Positions 1 through 64,000 of a DNA stretch of 64,000 bases are shown one piece after another; positions within the stretch are counted from its first letter, which is position 1, and each line of letters begins with the position of its first letter. The DNA comes from Geosiphon pyriformis uo1 (taxonomy: Eukaryota > Fungi > Glomeromycota): contig JAAOMT010000523.1 in assembly GCA_016748015.1 (NCBI GenBank), positions 1,134,437-1,198,436 of the forward strand. Direction: 5' to 3'. The translations under genes and the position numbers were made by a program. The notes below the pieces were generated by a model. That model ran no database searches. It saw only the letters and a list, made by a program, of their open reading frames with translations, and was not told the origin of the DNA.

Positions 1-443
1 TTGATTAAAAAGCTTTATCGAAAAACAACAGTAGATTGTGTGGATCATATTGTTGAAGTTGTGAAAAAATCAAGTACAGCGGGATTAAACAAAGTTCAGT
101 GCTATGAAAACGGCAAAGGCTTTCAATACTTAGATCTTAATTCCGTGTTGGGAATTTTTTTTAAGAAATTGAGTGGTTTACAAAAGTATCAGCATTTTCT
201 ATTTGAAGCAGCTCAACCTGGAGTTGTCAAAGCCCGGTTGCTAATGGTACTTATACTGAATTTAATTTGTTAAAAACTAAAAAAGCAAGTGTTTCTGAAA
301 TTACCAAAGAAATTAAGTCCTTTTCAATCCTAGTACTAACCCCTCCTCCTTAGGATTACAGAAGGCAAGAATACCTTTATTACAATATTCGTCCATTTGT
401 CCGGGATGAATTCAAAGATATCACTTGTCCAGAACCAATCTAA
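1..443 (+). pseudogene. 3' end of a frameshifted hypothetical protein gene, probably transposon-related (DUF7869-like C-terminus)
   Basis: ORF 1-273 (...YQHFLFEAAQPGVVKA) continues after a frameshift near 235 as ANGTYTEFNLLK...PPPLDYRRQEYLYYNIRPFVRDEFKDITCPEPI*, stop at 441-443. CpGs are retained. Family assignment is from memory of the RQxYLYxxIRPFV..DxxCP motif. Confidence 0.5.
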
Positions 444-699
444 TCTACACTGCCAATAAATAAAACATATTTATATTACCAAAGCTGTAGAAATATGAAT
501 ACAGTCAAACCTGAGATAACCCATACCCTTGGTGAATACAAATTGCTATGGGTTATTACAGGTTATGAGTTTTCTTAGATATAGTATACATATAATAAAA
601 ATAGATATAATATTATTAAAAAATAAATTTATTTGCATATTCTTATAAGAATTTTTAAATAGTTCATGCAATATTAAAGAAACTTGTAAGAGTTGTTTG

Positions 700-2300
700 T
701 TTTTGTTTATCTTGTATTCTCTTATGAAGTATACATTTAACATAAGCAAGCTTACTAACTGCATCATAAAATTTCTTGCTATTTTTAAGCTTTATAAACT
801 GTTTAAGATTTGTAATAGCAGTTAATACATCTTTAATACTCATTACTTAGAGCTATTATGCTTTGTTTTACAATTTTTTATAATATAATTTGCAATCTTA
901 TTATTATTTAAATGTTCCAAAGTAATTGTATTGTTTTTTTTAAATAGATTTATCAACTCTTTAATTAATAAATATATATAATTTGGCTATATACAATTGA
1001 ATTCTTTGTAATAATTCTTAATCTTTTTTAATATTATCTTTTAATTATAATTAATTTTTATTTCCAAGTTTGCAGTTTTATTCTGAAAGTTGTTATTTAT
1101 ATTAATTAGAAGAATATCAACTTTGTGTTAGCAATAAGCAATTATTTTATTTAAAACATTTTTTTATGTTTTATAAATTAAACACATTGCTTAAAATTGG
1201 TTAATTGCATAAATATTATTAATATTATTATCAAAAAAATTCAATACATGATAAAAAAAATAGTAATAGTAATATGTCTTAAAACAATAAATAATTCCAG
1301 TATCCATAGACTAAATATGTATTGTTAAGTTAGATACAAACTGTCTTATATGAATATTTGTAATATATTTTGTATTATAATTGTAATTAATAAAATTTTT
1401 TTACTAATAACAATATGTTTTGGTTTTTTTTATACAGTTAATAGTTCTAATCAACAAGACATTATCAAAAATATTACCAATTATCTAAGCACAAGTGTTT
1501 AAATAATACTAAAAACCAAGTTGTTTTTTTGTTTTTTTTAAAAACAATATGAACATTTAGCATAATCAATAATAAGTGGTGGTAAATACTTAGTTCCATT
1601 AATATTGGTTGTAAAGACAAATATTAGTTGCACTTTTAATTGTTTGGTATTATAATATAGTATTGTAACAAAATTTTGATTTGGTAATATAACATAAAAT
1701 AATGTAGTTTTATCTATATTAAAAATATTATATAACTTTTAATTAGCAAAAAATGTCATTATATACACTTACTTATCTTTAATATATTTAATATTGATTA
1801 ATAATACTCACCATAAAAGTAAAATAAAATATGGTTTTTAAAGTTTTTAAGCTAATTATTAGATAGTTTTTTATGCTTATTTTCTAAAATATCAAATTAA
1901 TTATAGAATTTTATGTTAGTAGCTTAAATTACATCTTCAGTAAGTATTATTTTATGCAATTTTGCCTCTTAAACAAAAATAATAAGTGCTTTATTAAAGT
2001 CAGAATTATATATACTTGCTAATTAAATCATGCATTATATTTGTTTATAAATAAAAATTTGATTCATTTTTAATCCAAGTCGAAACTAGAAGCTATTTTA
2101 TATATGAAAAACTGTTTTTTTTAAAGTGTTATATAGTTTTTGATTGGTTTTTATTATTTGTATAATATTAATTAAGCACCAAAAACTTATCATGAAGTAT
2201 AGCATTCTTATAATTTTGTAGAATACAAGCTAAAAAGATGGCATATTTTTTGTTATTAGATATAGTAAAATTAAAAAACAAAAAAAAACTATGATTAAGG
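700..2300 (-). pseudogene. Decayed pogo transposase (HTH/CENP-B plus DDE_1)
   Basis: Minus-strand relics: NIFNIDKTTLFY (1694-1729; pogo motif IFNxDETxLFY), (W)LKNFKN...GE (~1806-1856), IILTEDVI (~1930-1955). Many stops; boundaries approximate. Confidence 0.75.
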
Positions 2301-2331
2301 CTTTGATCAGATAAGATTGATTTAAAAATTC

Positions 2332-3040
2332 GATTTAATTACTTACATAATTAATAATAATTTAAAACTTGAACCAATTTAAAATTCTGATTTAATTATT
2401 CATACAATTAATAATAATTTAGAACTTAGAACAATTCAAAACTCTAATTTAATTACTCATATAATTAATAATAATTTAAAACTTGGAACAATTTAAAATT
2501 CCAACTTAATTATTTATTCAATCAATAATAATTTAAAACTTGAAACAATTTAAAACTCTGACTTAATTACTTATATAATTAATAATAATTTAAAACTTAA
2601 AACAATTTGAAATCTTGACTTAATTACTTATACAATTAATAATAATTTAAAACTTAAAACAATTTGAAACTCTGACTTAATTACTTATATAATTAATGAT
2701 AATTTAAAACTTAAAACAATTTGAAATCTTAACTTAATTATTTATATAATTAATAATAATTTAAAACTTGGAACAATTCAAAATTCTGATTTAATTACTT
2801 ATACAATCAATAATAATTTAAAACTTGGAACATTTAAAACTTTGATTTAATTATTTACAAGATTAGTAATAATTTAAAACTTAGAACAATTTGAAACTTT
2901 GACTTGATTACTTATACAATTAATAATAATTTAGAACTTGGAATAATTCAAAACTTCGACTTAATTACTCATACAATTGATAATAATTTAAAACTTAAAA
3001 CAATTTGAAACTATGACTTAATTATTTACATGATTAATAA
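2332..3040. repeat. 57-bp tandem repeat, ~12.5 copies, inside the pogo element
   Basis: Unit ~GACTTAATTACTTATACAATTAATAATAATTTAAAACTTGGAACAATTTGAAACTCT. The register shifts 3 nt per 60-nt line; copies differ mostly by transitions. Confidence 0.95.
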
Positions 3041-3715
3041 TCATTCTGTTGAATAAGTAATATTATATTATTATATAGCATTTTTAGTCATAAAAATATT
3101 GGTTTGCTTTACTGCAATTTTACTAGAATTAACAGAATTTAAACTAAATTTAGCACCTAAAATAATTTATACTGATAATAAAAAGTTATAAATTATTAAA
3201 TATTATAGGTATAGGTTATAAACATAAAAATTTTTTAACTACCAAATTAATAGATTCAAAATACTATGACTTATCACAGATTATAAGTTATCTTAATATA
3301 AGTTATCTCAGATTTAATTGTATATTTTTTTTAAAATACAAAACAAAAATTATAACAAGATATAATCTATTTTATGTTATATATTAAATATAATTTACAT
3401 GTAACCAGCTATCTAAATTTATGTCAAAATTATACTAAGCTAGGCTTTAATATTTAAATTTAATTTTTTATTTATCTTGGTTTTAATGGCTTGATTTATT
3501 ATTTCAAACTTTTAAAAGAGTTTTATTATTTTTTTAAATGATAATAAAACAAGTTTTTTATTGAATTTTTCAAAAATATTTGGCAATAAAACATTAAATT
3601 AATTAGCAATTTATATATAAAAAATAAAATGATTTTTAATACAAATATTGTAATATAATTAAAAAAAATAGTTTTATAAACAAAAATAAAATAAAATAAT
3701 TTGAATTTTAATACT

Positions 3716-3860
3716 TGTTATAATATTAATAATTAAAAGTTTTTTTGTATTAATTATTTAATATTACATAATTAGTCATTTTATTTTTGGATAATAATTA
3801 TTAACTTAATTAATAATCTAATTAATAATTTTTTTTTATTAAATTTAATATATATTCTAA
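3716..3860 (+). mobile_element. Partial, heavily mutated family-A-like LTR fragment
   Basis: Starts TGTTA and resembles the first ~150 nt of the LTR at 12932 (ataattagtcattttattttt...). Confidence 0.4.
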
Positions 3861-3962
3861 TTATTATTTAATATAAAGAATTAAACTAAATAATAAACAT
3901 TAAATGTAATTTATGTATTTTCTATATATAATTAGACATAAATTTAATTTAAACTAAGCTAT

Positions 3963-4640
3963 TATTATGATTAAAAATTAGAGTTTTTATTAATTATTAC
4001 ATATATTAGTTATTATTATTATATAATTAGCCATTTTATTTTTAGAAAATAAATAATTTGATCAATAATCTAGTTATTAACTTAACTATTAATTTAATTA
4101 GTGATTTGATTATTGACTTAGTTATTAATCTGGTTATTTACTACTTTGATAGCTATATAAATAATATATTTTTTAGCTTTAAAAAAGTATATTTTAATAT
4201 ATAAAACATATATAAATTAAAATAATAAAAATTACTTTTATAATATTTAATCTTTTTTAATTTACTTAATTTTTATTTAAATATCTAAAAAATTTTATAA
4301 TAAAAAACTACTTGTTAGTATTTATTTGTAATTGTTAGTTTTAAAGATTATTTATTAAAAAGTACAATCAATATTTAATATTAAATTCTAAAAATGCTAA
4401 TGTATAAAATTATACTAGTATATTATTTTTTGTTAATAGTATAGACTATTTTTTACTTTTAAATTTTTTGTTACTTTTTAGAAAAAATAATAACTAAAAT
4501 ATTTATAAAATTAATCTCATATATTAAATTTATACTAATTTAATTTATTCTTTAAAGTTAATTTTTTTTTGATTATTTTTATTATAATACAATTTTATTT
4601 TACTTTACTATTTATTAACTTGTTATTTTAATTTATAATA
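3963..4640 (+). mobile_element. Solo LTR of gypsy family A (strongly AT-mutated)
   Basis: Colinear with LTR 12932-13660; ends TATTAT...ATAATA (mutated TG...CA); 4-bp TSD CTAT at 3959-3962 and 4641-4644. Confidence 0.85.
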
Positions 4641-4899
4641 CTATATTAAGTTTATAAAAAAAAATTTATTTTGAAAAAACATTTTATTAATTAAAAAACT
4701 ATTATTTATAATAAGTAAGTTAATATAAACTTTATTATTTAAATACCTATTATCACAATTTTTTATATAATTAATATTAAAATTATATTTAATTTTAATT
4801 ATAATTATGTTTAAGAAAAGTTTATTTATAATTTTACCAAAAATAAATACTTTACTTTAAATAATATTAATTATATTTTTAAGTTTTATATATAAAACA

Positions 4900-5750
4900 A
4901 AAAGAGTTTTCAAAAAAATAATAACCAAAAAAACCAATAAATTAATTAACTTAACAAAAAACTTAATTAAAATAGCCAAATTTAAAATTTAAGATTTCAA
5001 AAAATCCAACTTAGATTTAATTACAGAATTAATAACAAAAACAACCAAAAAAACAGAAATTTTAGCATAAAATCTTTTATTAACATAAAATAATACAAAA
5101 AACTTAAAATTAACAGCAAATTTAAAAAAAGAAATAATAATATCTTATAATTTAAAGCCAAATACCTAAAATTTTAATATTTAAAAGTTTTTTACTAAAT
5201 TTTAAATTTTTTTAAAATACTAATTTTTAATAATAACTGTATTAAATCTTTTTTAAACTTAAAAATAACAATAATATATTGAAATTATTTAGCAAATTCA
5301 AAAAAATAAAAAATAAAACAAGTATAATTATTAATTTAAAAAACCAATTCACTAATTTTAAAGACTAAGCAAAAAGAAAATTAACCAATTTGGTCTTAAA
5401 TATATTATAAAAAAAATGGTTGTTTTTTAATTATCAAAAAAAATTTTAACACTTTTTTTGTTTATTAGAATTAATTAATTAAAAATTATGTTTTATTATT
5501 AATTAATTTTTTTTAATAATTCTTGTATTTATAATTGAAAATATTTTATTGCTCTTATAATTTTAGATATTATATAAGATCTTATATTCTTAATTATATT
5601 TTTATTTACAGAAAAAATATGTTTAAAACCAATAAATAATTCTTAAATTGTTAAATAATTATAAACTATATATATAAAATAAAATAATTGTGTTTAATAT
5701 ACTTAAATATTAAATTTTTAATAAAAATAATAAGTTAAATAGATATTTTT
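4900..5750 (-). mobile_element. Very degraded LINE ORF1-like relic
   Basis: Residual coding-like sequence resembling the coiled-coil C-terminus of the LINE ORF1s in this window; mostly erased. Confidence 0.35.
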
Positions 5751-5894
5751 TGCAATATATTTTTTACTATGTTATTATATTTATTTTTTATTGGCTATTT
5801 TTTTAAAAATATAATAATTAATTTTGTTAAGTATTTTTTCTTATTATTATTAAAGTTTGTTTTTAATATAAATTTATAACTAATGTTATAATTT

Positions 5895-8800
5895 TTTTTA
5901 TTTATTTATTTAACAAGTAAGACTCAAATACTATTTAGCACAATACATCAAACTAAGTAATTTAAACTAAGTACAAATTATGTACTTTCTATATATGACC
6001 AGTTATTTAAACCAATTAAAGCAATACTATAAAACTATTCTAACAGACATCATATTATTAGTACCAGAAAAAAAACTGCAAAGCTTGTAAAAATCAAAAT
6101 TAACACTATATGTCTCCACAATATCAAGTAATTTAACAATATTATTAGAAAGTAACAACAAAAACTCATAAATCTCTGAAGACACCAAATCATCATTTGC
6201 AATTAAATCTTTTTTTTCTATAATTACTCTAAATTTAGCTCTCACTATTTACACTTCTATTTGATAAGCCATTTTCAAGTTTCTCACCAGATTAATAATT
6301 AATTTGCCAAAAATTTTAGCACAGCCAAAAATGAACAAAGCTTTCAAATATCAATCTCTAAAAACAAAATCTTTCTACAAAACCATATATACCTTAAGAT
6401 TAGAAGCATATATGAAAAACATTTGCATAATACAAAATAATGATAGATTAAATCCCAACATAAAGACCCACTAAATTAAATGTAAATTAAGCAAGTCTTT
6501 ACAAACAACAAAGTCTATTATATACATAAATGAATGATCAAGAAGTTATATCTTTCTGCAATAAAGACACAATATACTAAAGTAAGCTTTATTATATAAG
6601 TGTTTTTTAACAGCAACTGGCAATAATAATGCAAAGTTTTCATAAAATATAAGTGCAAATCAACAGTAAATTTACTTATAAACCAGATATTATATATAAA
6701 TCAGAATGCCAAACTGATAAAATTCAATCTTAATTCACATCTCTAATCATATTTGTACTAATAATATTAGACCCAGACTCAACCTTTTAGTAAGCCTAAT
6801 AAATAGTTCTAAAAACACTATAAATAAAATAATAAATATTTTCAAACACTTCTACTTTATCAATTTTAATATAATTCTTTTTAATGAAAACAGAAAATAC
6901 CAAATTCAAACACAAAGTTAAGTTAGCCAGTTTGTTAACACATTTATTATTAGAAATACCTAAATGGTCTCTGACCTTAAACCAAGTTTTTTATCTTTAA
7001 TAGAGTTTATCACACTACATCTCTCTATTCAACATTAATTACAAAAATTTGGCAGAGCCAATCTTAATTTAGCAGCACATATATCCAGAGCAATTTGACT
7101 GTCTGAATATACCATAATATTATTATCAGCTGAAACACATTTTAAAGCTAGGACAATAGCCTATAATTCAGCTATTATAGAAAAAACCAAACCACCAATC
7201 TTCACATTAATATTCAAATTTAAATCAGCAAAAAATGCAGCTGCAGTACATCTTATTTTTCATGTTTCCAAGTTTTTAAGTGATTCATTTATGTAAACAT
7301 TAATAATATTCAAATCAACATTAGAAAAACACTGTCATATTGTAGAAAAACTGCCAGAACTGAAAACACTTGAAAATTAAGAGCTGCCAATAAAAGGCTG
7401 TACAACAAGACAACAAAAAAAGTTGACCAAATACTTGCATGCCAATTTGAACCACACAGAAATTGGGCCCCTAAAATCAAGTTTCTTCCAATAACAAAAA
7501 CTTTTCCAATTAAAAACTAATCCTTTTTTATTATATAATTGTTTAATAAAAGCAATATTAAATTTTTTAAGCAATTTAAAAACATTATAGAACACAAAAT
7601 CTCTTAAAATAAAAGACATTAAAGTGCTTTTTAAGAACCAAAATGCAAAAAAAAGATTGTTGACAAAAAACATGTCATAATTCAAGAAAATTTTTACAAC
7701 ACCAGTCAAAAAGTTGTTGACCAGATTAATTTTTAACCTAACAAAGATTTGCAAATCCAGAAACCTATAATTAAACAAATAACAAAGAATTTTACTAGTA
7801 TTTGAAAAACAGAACACCAAAGCTGACTTACTTTTTATCTGTAAGAATCCTCTTTTTGTGCAACAGAAATTGGCAAACCATTTATTAATAATAAGACATT
7901 TTTGACTTTCAGGTTAATAAAAATAGCTATCATTTTTTTATTGTTAATTAAAATATTATTAATCTTAAAAAACTTACTTACAAGGTCTAAAATACACTAA
8001 GTAACTGTCTAATTATTTTCCATTCAAATTGTGTTATTGATGAAAGCACCAGCCACCAGAAACAAAAACAATTTACTCTGTAATTCTATCCTGTTAGTTT
8101 TAAAAACAAACCTAATGTCAATATGATAATTATAAAAGCTTTTATGTTTTTTGACTTCACACAAAAGAGAGTCATAGAAGATTTTTTAGAACAGAGAAAA
8201 AAACTTTGCTCTGATCCAGACTATTATAAATATAGTATTTATTAGTAAGTCTATAATCTGTTATAATTTAGTTTATTATTGTGAATACTACCAAAAAACC
8301 TGATAAAATGCTTGTATATTTTAATTTAAACTAAACTATTTTTAAAATAATATAACTCAACAGAGTTATAGGCTTTTTGCATATACTATAAAACAAGCCA
8401 AAAATCATGACTTTTTTCCAAAGCATCTTTAATTACTAAGTCTACAGCAAAAATAAAAAACTGAGTAGTAGTACTTTTTAACACAAAAAAATTGTTATTA
8501 TAAAAAACATCAAAATTGTTGCATGCCAATAAAATTTTATTAAAGAGTATTTTAAAAAAAATCTTATAAATAGTCTTAATCAAAACAATTAATTTGATGT
8601 TAGTTAAAATTCTGTTCTACTTGTAAGGCTTAGAAATCATTGACATTCAAGCTTTTTTTTATGGATAAAACACAGATTCACATACTAAACAAAAGTTTAA
8701 GAAATTCAAGAGCATTATAAAAATAGAGGCATTATAATGATTTTATAGTTTATTAGTAATGTCAAACAAATTAGCAGTCTTTTCATTAGATAAATTTTTT

Positions 8801-11800
8801 ATTATGTACCACAATTCATCAAAACTAATAGCAGTCATAACATTAAAAAAAGTATTATTATTGACATATATCAATAGTAAGTATTGATAACTTTACATGA
8901 CAGAAATCTCATTCATTATCAATCTTTTTTTTGTTTAATCCTTCATTATTATATCAACCATAGATTTGATCTCAATTAGATCAAGAACCAGTTTATTATC
9001 TATAATCAAATAATCTAAAACCACTTTTCAAAAAGAATGTTCTAATATGTTTTTAATAATGTAATCCTTATTAACCACAAAACTTTTTATTCTCTTATTA
9101 ATAACAAATCTAATATTTATCTTTTTAGTTCTTAAAATTTGGCAAGTTTGTAGGCACAGTATAATTTTTTTATACTAAAAAGAGCAAAACAAATACAATT
9201 AAGACCAGTATTAAAATCCAATAGAACCCAAATATTTAAAGCCTTATTATTATCTAAAAAAGTTCAGTAATTTATTAAAAAAACAAACTTACCATTAGTA
9301 TCTACATGTAAAAACTTGACAATTTTTGATATTAAAATTTCCAATTTATAAAACTTAAAGAAGTTCTTAATAAAAATACCATTAAAGTTTTTAAATCATA
9401 TTTTTTTGAATACTTTATTAGCCAAAAAACATATTATCTTACAAACTATATCTTATATTGCATTCAGATTTGAAAATTTTTTGGAAATAACAAACTTACC
9501 AGAAAACATCATCATGTTAACTGTTGTAATATTTTTAAACTTATTCTATTTTGCTCTATTAATATCTTTAATATTAAATTTTCAATAATTTTTATTTGTT
9601 TATTTGTACAGAAAATTTAACTATATATTCAATAAGTTACTTAAACTCACAAAAACAAAAATGGTCTAGTAATTAGTATTAAAGTAATTACCAATGTCTA
9701 CTATATTATAATTTATCACTATATTAATCAGATTTAGAAAAACAAACACAATTAATTATTTTTACGACACTCTTAAAATTCATTTATGTTAACAATTTTA
9801 CAACTGAGCTTCTAATTAATAAATTGACCAGTTCTAAACTAAGGCATTTTTTAAAACTAGCACACTTACAAGAATCATTTTTATTGAAATTACCATTTAA
9901 GATGACAAAAAAAGATTCATTTACAGCTTTTGCAATTAAAAAGTTGACTTTTTCAGTCTAAGATAAATGTATTATTAATGTTGTACCAGCATACAGTCCC
10001 AGAATCAAAACAGAAAATTTATTTTTAAAGAGCAACTTAACAGAAAGAAGATGATCAGAAATTCAGAAACTTTATATATATGTTTTACTAAGACAATATC
10101 TATAATAATCACAACACCAGAACCCAAGTAATCAGAATTTAAATCAGAAACAAATACATAAATACCATCAAACTTATCAGCAATTTATGAATGAATCTTT
10201 CCCTTTAATTTTGTTTTAGTAATAATTAAAATCAAATTGTTTATATTTTTATGCCAATGAATAATATTTTCTTGCTTTGCAGAATTGTTTATATCTCTAA
10301 TATTGTACATGGCAATATTTCAAATCAAACCAATTATTGATAAAAAAAAATATTTGAAATCAAATTTTTATTGTTCAACTTGACTAACAAACCTATAACT
10401 ATATTTGACAAATTGTTTAATTTCTCTTTAAACTCTTTAACAGTTACTTAATTTAATAATACCATCTTCATTACAGTCTTGCCACTAATAGCTGTATCAG
10501 AATTTTTACTTATCACTATATCCACCTCTTGATTCTGTAATAAAGAGATTACCAATAGCTAATATTTAAAGCTAGACTGAAAAATTATTGGTTCAAGTAC
10601 ATTTAATCTCTTAGCCAGCTTATTAATTTGCTTTACAAAGCTAATAAGACTGTACTTAAGAATAACAAACCTATTATTTATATCTAAAAAAACTGACAAA
10701 AAAGGTTTTGTGTTTAAAGACAAACTAGTACCAAAAGAATCCAAAGATATTATATGAAAAGTAGAGTCATTAGCAATCTGAACTCAAGTTTTTTTTTCAA
10801 ATAAAACTAAACAAGTAATTGGCACTTGTTTTTTTTATAAATATTTGCCAAACAAAACTAATTCTGAGAACTAACATGTTTATTATGATTACTTGAATTT
10901 TCACCTATTGAATACACATTAAAAACATGACCAATTGTTTGTACTGTATACAACAAGCCAAAAAAAACCAGTTCAGCACAAATTTATATTCTTAAAAATT
11001 AGAACAAAACTAATAGCAGCAATTTTAAATGTTTTATTAGCAAAACAAACTACAGCACATTTATTATGCACATATAAATTAGAATTGTGGCCAATAAAAC
11101 AAGTTTTCTTATTATATGATTTCAACAAACCAGAAAAATTATAAGCAGTAGTGCCAATTGGTAAAGTATATAGCAAAATCTAATATAAATTTCTGAATAC
11201 CTACAATTGTTTATTATTAATTGCCAAAGTTATATGTACAGAATTTTTTCTTATGAGAACTAACTATTTAGAAACAATCAAATTGGCAACATCTAATACT
11301 TTAAACTCTACCAAAATCTTTTGCTAAAAACCAATCAATTGTATTTTAATTGAAACAATTTTACCAAATTTAAAAAGGACCAATTTCACTGCTAATTTGA
11401 AAAAATTAACTAGAATTTCTATAATAATAATTTTCTAATCTAAATAACTACTTTGTTTCTTAACATTATCATTTACTAAGATTTTTTTATTAACAGCTAT
11501 TTTTTTGGCTTTGCCTAAACTTAATACAAACATAAAGATAGATTTAATAATGTCTAGAAATTTTGAAAAAATAGAGGCTCTTTCAAAACAATTAATACAA
11601 TAAAAAAAATTTTTTATAGTAATTAATTTATTATTATTAGTTTTGCTGAACACAACAAACAGATTAATATCTAAAGTAAATAATTTAACTGGCTCAAAGT
11701 TTTGCTTTTTCAAAACACATAATCTGACTGATAACAGCTGTTTAGAGTCAACAAATTTAGAAGACAGAAATACCAAAATGTCATTATTATTATTCATATT

Positions 11801-12340
11801 ATCAAACAAAAATGCCTTTAGTAAGTGGCCTAATATATATGTTTAAATACAAGTTTTTCTTAGTATAGTTTTGTTCATATTTTCATCATCTACAGAAATA
11901 TCTGAATCTGTGTAATTTGTTTTCTTTGTAATTGTGTTTTTTATATTTTCTACATCTAAAAGACCATTAATACTATTAGCAATACTATCAACATTACTTC
12001 CCTAAGACACCACAAGTTTAGCATTAAAGCCATCAATATTTTTTAGGCTTAGTAAGCTAACAAACAAGTCAATTACATTATCATTAGCTTTAGGCTTTTT
12101 ATAAAATACATCACAAGAGTATACACTCTAAACACACTTTTTTTTTATGCTTAAATAGATCTTCAAATTAGTCAAACCAGAACCAAAACTACCAGTAAAT
12201 ATGCTTACCAGTTCTATTACAACAAAAAAAAATGTGTTAGAAAAAATAACTAAAAAAAACAAAAAGAAAAGAAGGAAAGAAAAGTTAATTTTTTAATAAA
12301 TTTTTACTCTCATTGTAACTAGAAAATTAACAAAAAAAAG
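5895..12340 (-). mobile_element. Full-length but decayed L1-like LINE, copy 1 (ORF1 plus APE-RT-RNase H ORF2)
   Basis: Colinear with LINE copies at 39.2-49.4 and 57-63.7 kb: shared 3'UTR (tagcacaatacatcaaactaagt), A-rich tail at ~5890-5910, ORF fragments 7377-7820, 8386-8583, 10973-11176 and 11435-11809. The 5' end matches 49370-49420. Confidence 0.9.
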
Positions 12341-12931
12341 ATATTATTTTTTATGCTATAATATTATTAAAATTATTATTTAATAAAAAACTATTATTTA
12401 ATATAAATATAATAATTAATATGTATTTTATTTTAAAAAAAATACATATTTTAAAGATTTATTTATTATGTAAAAATTGAAAAATAAAACTATTTAAATA
12501 AATAAATAATTTATAATTTTTTTATTTTATTAATATTATTATTTAAATTTTTTTTTATAAAATAATAAATTTTTTTTCTTGGATTAAATACAGTATAAAG
12601 CATTATAATTGTATTTGTTTTAGAGTAATATTTAATTAACTTTTCTTTTTTTATTCTAATTACTATAACAAATAATAAATATAATATTAAATATATTAAA
12701 TAAATAAATTCAATTAAAATTATAATACTTTATTAGATTATTATTAATTATGTTTTTAATATAATTAAAAATAATATTAAAGAAAAAAAAATTAAAAAAC
12801 AATATTATAAGTAGATTTTTTAAGTAAATATTAATAATTTCTGTAATTTAGTGTTTAAAGTATTCTAAAAATTTTGTATTAGAGTTTTTTATATAATAAA
12901 CAAAAATTTACTTAATAACAGTTAATAATAA

Positions 12932-13660
12932 TGTTATGGTTGAAACTTATACTTTTTATTAATTATTACATGTATTAGTCATTGATGTCATATAAATTAG
13001 TCACTCTATTTTTAGAAAGTGATCATTAACTTGATCAATAACCTGACTGTTGACCTGATCATTGACCTGATCAATGACCTAATCAATGACTTAATTATTG
13101 ACCTGATCATTGACCTGATTATTAACCATTTTTGATAGTTATATAAGCAATAAATCTTTTAACTGTAGAAAAGCATGTAGAAATTAAGGAAATCAAATGA
13201 ATAAAATAACAACTTTCATCTCAATCTTTCTCTTATCACTAATTTCTTTTTCTCTACCTTCAAGTATTTAAATATCTTGAGATAAAAGATTACTTGTTAG
13301 TTATTCCTTACCCTTTTTCTTGAAATGTGTAATTGCAACATTTAAAGATTATTGAATAAAACGTGACAAAAGAGTACATCTAATACTTAATATTAAATTC
13401 TAAAAGTGCCAACATAAAGCATAGAATTATACCAGTGTGTGATTATTTGTTGACAGTATAAACTATTTTTCTACCTTCAGATTCTTCAGTTATCTTTAGA
13501 AAAGTACAGTAACTGAGATATTTTATGAGACTGATTTCACACATTGAATCTATACTTATTCAATTCACTCTTTGAAGTTGAATTTCTTTTGATTCCTTTC
13601 ATTACCCTACAATTCTGTTTTCCCTTGCTATCCATTAGCTTGTTATTCCAATCCATAACA
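12932..13660 (+). repeat. 5' LTR of A1, containing a 12-bp TGACCTGATCAT tandem array (~13020-13125)
   Basis: TGTTA...TAACA termini; direct repeat of 38491-39171. Confidence 0.95.
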
Positions 13661-13666
13661 TAAAAG

Positions 13667-13683
13667 TGGTGCTCCCTGTAAAG
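13667..13683 (+). promoter_or_regulatory. Primer binding site (consensus TGGTGCTCCCTGTGAGG)
   Basis: TGG-initiated; the same sequence occurs in A2 (31796-31812) and B (33811-33827). Complementary to a tRNA 3' end ...CCUCACAGGGAGCACCA (probably Met-e or Ile-UAU; not verified). Confidence 0.85.
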
Positions 13684-13712
13684 TTGTCAAAATTTACTTT
13701 GTTTCCTATTGT

Positions 13713-15265
13713 ATGAGTAATTATTTATACTTGTTACAACAATTAGAAGAACACTTTGAAGCATACAACAAAAATGATCTAAACTTTATTGAACTCAATC
13801 CTTTGCCCTCCTACTTGATTTGCTTCTTCATTGAAAAACAATCCAGCAAACAATTTCAAGACTTTTGGAACTGGTTCCTGAATGAGCATTCAGCTAAAAT
13901 CTACACAGCTTATATAACCTATTACTTTAACCAAGCTTATTTTGAAGACAACTTTAAAGAAAGAAACAACAGTATTAATCAGCTCTTATATTCTACAACC
14001 TTTGAACAACAGCCTCCTGATTTCGAATATCTGAATCATCAAATTCACATTTGGATTGCTGCCCATCAATTAACTAAAACTCTTTTTGAAACAGAAGAAA
14101 AAAGTTATTAAACCACTTCTGTTTTTGATCTCTTTTCAAGTAAATCAGAACACTCCACACAAACAGTTACACCTGACTAATGGCTCAAAACCCTCTCCAA
14201 CAAAACATTTTAATTGCCCTCCAAGGTATACAGACTGCTTTAGGTTAAAAAAACAACACATTATTATCATTATTCAGAGGTAATACACAAGATCTAATTG
14301 AATAGCTAGATGATTTTGAGAGAGCTGCTACAGCAAACCAATATAATAATAAATACAAGTTCCAAATCATTGGTGGCTACCTCCAAGGCTCTTCTTTTAC
14401 TTGGTTTTTACAAGAAACCAATGCCAATGCTCAGCAAAAAATTATTAGATAGACATCAACAAATGTTAAAGAAGATAACATGTCTTTTACTACTTGGTTT
14501 GAAACAAAATTTAGAACTCCTAACTTGATATCCAAATGGCACATGGAATTAGAAAAAAGAACCCAAAGCCCAGAAGAAATAGTAACTGAATATGCTAAAG
14601 CCATTAGAAAACTAATTAAGTGTATAAACTTTGGTAAAAATTAGACAGAAAAGCAAAAAATTTATTCCTTTATAAAAGAATTGAGAACTGATTTCTCATA
14701 TGCTCTTTGGCCCCTCCTGGTCCTGAAAAATAATTCCACAATGGATATGGCCATTGAACTTGCTTAGAGAATAGAAGATAACCAAAAAATGCACTTAGGA
14801 TCTATTTTTCTAGTTTTTGCTCCTGCTCCTGCTATGGTTCCAGCTCCACAAATGGCTGCTACCTCTTTTGCCACTCACACTCAAGACCCCAATAAACAAT
14901 TAATAGACAGACTTACTGCTAACCTTGCTTGGCTATTAAAACCATTAGTCCAAGCAGTCAGAGACAACCAGCAATTCCAAAGACCCAGATTTGAATCTTG
15001 CTTCAATCAGTCCCAACAACCATCATATCAAAGACAACAAAATCATGACCCACCTGTATGCTATCATTGTGGACTAACTGGACACTTTTCCAGAGACTGT
15101 AACAATTCTCCATTGCCCTTTCCAGCTTCCAGAAATAATAACACCCAGAATAATAAACCCCACAATAATAATGTTCTCAATCAAAGACTCAATTATGCCA
15201 ACATCAATTTTTTTGGAGAGAATCCCCTAGTTGAAATCACTGTTTATTAGCCTTTAAACTGGTAG
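13713..15265 (+). pseudogene. gag: A1 gag (N-terminal extension, capsid, CCHC knuckle), broken by stops and frameshifts
   Basis: ORFs 13713-14111 and 14789-15250 with CYHCGLTGHFSRDC; colinear with A2 gag. Confidence 0.9.
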
Positions 15266-15290
15266 ACACATCTCCAAAGAGTGAGAGTAC
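15253..15290 (+). promoter_or_regulatory. -1 programmed ribosomal frameshift signal (T TTA AAC plus downstream stem)
   Basis: Gag frame reads CCT TTA AAC TGG TAG. The -1 frame TTT AAA CTG... is in frame with the pol ORF at 15349 (96 nt downstream). Identical geometry in A2 (30222-30216). Confidence 0.8.
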
Positions 15291-16948
15291 AAGCCAATCA
15301 GAAGAAAACTTTTTTTACACTTTTAATCTAACTGATAATAATCATAATATGGATGAACTGGCAATCAACATCTCTGACTTAACAAAAAAGAAAAAGAAGA
15401 CCAAGGTTGATTTTGTTCTAAATTCCAACAAAGCCTCAACTTCTGTTGATAACAACAATGAGCCACCAAAAGCTAAAGTTTTTAAAAATCCTCCAAAATT
15501 GGAACCTCCAGAAATTTTACAAAAATTTGAACCCTATTCTGTTGTTAAAAATCTCATGGAAATCCCAACACACATTATATTTGGCCAACTAATGACCCAT
15601 TTACAGTTCAGAAAAGATCTTCACAAATCCTTAATACCAAAGAAAAAGACACCAAAAACCAACAAGCACTCTCATCAAGCTGGACTTGCTGACAACAGCA
15701 ATGTTACTCCTCTGATTTGTAAAGCCCAAGTGGCTGGCTACTTCATTGATTTAATCCTAGACAGTGGATCATCTGTTAGTGTAATTGCCAAACACTTTTT
15801 GGAAGTCATTGGAAGAAAGATTGATGAACCTTCCACCCAGCCTATGACCAATATACATGATAACAAAAAGAAAGATCTGGGTATAGCCAAAGCTGTTTCT
15901 GTTTACATCAATAGTATTAGCATCGAAACAGACATGGAAGTATCTGAAGCAAAAGAGTATACTATTATTGTTGGTAATAAGTGGCTTAAGAAAGCCAAAG
16001 CACTACTTGATTATAAAGTTTGTGAATTAATCATTAAATATGATAAAAAACCCATTGTGGTTAAATGCTGTCATTGAACAACTCCTCTAACAACCAAACA
16101 AAACCAAGAAGAAAAACAATCAAATGAATTAAATAATGATAAGAGTAATGATAAAGATCAAAAAAAACCAGAAGAAACTGTTGAACTTGCCTATACCATC
16201 TTCACTAGCAATGGCAAAGCCACTGGACAATGTTAAAGCTGACAAAGAAGGAATCATGGTAAATGACAAGCTGATCTGCTGGTCTTATTATGATATTCTC
16301 AGAAGAATTTTTAACAGAAAACTTGGCAAAAAAGCCAAATACAGTTATTGGTGTATTGGCTCTTATACATAATACTGGTGTAATAAATTTTTGTATTCAC
16401 CAAGTAATAAATGCAAATTTTGCCTGATCTATTACAAAGATTGGAAACCAATTAGCTTGATACTTTAAGAAAAACTTAAAGAAATACAAAAGTTTTTTGA
16501 GAATGAACCATCTGAAATCCAATCACTAGTTGTAGAACAAAGAAAACCATTTTCCTGAAAAAAGAAAAATAGATATTGAAAATCTGTTGGCTAGAAATAG
16601 CCCAATTATTTCAAAAAAAGGTGACACCTCTGGATGAACCCATGTGATACAACACACCATCACCACCAAAGAAATTTGTCCCATCTATTTGAAGCCTTAT
16701 CAATCCAATTGACATAATAATAAATTTATTAAAAAAGAGATAAACCGGATAAAAAATCTTGGATTTATACAAAAAACCAAGAGTGAATGGACTTTTTCAG
16801 TTGTAGTGGTATTCAAGAAAGATAAAACTCTACACTTTTGTGTTGACTACTGCCAACTAAATGCCATTATTATAAGAGATATGTTCCCACTTTTCAAAAT
16901 TAATGCAATGCTAGATAAATTTAATGGTGCTGCTTTCTTCTCAACCAT
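15253..16948 (+). pseudogene. pol: A1 pol part 1: aspartic protease, Cys-rich linker, RT N-terminus
   Basis: LILDSGSSVSVI protease motif; RT start ends at ...FFSTI, where element B is inserted. Confidence 0.9.
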
Positions 16949-17808
16949 TGTTACAGATGATTATTTGGGGTATCAAGTCAAATAACAAATTCGTAACTTG
17001 GTGCTTGGTTGGTATTCTGGTGTTAATATCTGAAGATTTTGTTATAGAGTTTTTTGTATAATGAACAGAGATTTAATAGTTGTTTTCAGTAGTCTCCTGG
17101 AATTGCAATTCTATTAAATTTTTTTCTTAGCATAATGGCTGGTAATCTTGACAAAGATGCCCTTCTGGTAAGCTATCCTTAAATTCTCAATTCTTATATC
17201 CTTCCTTTGGGGTCTTTTATCAGACTATCTTTGATGTCAATAACTTAGCACTTAATCTTTAATCAGTTTAGTAAAACCAAAGAAACAACAAAAAGAAATA
17301 AAAGAAAATTAAAAAAGTAAATAAAAGCAATTACAAGTTAGTATTCTGTCAATAGCTGTGATCAAGAGCTATTGTTCCAGTATAGTTAAGTATCAAATAC
17401 TATCAACATAAAGTGTTGATAGCTAAAAGTAGATTGAGATAGTGAATAATTATTTATTCATATTTGTAATATGGAAGGTTTCTAACTGATGAATTCTGTC
17501 TTTTCTACTTTTAGCACTACTGCTATATATACATGATTTGGGTTCTATGAGATCACTCACATTCTCGAGCAATGTGCTATAATTTCTTAAGCAATGCTTA
17601 TATTGGTGAGCAATATGTCATATTTTTTTGATATTGTTCCACATTGCTGAGTGATGTGCTGTGATTTCTGATATTGCTCCACATTGTTAAGCAATATGCC
17701 ATAATTTTTAATATTGTTCCACATTGCTGAGCAATGTGCTCATGTGCTAACTACTACTTGCTTATTGATCTATTATTTTTCTATATTTGTTTTTTTTTAT
17801 AAGTAACA
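16949..17808 (-). repeat. 3' LTR of B (860 bp)
   Basis: TGTTAC...GTAACA termini; contains ~40-bp tandem units (ccacattgctgagcaatgtg...). Confidence 0.95.
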
Positions 17809-17822
17809 TTATCTCCTCCTTT

Positions 17823-18457
17823 TTAATATTGAGCTTTATCGAAATCTTTGTTTTGAATTAATTTTAATACTTTTTTTTCAAGTATTGTTTGTTTGACTCT
17901 GTTCCTCATGTCTTCTACTTGTGTATTGTTCATTCTTCCCTATTGGTTAATGGTTATGGTTTCCATGTCCGAGTGTAACAGTATTTCTGAATAGTTTTGA
18001 AATATGTTGTGTAGTCAGTACATTGTTCTAACATGTAGTGTTGAATTCATTTTTTTTCTGATAAATTTTTCAATTTGTTGTATTAAATCTTGGTTAAATA
18101 TTCTCTTGGATTTATTGATATACAACTCCTGAATATTCAACTTTTGACTTAATTGGTAGTAGCAATATGATATTAGAAGCTGTTCTGTCTATTGTTTTTA
18201 ATTTTTTTTGTAAGCTTTTCTGTTGGTGTCATAATAGGTATTTTTCCAAAAGTGTTCTTCACTTTTTCTATTAAGTTATCTGACCAATTTTTGTTATTCT
18301 TTGGTAACCACTGATATGGTATGTTTTTTGTCTTTCTTTTAGTGTTTTGATAGCAAATTGTTTGGTTGTTAATGATAATTTCCATGTCTAATTGTTGTTG
18401 ACTTAAGGTCTAAAACAGTTGTTGAGCTATAGTGTGAATATAATCTGGTATTTTCAT
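17823..18457 (-). pseudogene. B ORF3, unknown ~210-aa protein downstream of integrase
   Basis: Reconstructed MKIPDYIHTIAQQLF...EQLLISYCYYQLSQKL...RTMY(R)LHNIFQNY...ETITINQ(W)GRM...DKAQY*, with a few transition stops and small frameshifts; the stop abuts the PPT. Confidence 0.7.
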
Positions 18458-18599
18458 TTTCCTGGTTGCTTTTGTTACGTGTACTGTGCCTTTATATATT
18501 CTTTTGGTTGTTCAATTTGACATGTTTGGTTTAATAACTATGATTGGTTCCAGATCTTGTGGAATCTCATCTGGTTGAACTAGTATTCTTTGTACTTCT

Positions 18600-21500
18600 A
18601 GTTGTGGAATGTTATTGGTAGATAATGATGTTATCTGGTGATATTGTTTTAGTTGATCACCATGTGCTGCTTTGGCTAAGATTTTGTTGTCTCATCTTAA
18701 TTTATAAGCTCTATTTCCTAGAATTTCTTCTATGTGAAATGGTTCGTCTCATTTGGGGTTGAATTTTCCACTCTATTGTTTTTCCACTTTGGTGCGATAT
18801 AATAATACTTTGTCTCCAATTTTGAATTCAACTGGTTTATTTGATAGTTGGTTATTATGTCGTTCTTTTTGCTTTTCTTGTGACTTTTGGATATTGTCAG
18901 CTGCTCTTTGTCATTTGTTTTCCAAAGTTTCTATCAAGTTATATGTTCTTCTTAGCAACGTTTCCTGAAAATTATCTTCAGTTATTGGTTCTGTTGGATA
19001 AGTGTTGACTTCTATTTCAATTGGTAATGTTGCTGTTCTACTATATACTAGTTCAAATGGTGTTGTTTGTGTAGTGTTTTGCTTCATTGTCTGATAAGCA
19101 AATAATACTGATGGTATAAACAAATTTCATTTGTCTTGGTTTTCTTGACTGATTTTGGTGATTGCTTCACACAATGTTCTATTGAATCTTTCAACTAGTC
19201 CATTGGTTTGTGGATAATATGGTGATGATAATGGTCTTTTGATTCCAAATCTCTGACTTAATTCTGCTAATGTTTTGTTCACAAAGTGAGTTCTTTGATC
19301 TGATAATAGTTCTTTTGGACATCCATGTTAACAAATCAAATCTTGATGAACAAATTTGGCAATAGATTCTACATCTGCTCTTTGAATGGCTTTTGCTTCT
19401 GGCCATTTGGTGAGATAGTTCATGGCTATTGCAATATATCTGTTGCCTCTGCTAGTGATTGTTAATGGTCTGACTAAATTGATTCCAATATGGTTAAATG
19501 GTTGTTCCATTTTGATTGGTCTCAATAGTTCATTGGGTTTTGTTCCACCTCTTCTCTGGCAAGCATCACAATTTTGAACATATTGGATGATGTCTGGATA
19601 CATTGATGGCCAATAATATCTTTTTCTAGTTTTTTTCATGGTTGCTTCTTTATAAAAATGTCCTGCTGTTAAATTTGAGTGCATGTTGAATAATATTGTT
19701 TCTTTTTCTGGTTCTGTAATTACTCTGGTTGGTTGATCTGAATTTTTTCTGTTCTTTTGGTAAAGTATATTTTGATGATTGATAAAATATTTTGATTGTT
19801 GTTCTATGTTCTTTTGTTCTTTTTGAGATAATTTCTCCTTGAACAATTGGGTATTTATATAATGTTGGAGTTGTTGGTATTTTTGTGTATTTATCTTTTG
19901 TTATATTTTTGGGTTGAAATGTTTTTTTTTTAGATTTGTCTCATTTGTGACAATTTGTCAGCATTTCCATTGTCTTTTCCTTTTTTATAATGTACTGTGT
20001 AATTAAATAGTGAAAGTTTTATTTTCTATCTGACATAGCAATTATCTGCAAATTCTTGTTTCTGGATTGAAGTCAATCTCTTGTGATCCATATATATTTC
20101 AAACTTTTGGCTCAAGTATTCTCTCTATTTCATGACTGCCTAATAGATTGCTAAATGATTCAGTGCTGATGTTCTATAGTTCTTTTTGGCTGGACTTAGG
20201 CTTCTACTGGTGTAAGCTACTGGATGTTCTTTTCTATCTGGTCTTTTTTGTAATAGTACTGCTCCCAATGCTTGGCCTAATGCATCAGTGGTGATAATGA
20301 ATGGTTTGCTGTAATCTGAATACATCAATACTAGAGCTTGGATAAGCTTTCTTCTTAATGTGTCAAATATTTTTTGTTAAGCTTCAGTCCATTCATACTT
20401 TACATTCTTGGTTTGTAGCTAGTAAAATGGCTGAGCTAGTTTGGAAAAATTCTTGATAAAGTGGCAATAATAGCCTGCGAATTCCAAAAATGCCCTTAGT
20501 TCTGGCAAGTTTGTTGATACTGGAAAGTTCTTTACTATTGCAATTTTATCTGGATCTGTTTTGATGCTATTTTTGCTCATGACATGTCCCAAGAATTTTA
20601 GTTCTGTTTTTTCAAAAAAGCATTTGTTGGTATTTAGTTTCAATCCTGCTTGTCTGAGTTTTTCAAATACTTATTGGAGATAATGTAAATGGTCATCAAA
20701 TGTCTTAGAAAATACATTTGTGTTGTTTAAGTATATGACTACTGATTTCCATAATAATTTAGTATAGACAATTTTCATGAGCCATTGGAATGTTACTGGA
20801 GCATTTATCAAGCCAAATGACATGACTTCAAATTTGAAATTTCCTTCTCTTGTCGTGAATACAGTCTTTTCTTTGTTGACTGGGTCCATGGCTACTTGCC
20901 AATAACCACTATCTAAATCTAGTGTCAAGAACCATTTGTTTCCTCCAAAAGCATCAAATAGTTCTTGGATTTTTGAAGTTGGATAACTATTACTTTTGGT
21001 CACTCCATTCAGTTTCTAATAATCTCATGGCTGGCTGATAGTACTCTGTATGCTTTTTGTTTAATTGGCATTGCATCTTCAGTTTTGATCTAATGCTGAA
21101 TGATATTGGTGTGGCCAAATTCATTTTTGCTAGCAAAGATGTCATTGAAATTGCTAAGTAACATTTTTAGTTGCATTTGTTAAAGTAGATCTAAATTTTT
21201 TATGTTTATCTGTTCTAATTGTTCTGGTTGGAGCAGATAACATTCGCTTCACCCATAGATGGTTTGTGATGTGATGTCCACATATTCACACAGCTGTGGA
21301 AAATCTGGTATATGGTTTGGTGGTTGATCCTTAACTTCAGTGGTTAAGTATCCAATAATAGTTTCCTTTGGTATTTCAATAACACTTCCTGTTATGTTGT
21401 AAATAGAAATTTTGATATTCTTGGGGTTATTGGCTAATATGTAGAGATTGGTGAGTCCAATTTTTTCTGATTTGTAAATGGTAGCTTCTGCTTCAAACAA
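18600..21500 (-). pseudogene. pol: B pol: RT, RNase H, integrase (HHCC, DDE core, GPF-like motif)
   Basis: LDLDSGYWQV and YLNN(=YLDD) in 20671-21003; TTDAL...HPVAYTSRSL RNase H; H..GH...CDACQ integrase in 19328-19846. Confidence 0.92.
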
Positions 21501-21699
21501 CTAAGCTTGATTTTTTACTTCTCTTTTTATAGCTAACATATACTGGTCATATGATGGAATGGAAATTGTTTGACAGTTTGAGATAATTTCTCCTTTGCCA
21601 ACAATTTTTTCCTCTGCCATATTGACTGGTATGTCTATTTTACTCATTGATCCAAATTCCTGTATTCCTCTAACAGTAATTCCTAATTTTTCCCTGTTT

Positions 21700-22060
21700 C
21701 TCACTAACACTAACTGTGCTATTTTCACCAGAGGTAGGAATATTGTCTGTGCTATTTTTTCATTTGGATCTATGATATATGCTTTTTCTGAGTCATTTTG
21801 TAGCATAGCAATGATATTTCCTACATATTCTGCATCAATTATTTCTCCTTTGATGTGGATTCTCTTTTTTGCTAGGCTATTCCTAGATGTTAATTGAACT
21901 ATTGTTGTTGCTGGAATTTCCAGTGTTATTTTCAGATCAATGCAAGTGCACGAATGTGGTTCCAATTTGAGGGAATCTTTTCCTGGATATCTCAGATCAA
22001 ACCTTGCATCAGTATTGTGTATGCATTCTGGCATAATACCTTTGCCATTATTGCTGAACC
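21700..22060 (-). pseudogene. dut: dUTPase domain within B pol
   Basis: Mutated motifs I-IV: DARFDL (DAGFDL), SRNSLA (SRSSLA), GEIIDAEYVG (GIIDAGYxG), EKIAQTIF. Confidence 0.9.
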
Positions 22061-22299
22061 ATTTAAGTTTCTGTTCCTTGGTAAGATCAGAAAGTGTGAT
22101 AAATGTTTTGGGGTATGAATTGGAGTTTGAATTGTCATAATTTTTGTTGCTAATTGGAGCAGAGCTGGAATCATTGTTTTTGTCGTCATTGTTGTCAGAG
22201 TTTGAATTGGGATTGAAAACTGATTCCAATTCCGATGCACAGCTGCTGATTGGTTCTTTTTTCTCTGAGATTGTGTAGATCATGTGGATGGGTGGATTG

Positions 22300-23915
22300 T
22301 AAATGAGATTACACTCATTACAATATTGAAAGTCACAGGGAATCAAACAATGGTCACATAGTCGAGTGTTGATTTTTTCCAACCATTGCTCTTGTTCCTT
22401 TCTTGTTGGTGTCAAATTTTGGTAGTGCTTGTGAAATTTTTCTGGGCCTGCTTTCAAGTCCAAGAAAGCATCTGGATTGAGAATCAGAACAATGTTAACT
22501 GGCTCCAGAGGGTTGTTCTTGATTTCCAATATTTCACTAGGCATGGCTTCTTCAATTTTGGCATTTGCTATCTACCAGATCTTGTTCTTATCATGGGGAT
22601 ACCCATCCAAGCAATTGATTGCTTAGTGTCAGGCTGCAGTAATAAACATTCCACAACTCACCTAGTTGCTGATAAGTATCATGTATTGGCATGAAGCATT
22701 GCACATTCCCTCTCACCCAGGAATGTTGTTCCACATTCTTTTATTGAGTAATTGTTCACTGTAAGCAAGACATAGTTCATTGTTCCACTTGCCTTGCCTT
22801 TTTGGGTAGCCATATTGTTCATGGTGGCAAGGCTTGCAATAGTAGTGTGTTCTTGTCTAATAGTCTTTGTTAAGGGCAACCCAGGCTCCCATGGAGGACA
22901 ATTTCTTTCTGCAGTCCTTGTATTTAAGAGATATATATGGTGGTTTCTTTATTGGTTCATGTAAGTATTCTCTTTCCCAGCCACTAGTTAATTCTTCTGT
23001 GGTGGTGGTGTTTTCCAGTATATCTTCTTCTTTTTCTTTTCCTTTCTCTTTGTCTCTTTCTTCCCAGTCTAGAATTGGTGGCATCTCGCTTTGGTTGTCA
23101 TCAGTCCAAGCATCGATGATGGTTCTCCAGGTATGTTCTTCTCATTGTTTCTTCTTTCTTTCGTCATTATTGTCCCAAACAAGTATTGGCAGTAGTTTAT
23201 TGTGGTCGACATCAGCCCATAAGACCTGATATGCTTCTCATGTTGGTTTTGGCTTTTCTTCCTCGAAGTTGATAAGTGGTACTGGTATGTTGGTGGTCTT
23301 GAAATGACCACACATGGCTGGTACACATGTGTGTTAACCGTTCTGGCTGAGTTGAAGCTCCTGCATGTTCCAATCAAGCATTGCATTGGTTTTGGACAGC
23401 CAGTTATTACCAACTAGAGCTTGGTATTGAGTGGCTTCTATGACTAGTACTTTGATTGATATAATGATGCCATTGACTTCAATAGAGAAGTCATCAATCT
23501 CACCAATGAGAGTTTTAGTTGCTCCATCAGCTGTGATGATTCTAGCACTGGCTGCATGATCAACTCAGTGATCTAATTGGTCTATAAGTTGTTTTGTAAT
23601 AATACTGCCAGCTAATCTACTATCTAGAATCAGTTTGATAAAGTGGCCATTGACTTTGGCATCAGTGTACATAACAGTGATTGATCTGGTGTTAAGAGCG
23701 GCTCCACTGAATAATGGGACTGGTGTAGTTTCTTCAAGTTTAAATGGAAAGATTGCTGCTAGTGATTCGTCATTGGTGATGGTGGCTGGAGGTATGTTGT
23801 TGGTAAGTGATTGTTTTTGGTTGGTTTTCAGATTATTGGATAAGATGTCTTTTGGGGTAACCAAAAAACTTAAATAGTTCTGGAAATTCAGGTTTTGGGC
23901 ATACTCGGTGCCCAA
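22300..23915 (-). pseudogene. B protease plus Cys-rich (CxxC) insert
   Basis: LILDS(R/G)LAGSII protease motif at ~23610-23640; then (C)KDC, YYCKPC, CLA(C), CNASC and CDHC-x3-C-x4-CNEC. Confidence 0.8.
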
Positions 23916-24828
23916 ATTCCATGGTCAAGATCCTGATGGTTGTGCCATAAAACTGGGGATCAGTTGATAAACTACCATCAACAATCTCTAGCTTTGCTGT
24001 GTTAGTCTCAGCCTTTGAGTTCCACTTTGAGGTAAGTTCTGTGGTGGTGTTTGATGTTGTTGGGGCAAATAATTTACCTAAGACTACAGCTGATAATTGG
24101 GTTGGGACAGTGGTTGATAAATTGATGCTGGAGGCTAATAGACTGGAGGTGAGTATAATTGCTGCATCATTGGGGTTTGATATATTGGCTGCATCATTGG
24201 TAAGTAATCTTGTTAATATAGAGCTGGATTTGATTGATTATTAATGTAATTCTGAGTTCAGAGTTGGTGATCAGAGTTTCGATACTGATTAACTAATCTC
24301 TGGTTGCTTATTTTTTTTCGACATTCAAATTGTAAATGTTCTTATTTACCACAATAATGGCAAGCACATGTCTCCTGCTGTCACTATTAATTGGTCAAGG
24401 ATATTGAATGCGACTGATTCTGGAAACAATCCATGTTTCCAGAATTATTGCATCATTGTGGTGATTGATATATTGTGTGATTGTCAGCTAAGTATTTTTC
24501 CAATTTCTGATTAATTGAATCACTGAATTGTTTCAATTTGGAATCCAATTCAGATGATCCATTCATGACCAGGTTTATGGCTTAGGCATGATTGGCTTCT
24601 AGTTCAGCTGTTTTGAAATCTTATATATTGGTAACTGCATCCTGAAGAGTTTGTGCATGCATTGGGCATACATGTTGGAAGATGCTACTGTACAAGCCTC
24701 TAATAAATTGGTTTAGGATTTGTGGTGTTGTAAAATAGTCAGCCTAAATTGCTTGAATCGGGCACAGATTCTATGAAAGCATCTTAAGTAAGTAGTGACT
24801 GCTTCATTTTTCTCTTGCTTGATGGTGG
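23916..24828 (-). pseudogene. gag: B gag C-terminal part (CCHC knuckle, Gln/Pro-rich); appears to read straight into pol
   Basis: ACHYCGK.(G)HLQFEC at ~24320-24370; continues gag 33767-32484 across the A2 insertion. Confidence 0.8.
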
Positions 24829-25453
24829 TGTTACAGATTGGAGTAACAAGCTAATGGATAGCAAGGAAGAACAGGATTGTAGGGTGATGGAAATAATCAA
24901 AGAGGAATTCAACTTTAAAGAGTGAATTGAATAAGTATGGATTTAATGTGTGAGATCAGTCTCATAAAATATCTCAGTCGCTATTCTTTTTAAAGGTAAC
25001 TGAAGAATCTGAAGGTAGAGAGATAGTCCATACTGTCAACAATTGATCACTGTTGGTATTAATTTTATGCCTTTATGTTGGTGCTCTTAGAATTCAATAT
25101 CAGGTATCAACTTGTGCTTTTCAGTCATGTTTATACAAATAGTCTTCAAATACTACAATTATTCAAACAGGAAAAAGCCAATAAGTAATCTTTTATCTTA
25201 AAATGTTCGGATACTTGAAGGTAGGGAAAGAGAAATTGGCGATAAGAGAGTGATTAAGATGAAAGTTGTTATTTTTATTTATTTGATTCTTGTTTGAAAG
25301 ATGATTTTCTACAGCTAAAAGACTTATTGCTTATATAGCTATTGAAAATGGTCAATGACCAGGTTAATGACTAGGTCAATGATCAGGTCAACGATCACTA
25401 TCTAAAAATAGAGTGGTTAATTATATGATATTAGTGGCTAATACATGTGATAA

Positions 25454-26110
25454 CTAATAAAATTTATGGGTTTCAACCATAATATTATCCTTTCCAAAGA
25501 GATTGAGCTCTGGTGAAATCAAGCTATTTATAAGATATTCTAATTGAAGGGTTTTGTCTAACTCAAAACTAACTAGTTTGTTGAAGTCTTTTATAGATAG
25601 AGTGTATAGTACTTGAGGCAAAATAAGCTTTGTATCCAAGAGACCAAATCTTTGTATAAGAGTTTTGGTTCTTCTTGCAATGATCAAAACTCTTGGGACA
25701 TCTAAACATATAATGCCCAAAATTTTCACTTGTATCTCTGAAGTTGTTTTTTTCATGAGCTTCATTTCTTCTATAATTTCACCAAGACAACCATAGAGTT
25801 CTAGTTGTCTTCTATATGACAAGTATTTGTCTATGGGCAAGATTTCCTTAATCATTTTTCCAATTGTCATGGAAGGTGTAAGTATTGTTGCTGTTATGCT
25901 TTCCAGCAAATACTTATCCATTTTGCTACCAATTCTTTCTCTTCTGGTAGTGGTTTTTTTTGGTCTAATAACAGTATGTTCCATTGTTATTAGTTATGGT
26001 AGTTTGTTTTCCAATGGTCAGAGTAGTATTTGGATAATTTTTAATTCAGTATTTATGGAGAGTATAGAAAGCATTTTAAATGTTTTGATCTAAGAAATAA
26101 TTGTTCATAT
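25454..26110 (-). pseudogene. A2 ORF3, unknown protein running through the PPT into the 3' LTR
   Basis: 176-aa open stretch 25454-25984; upstream MNNYFLDQNI... is joined via a 2-nt deletion relative to A1. Confidence 0.8.
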
Positions 26111-26179
26111 TGATTGAAGATACCTCTGTTTTGGGAATGGTGCATTTATTTATATCTGATTTTTGATCATTTGGGTCAG

Positions 26180-29100
26180 TATTACCACAACAGATAACCA
26201 ATCAGACTGTTTGTGATATTTCTTGAGTCATTTGTCATGAACAGGGTGATCATTGAAGATTGCTCCATATTGATCTTATAAAATATAAGAACCATTGTTC
26301 AAAACTTTTGTTAACTATAAAGAATTCTTTCCACTGGCTAGAGAATTTATTACCATAGACATTGTCTCTGTCTAAACGGTATTCTAAAACTAAGTCACCA
26401 ACATTTAAGGAAAATATTTTATATGTTTTCTTTTTCTTAAGCTTCTCTTAGAATTGTTTTATCTTTTCAAAGGCAATTATCCATGCTTCTACTAATGAAT
26501 CAAGAATGGTACCAAGTCTTTTTTACAAAATGTTTTTGTAATTTCCTATTGTTATTTGTTCAAAGAGTATTGTCTCAATGTCAGTTTCTATTGGTAGAAT
26601 TGCCATTCGTCCATAGAGTAGATAAAAGGGTTCATAACTTGTTATGTCATGATTCACAGTTCTATAGGCAAACAAGGCTAAAGGCAGTACTTTGTCTCAT
26701 ATGTTTGTTTTTTCACTGGTTTTGGCTAGGGTTTCACATAGTATTCTATTAAAATGTTCCACTAGGCCATTTGTTTGGAGGTGATAAGGAGAGAAAAGTT
26801 TGTAATGTATTCCCATTTTTCTGCAAAGTTCTTCAACAAGTGTACTGAGAAAAGCTCTTCCTCTGTCAGATAAAAGTTCTTTGGGGCAGCCATGGCAACA
26901 AATGATATCTTCATAAATGAAATTGGCTATTGGGACTGCTGTTTGGTTTGGAGTGGCTCTTGCTTCTACCCACTTTGTAAGATAGTTGGTAGCTGTGATA
27001 ATGTATCTGTTGCCATCAGGAGTTATTGTTAAAGGTCTAACAACATCTATACCAATTCTGTCAAAGAGTTGACTAACAGAGATTGGATGGATATCTTCTT
27101 TGCAATTGGGTTTTCCTTTTCTTTGGCAGATATTACAGGTTTTGATGTATTCAGCAATGTCTTTTCCCAAGGTAGGCCAATAATAGTAAGCTAGAGTTTT
27201 TTGAATTGTTTTTGTTTTTCCAAAGTGTCCAGCTAATGGATCAGTATGCATATTGTAGATCACAATTTCTCTTTCTTCAAATCTGATGACTCTTTGGGGG
27301 CAGTCAGGATCTTTTCTATTTCTTTTATAAAGTTGGTTCTGGCAAATCAAATAGAAATTTGATTGTTTGCACAAATGTTTTCTTTGTTGTCATGTGTATT
27401 TTGGTGGGTATTGTCCTTTACCCAAAAATTTCATTAAGACAGAGTAGTTGTCCAAGTTCATTATCGTGTTTGTCAAAAAAGGGAGAATTACTAATAATTA
27501 AGTTGGTTTGGTTTGAGAGGGTTGTTCTGTCACTAGATGGTAAGTCTGGAGAGAGCATCAGCATTTTGATGATTAGCTCCTTTGCGATGTTAAATATTAT
27601 AGTCAAATTCATCCAAGTGGAGTATCCAGTGAGTTATCCGTTTGTGTTCTAGTCTCTTTTTGTTGCACAGCCAAACCAAAGCTTGGTGATCTGTTACCAC
27701 CAAAAACTTCATACCAAGAAGCTACTTACTCCAGTAACTGGTGGACCATACTACTGCTAAGCATTCTTGTTCAGTGACTGAATAGTTCTGTTCTACTGGG
27801 GAAAGGGTTCTACTGGTATAGGCTATGGCATGTTCTTTGCCATCTTCATCTTTCTGGGAGAGAACAGCACCAAGTCCAAAGCCAGATGCATCAGTGTAGA
27901 GGATAAAGAGTTGATCTAGATCAGGTTGCTTGAGAATGGGTTCTGTAACCAGTTTTTCCTTTAAAGTTTCAAAGGCTTTTTGCTAATGTATTCCCCAATG
28001 GTAATTGACATTTTTTCTGAGTAGCTGATTGAAAGGAGAGGCGATTTTGGAGAAATCCTTGACAAATTTGTGATAATAAGAGGCCAAACCAAGAAAAAAG
28101 CGTAGTTCATGAATTTTTATTGGTTGTTTGATGTTTTGGACTTTTTCAACTTTGGCTGGGTCAGGAAAAATTTCATCTTTTGTGATAAGATGACCAAGGA
28201 ACTGAGTGGATTGTCTTCCAAAGAAAAATTTGATTGGGTTAATCTTGAGGCCAGCATTTCTGAGGAGGTCAAAAATCTTTTGCAAATGTTCTAGCTGTTC
28301 ATTCCAAGTTTTTGAGTATACCATTATGTCATCCAAATAGACTAGAACAAAGTTTTCCTTGACTGATTCAAATACTTTATCTATTAAGCGTTAAAAGGTG
28401 GAAGGAGCGTTGGTAAGACCAAAAGGCATGACTGTGAATTCATAGGTGCCATACTTGGTGATGAAGACAGTTTTCTTTCTGCTTTCTGGATCCATCTCTA
28501 CTTGCCAGAATCCAGCAGTTAAGTCAATGGTTGAGAAAAAAGCAGCATCTTTGAATTGGTCTAACATTGCATCAATCTTGGGAAGTGGGTACATGTCTCT
28601 TTCAGTGATGGCATTTAATTGGTGGTAGTCAACACAGAAGCATAATGTTCCACCTTTCTTGGATACCACTACAACTGGAAAAGCCCATTCACTCTTGGTT
28701 TTTTGTATGAATCCAAGTTCTTTTATTTGGTTTATCTCTTTCTTGATAAACTCATCATTGTGCTGATTGGATTGATAAGACTTCAAATGGATGGGTCAAG
28801 TTTTTCTGGTGGTGATGGTATGTTGTATCACATGAATATGTCCAGAGGTATCACCTTTTTTGGAGATAACTGGGCTATTTCTAGCCAGCAAATTTTCAAT
28901 GTCTATTTTTCTTTTTTCTGGGGAGGGTTTTTTTTGTTCTACAGCCAGTGATTGGATCTCAGATGGTTCATTCTCAAAGGACTTCTGTACTTCTTTCAAT
29001 TTTTCTCAGGTATCAAACTGATTGGTTCCCAATCTCTGTAATAGATCAGGCATAATTTGTATTCATCTCTTGAAAAATACAAGGGTTTGTTGCACCAACA

Positions 29101-30222
29101 CTGGGCACAAGAACCATGTCACCAAAAACTGTATTTGGCTTTCTTGCCAGGTTTTCTTTTAAAGGTTCTTCTAAGAATATCATAATAAGGCCAGCAGATT
29201 AACTTGTCATTTACAATGATTTCTTTTTTGTCTGCTTTAACATTGTCCAGTAGTTTGCTATTGCTGGTAAAGGTGGTATAGGTGAATTCAGCAGTTTCTT
29301 TTTGTTCTTTTTGTTCTTCTTTTTCATCACTCTCTTTATCATTTGATTCATCTGATTGTTCTTCTTCTTGGTTTTGTTTGGGTACTGGGGGAGTTGTCCA
29401 ATGGTGACACTTAACCACAATGGGTTTCTCACCACATCTGATGGTTAATTCATAAAGTTCATAATCAAGCAAAGTTTTTGCTTTCTTGAGCCATTCATTG
29501 CTAACAATGATGGTGTATTCCTTGGCTTCAGAAACTTCCATGTTAGTTTCAATGCTGATTCCATTGATGCAAACAGGAACAGCTTTGGCAATACCCAGTC
29601 CTTTCTTTTTGTCACCATGTACATTGGTCATTGGTCTGGTGGAAGGTTCATCAATCTTTCTATCAATTGCTTCTAAGAAGTGTTTGGCAATGACACTAAC
29701 AGATGATCCACTGTTCAGAATTAAGTCAATAAAATATTCAGCCACTTGGGCTTTACAAATCAGAGAGGTGACATTGCTGTTGTTAGCAAGTCCAACTTGG
29801 CGAGAGTACTTGTTGGTTTTTGGTGTCTTCTTCTTTAGAATTAAGGATTTGCAAAAATTCTTTCTGAACTGTGAGTGGGTCATTAACTGGCCAAATGTAA
29901 TATGTGCTGGGGTTTCTATGAGATCTTTAACAACGGAATAGGGTCCAGATTTTTGTACAATTTCTGGGGGTTTCAACTTTGGAGGATTCTTAAAAACTTT
30001 AGCCTTTGGTGGCTCATTGTTATCAGCAGCAGAAGTTGAGGCTTTGTTGGGGTCTAGAACGAAATCAACCTTGGCTTTCTTCTTCTTTCTGGTTGGTTCT
30101 GAGATGTTGATTGCTAGTTTATTCATGTTATGGTCATTATCAGTTAAGTTAAAAGTGTAAAAGGGGTTTTCTTCTGGTTGGTTTGCACTCTCACTCTTTA
30201 GAGATATGCTTACCAGTTTAAA
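26180..30222 (-). pseudogene. pol: A2 pol (PR-RT-RH-IN)
   Basis: ORFs 29119-30126 (PR), 28391-28786 (STIDLTAGFWQ), 27983-28336 (YLDD region) and 26697-27374 (IN: H..GH...CNICQ, GIDVV, SDRG). Confidence 0.95.
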
Positions 30223-31766
30223 AGCTGATAAACAGTGACTTTAACTAGGAAATCCTCTCCAAAGAAATTGATGTTGGCATGATTGGGTCTTTGATTGGGG
30301 ACATTGTTGTTGTTGTTGGGTCTGTTGTTTTGGTTGTCATTGTTTCTGGGAGCTGGAGGAGGCAGTAGAGGATTGTTGCAATCTCTGGAGAAATGTTCAG
30401 TTAATCCACATCTATAACACACAGGAGAGCCACAATTTTGCTGTCTTTGGTAAGGAGGTTGCTGGGGCTGATTAAAACGGTTTTCAAATCTGGGTCTTTG
30501 TGGTTGCTGGTTATCTCTGACTGCTTGGGCTAATGGTTCTAATAGCCAAGCAAGATTTACTGTAAGTCTATCTATTAATTGTTCATTTGGATCTTGTGTC
30601 TGGACAGCAAAAGAAGTAGCAGCCATTTGAAGAGTAAGAGCCATAACAGGAGCAGAAGCAAAAACTGGAAGTGTGGATCCCAAATGCATTCTTTGATTGT
30701 CTTCAATTCTTTGGGCAAGTTCAATGGCCATATCTATGGTGGGATTATCTTTTAAAGCCAAAAGAGACCAAAGAGCATACAATAAATCAGTTCTCAATTC
30801 TTTTGTGAAGGAGTGGATCTTTTGCTCTTCAGTCCAGTTTTTACTAAAGTCTATATGCTTGATGAGTTTTCTGATTACTTTGGCATATTTGGTCACAATT
30901 TTACCAGGACCTTGGGTTTTTTTTTCTAATTCCATATGCCATTTGGATATTAAGATGGGAGTTCTGAATTTGTTTTCAAACCAAGTAGTGAAAGAGGTAT
31001 TGTTTTCTCCAATATTTGTTGGGGTCTATCTAAAAATTCTTTGTTGAGCACCAGCATTGGTTTCTTGTGAAAACCAGGTAGCAGAGGAGTCTTGGAGATA
31101 GCCACCAACGATTTGAAACTTGTATTCATCATCATACTGGTTTGCAGTGGCTGCTCTTTCAAAATTGTCCAACTATTCAATTGGATCTTGGGCATCACTT
31201 CTAAATAGGGGTAGTGGGATGTTGTTTCTTCATTCCAAAGCAGTTTGTATGCCTTGGAAAGTGGCCAGGATGTTTACTTGTATTGGATCTTGGGCCATTG
31301 GTTTAGAAGTTACTGTTTGTGTGGAGTGCTCTGATTCACTTAAGAAGAGATCAAAAATAGGAGCTGTTTGGTAGCTTTCTTCTTCTGTTTCAAGGGGAGT
31401 TACTGTTGATTGATGGGCAGCAATCCAAATGTGAATTTGATGATTCAGATATTCGAAATCAGGGGGCTGTTGTTTAAAGGTTGTAGAATATAAGAGCTGA
31501 TTAATACTGTTGTTTCTTTCTTTAAAGTTGTCTTCAAAATAAGCTTGATCAAAGTAATAGGTTGTATAAATTGTATAGGTTTCAGCTAAATGCTTATTCA
31601 GGAACCAGTTCCAAAAGTCTTGGAATTGTCTGCTAGATTGTTTTTCAATGGGAAAGCAGATCAAGCAGAAGGGCAGAGGATTAAGTTCAATGAAATCTAG
31701 GTCGTTTTTGTTGTGTGCTGCAAAGTGTTCTTCTGATTGCTGTGGCAGATATGAGTAATCACCCAT
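30210..31766 (-). pseudogene. gag: A2 gag
   Basis: ORFs 31230-31766 and 30210-30935, with CYRCGLTEHFSRDC. Confidence 0.92.
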
Positions 31767-32483
31767 ACAATGAGGGAATAAGTGAATTTTGACAACCTCA
31801 CAGAGAGCACCACTTTTATGTTACGGATTGGAGTAACAAGCTAACAGATAGCAAGAGAAAACAGAATTGTAGGATGATGGAAATAATCAAAAAGGAATTC
31901 AACTTTAAAGAGCAAATTGAATGAGTATGGATTTAATGTGCAAGATCAGTCTTATAAAATATCTCAGTTGCTATTCTTTTCAAAGGTAACTGGGGAATTT
32001 GAAAGTAGAGGAATAGTCCGTACTGTCAACAATTGATCACCACTGGTATTAATTCTATGCCTTCACGTCAGTGCTCTTAGAATTCAATATTAGGTATCAA
32101 CTTGTGCTCTTCAGTCACATTTATACAAATAGTCTTCAAATACTACAATTATTCAAACAGGAAAAGGCCAATAAGTAATCTTTTATTCTAAGATGTTTGG
32201 ATACTTAAAGGTAGAGAAAGGGAAATTGGCAATAAGAAAGTAATTGAGATGAAAGTTGTTATTTTTATTTATTTGATTCTTGTCTAAAAGATGATTTTCT
32301 ATAGCTAAGAGACTTATTGCTTATATAGCTATTGAAAGTGGTCAACAACCAGATCAACAACTAGGTCAATAATCAGGTCAATGATCAGGTCAACAATCAC
32401 TATCTAAAAATAGAGTGGCTAATTATATGACATCAATGGCTAATACATGTGATAACTAATATTTATGGGTTTCAATCATAACA

Positions 32484-33767
32484 GTGGTAAAGGTGTTTGT
32501 CAGTCTGTTAATGCTGTTATTATTGCTGAAATATCTTAAAAACTCAGTTTTGAATGTATTAAAATCTTGGGGTTTGTTGACTAGGCTTTGGTACCATAAG
32601 TCAGCAGTGTCCTGAAGAAAATATGGGATGGCTTGTATGGCTCTGACGTCATTCTATCCATTAGCTATAATGGTTTTCTCTATATTGTTTAGTCATACTT
32701 GGGCATCATCCTTTTTGCCAGTGAATTTTTCAATTTTGGCAATTAGTGCATAGACCATTTGTTGTGGCTGTGGAAATGACTGCTGTGGTGGTTGAAGTGG
32801 TTGAAGTGGTTGAAGTGGTTGTTGGAGGGGTTGTTGAAGTGGTTGCTGTTGCATTACTTCAATAATCAGTTCAATTGGTGGCTAATTGATAACAATTACT
32901 GGAGGTAAGTTTTGCTGATTAATTGTTTTAGAGTTTGTATTGTTCAGATTTGGCAGATTTTGAAAATTTGGAGTTTCAATTTCCAGATTTTCTAAATTTA
33001 TATTTTGCTGAGTTTGAAAGTTTGGTGTTTCAATGTTTGGGTTTTTAGTGATCGGGTTCTGGTAAGTAAATTCCTGATCTTTAGTTTTTTTTTTCTTCTT
33101 CTTGTTCTTCTTCCAAATCCATTACTTCCCAGGGACTTGTGGTTCCGAAATCTGGTTAAGGTAATGGAGATTGAAGTCCTAATGACATGGAAGATTGTGA
33201 CTTAAATCCTTCAAAATATGTATCATATGGTCCTAAAAAGTCTTTTTTTCTTTGTTTACTCTGAAATGGAAATTGTTCGAAGGTTGATGTCATGTGTAAT
33301 ATGAACACGTCTGTTGATGTGATGTTGATGGCACTTCCGGGTATATAGTAGTATGATGGGTTTGTTGGTGATTCAACTCTGGTTTTTTTTCAAGTGGATG
33401 GTTGTATTTGTTTTGGTGTTACTGCTGGTGTTTGCAACCTTCCTTTGCCTTTATCTGCATAGGTAATAGGGAATTGTTGTTGTGTGTATCTTTCAATGGT
33501 TTGATTTATTTCCCTAATAATTGGGGCAAAACTGTAATTTCTTGGTAAGCTGGTATGTTGAAATAATTCTGTATAGAAATTTTCCCTTGTGGCTTCAATG
33601 TTAATTGTTCCTCCTAAGCAGTCTGTAATTTTATTGTTGACATAGAAGTTAAAGGCTGATTTTGCTGGGAAATGATTATTGTTCAATTCTAATTGTTGGC
33701 TGTACTGTTGAAACAAGAATTTGGCAAATTCTAAATGGTTTGCTCCTATGATTTCTGATTCTGCCAC
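32484..33767 (-). pseudogene. gag: B gag N-terminal part
   Basis: ORF 33390-33767 followed by a Q/P-rich linker and capsid start (ALIAKIEKFTG...). Confidence 0.8.
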
Positions 33768-33829
33768 TTTTAGATGATTGTGGTTGGTGCCAGTTCTCTG
33801 TAGAATTATACCTCACAGGGAGCACCAAA

Positions 33830-34609
33830 TGTTACAAATGATTATTTGGGATCTTAAGTTAAATAACAAATTCATAATTTGGTGCTTGGTTGGTATTCTG
33901 GTGTTGATATCTGAAGGTTTTGTTGTAAAGTTTTTTGTATAATAAACAGAGATTTAATAATTGTTTTTAGTAGTCTTTTGAAATTATAATTCCATCAAAT
34001 TTTTTTCTCAGCATGGTGGCTGGTAATCTTGGCAGAGATGCTTTTCTGGTAAGCTATCCTTAAATTCTCAATTTTTATACTCTTCCTTTGGGGTCTTTTA
34101 CCAGACTATTCTTGACATCAATAACTCAGTGCTTAATCTTTAATCAGTTTAGTAAAACCAAAGAAATAACAAAAAGAAATAAAAGAAAATTAAAGAAGTA
34201 AACAAAAGCAAATGCAAGTTAGTATTCCGTCAATAACCGTGATCAAGAGCTATTGTTCTAGTATAGTTAAGTATCAAATACTATCAACATGAAGTGTTGA
34301 TAGCTAAAAGTGGATTGAAATAGTGAATAATTATTTATTGATATTTGTGATATGGAAGGTTTCTAACTGATGAATTCTGTCTTTTCTACTTCTAATACTA
34401 CTGCTATATATACATGCTTTGGGTTCTATGAGATCACTCACATTCTTGAGCAATGTGCTATAATTTCTCAAGCAATGCTCACATTACTGAGCAATGTGTT
34501 ATATCTTCTTAACATTACTCCACATTGTTGAGCAATGTACTCACATGCTAACTACTACTTGCTTATTGGTCCACTATTTTTCTATATCTGTTTTTTTTTA
34601 TGAGTAACA
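33830..34609 (-). repeat. 5' LTR of B (780 bp)
   Basis: Direct repeat of 16949-17808, lacking two 40-bp units. Confidence 0.95.
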
Positions 34610-37600
34610 CCATTGACTTAACTGCTGGATTCTGGCAAGTAGAAATGGATCCAAAAAGCAGAAAGAAAACTGCCTTTATTACCAAGTATAACACCTATAA
34701 ATTCACAGTCATGCTTTTTGGTCTTACCAATGCTCCTCCTATCTTTCAATGCCTAATGGATAAAGTGTTTGAATCAGTAAAAGAAAACTTTGTTCTGGTT
34801 TACTTGGATGACATAATGATATATTCAAAAACCTGGGATGAACACCTGCAAAAGGTTTTTAATCTCCTTAGAAATGCTGATTTTAAGATCAACCCAATAA
34901 AATCTTTCTTTGGACGCCAATTCACCCAATTCCTTGGTTATCTTATTACAAAAGATGGAATCTTCTCTAACCCAGCTAAAGTTGAAAAAGTTCAGAACAT
35001 TAAACAACCAATGAATATTCCTAAACTACGCTTTTTCCTTAGTTTGGTCTTTTATTATTGCAAATTTATCAAGAATTTCTCCAAAATTGTCTTTTTTCTC
35101 AATTAGCTACTCAGAAAAAATGTCAATTATCACTGGGGCACTCATCAACAAAAAGCTTTTGAAATTCTGAAGGAAAAACTTGTTACTGAACCAATTTTCA
35201 AACAACCTGATTTGGACCAATCTTTTATTCTCTACACTAATACATCTGGTTATGGACTTGGTGCTGTCTTTTTACAGAAAAATGAAAATAGCAGAGAACA
35301 TGTCATAGCATATGCCAGTAGATCCCTCACACCAGCAGAAAAAAACTATTCAGTTACTAAACAAGAATGTTTAGCAGTAGTTTCGGCTACTAGTTACTGA
35401 AATCAATATCTTCTTGGTGTAAAATTCTTAGTGATAACAGATCATCAAGTCTTGGTTTGACTGCACAATAAAAAGAAGCTGAAACACAAACAAATAACTT
35501 GCTGGATACTCTACTTGAATGAATTCAACTATAATATTCAACATCACAAAGGAGCAAATCATCAAAATATTGATGCTTTCTCTAGATTTACCATTTAGTA
35601 ATAGTACAATCTCTCAAACCAAACCAACTTAATTATTAGTAAATTTTTCACAAACAAACATGATAATAGACTTTGACAACTACTCTGTTTTAATAGAATT
35701 TTTGGGTAAAGGACAATACCCACCAGAATACACTTGATAGCAAAAAAAACATTTGTGCAAACAATCAAATTTTTATTTGATTTACTAGAACCAATTATAT
35801 AAAAAAAACAAAAAAGATTCTGACCACTGTTACAGGTGATTATTTGGGGTCTCAAATCAAATAACAAACCCATAATTTGGTGCTTGATTAATACAATAAT
35901 GTTGGTAATTTCTGAAGGTGGTTTTTCTGAAGATTTTATTGTGGAGTCTTTTGTATAATAAACAGAGATTTAATTGATTGTTTTATCTGTAGCTTCTTAA
36001 AACTGCAGTTTTGTCAAATTTCTTTCTCAGCATGGTGGCCAGTAATCCTCCTGGTAAGCTATTCTCAAATCTATAAGTGTTCTACTCTTGTTTCATAGGT
36101 CTTTTACAAGTTTTTATGATGTTTGTATCTCAGTGCTTAATCCTTAATCAATTAGTAAAACAATGAACAACAAAAAAAATAGAAAAGTAAAGAGATAAGA
36201 AAATAAGCCAAGACAGTAACACATTAATATTCCATCAATAGCCATGATTAAGAGCTATTGTTCCAATGTGGTTAAGTATTAATTACTATCAACATAAAGT
36301 GTTGATAGTAGAGAATAGATTAAAATAGTAAATAATTATTTATTTGTAATGTGGAAGGTTGTTTAAATTAAATCTAAACTGAGAGGTCTGGCTTTTCTAC
36401 TTCTAATGCTACCACTATATATACATAATTGAGATTTCTCAATTCCTCAATTCTTCGTACCAAGAATTCTGGAATTCCTGAAATTCTGCAATTTTTTTGA
36501 GAGAAATTCTAAAATTCTGGAATCCTGCGATTTCTTGTATAAGAATCTTGAAATTTCTGGAATTCTGCAATTCCTTTGGGAGGAATCCTGGAATTCCACA
36601 TTTACTATGGCTACTTCTGATTGGCTAATTTATATGCTAATATACTTCTTATATTTTATGAGTAACATTATCTCCAAAGAGTCATCAGATTTGAAGAAAA
36701 AGAAATTGTAATATATAACATGCACACTAACTCATTAGCTGAACACTTTGGAAAAACAAAAACAATTCAGAAAACTTTAACTTGCTATTATTGGCCTACC
36801 TTGAGAAAAGACATTGCTGAATACATCAAAACCTGTGACATCTGCCAAAGAAGAGACAAACCCAATCACAAAGAAGATATCCATCCAATCTCTGTTGGTC
36901 AACTATTTGACAGAATTGGTATAGATGTTGTTGGACCTTTAACAATAACTCCTAATGACAACAGATATATTATTACAATTACTGACTATCTTACAAAGTG
37001 GGTAGAAACAAAAGCCACTCCAGACTAAACAGTAGTCTCAATAGCCAATTTTATTTATAAAGATATCATCTGCTGTCATAGCTGCTCCAAAAAACTTTTA
37101 TCTGATTGAGAAAGAGCTTTTCTCAGTACACTGGTTGAAGAACTTTGTAAAAAAATGTGAATACATCATAAACTTTCCTCCTCTTATTACCCCCAAACAA
37201 ATGGCCTAGTGAAACATTTTAATAAAACACTATGTAAAACCCTAGCCAAAACCAGTGAAGAAACAAACTTATAAGACAAAGTACTGCCATCAGCTTTGTT
37301 TGCTTATAGAACTGTGAATTATGACATAACAAGTTATGAATCTTTTTATCTGCTCTATGGATGCATGACAACACTACCAATAGAAACTGATATTGAGACA
37401 ATACTCTTTGAAGAAATCACAATAGAAAATTACAAAGACATTTTGCAAAGAAAACTTGGTACTATTCTTGACTCCTTAATAGAAGCATGAATAATTGCTT
37501 TTGAAAAGATAAAACAGTTCCAAGAACAGCTTAAGAAAAAAAAAATTTATAAAACACTTTTTTTAAGTATTGGTAACTTAGTATTAGAATACCATTCAGA

Positions 37601-37765
37601 CAGAGACAATGTTTATGGTGATAAATTTTCTAGCTGATAGAAAGGACTTTTTATAGTCAACAAAGTTTTGAACAATGGTTCTTATATTTTTCAAGATCAA
37701 TCTGGAACAATCTTTAATAATCATCCTGTTCATAGTACATGACTCAAGAAATATCATAAATGACC
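34610..37765 (+). pseudogene. pol: A1 pol part 2 (RT, RNase H, integrase), split by solo LTR 35828-36667
   Basis: IDLTAGFWQ...YLDDIMIY (34600-35106), RNase H (35212-35400), IN (36720-37028). Confidence 0.92.
35828..36667 (-). mobile_element. Solo LTR related to family B, inside A1 integrase
   Basis: TGTTAC...GTAACA termini; colinear with B LTRs but with a different internal GAATTC-rich repeat (36440-36600). Confidence 0.9.
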
Positions 37766-37864
37766 TAATTAGTTGTTTGTTGTGATAATACCGACTCAAA
37801 TAATCAGCAAAAATCAAGTATAAATAAATACACTATTTCCAAAACAGAGGTATCTTCAATTGAC

Positions 37865-38521
37865 ATGAACAATTATTTTCTGGATCAAAACATTCAAAAT
37901 GCCTTCTATACTTTCCATGAGTATTGAATTAAAAACTATCCAAATGCTACTCTGACCATTGAAAAACAAACCACCATAATTGATAACAGTAGAACACATA
38001 CTGTTATTAGACCAAAGAAAACTACTACCAGAAGAGAAAAAATTGGTAGCAAAATGGATAAATATCTGTTGGAAAGTATAATAGCAGTTATACTTCCATT
38101 TTCCAGCACAATTGGAAAAACACTCCAAGAAATCTTACTTATAGACAAAAACTTGTCATATGAAAGGCAATTAGAACTCTATGGTCATCTTGGTAAAATC
38201 ATAGAAGATATGAAACTCATAAAGAAAACAACTTCAAAGATATAGGCAGAAATTTTGGGCATTATACAGTTAGATGTCTCAAGAGTTTTAACTATTGCTA
38301 AAAAAACCAAAACTCTAATACAAAGATTTGGTCTCTTGGATACAAAACTTATTTCACTTCAAGTATTATATATCCTATCCATGAAAGACTTCAACAAACT
38401 AGTTAGCTTTGAGTTAGATAAAACTCTTTAAATAGATTACACTATGAATAGCTTGATTTTGCCAAAGCTTAATCTCTTTGAAGAGGATGATATTATGGTT
38501 GAAACTTATACTTCTTATTAA
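37865..38521 (+). pseudogene. A1 ORF3 (~218 codons, three in-frame transition stops)
   Basis: MNNYFLDQNIQNAFY...RQLELYGHLGKII...LDTKLISLQVLY...; homologous to A2 ORF3; ends 31 nt inside the 3' LTR. Confidence 0.8.
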
Positions 38522-39171
38522 TTATTACATGTATTAGCCATTGATGTCATATAAATTAGCCACTCTATTTTTAGAAAGTGATTATTAACCTGATCAATGA
38601 CCTGACTGTTGACCTGATCATTGACTTAATTATTGATCTGATCAATGACCTGATCATTGATCTGATCATTGACCTAGTTATTGATCTGATCATTGATCAC
38701 TTTTGATAACTATATAAGCAATAAATCTCTTAGCTGTAGAAAAGCATGTAGAAATTAAGGAAATAAAATAAATAAAATAACAACTTTTATCTCAATTTTT
38801 CTCTTATCACTAATTTTTCTTTCCCTATCTTCAAGTATCTGAACATCTTGGGATAAAAGATATTGAATAAAACATGACTGAAGAGTACATCTGATACCTG
38901 ATATTGAATTCTAAGAGCACCAACATAAGGCATAGAATTATACCAGTGTGTAATCATTTGTTGACAGTATAGACTATTTCTCTATCTTCAGATTCCACAA
39001 TTATCTTTAGAAAAGTACAGCAACTGAAATATTTTATGAGACTAATTTTACATATTGAATTCATACTTATTCAATTTACTCTTTGAAGTTAAATTCCTTT
39101 TGATTCCTTTCATCACTCTACAATTCTGTTCTCTCTTGCTATTTGTTAACTTGTTACTCTAATCTGTAACA
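38491..39171 (+). repeat. 3' LTR of A1
   Basis: Direct repeat of 12932-13660 with an ~60-bp internal deletion near 38860. Confidence 0.95.
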
Positions 39172-40421
39172 ATAACTTTAATAATTTTTTTGGCTTAGTA
39201 ACTAGTTTATTTTGGTATTTTTTTTTTAATAAGTAAGGTCTAAATGCCATTTAGCACAATACATCAAACTAAGTAATCTAAACTAAGTGCAAATTATGCA
39301 CTTTTTACATGTGACCAGCCACTTGGGCCAATTAGAGCAGAATTATAAATCTAACAAAACAGATACTACACTATCAATGCTAGCAAAAAAGCAACAATGT
39401 TTGCAAAAACCAAAACAAACACTAAGAGCCTCAGCAATCCCAAGTAACTTTATAACCCCAGCCAAGAACAAACATGATAAACCACGGACTACAGAAAAAG
39501 CAAAAACATCACAGGAAATCAAACCACTTCTCTTCATAAAGGCTCTGTATTTAGTCCTAACCAACCAAATCTCAGCATGGTAAGCAGCATTCAAACTCCA
39601 AACAAAATTAACAATAAAATCCCCTGCAGACTTAACATCATCAAAAATGGACAAAACCTCTAGAAACCACTTCTTAAACAAGAAGTTCTTGCTCACAGTA
39701 GTATACAATACATCATCAGAAGCACACAATGAAAGCACCTGCAAGAACTGAGAAAAAAAGAAACCCAAACTGAACATGACACACCAATTAGCCAAATAGA
39801 ATGCAAACAGGTCCTTACGGACTCTAAAGTCAAATAAATACACAAATGAATGATTGAAGCTCTCCACCTCTCTACAGTGAAGACACAAAACACTCAAATA
39901 GGCCTTATTATACAAACACTTTTACACAGCAACTGGCAAGTGGTAATGGAGTGCTTTCATAAAATATGAATGCAAATTAGCCATAGACTTATAGATAAAT
40001 TCAGTCACCATATGTGAATTAGGGTGTCAAATTAAAGCAGTGTGAATTCAATTTACATCACTGACCAAGGTTTTGTTAAAAACATCAGAACCAGGTCTAA
40101 CTTCCCAATGGGCATAATTTACAGACCTGAAAACTTTATGGACAATATGTTGAATATTACCAGACACTGTTATTTCATCAATCTTAACATACTTCTCTTT
40201 TATTAAAACAAGAAGCACCAAATCGGAACCAGCAGCCAAATCAGGTAACACATCAGCACACTCATTACCCAAAACACCTGAATGTTCTTTAATCTTACAC
40301 CAGGAAACATCAAGCCTTTTTTTCCTAATAAAATTAACAATACTATACTGTTTCATCTAGCAACAGTTGTGGAAGTCCAAAAAAGCCAAAGCCAATTCAG
40401 CAACACAAGCATCCAAAACAG

Positions 40422-41404
40422 TGTTACCAGACGAAATTAGAGATATTATTTAGCATAAAATTATCTTATAATTTCTATCATTAATTAGCATATATTATCA
40501 TTTCAAATTATCACTTATTATATTAGCAAAAATATCCAAAATTATCATTTAATTAATAACCCAAATTGTACACAACACAAATGTAACCTAATTGCGATGA
40601 TTAATCATGCAATACCCTGAACTATGTAATATTCAAAAGTTCACCGAAATTTATAGAAATTTGCCGAAATAATTGATAGTTCACCGAAATATCTAATAGT
40701 TTGCAGAAATAACTTGTAGTTTGCCGAAATGTATCTTTAGTTCAGCGAAATTGTAGAAAATAACAAAGTTTAAGTTCATAGAATAGTGTTACGACAAGTT
40801 GTATAAAAGAAGAGCTTCTCTTTTTGAGAAAATGTATCTTATTTTAGATTTATCACTTAGAACCATTTTTACACACACAAAAAAAAATAAATATCAAATA
40901 ATTCGAAAAACCAAAACTCTTTAAATTATTGCACTTGGAAAATCCTCAAAAACCCAACTAACATTTTGAAATTGATTAGCTACCAATTTCAGTAAACTGT
41001 TAGTGACTTCAGGCCTAGATGGAAAACATTTCTCTTGACAGAATTCTATTTCTTTTATATTTATTTTATTTTTTTCTTTTTTTTTCTTTTTACAATCATT
41101 AAGGTAGCCTACAGACAAGATTTCTATAAAAGAGTTGACTTTCACAGCAAAGTAACTATACATTTTAGTGAGCTTCCAGACGAGCAATTCCTGGGAAAGA
41201 GTTGACGTTTACTACAACATAACTACATAAAGTAACTGACATGGAATTGGCCATTCTACTTATAAGCCCAGCAGTTCAAATTATAGGAGATAATTTGAAG
41301 ATAAATTCAGTTATTGGAGGTTCAACCACATCCAAAAAACGTGAATTCACAGCAAACAAGCATCGACAACATTTAAGAAAAGAGACCAAAAACCTCTGGT
41401 AACA
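40422..41404. mobile_element. Solo LTR family C, copy C1
   Basis: TGTTACCAGA...TCTGGTAACA 10-bp terminal inverted repeat; TSD ACAG; inverted second copy at 55792-56756. Confidence 0.92.
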
Positions 41405-43477
41405 ACAGCCTAATTGTTCGAATAAACTGCAACAGAACTGTTAAGAAGGACACACTCCAAATCCAGAACAATTGCCTGCAATTCAGCCAAAGTAGAGGAT
41501 ACCAACTCACCAACTCCAATGCCAATGCCCAAATCCAAATCAGAGAAATATACAGCTGTCTTATATTTCATTTCACAAAAACCCAAATTTCTCAAAGATC
41601 TATCTGTGTAAACACTAACAATGTCCAGATCAGTAGCAAAGAGACACTGCTCCAGCCTAGAAACACTACTCAAACCACAAACATTCAGAAACTGCAAACC
41701 AGTAACATGTGACTCATCAACAGGAGAAAATTAAGCCAGAAAGTTTTGAACCAAACTAAACCAATAAGAGATAGAACCTTTCAGATTGAGTCTTTTCTAT
41801 TGACAAAAGCTTTTTCAATTAAAAATTAAATCTTTTTTAGTATATAGTTGTTCAATAAAAGTGACTTCAAATTTTTTGAGTAATCATGAAACATCATAAA
41901 ACAATGAGCTCTCCAGAATTGTAGACATCAGTATCTCACCAGCAAAACAAAATACAGTGAGAAAAAAATTGCCAAGAGACATATCACAATCCAAAAAAAT
42001 TCTGACAACACCAGCCAAAAAATTATTGACTGGACTAACATATAGTCTAACCAGATAACATAAAAGATAGACAGGTGACCAACTTAAAACTTGCAGGTCC
42101 AAAAATCTATGATCAAACAGGTGACCAAAAATTCTACCAGCATTCAAAAAATTTAGTACAGAAGCCAATTTAAATTCAGATTGCAACTGCTCAAAAGATT
42201 TTAAGCCATACAAAGATGGATGGTAAAAAGTCTCATTCGGAAAATCTTTAGGTAGTCCAGTCTTAAGTCATAAACTTTTCTAATCAACGTGTTTCACTTA
42301 ACACATACACTTTTAGAAACAAAACTAAACTACATTCTATAACTAATAATGGGTTGTAGTATTGCTGACATCAGATAAAAAAACTGTTTGTTTGAAATAG
42401 CCTTTCTCAAAACCAAATTGACAAAAAACTTGACATCTGAATGAGCTTTAGTCAGATTAGGTAAGGACAATTCCTTGGATGACAAATAAATACCAAAATA
42501 TCTATAAGACTCTTCCTTACAAACAACTGAAATTGGCAGATCACTTATTGACAATAAAGTATTATTAACTCTCTGGTTGATAGGGATGGCCACAGTCTTT
42601 TTATTATTAATAGAGATATCATTTATCTTAAAAAACTCACTAGCAATGTCCAATATATACTGAGTAGCAGCCTTACTACTCCCCACCCAAATTGTGTTAT
42701 CAACAAAAGCACCAGCTGCCAGAAACAAAGTCAAACTGCCTTGGTTTTTCAGTCTACCAGTTTTAACAACAAACCTAGTGTCAATCAGATAGCCACACAA
42801 ACTTTCCTGTCTCTTAATTTTACACAAAAAGGGATCATAAAAGATTCTTCACAACAAAAGAGAAAATATCTCACTCTGGTTAAGACCATTATGAATCCAG
42901 TATCCATCAGTTAGACCAAAATCAGTCATAATATGATTAACATAATTATTGTGAATACTGCCAAAAAACCTGATAAAACATTCACACATCTTAATTCAAA
43001 CCAAGCTATTTTGCAAGTAATACCAACTCATAGAATTATAGGCCTTATACATATTCTATAAAACAAGCCAAAGCTCACAATTTTTTTCTAGAACATTCTC
43101 AATAACTAATCCAATAGCAAAAATAGAGGATTAAGTAGTAGTGTCTTTTAGTACAGAAAAATTATCACCATAAAGAACATCAAACATACTGCATACCAAT
43201 GAAATTCTATCAGACAGTATCTTAGAAAAAATTTTACAGGCAGTCTCAATCAAAGCAATCAGCCTAGTATTAGTCAAAACACCTTCTTACTCATAAGGTT
43301 TAGGAATCATAGACACCCAAACTTCTTTCTAAAGATGAGACACAAACTTATGCACCAAACAGAGATTTAATAAAATCAAGAGTAAACCAAACACAGAGCT
43401 ATTGCAATGTTTTCAAAGTTCATTCATAATATCAGACAAACTAGCAGTCTTATTATCTAACAGATTTTTGATCATGC

Positions 43478-44871
43478 TGTTACCAGAAGATTTTCACAAA
43501 AATTACAACACATACAATGAAAATTAACATTAAAATCATGTAAAAAAGACTTACATCATCTCATTTAATTAACAAAATTAGCTGGCAATCTGAAAATAAA
43601 TAATCAGCAATCAATTCAATTACAACAAAGAAATATAGCACAATCCAACAGTTTAACTAAGTTGGATACAAAAAAATCTTGGCAAACTAAAAAACACCAA
43701 TAGAAATGAATGATTGACACATGTAATCAGATAACAACAGGTTTTGTTATACTCCAAAATTCTTATACACTCTTATTGAAACAATCTAATATTTCAAATC
43801 TGCGATCAATAGTTAAAAGTAGTTACTAAGAAATGTAATCAATTAATCTACTTCTGATTACATTGATTATAATTATAATTGATATCATTGATTTACAATT
43901 AATGTTCTAAATCCAGCCATCTAAATTTGATCATCTAAAAATCACTAGCTCTGAGAAAATAACATGCTAAGTAAACTTATCATGAATTGATTAAATTAAT
44001 ATATATAAATAATTGATGTATTTTAAATAGTCTTAATATAATATGTAAATCTGATGTAATTTAGCTATATATACAGCTTTTTTGTTAGCTCAGGAAAGTA
44101 TCAGTTTAATATTAAGCTAACTCTTCGCTATAGTTTTATAGTGAGCAGTTAGTTTTTTCTTCTATCTTTTACTCTTTTCTCCCTTCTTCCTATGCTCTAA
44201 ATACTTGTTATCACAATTTCAAGTATGCCTTTTCACATTCTTTATCACCATTTGGAATCACATTATTAATAACTTCTGATCTATTTGTTAACAATATTAT
44301 CAAGCTTTTTATTACTTCTGATCTTTTAAATCATGTGTTATTACTATTTCACATTAAGTTTTGTTTTACCAAACAAGTTATTAAATATAAAAATAAGTAA
44401 TAAAATATTATGTTGTTAAAGAGTGGTCTTAACAATAAAAAGTTTAAATCTATTTAAGTTATGTTTTACTCTTACAATCTTTTTATAACTCCTATAACTT
44501 CATTTTCAAAGCAGACATTTAAACACCACATCTTTTTGATGACTAATTGAAAAAATTCTGGTTATGATTTTCTTAAGTAGTTTTGGTTTTTCTTTGTTGC
44601 TGGTTGTGCTTTTGATACATATAAAGAGATGTGACTTCTCTTTCCCCTTTTCAAATACCTAAGACTGGTTTTTGTTCAAAAACAAATAATAATGACAATA
44701 CTTTTTTTTTTACCTTTAATGACTTTATTACATACTTTTTTTTGCTTTTCCACTTACTAAAATAGTCCATACATCTATAATATGCTATAGTCTATAGCAT
44801 AATCATAGTAATATATATTACCAGTTAAGCTAAAAAATGTTTCCAAATAATGACAAAAACCACTGATAACA
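43478..44871. mobile_element. Solo LTR-like insertion family D, copy D1
   Basis: TGTTACCAG...CTGATAACA termini; mutated TSD ATGC/ACAT; LINE ORF2 resumes after it. Confidence 0.8.
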
Positions 44872-47800
44872 ACATGTAACAATTTATCATAACCAATAAC
44901 ATCCATAACTTCAGAAAAAACACCATTGTCAACATAATCCAATGGCAAATATTAATGCTGTCACAACTCAAGAACATTTCTCAACACAACTCTCTTTCTT
45001 GTTCAGTCTTCCATAATTCTGTCAACCTCTCCTTTAACTTTAACCAGGTCCAAAATTAAATTGCCATCAGAAACCAAATGGTCCAACACTACTTTGCGAA
45101 AAGGGCATTTCAATATATTATGGATCATGTGGTTTTTGTTGACCACAAAGCTCTCCATCTTTTTCTTAATAGCTAACCTAATGTCTGACTCTTCAGCCTG
45201 CAATGATTCAGCAAGTTTAAAGACATGATAAGATTTCCTTGCACTATAAAGAACAGAACAAACGTGATCTAAACTGCACTAGAGCTCATAAGATCTCCAA
45301 CAATAGAAGCTTTGTCACTATCAAGAGAAACTCAGCACTCCAAAAGAGAAATAAATTAGTCAAAATTCACTTCATGAGAAGCCTTAACAATCTTCAAAAC
45401 CAAAATTTCCAGCCTATAAAACTTTGAAAACTCTTTGATAAAAACCTTATTGTAACTTTTAAACCATCTTTTTTTGAAAGTTTTATTGGCCAAAAAAGTC
45501 ATCATTTTGCAAACAATATCCCACATAGTATCCAGATCCAGAAGCCTCTTGGCCAAAACAAACTCATCTGAAAACATAACAGCATTGGCCACTGTAGCAT
45601 TTTTGAACTCACACCATTTTATTTTATCAGTATGCTTGATGTTAAATTTCCAACAATCTTTGTTAGCTTGTTTGCACAGTAAGTTTAGCTGTACATTCAG
45701 CAAATCACCCAAACTCATGGAAACATAAACAGCATTGTGATCAATATTAAAATAATCTTCAACATTAGCAACACTACAAACAACTACTGTATTAACCAGA
45801 TTTGATGAAACAAACAAATAATCAATTGTTTTAGCAACACTCTGAGAATTACACCAAGTTGGCACCTTTACAAAAGAGCTTCTACACAAGAAATTGACCA
45901 AACTCAGATTAAGACACTTTTTAAAATTGGCACACTTGTAAGATCCATTCTTATTAAAATTACCTCCCAAAATAACAAAAGAAGACTCATTCACAGCCTT
46001 TGCAATCATAGAGTTAATATCATTTACCTAAGAAAAGCATACCACCAAAGATGCCTCAGCATAAAGTCTCAAAATTGACATAGAAAGTTTATTCTTAAAA
46101 AGTAACCTGATAGAGAAAAGCTAACCAGAAACATCAATTACCTTATATACATGTCTTGCCAAAGAATTGTTCATGATAATTGTGACACCAGAACTCAAAT
46201 GACTAGAGCCCAAACCAGAAGTGAAAACTCAGACACCATCAAACTTATTTATGATCCATGGTGGACTTTATCTCTCAACTTAGTCTCAATAACAATAGAA
46301 ATCAAATTGTTTGTCTCGTTATGCCAACAAATTATATCATCTTGTTTTGCAAAATTGTTTATACCCTTAACATTACATGTGGCAATTTTCCAAACCAGAT
46401 CACTTATTAAGGATTAGTGGAAGCTGACAAATTCAAGCCAGAGCACAAATAATCCAATCTTTCCAAAACCAAATTAACCAACACATCCAATACCACCATT
46501 TTAGATTCCAAGCTACCCACTTTGGTGGTCAGAACCTTGGAACTACTAGAGCTAAAACCAGACACATCAAAATTAACACCAATGGGAGGAAAAACAGATA
46601 GCACAAACATATTATTTACAGTTATATTCAAATCCAAACTTGAATTCAAAGGTGCAGAAGCAATAGAAAAGGAAGTAAGAGATGAAAGCACTAAAGATAC
46701 CAACCCAACAAGGCTCAACTTTTTCAAGATACCAGAAATTTGGTCTGATAGAAGCTCTATAGAATGTTCCAAAAAGGCCAAATAGTTATGCAAGCCAGAA
46801 TCACCAAAAAAAGCAAAAACTACAAAAGAAATTCCAGCACCAAAAGATGAACTAGTACTAGAAGAGAACAAAGAAACCACATGTAAAGAAAAGCCACTAG
46901 CAATTTGGGCCCAAGTTTTACCAACCAAACACATATCAGAAATATGACCAAAATGTTTACACTTGAAGCAACAAGCCAAAGAAAGACCAGTCCAGCACAA
47001 ATTCACACTCTTAAACACAGGAACAGAACCAATAGCAGCCAATTTGGATGTCTCATCAGCAAAATACATTATTGTACATCTATCATGCACATATAAGCTA
47101 GGATTATGGCCAATGAAACAAATTTTCTCATCATATAATTCCATCAAACCAGAAAAATCATGTGTCATAGTTCTAACTGGAAGAGTATAAAACAAAGCCT
47201 AATGCCGATCCCTAGATATCCACATTTGTTTATCACCAACAGCTTTTGTCACACAAACAGAGTTTTTTCCCATGAAAACAAACCATCTAGCTGCGACCAA
47301 ATCAGCTATTTCAGATGACTCATACTCTACCAAAGCTTTTTGTCACAAACCAATTAATTGTATCTTAATTGATACAATCTTTCCAAACTTAGAAAAAACA
47401 GATTCCACAGCCAATTTGGGAAAATTAACTGGGATTTTCTTGACAATCACTTCACAATTCGATCAGCTATTTATTTTTCTAAGATTATCATTAACAAGAA
47501 TTTTTTCACAGACTGCCAATTTTTTTGCCTTATCCAGACTAAATTCAGATGTAAATAATGATCTAATGATTCCAAGAAATTTTGAGGAAATAAAGACTCT
47601 TCCAAAACCATCAATTCGATAAAAAATTTTCTTGATTGTAATTAATTTATCACTATTTGTTTTTCCAGACACAGCAGACAACTTAACATCTAAAGCGAAC
47701 ATTTTGACTGGTTTGAAGCTATATTTCTTTAGAACATATGACTTGATAGATAGAAGCCAATTGGATCTAACAAATTTAGGTGCCAGGAGCACCAACTCAG

Positions 47801-48103
47801 TATTATCGTCACTCATATGTTTAAATAATGGCTGCTTTGGCAGGTTGCCCAGCATGTATGTTCATGTGCAAGTTTTTTTCAGCATTGCTTCATCCATATT
47901 ATTGTCCTTACCAGATTCTGCATAACTGGTTTCTTTGGTAACTGTGTTCTTTATATTTTAACATCTAAGAGACCACTTGTATTGCTAGAAATGCTGCCAA
48001 CTTTGCTCCTCCAGAATACCACAAACTTAACACCAGCAACACCAATATCTATCAAGCTTAAAAGACCAGCAGACAAATTAATCACATCACCAGCTACAGG
48101 CAT

Positions 48104-49157
48104 TGTTATGGGTAAACTTGGTGGATATGAGAAATGGTAATGTTTAGTGCTCTCAATTATTGATGATGTATCTTCCACATAATTCTGTTGGCTTAGTCTT
48201 GATTATCAGTCTCTGAAGGTCTATTTCTGGATGTGAATTTACCCATTGAGTTCTTTTGTTATAAGACACAGAGTTTGTCTTTCATTGATTGCAATGTTTT
48301 CCATAAATGTGAGCTTTCTTTTCTAAGCTAATGAGTGCAGTCGTTAGGGTTTGATGTTGTCTTTTTGCCTTTTTGGTAAGCTAACAAGATAATATTAATA
48401 TCCAAAACTTAAGAGGAGCTTCCCTCTTTTACTAGGCTATCACAAAGTTTATTTCCAGACAGTCGATTTTACTATATTGCCACTCCACAAAAAAATAAGA
48501 AAAAAAAAGAAAAAAAAAGAAAAAAAAGATAAATTAGTATCATCAATTGCCATGATCAAGAGTGATTGGTCCAAATTGTTGATTGTTTGAAGTGGTTATG
48601 CTAAGAGCATCTGTCCTAGAATGAAGGTATAAAACAAAGGTTAATTCACATAAATTCCATGAAGTTTGGGAACATGAATTTGTGACTCTGATTTCTTTAA
48701 TAATTGGTTTATTTCAGAAGATGAAAAATAGGGAGGATAATAAATAATAAAAGAGTATGGATATTTTATTCTTGTCTAGAGGTTCATATTTATCTGTCTG
48801 TCTGTCTTTTCTAACTTTTATAACTACTTGCTTTTATACATTCTTTTGGTTTTACAAGATTGCTTTCAATTGTCTCACTATTATTAGCTATTGCTTTGTT
48901 ATTTCTGTTATTGCTTTGTTTTTCTACATTATTGCTAGTTATCCTATGTTATAATACATTATCTAACATTATTACATATTATTCTGTGTTATCCTGTGTT
49001 ATAATATGTTATCCTATGTTATTGTGTGCTATTCTGTATTATTCTGCGTTATAACATGTTATCTTACATTATAATGCATTATCCAACGTTATTGTGCTAT
49101 TCTGTGTTATCTCACATTTCTTCCTAACTTTGGATTGGTTTTTCTACTTGAATAACA
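48104..49157. mobile_element. Solo LTR family E
   Basis: TGTTAT...ATAACA termini; TSD GCAT; ~10-bp periodic repeats at 48940-49110. Confidence 0.9.
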
Positions 49158-49559
49158 GCATCTTCAGCTTCTTAAACAACAGACCATAAAAGTATATACT
49201 ATTCACACAAGCTTTTTTTTTGCCACTAGACTGGGTCCCCAATTCAGCCAAACCAACACCAAAATCACCAGCAAAAGTGTCCACTGAATCTATAGTAACA
49301 AAAAAAGAAAAATTGGAAGAAATAATTAGAAAAAAAACAAGAGGAAAAAAAAAAGACTAATTAAAACTTCAATAAAATTTTGCTCTCATTATGGTCAGAG
49401 GATTGACAAGAGAGAAAATTTTTTGGTATTTTGTTATATTTGTCTTTGGTATTTGTATTTTTTTAATAAGCAATCTTAGTTTTTTGATTATATTCATGTT
49501 TTTTTTTGGTATTTTTTATTAAACAATTTTTAATATTATAATTTTAGCACTTTTTTATA

Positions 49560-51542
49560 ATTAATTAGTAATTTCAACAAATATAATTAATAAATTAATA
49601 TAGTAATTAATTAGTATTTTATTAATAGCTATAATCAAAAATTATTGTTCTAGTTTTGTTTAAGTAACTGTAATAAATTCAAATAATATTAATATAATTA
49701 TGATGTTAATTTTAACTTTAATAACTTTGAAGTTATTTATGTAATAAATATGATAAAAGTTTATTAATAAGTTAATTAATTTGTAATTTTTAATAAAATT
49801 AAAAATAACTAAACTAATCTTAATATTGAGTTTGTCTTTTTTTTAATTTATTAATTGATATATATATATAAATTTTTATAATACAAGATTTCTAAAATTT
49901 CTACAATTTTTTGAATTATTGTTAGAATTTTTAATATTCTTGAAATTTTTGGTATTTTTATCAATATTCTTGAAATTCTTAGTGTTATGTGTTTTAATAA
50001 TTTTTTATTTTGCTATTAATTATTTATAATATTATTATTTTCTACAAATAATAATATTTTCTTTTTTTAATATTAAGCTTTGTTAAAATTTTCTAGGTTT
50101 TTTTCTTGAATAAATTTGTATACTTTTTTTCTATTATGATTTTGAAAATTTCTGTTCTTAATTTTTCAAATTATAAATTGTTTATTTTTTCCAATTGGTT
50201 TGCTGTTATATTTTCTATAACTAAATATAATAGTATTTTTTTATATTTATAAAAAATTGTATATAATTAGTAAATTGCTTTTACATAAATTATTAAGTTG
50301 TTTTTTCCAATAAAGTATTATATTTGTTGTATTATTTGTTTGTTAAATATTTATTTAAAGCTATCAGTATATAGTATCTAAATATTTAGCTATTGTTTCA
50401 AATAATAATAGCAGTATGCTATTAAAAACTGTTTTTTTCAAGTTTTTTAATTTTCTTTTATTAGCACTTCTGATTGAATATTTGTTATTAGATTTTTAAA
50501 AGTTTTTTTACTTTTCTGATAAATTATTTTATATAGTTATTTTTTTGTTTTTGTATTTTGCTATATGAAGTTTTTTTAACTGTTTTGTTTTTTTAAGTGT
50601 TTTTATAACAAATTTCTTGTTTGTTAACTGTTATTTTCATGTCTAAGTTTTTTGTTTTCAATATTTAAAACAACTGTTGTGCTGTTATATATATTTTATC
50701 TGTTATTTCTATTTTTTGTTTTTTTTTGATGTGTTTTAATTATATTTATAACAATTTTTAGTTTTGTAATATGCTGGCTTTAATTATAATAATTGGTTTT
50801 AAATCTTGTAAAATTTCATCTGGTTTAATTAATATTTTTTGTGTTTCTAACTGTAATATACTAAAATTTATTAATATTTTACTATAATATAACTTTAATT
50901 AATTTTCATATGCTGCTTTAGTTAAAATTTTGTTTTCTAGTTGCAGTTTGTATAATCTATTTTCAAGTTTTTTTTTTAATATAGAATAATCAATTCTATT
51001 TTGGATTAAATTTTTTACTTTATTGTTTTTTTGTTTTTGTATAATATAAAAATATTTTGTTTTTAATCTTAATTTTAGCTGATTTTTTTAACAACTGACT
51101 ATCATGTTTTTTTTTTGTAATTTTTTAATATAGTTAGCTGTTGTTTTTTTTGTTTTTCAAGATTTTTATTAAGTTATATATTTATCTTAATAGTGTTATC
51201 TAAAATGTGTTTTTTATTATTGGTTTTATTAAATATGTTACTATTTTTCTTTTTATTAGCAATATTGTTTTTTTGTTATATATTAATTTAAATAGTATCT
51301 TACTTTATTATTTAGTAAGTAAATAGTATTAATAATATAAATATATCTTATTTTTTTGGTTTTTTTAACTAATTTTGGCTAATGTTTTATATAATATTTT
51401 ATTAAATCTTTTAATTAAGCTATTTGTTTATAGATAATATAATAATAACAATAATCTTTTAACTTCAAATTTTTTGTTTAATTCTGCCAATATTTTGTTT
51501 ACAAAATAAATTTTTTGATTTGATAATAATTTTTTTAAATAT
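49560..51542 (-). mobile_element. Extremely mutated family-B-like relic (3' LTR part, ORF3, integrase C-terminus)
   Basis: 50055-51540 is colinear with B 17810-19330 (e.g. aatattaagctttgttaaaat vs aatattgagctttatcgaaat), with almost all C/G lost. Confidence 0.75.
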
Positions 51543-52225
51543 TGTTATTAGGTAAAAACTATGAATTTAGTAACTTCTTAGCAACAACAATAATTTCCAC
51601 TAGTAATATTTATTATCATAATTATAGCTACTAACTATAGCATATTATAAATATATAGACTATTTTAGTAAGTAAAAGAGTGAAAAGGGGGTGCATAATA
51701 AAGTTATTAAAAGTGAAAAAAAAGTATTGTTATTATTATTTGTTTTTGGACAAAAATTAGTCTTAGGTATTATAAAAGGGAAAGAGAAGTCACATCTCTT
51801 TATATATATCAAAAAGTGCAACCAACAACAATAGCAAAACCAAATTACTTTAATAAATACATAACTAGAATTTTTTTAATTAGTTGTCAAAAAAATGTAG
51901 TATTTAAATGTCCAACTTTGAAAATAAAATTATAAAAATTATTAAAGAATTGTAAAAATAAAACATAACTAAAATAGATTTCGATTAAACTTTTTATTGT
52001 TGAGACCACTCTTTAATAATGTAATATTTTATTACTTATTTTAATATTTAACAACTTGTTTGATAAAACAAGACTTAATGTGAAATAGTGATAACACATA
52101 ATTTGAAAATCAAAAGTAATAGAAAGACTTGAAATAGTGCTAACAAGTAGGTAAGAAGTTATAAATAACATAATTCCAAATGGTAATAAGAAATATGAGA
52201 AAGCATACTTAAAATTATGATAATA
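51543..52225. mobile_element. Partial inverted copy of family D LTR
   Basis: Reverse complement of ~44206-44800 (aaagagaagtcacatctctt, gagaccactctttaa); no TSD found. Confidence 0.85.
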
Positions 52226-52511
52226 GATTGATGTTACAAATTGTAATACATACATAATTATTTCACTAATACAGCAAGCACTAAGAAAAAATTGTGATTA
52301 TTTTAAGATACGTCTGGTATTACAAAACCAAATATTTCGGTGCAACTTTGAGAATTGATCCTTATTGAGTAAAGTTTATATGCTTCTGTTATTTATGTAT
52401 AATAATATATCCACAAGATTAAAATTTACAATAAATATTATATATGAAAAAATATGTGCATTGAAATTATATATGACAATAAGCTGTCAAGTGACATACT
52501 AATTTATTTAT

Positions 52512-54869
52512 TTAGTATAAGTTGTCTAAGATACAAAAAGGATCTTTCTTTTGTTTTTGCTTTTTCAAAGGAGACTCTGTAGTTTCATGCAATGGTGATG
52601 AGGGTGGAGACGGAGTAGAAAGTCTTTTTTGAGAATATTTTCGAATCTTTGCAACCAGTTCTATTTGTGTATGCTAAATAATAAAAATAAAAATAATGTG
52701 AACACTGGTGGAATGATTGAAAAGGAAAATATATTATGTATAGCCATATATACCCGTAATGCTAGAAGATTTTCCAAGAAATCTGGCAAAAGGTCTTCCA
52801 TCTCAGATAAAATTGTTGGCAACATCAATGTCACCATCTCAGTAAAAAAATAAATTTTTTTTGAAGTATTGTATACAAGGGAATAGATCGTCCACCTTGT
52901 GCCTATACCAAATAAGAAAAATTTTAGCAGAAAAAATTTAAATTGCACTAAATAAATAAGATGCATTTTTACACATACCTGTAATCTGAATGCCCATTAC
53001 AAAGACCTCTTCAAGTTCATTTTTTTTAAAATGTAATTTATTCCAAAAGGAATCAAGACAGTCCTTCATTACTATTTTTATTTTAGAATGATCTTGCCGG
53101 AACTTGGTATCATCCATGGGACCTTCAGTATTCCCTGCTTCAAGCACCAATAATTCGACTTTGTAAGAACGTAATGATATTATTAAATCCATCTTTTTCG
53201 ATGGTGGTTCTAATTCCATATATTCTTCATGTACAAATTTTCGCTTTCTACATGTAACACTATGAGAGTCTTTTTCAATCCTAAAAAAATTTAAAAGTTG
53301 ATATTATTGGAAGATCATTCCAATGTAAAATTTTGACACCTACCAGTTAAGCTCGAAAGTGCCAATATCAAATTCTTCAAATATGAATCCAATAATTGGG
53401 CTTAGTATCTTGACAATGTAATCTCTTTCCCGATGTTGCATTACAAGAATGTTTACTTCCCTCCGTAAACAGAGATGGCTAAATAAAATTTCAGTTAGTA
53501 TCCATAAAAAACAATTCAATGACCTTCCATTTTGTTCCGTTCAAATGTTCAGCCATAACTTACAAAAATTCAATAACTCCAGCAGTCAATTGGGCATCTT
53601 CAGATTTTAAAATTGAGAATTTGTCTTTCCATAATTTTAAATCATTTAATGATCTCTATAAAAATACAATAATAATCTATAAATATGTTATAAGCAATGT
53701 AACTACAAACAAAAAAAAATAACCTACCATTTGGCCACATCCATCATGTAACAAATTTTGTGCTCCCTTGTCAATTAAATCCTTACATAATTTCTTCTTT
53801 GATCTGTTAAACAATTGAGCATAATCCGATGTTTTTAGTATTCTGCCCCAATCAACTTTCTTCCAATTTGAGAGATCTACAATTCGTGATTCAATGGACC
53901 TGGATTTTTTTTTTAGTAATTGAACGGAGAATGAATATTATTTGCTAAAAGCATACAGTTACAAATCATTACTATAACATACTGCACTCGCAAATTTTCT
54001 TGCTTTAATCTTTCCATAACTTTATCCCAAATTTCCTCAAGATTTAAATTGGAAAATATCAAATCAGATATCTGCAACAGTAATGAAAATTTCAAATATT
54101 GTTTAAAAGATTATGTTAAAATAAAAAAACTGTCCTCATTATAAATACCTTATCCACAATAATACTATCAATTTCCGGATTATTTACATCTTGGTCATGA
54201 GTGCTTAATATTTGTATATTTTCGTAAACAATTGGGTTGTTATTAGGATTCATGGAGTTATGCTTGAGAATAAGAAAAACTTATTAAGTAACCCAAAGTA
54301 CAATTTGTCTCAAGATAGTAACATAAACAAACCTCAGCTTCATTTGATGTTTTTTTAACATTGAAGGAATTTTCAGAGTCGTGTCCAGTGAATAGTGTTT
54401 TGGAATGACTGCTTACTGAAGAAGGTATTTCTGATCGAAGAGAGTTCAATTTCATGTCCATCATTTGTACTGCAACTTCTGATCCATATAGATTAGTTTT
54501 TGTTTCAAATAAATTTTCATTCACCTGTAAACCAGTTAGTTTTTTTGCAAGTAAATCAATAATAAAAATTAATAAATTATTTCTTACCCTTTTATCCATT
54601 CTGTCGAAAACTGCTGTAGCCTCTTTGAATTGGAAAATTCTTTCCACGTCATTATAAAGTTTTGTAGCTTTATCCTGTGCCTTTTTATTTATTGAACAAT
54701 GTGTACTTGCTAATTGAAGCTGATGTTTAAATTCAGCTATGATACCCTCACGATTTTCGGATGTGACCATTGTACAATTTTTTTCAATAGAATCTAGACA
54801 ATCTATGATGCACCATTTCGAATAGTTTGTTTCCCTAAAGTACTTGCTGATCTCATCTGAAGTTTTCAT
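52512..54869 (-). CDS. Intact 10-exon, 562-aa protein with C-terminal PD-(D/E)xK restriction-endonuclease-fold domain (Crinkler CR-REase-like)
   Basis: Exons 54869-54588, 54524-54333, 54262-54149, 54071-53983, 53899-53728, 53655-53564, 53478-53344, 53280-52979, 52902-52754 and 52673-52512. All are GT-AG, phase-consistent, and sum to 1689 nt with no internal stop. Motifs: ERDYIVKILSPII...W.E..S...KKMD...ELLVLEAG...KFRQDHSKIK. Confidence 0.85.
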
Positions 54870-54958
54870 GCTAAATAATAATAAACATTGTTAATACAAA
54901 GTTAATGTCAATAATTTTTCTTTTAAAAAGAAAATTGTTGGCATAGACATAATGATCT

Positions 54959-55219
54959 CTGGAAAGAAGTTGCCAATCTCATGTGCTAAAGCCGATCCTA
55001 GCAGGAGCATGACGCCTACTTTCCAAACATCGATCGAGGGAGGTCCACAGTAAGTGAAGCAGTTCCCACGCATCGTAGGGAGGCATTAAGTCTAATATAC
55101 TGGAAAGAAGTTGCCAATCTCATGTGCTAAGCCGATCCTAGCAGGAGCATGACGCCTACTTTCCAAACATCGATCGAGGGAGGTCCACAGTAAGTGAAGC
55201 AGTTCCCACGCATCGTAGG
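54959..55219. repeat. Near-perfect ~120-bp direct repeat x2 separated by 20 bp
   Basis: 54959-55079 and 55100-55219 are identical apart from a 1-nt indel; GC/CpG-rich; flanked by inverted repeat TGTTGGCA (54936) / TGCCAACA (55238). Confidence 0.97.
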
Positions 55220-55791
55220 ATATTGTAGTTTGCCAACATTTGAACAAAAAAATGCTACGCATACTTTCCTGATATAATGGTATATACTAGGATGAGAAAT
55301 CTTGAAAACAAAACAAAAGTTGTCTATTTAAATTATGCGTTAACACGTGTTCTCTGTTACGTAATAACCATACTAAATCAAAAATAACATATTAATATAA
55401 TTTCACCGTGTAACAATTAATATGCGCACATTTTAAAAAGTCCAAAATAACAATTCAATAAATAGTTAATCATCATCATCATATGTATGATTTTTTCTCA
55501 ACAAATATAAAATAGAGTAAATATTTTATATATTTTCACTTTATTAGTGATAGCATAATACAAAATTATAATCAAATTTATAGGATGAAAATTTCAGTCA
55601 ATATTGTTAAATGTTAATAGATTTTAAACTTTTTTTAATTAAATAAATCAAATAAAAAGATTTTAGATTAATAATATTCCAAATTAATGTTTTTTTATTG
55701 TTTAGTTTATTAATTATGTTTATAAATATTCTAATTAAAAAACATTATCAAAATAATTTTTTGGTTATTGTTATTTAAATAATAAATACAG

Positions 55792-56756
55792 TGTTATCGG
55801 AGGTTTTTGGTCTCTTTTCTTTAATGTTGTTGATGCCTGTTTACTGTAAATTCACATTTTCTGGATGTGGTTGAACCTCTAGTAACTGAATTTATCTTCA
55901 AATTATCTCCTATAATTTAAACTGCTGGGCTTATAAGTGGAATGGCCAATTCCATGCCAGTTACTTTATATAGTTATGTGGTAGTAAACGTCAACTCTTT
56001 CCCAGGAATTGCTTATCTGGAAGCTCACTAAAAATGTGTAGTTACTTTGCTGTGAAAATCAACTCTTCTATAGAAGTTCTTGTCTGTAGGCTACTCAACT
56101 AATTTATAATAAGAAAAGAAAGAGAATAAAAGAAATGTAAAAGAAAAAGTAAAACTGATAATTTATGGAAGTCATTTCGGATCCAGGCCTGGAAGTGCTT
56201 TAATAGTTTACTGAAATTGGTAGCTAGTCAATTTCAAACTGTTAGTAGGAATTGGTTAATTTCAAGAGAAATAATTAAGGATTTGATTTTTTGAATTATT
56301 TGATATTTATTTTGTTTTTGTACGTAAAGGATGATTCTAATTATTCAATCTAAAGCAAGATACATTTTCTCGAAAAGAGAAGCTCTTCTTTTATACAACT
56401 TGTCATAACACTATTCTATGAACTTGAACTTTGCTATTTTCTATAATTTTGCTGAACTAAAGATATATTTCAGTAAACTACAAGTTATTTCTGTGAACTA
56501 TTAGATTTTTCGGCAAACTATCAATTATTTCGGCACACTTTTTGAATGTTACATAGTTCGGGATATTGCATAATTGATCATTGTAATTAGGTTACATTTG
56601 TGTTATGTACAAATTGGGTTATTAATTAAATGATAATTTTGGATATTTTGCTAATGTAATACATGATAATTTGAAATGATAATATATGCTAATTAATGAT
56701 AAGATTTATAAGGGTAATTTTATGCTAAACAATATCTCTAATTTTGTCTGGCAACA
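55792..56756. mobile_element. Solo LTR family C, copy C2 (inverted relative to C1)
   Basis: TGTTATCGG...GGCAACA termini; TSD ACAG (55788-55791, 56757-56760). Confidence 0.92.
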
Positions 56757-57067
56757 ACAGTATAAATATAAAAACATATTAATTTTTTTTCTTTTTTTTT
56801 AACATTGTTTTAAATTTTAATGAAATTATTTTAGCAAATTAATTGAAATAAAGTTATAAAGTAAAAATAAAATTATATATATAGAGATAAATATATATAA
56901 AAAATATTAATAAAGATAATAAATGCAATAGTTTTTTTTTATTATTATTATTTAATGAGTGAAATCCAAACACTACCTAGTACAATACATCATACTAGTG
57001 ATCTAAACTAGGCATAAATCATGCTTTTTCTACACGTGACCAGCCACTTAGACTAATCAGGACAACA

Positions 57068-60000
57068 CTAGGCACCTATATGCACCGAGACCAAGTTACT
57101 TACACCTGAAAAAAATAAACTAGATTTACAAAACCCAAAACTAACACCAAGTGCATCAGCAATACCCAACAATCTAACCACACTGGACGAGAGCACTAAA
57201 GAAAGACCAGAAACCGAGATAGAAATAGAGTCGTCACATGAGACCAAGCCACCTTTCTCTATAACAGCTCTGTGTTTCACACGCACCAGCCAAATATCAT
57301 CACAGAATGCAAGACAGAATTCATGAACAAATGCCACAATATTTTGAGCCACTGTTTTAGAGTTTTTGAAAACAGAAAGAGATTCACAATACCACTCATT
57401 GAAAACAAAGCCCTTACATATAGCCGTACTAACAACAGCATCAGAAGTACAAGCAGAAAGCAACTGTGAAACACATGAAGTCGAGTGAGATAAACCTGAT
57501 CACGTTTTCCAAACAGATGCATAAGTGTTTATCAACCTAGCATAATCACCAGCATCGAATAGGCACAAAAACACATGATCACCAGCATCAAATGGGCACG
57601 AAAACACATAATTTGAAATTTCAACATCACTACAAAACAAACACATCACACTGGGGTATTCCTTATTGTAAAGCCACTTTTGCACAGCAACAGGAAGATG
57701 ATAATGCAACGCTTTCATAAAATATGTCTGAGATCCAGCAGTATGAACACTAGTGAAACCAGCAGCCAAGTAAGAGTCCGGATGCCACACCGAACATGAT
57801 CTGAACCAATCAACATCAATACGTAGGCTATCCACCAATACCCGAGAACCAGAACCGACCTCCCAATGTGCATAGTAAATAGAGTGAAAAACACCATGAA
57901 CAAAATGCCTAGAATTACCAGAAACCACAGTACCACCAGCCTTAAGAAAATGTTCATCGATCCTGTAAGGAAGACACACATCAGAAGACGTAGCAGCTCT
58001 AGCCAAAGTGTTAGCACACTCATTGCCCAAGACTCCAGAGTGACCTCTAACTTTAATCCAATTAACATCCAAATTTTTGCGATGAATGACATTAAAAATA
58101 TGGTGGCGTTCGACCCAACACCGATTTCTGAAATCTGGACGCTCCAACATTAACTCTGACTTGCATGCATTCAAAGCGGCCTGGCTGTCCGAAAACAGAT
58201 TAACTGAACGAGAAGGAGGGACACACTCGAGAGCCAAAGCAATAGCCTGCAGCTCTGTCATGATAGAAGAAACCAAACCAGAAACTTCCACACCCAAACC
58301 CAAATCAATGTCCTTAAAAAAAACAGCTGCGTCAGCCTTCATATCAAGAGTACCCAGCCCACACAAAGAACCATCCGTAAACAGAGAAAGGCAATTGGAA
58401 TCAACCTTCAACAAGCGATTACAAACAACATCAAACTCACAAGACTCAAGTACATCAGACGAGTCAACATTTAGTGGCAAAAGAGAACAAATGGGAGATG
58501 ACCCAGAACCAGACAAAAAGTGAACAGCAGCAATGAATCAATCAGGAATCAGGCCCCAAGGGTCCAGTCTTTTCCATCATTTGAAAGTCCTCCATTCGAA
58601 AACAGAACCAGTTCGATCGCGAAGCTGCTTAACAAAGGCAATTCCATATCACCGAAGCGAAGAGACACATTTATAAAAAGTAAACTCGCCAAGCACAATA
58701 GACATTGGGGTCCCCTTTTGAAAACGAAAAACATTGATCACGAGACCACCCAGAGAAAGGTTGCAACCCAAAAAAATCCGAACAACACCAGCCAAAAAAT
58801 TATTCAAAGGATTGACATTAATACGAGAAGGGAAAAGCAGGGAGTGACGAGGGCACCAGCTGAGAACCTGTAAATCATGAGATCTATGTGCGAACAGGCA
58901 GCCCAAAATACCTACTGAATTGGCAAAACAAACAACAGCAGCTAATTTGCTCTCAGCCTGGATCTGTTCAAAAGATTTCAACCTGTACAGAGAAGGATGA
59001 TGAATAGTATTATTGGAAAAGTCGAGTGGCAGGCCAGATTTGGACTTCAAACTTTTACGAATCATAGTGTCCCATTTTGCACACACACTAATAGGAACAA
59101 AACTAAACTGAGTCCTGTAGGCAATTATGGAGTGAAGAACTGCTGACACCAAATACGAGAACTGCTTATAAGAGATAGCCTTTCTCAGAACAAGGTTGGT
59201 GAAAAACTGGACATCCAAGCGTGCCTTAGCCAAGCTAGACTTTGACAAACCTTCAGTAGACAGAAAGATACCCAGGTACCGATAAGGCTCTCCCTTTTTG
59301 GCTATCAAAATAGGCAAACCACTGATCAACAAATGAGAACTGGAAACTCTACAATTAATGGGAATGGCCACCGTTTTGTCATTATTGATCGAAATGTCAT
59401 TGACTCAAAAAAACTCACTAGCAACATTGAGAATATGTTGGGTGGCAGCCTGGCTGCTACCAATCCAAATCATATTGTTGACGAAAACACCAGCAGTAAG
59501 AAAAGAAGTCAAACCAGCCCAAGATTTAGCGCAACCAGTGTTGGCAACAAAACGAGAGTCTAACTTGTATCCACATACACTTTCTTGTCTCTTGACCTCA
59601 CACAAAAGAGGATCATAAAATATGCGTCAGAGAAGAGGAGAAAACACCTCCTCTTGATCCAAACCATCATGTACTCAATATCTATCAGTCAACCCAAAAC
59701 CCATCATAACTCTGTTGATCCGATCATTGTGGATGCTACCAAAAAACCGAATGAATTTTTTACACATTTTTATTCTGACCAAGCTTTTCCTCAGATGCTC
59801 TCAGCCAACAGAATCATAAGCCTTTTGCATGTCTTGTAAGACCAGCCACAGCTCTCGGTTCTTTTCCAAAGCATCCTCAATGACCGATCCAATAGCAAAA
59901 ATAGGAGACTGCATGGTCGTGCCTTTTAAAACAGAAAAATTATCTCCCTTTAGAACGTCGAAAACACTACAAGCCGAAGAAATTCTGTCCGAAAGCACTT

Positions 60001-61789
60001 TAGAAAGGATTTTGCGAGCCGTCTCAACCAAAGCAATAGGATGGGTATTTGTAAGAACGCCCTCCCACTTATATGGTTTGGGGATCAACGACATTCAAGC
60101 CTCCTTCCAAGGCCCAGGAACAGATCCCCGCTCCAAGCAAACATTCAAAAGCACTAAAAGCATATCCAAAACTGATTTGTTGCAATGTTTCTACAACTCA
60201 TTCGAGATACCAGAGAGACCAGCTGCTTTCCCATCAGGCAGGTTCAAAACAACACTAAACATTTTATCAAAATCAATTAGGCTTATTACACCAGAAAAAG
60301 CGTCATCAAAAACATACTCTAAAAACTGATATTGGCAATCTCAGACACCAGTAACATCAGAAACTACATTGCGCTTCCTAGTCCATCCCTCCATGACTGC
60401 ATCTACTTCGGCCTTAACTAGAGCAGGCTCCAAAACCAACTCATCATCAACAACCAGATGATCCAAAGTTACTTTGCGAAAAGGACGTTCTAACACACTT
60501 CTAATAGTATAACCTTTGTTCAATTCGAAACTTTCCATCCTCTTATCTATTGCCAACCTGATTTGAGATTCCTTAACTCGCTCCACTTCCAACATTTTGG
60601 AAGCGCGATAAAACTTTTTGACCTTAGACAAAGCTGACCGAATAGCATTGAAGTGGGAACCTGATAGGAAGAGAGACTTCACTGCAGAAGCATTGACTGA
60701 ATCCAAACCTACCCACCTGTTGAGCAAGGATGTAAACTCCTCAGCAGAATCCATATGAGATGCTTTGACTAACTTAGACACCAAAAGCTCTAGCTTGTGA
60801 AATTTGGATGAATCCTTGCTAAAATTTTTATCATATTCTTTGAACCACTTTTTCTTGAAAACTGCCTTAGCAGACAGACACATTACTCTATGGAGAGCAA
60901 CCCACATCAAATCCAAGTCCGAGCAGACCCTGGCTATAAGAAAATCATCATGAAACATAGCAGCATTTGCTGCCGTATCTTCTTTAAATTTGGCCCATTT
61001 AACATCATCCGCACCTTTGCAATTGTACTTCCAGCGATCTCTATTTGCTTGCTTGCAAACAGAATTCAACTGAACATTGAGCAGACCACCCAAACCCACT
61101 AACACTGAGACAGCCAGATGATCAGTATTAAAGTATTCCCCAATGCCAAACACGTCGCGACCCACTACCACATTGACCAGATTTGAAGAAATGAACATAA
61201 AATCAATCATCTTAGCAACGCTCCGAGAATTGGACCAAGTCAGCAATTTCCCATAGGAGCTCTCACCCAAGGCATTAACCAGACCCAAATTCAGACATTT
61301 TTTAAAACTTGCACACTTGTGAGAACCATCTTCATTGAAATTGCCACCGAGAACAATGAAGAAAGATTCATTAACAGCTTTTGCAATGAGAGAGTTAACT
61401 TCACCAGTCTGAGAGAACCAAACTGCTGAGGAAGCACCAGCATACAGACCCAGAATAGACACTGAAAGTTTATTTTTGAAAAGTAACTTAATGGACAAGA
61501 GCCGACCAGGCACTTCTGACACTTTGCACATATGTCTCGCCAAAGAAGAATTCATAACGACTGCAACACCAGCACCCAGATATCCAGATTCCAAACCAGA
61601 GGTAAATACCCACACACCATCATATTTGTTGACAATCCAAGGGCGAATTTTTTTTTTTAACTTTGATTCTGTAAAAATAGAAACTAAATTGTTCTTCTCC
61701 ATATGCCAATGAATGACATCGTCTTGTTTTGCAAAATTGTTCATACCTCTAACATTGCAAGTAGCAATATTCCAAATCAGACTGTTCAT
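57068..61789 (-). pseudogene. LINE ORF2: APE endonuclease, RT, RNase H, C-terminal Cys/His finger (a few stops)
   Basis: IATCNVRG...E..LGGNFN...IDFMF...TDH (APE); LQDMQKAYDSV and FVNN(=FVDD) (RT); TDGS...ELQA...SDSQ...VRGHSGVLGNE (RNase H); CLFC. Confidence 0.93.
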
Positions 61790-63576
61790 TAAGAAGAAAA
61801 GAAATTTAAACCCACCCCAAAACTGTCTACTTTGGCTGAAAGTCCCAGAACTGTTTCTATCAGACACTTCATGCTGTCTTCCAACTTGGACACCAAAGAT
61901 ACATCGAAAGACACCACTCCCACAACAATCTCACCACTAGTGGCTGCACCTGAACCCTCACTCATTACTATATCCACCCCTTGATTCTGTGATGAAGGAG
62001 TCACCAATGGCTGACATCCAGGGCTTGGCTGGGAAACTATTGGTCCAAGTGCATCCAGCCTCTTAGCCAGCTTACCCACTTGCTCCGCGAGGCTGGCGAG
62101 ACTGTGCTCAAGAGCAGCAAATCTATCATTGACTTTCATCAAAACTGGCAGGGACGGCACCATCTCCGAAGAGGAACCAGATTTCACTGAAGCATTTCGT
62201 CTAAAGAGAGGAGGAAAAGAAGATCCACTAGCAATCTTTGCCTAAGAGAGACCACCAAAAGAGACTGGACGAGCAACTGGAGCTGATTGCTTGGCATAGA
62301 TGGCTGCCAATCTGCTTTTATCTGTGTCTGACAGGACTCTACGCGAAGACAAATCTGAAGAAACCCTCCCACCAATCACACAGCCCAATGACGTATGGCC
62401 TGATTTCCCACACTTGGCACACTTGGCCAAAACAAGACAAGACCAGCGTAGATTGACGCCCCTCAACACTGGTGTGATTCCCACAATGGCATCCAATGAT
62501 TCAGCAGAATCAAAACAGATGACAGCACACCTAGCCCTAGCATATGTAACTGGATGACAATCAATAACACATGTCTTCCCACCCACAGAACCAATAAAAT
62601 CTCAGATGTCATGAGCAGTTGTTCCCATTGGCAGAGTATAGAACAGCACCCTATGCTGGTCTCTCGTGTCCCATGATTCTTTGTCCAAATCTGATCTAGC
62701 CACCCGCACAGCATCCTTTCCGATTAAGATTGACCACTTTGCTGTGACCAAATCGGCATGATCTGATTGCTCAAATTCTACCATAGCCTTCTGCCACAGC
62801 CCCACCAATTGCATCTTGATCAACTTAATTATCCCAAACTCAGAGAGCGCAGCACGCACAATCTCAGCTGATGTTCCAACTGGAATTTTCTTTAACACCA
62901 CAGCCCGATCTGAGCGACCAGCTGATCTCTTAAGATTGGTGTTTACCATAATATTCACACCAGTAGCTTTTTCAGTGGCTTTCATTAGACCCAATTCGGA
63001 AGTGAATGTCGCTTTAATGATCCCTGAGAACTTTGAGGGGGTAGATGCCCCCCCAAAACCATTGATTCCTGAAAATAAACTCCTGATCTTTTTGAGCTTT
63101 TCCTGGGCCAAATTTCTTTCTACCGCTTTCAGATCTAAATCCAAAGCAAATGACTTTCTAACAAAAACATTGACCAGGTTCTTAAGAGGAAGGAGAAGCA
63201 CCAGAGGGGCATCCAGAAGAATATCATTATTATCATCGTCATCCAGGAAGTCGATCTTTCCCAAAGGTTTTCCCAATGCTTTTCTAGTTGTCATCCGCGA
63301 ACCTTTCGGCGTTTGATCCAAATCTCCACCAATGAGTGCACCACTTTCACCATAATCGAAACTTGTTTCCTCTACAAGACACTCCTCTTCCATATCAACA
63401 CTGTTAGATTCTGTGGTATCACCAGTCTCTGAACCCCATGAACAACCACTTTGCACCTTAGCAGAACTCTCTTCAGCACCAGCATTGTCCTCAAAAACAC
63501 TGTTTTTTCTCTTTTTCCTTGACAGAACAGTCTTGAAACCACTCTCAAAGCCAGAACTTTTAACCATCTGTTTCAT
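61789..63576 (-). pseudogene. LINE ORF1: RRM-like domains, CCHC knuckle, coiled coil
   Basis: VVLKKIPVGT...KAMVEFE (RRM-like) and CAKCGKSGHTSLGC; stops at 62602 and 62242 come from TGG transitions. Confidence 0.9.
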
Positions 63577-64000
63577 GACAGCAATACTAAGGCCAACAAC
63601 GGCCTCATAATCAAGCAGAAATGATTTAGATTTATCATACTAAATGGTAAAAAACTTCTTCCAAGAAACTTTTGACTCTTTTTTGGGATTTGTGGAGGAA
63701 CGAGAAAAAGAAGTTTTTTTCTTGCTTCTTAGTAGTTTTAATAAATATTAAAAAACAATTAATTTGTTAAAAAAAAGTTGTAATTATAATTGTTTTTCAA
63801 AAATTTTTAAGAAAAAATTGCAGAATTAAGAGAATTTTTTCAAGCTTTTTCTAAATTTAAACAAGACATATTTTTAATAATATAAATTAAAACAATAAAT
63901 AATAAATCAATAAATATTAGTAAATATCTTAAAAAAAATCAGATTTAACAAAAAAAACTTTTTATTATTAAAATTATAACACTTTTTTGTTAAAAAACTT

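Follow-up and report, generated by a model that had tools for sequence, protein, structure and literature searches.

A two-module structured RNA in the probable 5'-UTR intron of a nuclease-like gene family of Glomeromycota

The locus and its host gene

The window examined here is a 64,000-nt stretch of the Geosiphon pyriformis genome, and all coordinates refer to it. On its minus strand lies a gene whose first coding exon (54588..54869) encodes a 94-residue N-terminal domain (MKTSDEISKYF...). This domain is homologous to the proteins P0001 and P0003, with 44–46% amino-acid identity over the first ~130–150 aligned residues (local tblastn). An in-frame 63-nt intron (54525-54587, minus strand) directly follows the exon, and the orthologue on the metagenome contig L082 is interrupted at the same position. 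Farther downstream on the same strand, an exon at 52941..53303 appears to encode a divergent PD-(D/E)XK-like core.

An initial interpretation of this DNA, which we call the sequence-only reading, had described the gene as one for a nuclease. Part of this description stands: the structural look-alike of the host family, found via family member P0012, is PDDEXK_12 (TM 0.72), and it is through P0012 that the fold of the core is supported. The AlphaFold (AF2) model of P0012 is, however, a poor one (pLDDT 41.6), and Pfam and PDB profile searches returned no sequence match for the host protein, leaving structural likeness as the basis of the assignment. The N-terminal domain had no meaningful structural neighbour, and domain searches revealed no recognisable RNA-binding domain in the protein. 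We regard the host as a Glomeromycota-specific, nuclease-like gene; the nuclease part of that designation is only a lead.

Ahead of exon 1 is a probable 5'-UTR intron of 394 nt (54871..55264, minus strand). The GT of its donor is at 55264-55263 and the AG of its acceptor at 54872-54871, exactly where the sequence-only reading had placed them; one base separates the AG from the ATG at 54869. The donor context in the window is GGAAA/GUAUGC, the slash marking the exon–intron boundary. The same arrangement (CAGGAAA/GUAUG, a Y-tract, and an AG 0–1 nt ahead of the ATG) recurs at L082, at the Gigasporaceae loci L009, L010, and L101, and at L014. A branch-point-like CAUUAAC (54901..54907, minus strand) lies ~30 nt upstream of the acceptor and may serve as the branch point; AUUAAC is found at the equivalent place in L009, L010, L101, and L014, while L082 reads GCUAAU instead. 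That these splice signals are shared by the window, L009, L010, L082, and L014 supports the proposed intronic location, and the stretch from 54871 to 55264 is probably a spliced intron. It contains 14 ATGs.

Layout of the repeat cassette

Within this probable intron, on the minus strand, are two nearly identical units. Unit A (55100..55219) has 120 nt and unit B (54959..55079) has 121 nt, the sole difference being one A in a run; Tandem Repeats Finder (TRF) describes the pair as a tandem repeat of period 140 with 99% matches. The interval between them, 55080-55099, reads UAUAUUAGACUUAAUGCCUC on the minus strand. An 8-bp inverted repeat flanks the whole, with arms at 55231-55238 (UGUUGGCA) and 54936-54943 (UGCCAACA). 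The two ~120-nt copies differing by one indel, the 20-nt gap, and the bracketing inverted repeat had all been noted in the sequence-only reading, and all were confirmed. The units also differ in composition from their surroundings: they have a GC content of 51% and a CpG observed/expected ratio of 0.76, compared with 28% and 0.52 in the flanks.

These features raise an obvious question: is the cassette simply a functionless repeat, such as a recent tandem duplication, a MITE-like insert, or a foreign fragment? Copies that are 99% identical, an inverted repeat that resembles terminal inverted repeats, and a GC-rich island in AT-rich DNA are all what such an origin would leave behind. At the opposite extreme, the same appearance of repeat, spacer, and repeat had invited the idea of a guide cassette. 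The fold of the RNA and its distribution among relatives bear on both.

Fold of the cassette RNA

On the gene strand, each unit forms two hairpins, P1 and P2, joined by invariant junction bases. The invariant strands are CCUA, AUGYUU, and the base of P2, UGGAAAG/CUUUCCAG. In unit A, a CCUA tail is followed by P1 (55215-55171), the hinge AUGUU (55170-55166), and P2 (55165-55101); in unit B, the order is again CCUA tail, P1 (55075-55031), hinge (55030-55026), and P2 (55025-54960). The long hairpin claimed by the sequence-only reading corresponds to P2 and is part of both the minimum-energy and the conserved fold. The smaller hairpin that it proposed, CCUACG with CGUGGG, fared less well: it can form in the window copy, but the relatives favour an alternative pairing, P1, in which unit positions 5-16 pair with 39-49.

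The units do not stand alone. P0 is the outermost helix of a single sense-strand domain of ~300 nt and holds two modules in tandem; in each module, P1, the long P2, and a closing helix, which is PA in one module and PB in the other, meet at a three-way junction. The 20-nt interval is the strand common to both closing helices, one half serving each unit. PA forms between its 5' strand, CAAUAU (55220..55225), and AUAUU(G) in the linker (55080..55099), where the PA 3' strand occupies 55098-55094. The linker then supplies the 5' strand of PB as AGAC (55093-55090) and UAAUG (55088-55084). Their partners, CAUUA (54954-54950) and GUCU (54948-54945), make up the PB 3' strand (54945..54954), which closes unit B. 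The P0 arms at 55231..55238 and 54936..54943 then complete the domain, and the splice sites themselves are left unsequestered by the fold.

That the gene-strand RNA is structured, as had been claimed, is supported by fold energies and by compensatory changes. The cassette has a fold-energy z of -5.6 on the gene strand and -1.3 on the opposite strand, and 18 of 20 units fold more stably on the gene strand. Because G-U and A-C cells were equally frequent in the relatives (13 vs. 13) and thus showed no strand asymmetry, the assignment of the strand is based on energies.

Compensatory changes were found across relatives in P1, in the whole unit, and in PB. The lower stem of P1 was 78% paired, compared with 26–47% in slid controls, with compensatory changes in 7 of 11 pairs; none of 500 shuffles reached its score. 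Over the whole unit, 92% of cells were paired (34–49% in controls), with eight compensatory pairs. For PB, which joins the linker to the flank after unit B, the figures were 87% against 31–64% in slid controls, with compensatory changes in 4 of 8 pairs; its duplex energy was -9.35 kcal/mol with cognate flanks and -5.59 kcal/mol with non-cognate ones. RNAalifold recovered the same unit and cassette fold unaided. When all clades were aligned with MAFFT by sequence alone (A1, A8), the stems were misplaced, and RNAalifold found no more than 7 pairs on A1; the P1 domain, the clade-1 units, and the B modules were for this reason analyzed separately (A4, A6, A9).

P0 is present in the minimum-energy structures of five of the seven loci and in the RNAalifold consensus. 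Its arms are exchanged for CUACAUC/GAUGUAG in L100, another Gigasporaceae locus, and read UGACA/UGUCA in L010. PA is the weakly supported helix of the set; in L100 it takes the form CGGU/GCCG in place of the CAAUAU pairing. The linker's AUAUUG is also predicted to pair alternatively with CGAUGU of the hinge, a pairing that is mutually exclusive with the one to CAAUAU.

Several other elements were considered by eye and dropped. A kissing interaction between the P2 loops was discarded, as GAUC is palindromic in the window and not in the relatives, and a CCUA/UAGG pseudoknot showed no informative variation. Neither covariation nor conservation marked out hammerhead-like, HDV-like, or pistol-like cores, Pol III A and B boxes, or PUF or Sm sites.

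Occurrence and conservation in relatives

A two-unit cassette precedes homologous genes in Dentiscutata, in Cetraspora, and on two metagenome contigs, and Gigaspora retains a cassette remnant only. The tandem units lie just upstream of family genes at L009, L010, L101, and L100 (Gigasporaceae) and at L082 and L091 (metagenome). In the window genome, the paralogues C702 and C640 are likewise preceded by a cassette. A search of this genome (128 Mb) for the unit signature returned three loci only, all at family genes, with no control matches. The sequence-only reading had proposed looking for co-occurrence of the unit with nuclease-like paralogues; such linkage exists, and the unit is neither unique nor unlinked.

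The scope of these searches should be kept in mind. The metagenome pattern scan yielded 77 contigs, of which L082 and L091 alone carry real cassettes. The model R1 misses C640-type units at default filters and finds them weakly with the filters off. The Logan contig L102 was left out, as its called genes suggest that it probably stops short of the 5' end. With R1 and motif scans, we found no cassette at family members in Diversispora, Funneliformis, and Entrophospora, nor at C701 and C490, two own-genome paralogues whose similarity to the gene is limited to its C-terminal half. In other subfamilies of the host protein family (L095, L096), an early intron carries inserts of another kind, structured or GC-rich. 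The units of L095, from Diversispora, are ~66 nt long, have a different motif, and occupy a different intron.

At the nucleotide level, the cassette is conserved at 72–75%, coding exon 1 at 65–72%, and the remaining intron at 49–59%. Not every copy has fared equally. C654 is a decayed paralogue with decayed units. At C640, the units are intact and amplified though exon 1 carries stop codons, and at L101 the cassette is intact though exon 1 is frameshifted; these two loci could point to a function independent of the coding gene. The A units of Gigasporaceae are short and have lost half of P2.

The suggestion of a very recent duplication thus survives in part. The pair of A and B units is old, and only the window genome displays homogenised copies; the 99% identity reflects recent homogenisation, whereas the two-unit layout is ancient. 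More generally, compensatory changes across several genera and three paralogue clades, the restriction to three paralogue loci in a genome of 128 Mb, and the absence of the signature from 185,579 bacterial and archaeal genomes (0 matches) speak against a functionless repeat. The last result also led us to reject a bacterial origin of the cassette. A MITE or transposon remnant was rejected because the two 8-bp arms show the covariation of an RNA helix in the relatives, no target duplication was seen, and the only three loci all lie at paralogues. The structure is evidently kept by selection and is linked to its gene across orthologues and paralogues. The comparative data already contradict the reading of a functionless repeat or, at the other extreme, a guide cassette, and we accord the two together almost no probability.

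The interval between the copies

Comparison of the loci also settles the fate of the guide idea, in which the units would be a scaffold and the 20-nt interval a guide. The interval proved to be conserved across genera: UAUAUURRACUURAU is found in all loci of three paralogue clades, from the window genome to Gigasporaceae. Variation is confined to 5–7 nt, and these change in concert with the 3' flank, with which they form helix PB. A variable guide is ruled out by this conservation and by the pairing of the interval, with compensatory changes, inside the cassette. Nor were targets found in the own genome: allowing up to two mismatches, the linker had 36 matches, no excess over the 28 of the reversed control, and the genuine ones were the cassettes themselves. 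The host protein, with no Pfam match and PDDEXK_12 as its structural neighbour, does not belong to a known RNA-guided nuclease family.

The cassette shares with CRISPR arrays and with the omega RNA of TnpB/Fanzor a structured RNA beside a nuclease-like gene and the look of repeat, interval, and repeat. It differs from them in an interval that is invariant, internally paired, and without own-genome targets, and in a host protein that resembles PD-(D/E)XK enzymes and is of neither the RuvC nor the HNH type. Further, the cassette occupies a 5' intron and not a transposon end.

Comparison with known RNA classes

Does the cassette belong to a known class of RNA? A cmscan search with Rfam 15 over 54000-56500, on both strands and at E <= 10, gave nothing that overlapped 54959-55079 and touched 55100-55219 by 7 nt only. 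The match in question, TtnuCD31, is weak, its 18.2 bits (E 9.6) falling well below the gathering score of 75; it spans 55213-55273, covering the P0 5' arm and the donor and reaching 7 nt into unit A. Three further matches fell outside the cassette. No known ribozyme, riboswitch, or snRNA among these covariance models fits the cassette.

Each unit might nonetheless be an independently processed, trans-acting ncRNA of a new snoRNA-like or snRNA-like class, with the intron as a mere host. The resemblance to clusters of H/ACA and C/D snoRNAs is real: the units are ~120 nt long, intronic, arranged in tandem, and built as hairpin, hinge, and hairpin, and their retention or amplification at C640 and L101 despite a damaged coding exon would suit such a role. 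The signatures of these classes are missing, however. In place of an H box (ANANNA), the hinge has AUGYUU; in place of ACA, the tail has CCAG followed by UAUAUU or AAAUCC; and no pseudouridylation pocket was seen. As for C/D boxes (RUGAUGA and CUGA), CCUAYGAUGC begins some units only, paralogues have GGCAC or GUCUG there, and there is no 3' CUGA. Small RNAs of the Sm class have a single-stranded RAU(4-6)GR between two hairpins; here the hinge between P1 and P2 reads AUGUUUGG or AUGCUUGG, with a G or C within the U run, and AUGYUUGG makes a poor Sm site. Rfam gave no match over the units at E <= 10; the units are never found away from one host gene family; and the shortened A units of Gigasporaceae are missing half of their P2. 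In addition, the linker and flanks are paired into a larger domain that joins the units, which argues against their separate release. We consider a hosted ncRNA improbable.

Fungal TPP riboswitches sit in 5'-UTR introns, as in Neurospora NMT1, and switch splicing. The cassette might similarly be a tandem-aptamer riboswitch whose two three-way junctions bind a small ligand and switch the splicing of the intron. With TPP and tandem-aptamer riboswitches it shares junction-centred conservation (invariant junction nucleotides amid freely covarying stems), tandem equivalent modules, a place in a 5'-UTR intron, and possible alternative pairings, here the exclusive pairing of AUAUUG with either CAAUAU or CGAUGU of the hinge. 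Against this stand the failure to match TPP or another Rfam riboswitch in sequence or structure, a host gene that is apparently neither metabolic nor a transporter, and the want of a candidate ligand; a protein ligand would account for the same features. The probability of a riboswitch is, in our estimation, very small.

A further possibility is a minor intron nested within the major one. Its 5' splice site, of the U12 type, would be AUAUCCU at the beginning of unit A, its branch site ACUURAU of the linker, and its AC 3' end CCUAC, 11–13 nt farther on, such that one repeat period would constitute the intron. For comparison, U12-type introns have RTATCCT as 5' splice site and TCCTTRAY as branch site, 10–15 nt from the 3' end. 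Glomeromycota have an active minor spliceosome and ~205 minor introns (PMC10639083). The two motifs with their 11–13-nt spacing occur in the window, L009, L010, L082, and L014; by clade, they are present in clade 1 and in C702. The 5' motif is, however, absent in L100 (GGUCCUAC), altered in C640 and L091 (AUAUACCU), and lost in clade 3. In two of eight loci, the 3' end would read AU; the branch motif is paired within PB, and splicing would leave an AUG-rich leader. A U12-type intron here seems to us highly improbable.

Possible functions of the cassette

How, then, might an RNA of this kind act? We favour the view that the cassette acts in cis as an RNA platform of two modules and controls whether the 14-ATG intron is removed, a proposal to which we assign an even chance of being right. 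The sequence-only reading had listed a splicing riboregulator among its options, and this remains the most economical reading. The cassette lies within the probable intron on the sense strand. Because a retained intron would place 14 AUGs ahead of the start codon, its removal would be needed for translation. The two equivalent modules would offer a binding platform to a factor acting in trans. This factor may be a dimer, and it may be the protein of the family itself or a splicing factor that is shared; once bound, it would decide whether the 5'-UTR intron is removed. Splicing would thereby be the controlled step. Several observations weigh against this view: the host protein shows no recognisable RNA-binding domain; the fold leaves the splice sites free, which gives it no evident means of gating splicing; the count of G-U and A-C cells shows no strand asymmetry; and the cassettes of C640 and L101 are intact beside damaged exons.

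There is precedent for such control. RPL22 protein acts on a folded intron in the gene that encodes it (PMC4838235, PMC5755908), and structured introns of this kind let a protein control the splicing of its own pre-mRNA or of a paralogous one. The introns of yeast RPL22A/B and RPL30 (PMC4838235, PMC5755908) resemble the present one in having a conserved fold near the 5' end of the gene, in the retention of that fold in paralogues, and in the dependence of expression on intron removal. They differ in that the cassette is ~300 nt long and repeats a three-way-junction module inside nested closing helices, forming a domain more elaborate than known splicing-control stems, which also counts against the proposal; in that its host is lineage-specific and nuclease-like, not a ribosomal protein; and in that binding to the cassette and regulation by it are proposals only.

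Alternatively, the domain closed by P0 could be excised as a stable RNA that serves as scaffold or cofactor for the nuclease-like protein encoded by the same transcript, without a variable guide. The linkage of this RNA to one gene family is strict and ancient, extending over three paralogue clades, and other subfamilies have intronic structured RNAs of their own (L095, L096). Its closed, fully paired architecture would resist exonucleases, and two modules could suit a dimeric protein of the PD-(D/E)XK type, a fold that is itself a lead. On the other hand, the invariant bases are common to all paralogues, yet the proteins are only 28–46% identical, and the low-confidence model noted above makes the fold an insecure foundation. 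We know of no PD-(D/E)XK nuclease that uses such an RNA cofactor, which also counts against an RNA partner. On balance, we consider this alternative unlikely. Its extension to a superfamily in Glomeromycota, in which nuclease-like proteins would each be paired with their own stable, intron-encoded RNA, is in our view decidedly unlikely. If true, it would amount to a eukaryotic RNA–protein nuclease system of a kind previously undescribed.

Large, intricately folded RNAs supported by covariation are rare in eukaryotic nuclear genomes, and a search of the literature and of Rfam found none described for arbuscular-mycorrhizal fungi. The cassette is a previously undescribed RNA element that probably controls its host gene. 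It has been held in front of a lineage-specific, nuclease-like family across deep splits in the phylum, with conservation equal to or greater than that of the adjoining coding exon, and, together with the intron RNAs of related genes, it points to a family-wide relationship between RNA and protein. As such, it offers a testable case in which either the fold of an intron controls the host gene or the protein obtains an RNA partner from an intron of its own gene.

Probable intron context of the repeat cassette

Two near-identical units lie on the minus strand of the window at 54959–55079 (121 nt) and 55100–55219 (120 nt), separated by 20 nt; their sole difference is one A in a short run. TRF returned a period of 140 with 99% matches, and an 8-bp inverted repeat (55231–55238/54936–54943) surrounds the cassette. 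The sequence check and TRF thus bore out the architecture described in the sequence-only reading. The units stand out from their surroundings in GC content (51% vs. 28%) and CpG observed/expected ratio (0.76 vs. 0.52).

The same reading had placed the cassette in an intron. Indeed, on the minus strand it is found between a donor-like GGAAA/GUAUGC (GT at 55264–55263) and a pyrimidine tract with an AG at 54872–54871; one base past this AG, the ATG at 54869 opens a 203-codon frame. These signals recur: the donor context, CAGGAAA/GUAUG in the window and in the metagenome contig L082, is found again in the relatives read, all of which have the acceptor 0–1 nt ahead of the ATG. A branch-like UUAAC occurs about 30 nt ahead of the acceptor in the window, L009, L010, L101 and L014; L082 has GCUAAU. 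The 394-nt stretch contains 14 ATGs, and the main frame should therefore go untranslated if the leader is unspliced. From these features we infer that the stretch is a spliced intron. Nucleotide conservation is 72–75% in the cassette, 65–72% in coding exon 1 and 49–59% in the remaining intron: the cassette is conserved equally to or more than the coding exon.

Farther downstream, a 63-nt in-frame intron (GUAAGA...UUUACAG; 54525–54587, minus strand) follows codon 94. The 203-codon frame runs straight through it, and in the L082 orthologue an intron occupies the equivalent place.

Distribution of the cassette

Is the unit unique to this locus? BLAST of the unit against the 128-Mb assembly gave no match besides the window locus. 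Homologues of the open frame were found in Dentiscutata erythropus and Cetraspora pellucida, and sensitive local BLAST located the unit in those contigs as a tandem pair immediately ahead of the homologue's start codon. Motif scans and a covariance model built on the unit (R1) added pairs at a second Cetraspora paralogue (L101), a Dentiscutata paralogue (L100) and two metagenome contigs (L082 and L091), as well as two units at C702 and four at C640, both paralogous loci in the window's own genome. These loci define three paralogue clades, each represented in at least two organisms and invariably at the host gene family; the possibility that the unit is unique or unlinked to that family is thereby refuted. 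Gigaspora margarita has a half-unit remnant: at L094:1901–2011, the P2 half of one unit (see below) and its 3' flank are left ahead of a start codon that looks intact, so loss of the cassette is possible.

Across the genome, the signature pattern of the unit (CCUAY, gap, AUGYUUGG, gap, CUUUCCAG) matched the window locus (C692), C702 and C640 alone and gave no control matches; we therefore rejected a dispersed repeat. The pattern had no match in bacterial or archaeal genomes, and a bacterial origin was rejected as well.

Fold of the unit

Folded alone, each unit forms a 4-nt CCUA tail, a hairpin (P1), an AUGYUU hinge and a long, irregular hairpin (P2) with the base UGGAAAG/CUUUCCA and an apical stem CUAGG...CUUAG, then G. 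RNAalifold, unaided, gave the same fold. Pairs were counted on comparative alignments. In the P1 lower stem, 78% of cells were paired across 20 units (slid controls, 26–47%), 7 of 11 pairs were compensatory, and none of 500 shuffles reached the score. Over the whole unit in clade 1, the window's paralogue clade, the corresponding figures were 92% (34–49%), 8 compensatory pairs and 0/500. Between the window and C702, 5 of the 11 P1 pairs are altered on both sides with pairing retained. The long hairpin proposed from the sequence alone is P2, and single-unit folds and RNAalifold support it. The small CCUACG/CGUGGG hairpin, possible in the window, is contradicted by the units Cetr_B, Cet2_B and C702, which retain P1.

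The gene strand is more stable than its complement in 18 of the 20 units, by a mean of about 8 kcal/mol and with about twice the G-U pairs. For the whole cassette, the gene strand folds at −107.8 kcal/mol (z = −5.6; 0/100 shuffles as good) and the opposite strand at −84.5 kcal/mol (z = −1.3). G-U and A-C cells in relatives are even, 13 vs. 13, so the strand assignment rests on energies and gene context.

An Rfam search at E ≤ 10 returned no match for the unit, and no ribozyme, riboswitch or snRNA model. A snoRNA was rejected, as the units are missing snoRNA boxes; the hinge makes a poor Sm site.

The linker and the closing helices

The sequence-only reading speculated that the cassette was a scaffold with a 20-nt guide, which predicted an interval varying between loci. 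From the window's genome through Gigasporaceae, the interval instead has a conserved UAUAUURRACUURAU with only 5–7 variable bases. Together with UAAUG and the GAC ahead of it, those bases form helix PB by pairing with the sequence after unit B, the downstream unit (AUCCAUUA...GUC and variants). Cognate flanks gave a PB duplex of −9.35 kcal/mol, non-cognate combinations −5.59. In alignment A9, 87% of PB cells were paired (slid controls, 31–64%), 4 of 8 pairs were compensatory, and 1 of 500 shuffles reached the score. Matches to the interval elsewhere in the genome showed no excess (36 vs. 28 for the control). Being conserved and internally paired, the interval is excluded as a variable guide.

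RNAalifold on six whole cassettes predicted PB and an outer helix, P0, unaided. P0 is present in the minimum-energy fold of 5 of 7 loci, and its arms in L100 are entirely replaced by a different complementary pair. A further helix, PA, is plausible only: the linker's 5' half, AUAUUG, can pair with CAAUAU immediately upstream of unit A, and L100 has CGGU/GCCG at this position instead, but this short helix is invariant for the most part, and its linker bases have an alternative partner in the hinge (CGAUGU). The picture is of one closed domain, with P0 around two three-way-junction modules, each composed of a closing helix, P1 and P2. The invariant parts of the cassette are the junction strands.

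Could a minor-spliceosome (U12-type) intron instead be nested in the cassette? Glomeromycota have the machinery (PMC10639083). AUAUCCU at the start of unit A (55220–55226, minus strand) resembles a U12-type 5' splice site, and ACUURAU in the linker, 11–13 nt ahead of CCUAC, a branch site (ACUUAAU at 55085–55091, minus strand, 11 nt ahead, in the window). However, both motifs are conserved only in clade 1 and C702, L100 and clade 3 have lost the 5' motif, and the branch-like sequence is base-paired; we thus retain this reading at low odds.

History of the copies

The near-identity of the units had suggested a very recent duplication. Gigasporaceae units, however, group A with A and B with B across species: identity is 95% for Dent_A vs. 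Cet2_A and 88% for Dent_B vs. Cet2_B (P1 domain), the upstream (A) units have a shortened P2 in common, and A and B within a locus are 64–65% identical over whole units. The A and B units of L082, L100 and L091 are 80–88% alike, with compensatory differences. The pair is thus old and shared across genera. What is recent is the homogenisation, by conversion or re-duplication, of copies in the window's genome, where similarity is 99% between A and B at C692 and at C702 and 97% among the four C640 units.

At C640 (L013:4416–5122, minus strand), linkers between the four ~147-nt units alternate between 47 and 22 nt, which argues that whole modules including closing strands were re-duplicated; exon 1 has no ATG and three stop codons. 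At C654 (L106:1370–1690, minus strand), a further C640-type copy, both units have internal deletions and the exon, read by eye, is apparently degraded; cassette and gene seem to be decaying together. In C. pellucida, exon 1 at L101:2314–2380 is missing 1 nt after the ATG, and a TGG of the relatives reads TGA in it. Despite this damage, both units upstream of it look intact, the A unit being 95% identical to that of Dentiscutata.

The host protein family

The host family was restricted to Glomeromycota in our search (Gigasporaceae, Entrophospora, Acaulospora, Funneliformis and Diversispora). The host had been taken for a nuclease gene. Pfam and PDB sequence searches gave no match, and the AlphaFold model is poor (pLDDT 41.6), with a strand/helix order compatible with an alpha-beta-beta-beta-alpha-beta core centred on invariant D, E and K. 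For the family member P0012, the ESM Atlas model is similar to PD-(D/E)XK clusters (PDDEXK_12, TM 0.72 over 181 residues). "Nuclease-like" is accordingly a lead. The window gene shares mainly its N-terminal ~130 residues with cassette-bearing relatives; its divergent C-terminal core is common to its paralogues C701 and C490, both without a cassette.

In Diversispora epigaea, the P0012 gene has tandem, GC-richer ~66-nt units of a different motif (L095:8447–8700) in the intron after the homologous N-terminal-domain exon. The first intron of Funneliformis geosporum P0010 carries a 45–52% GC island in AT-rich DNA (L096:4813–5093), which may be another structured insert. These introns support a family-wide association of host genes with structured intron inserts. 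A 338-codon frame (57500–58516, minus strand) in a 40–48% GC block, some 2 kb upstream of the cassette, is, by eye, reminiscent of an RNase H/retrotransposon protein.

A proposed role in splicing

What might such a domain do? The analysis demonstrates its fold, strand, conservation and tie to the gene family, and infers binding, regulation and even splicing. The main rival to our proposal, in which the closed RNA, once excised, would serve the encoded protein as a stable partner, we consider unlikely. Strict linkage to one gene family, divergence in step with the paralogues, fixed junction bases and an intron that must be removed for translation favor a cis-acting platform. Yeast RPL22, a protein that acts on the structured intron of its own gene (PMC4838235, PMC5755908), offers a precedent for such a role, perhaps played here by the family's own protein. 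We give roughly even chances to a platform of two equivalent modules through which a trans factor sets the level of productive splicing. P0 would hold the splice site and branch region close together; a factor, perhaps dimeric and perhaps the family's own protein, would read the two modules and, once bound, set how much productive splicing of the 5'-UTR intron occurs.
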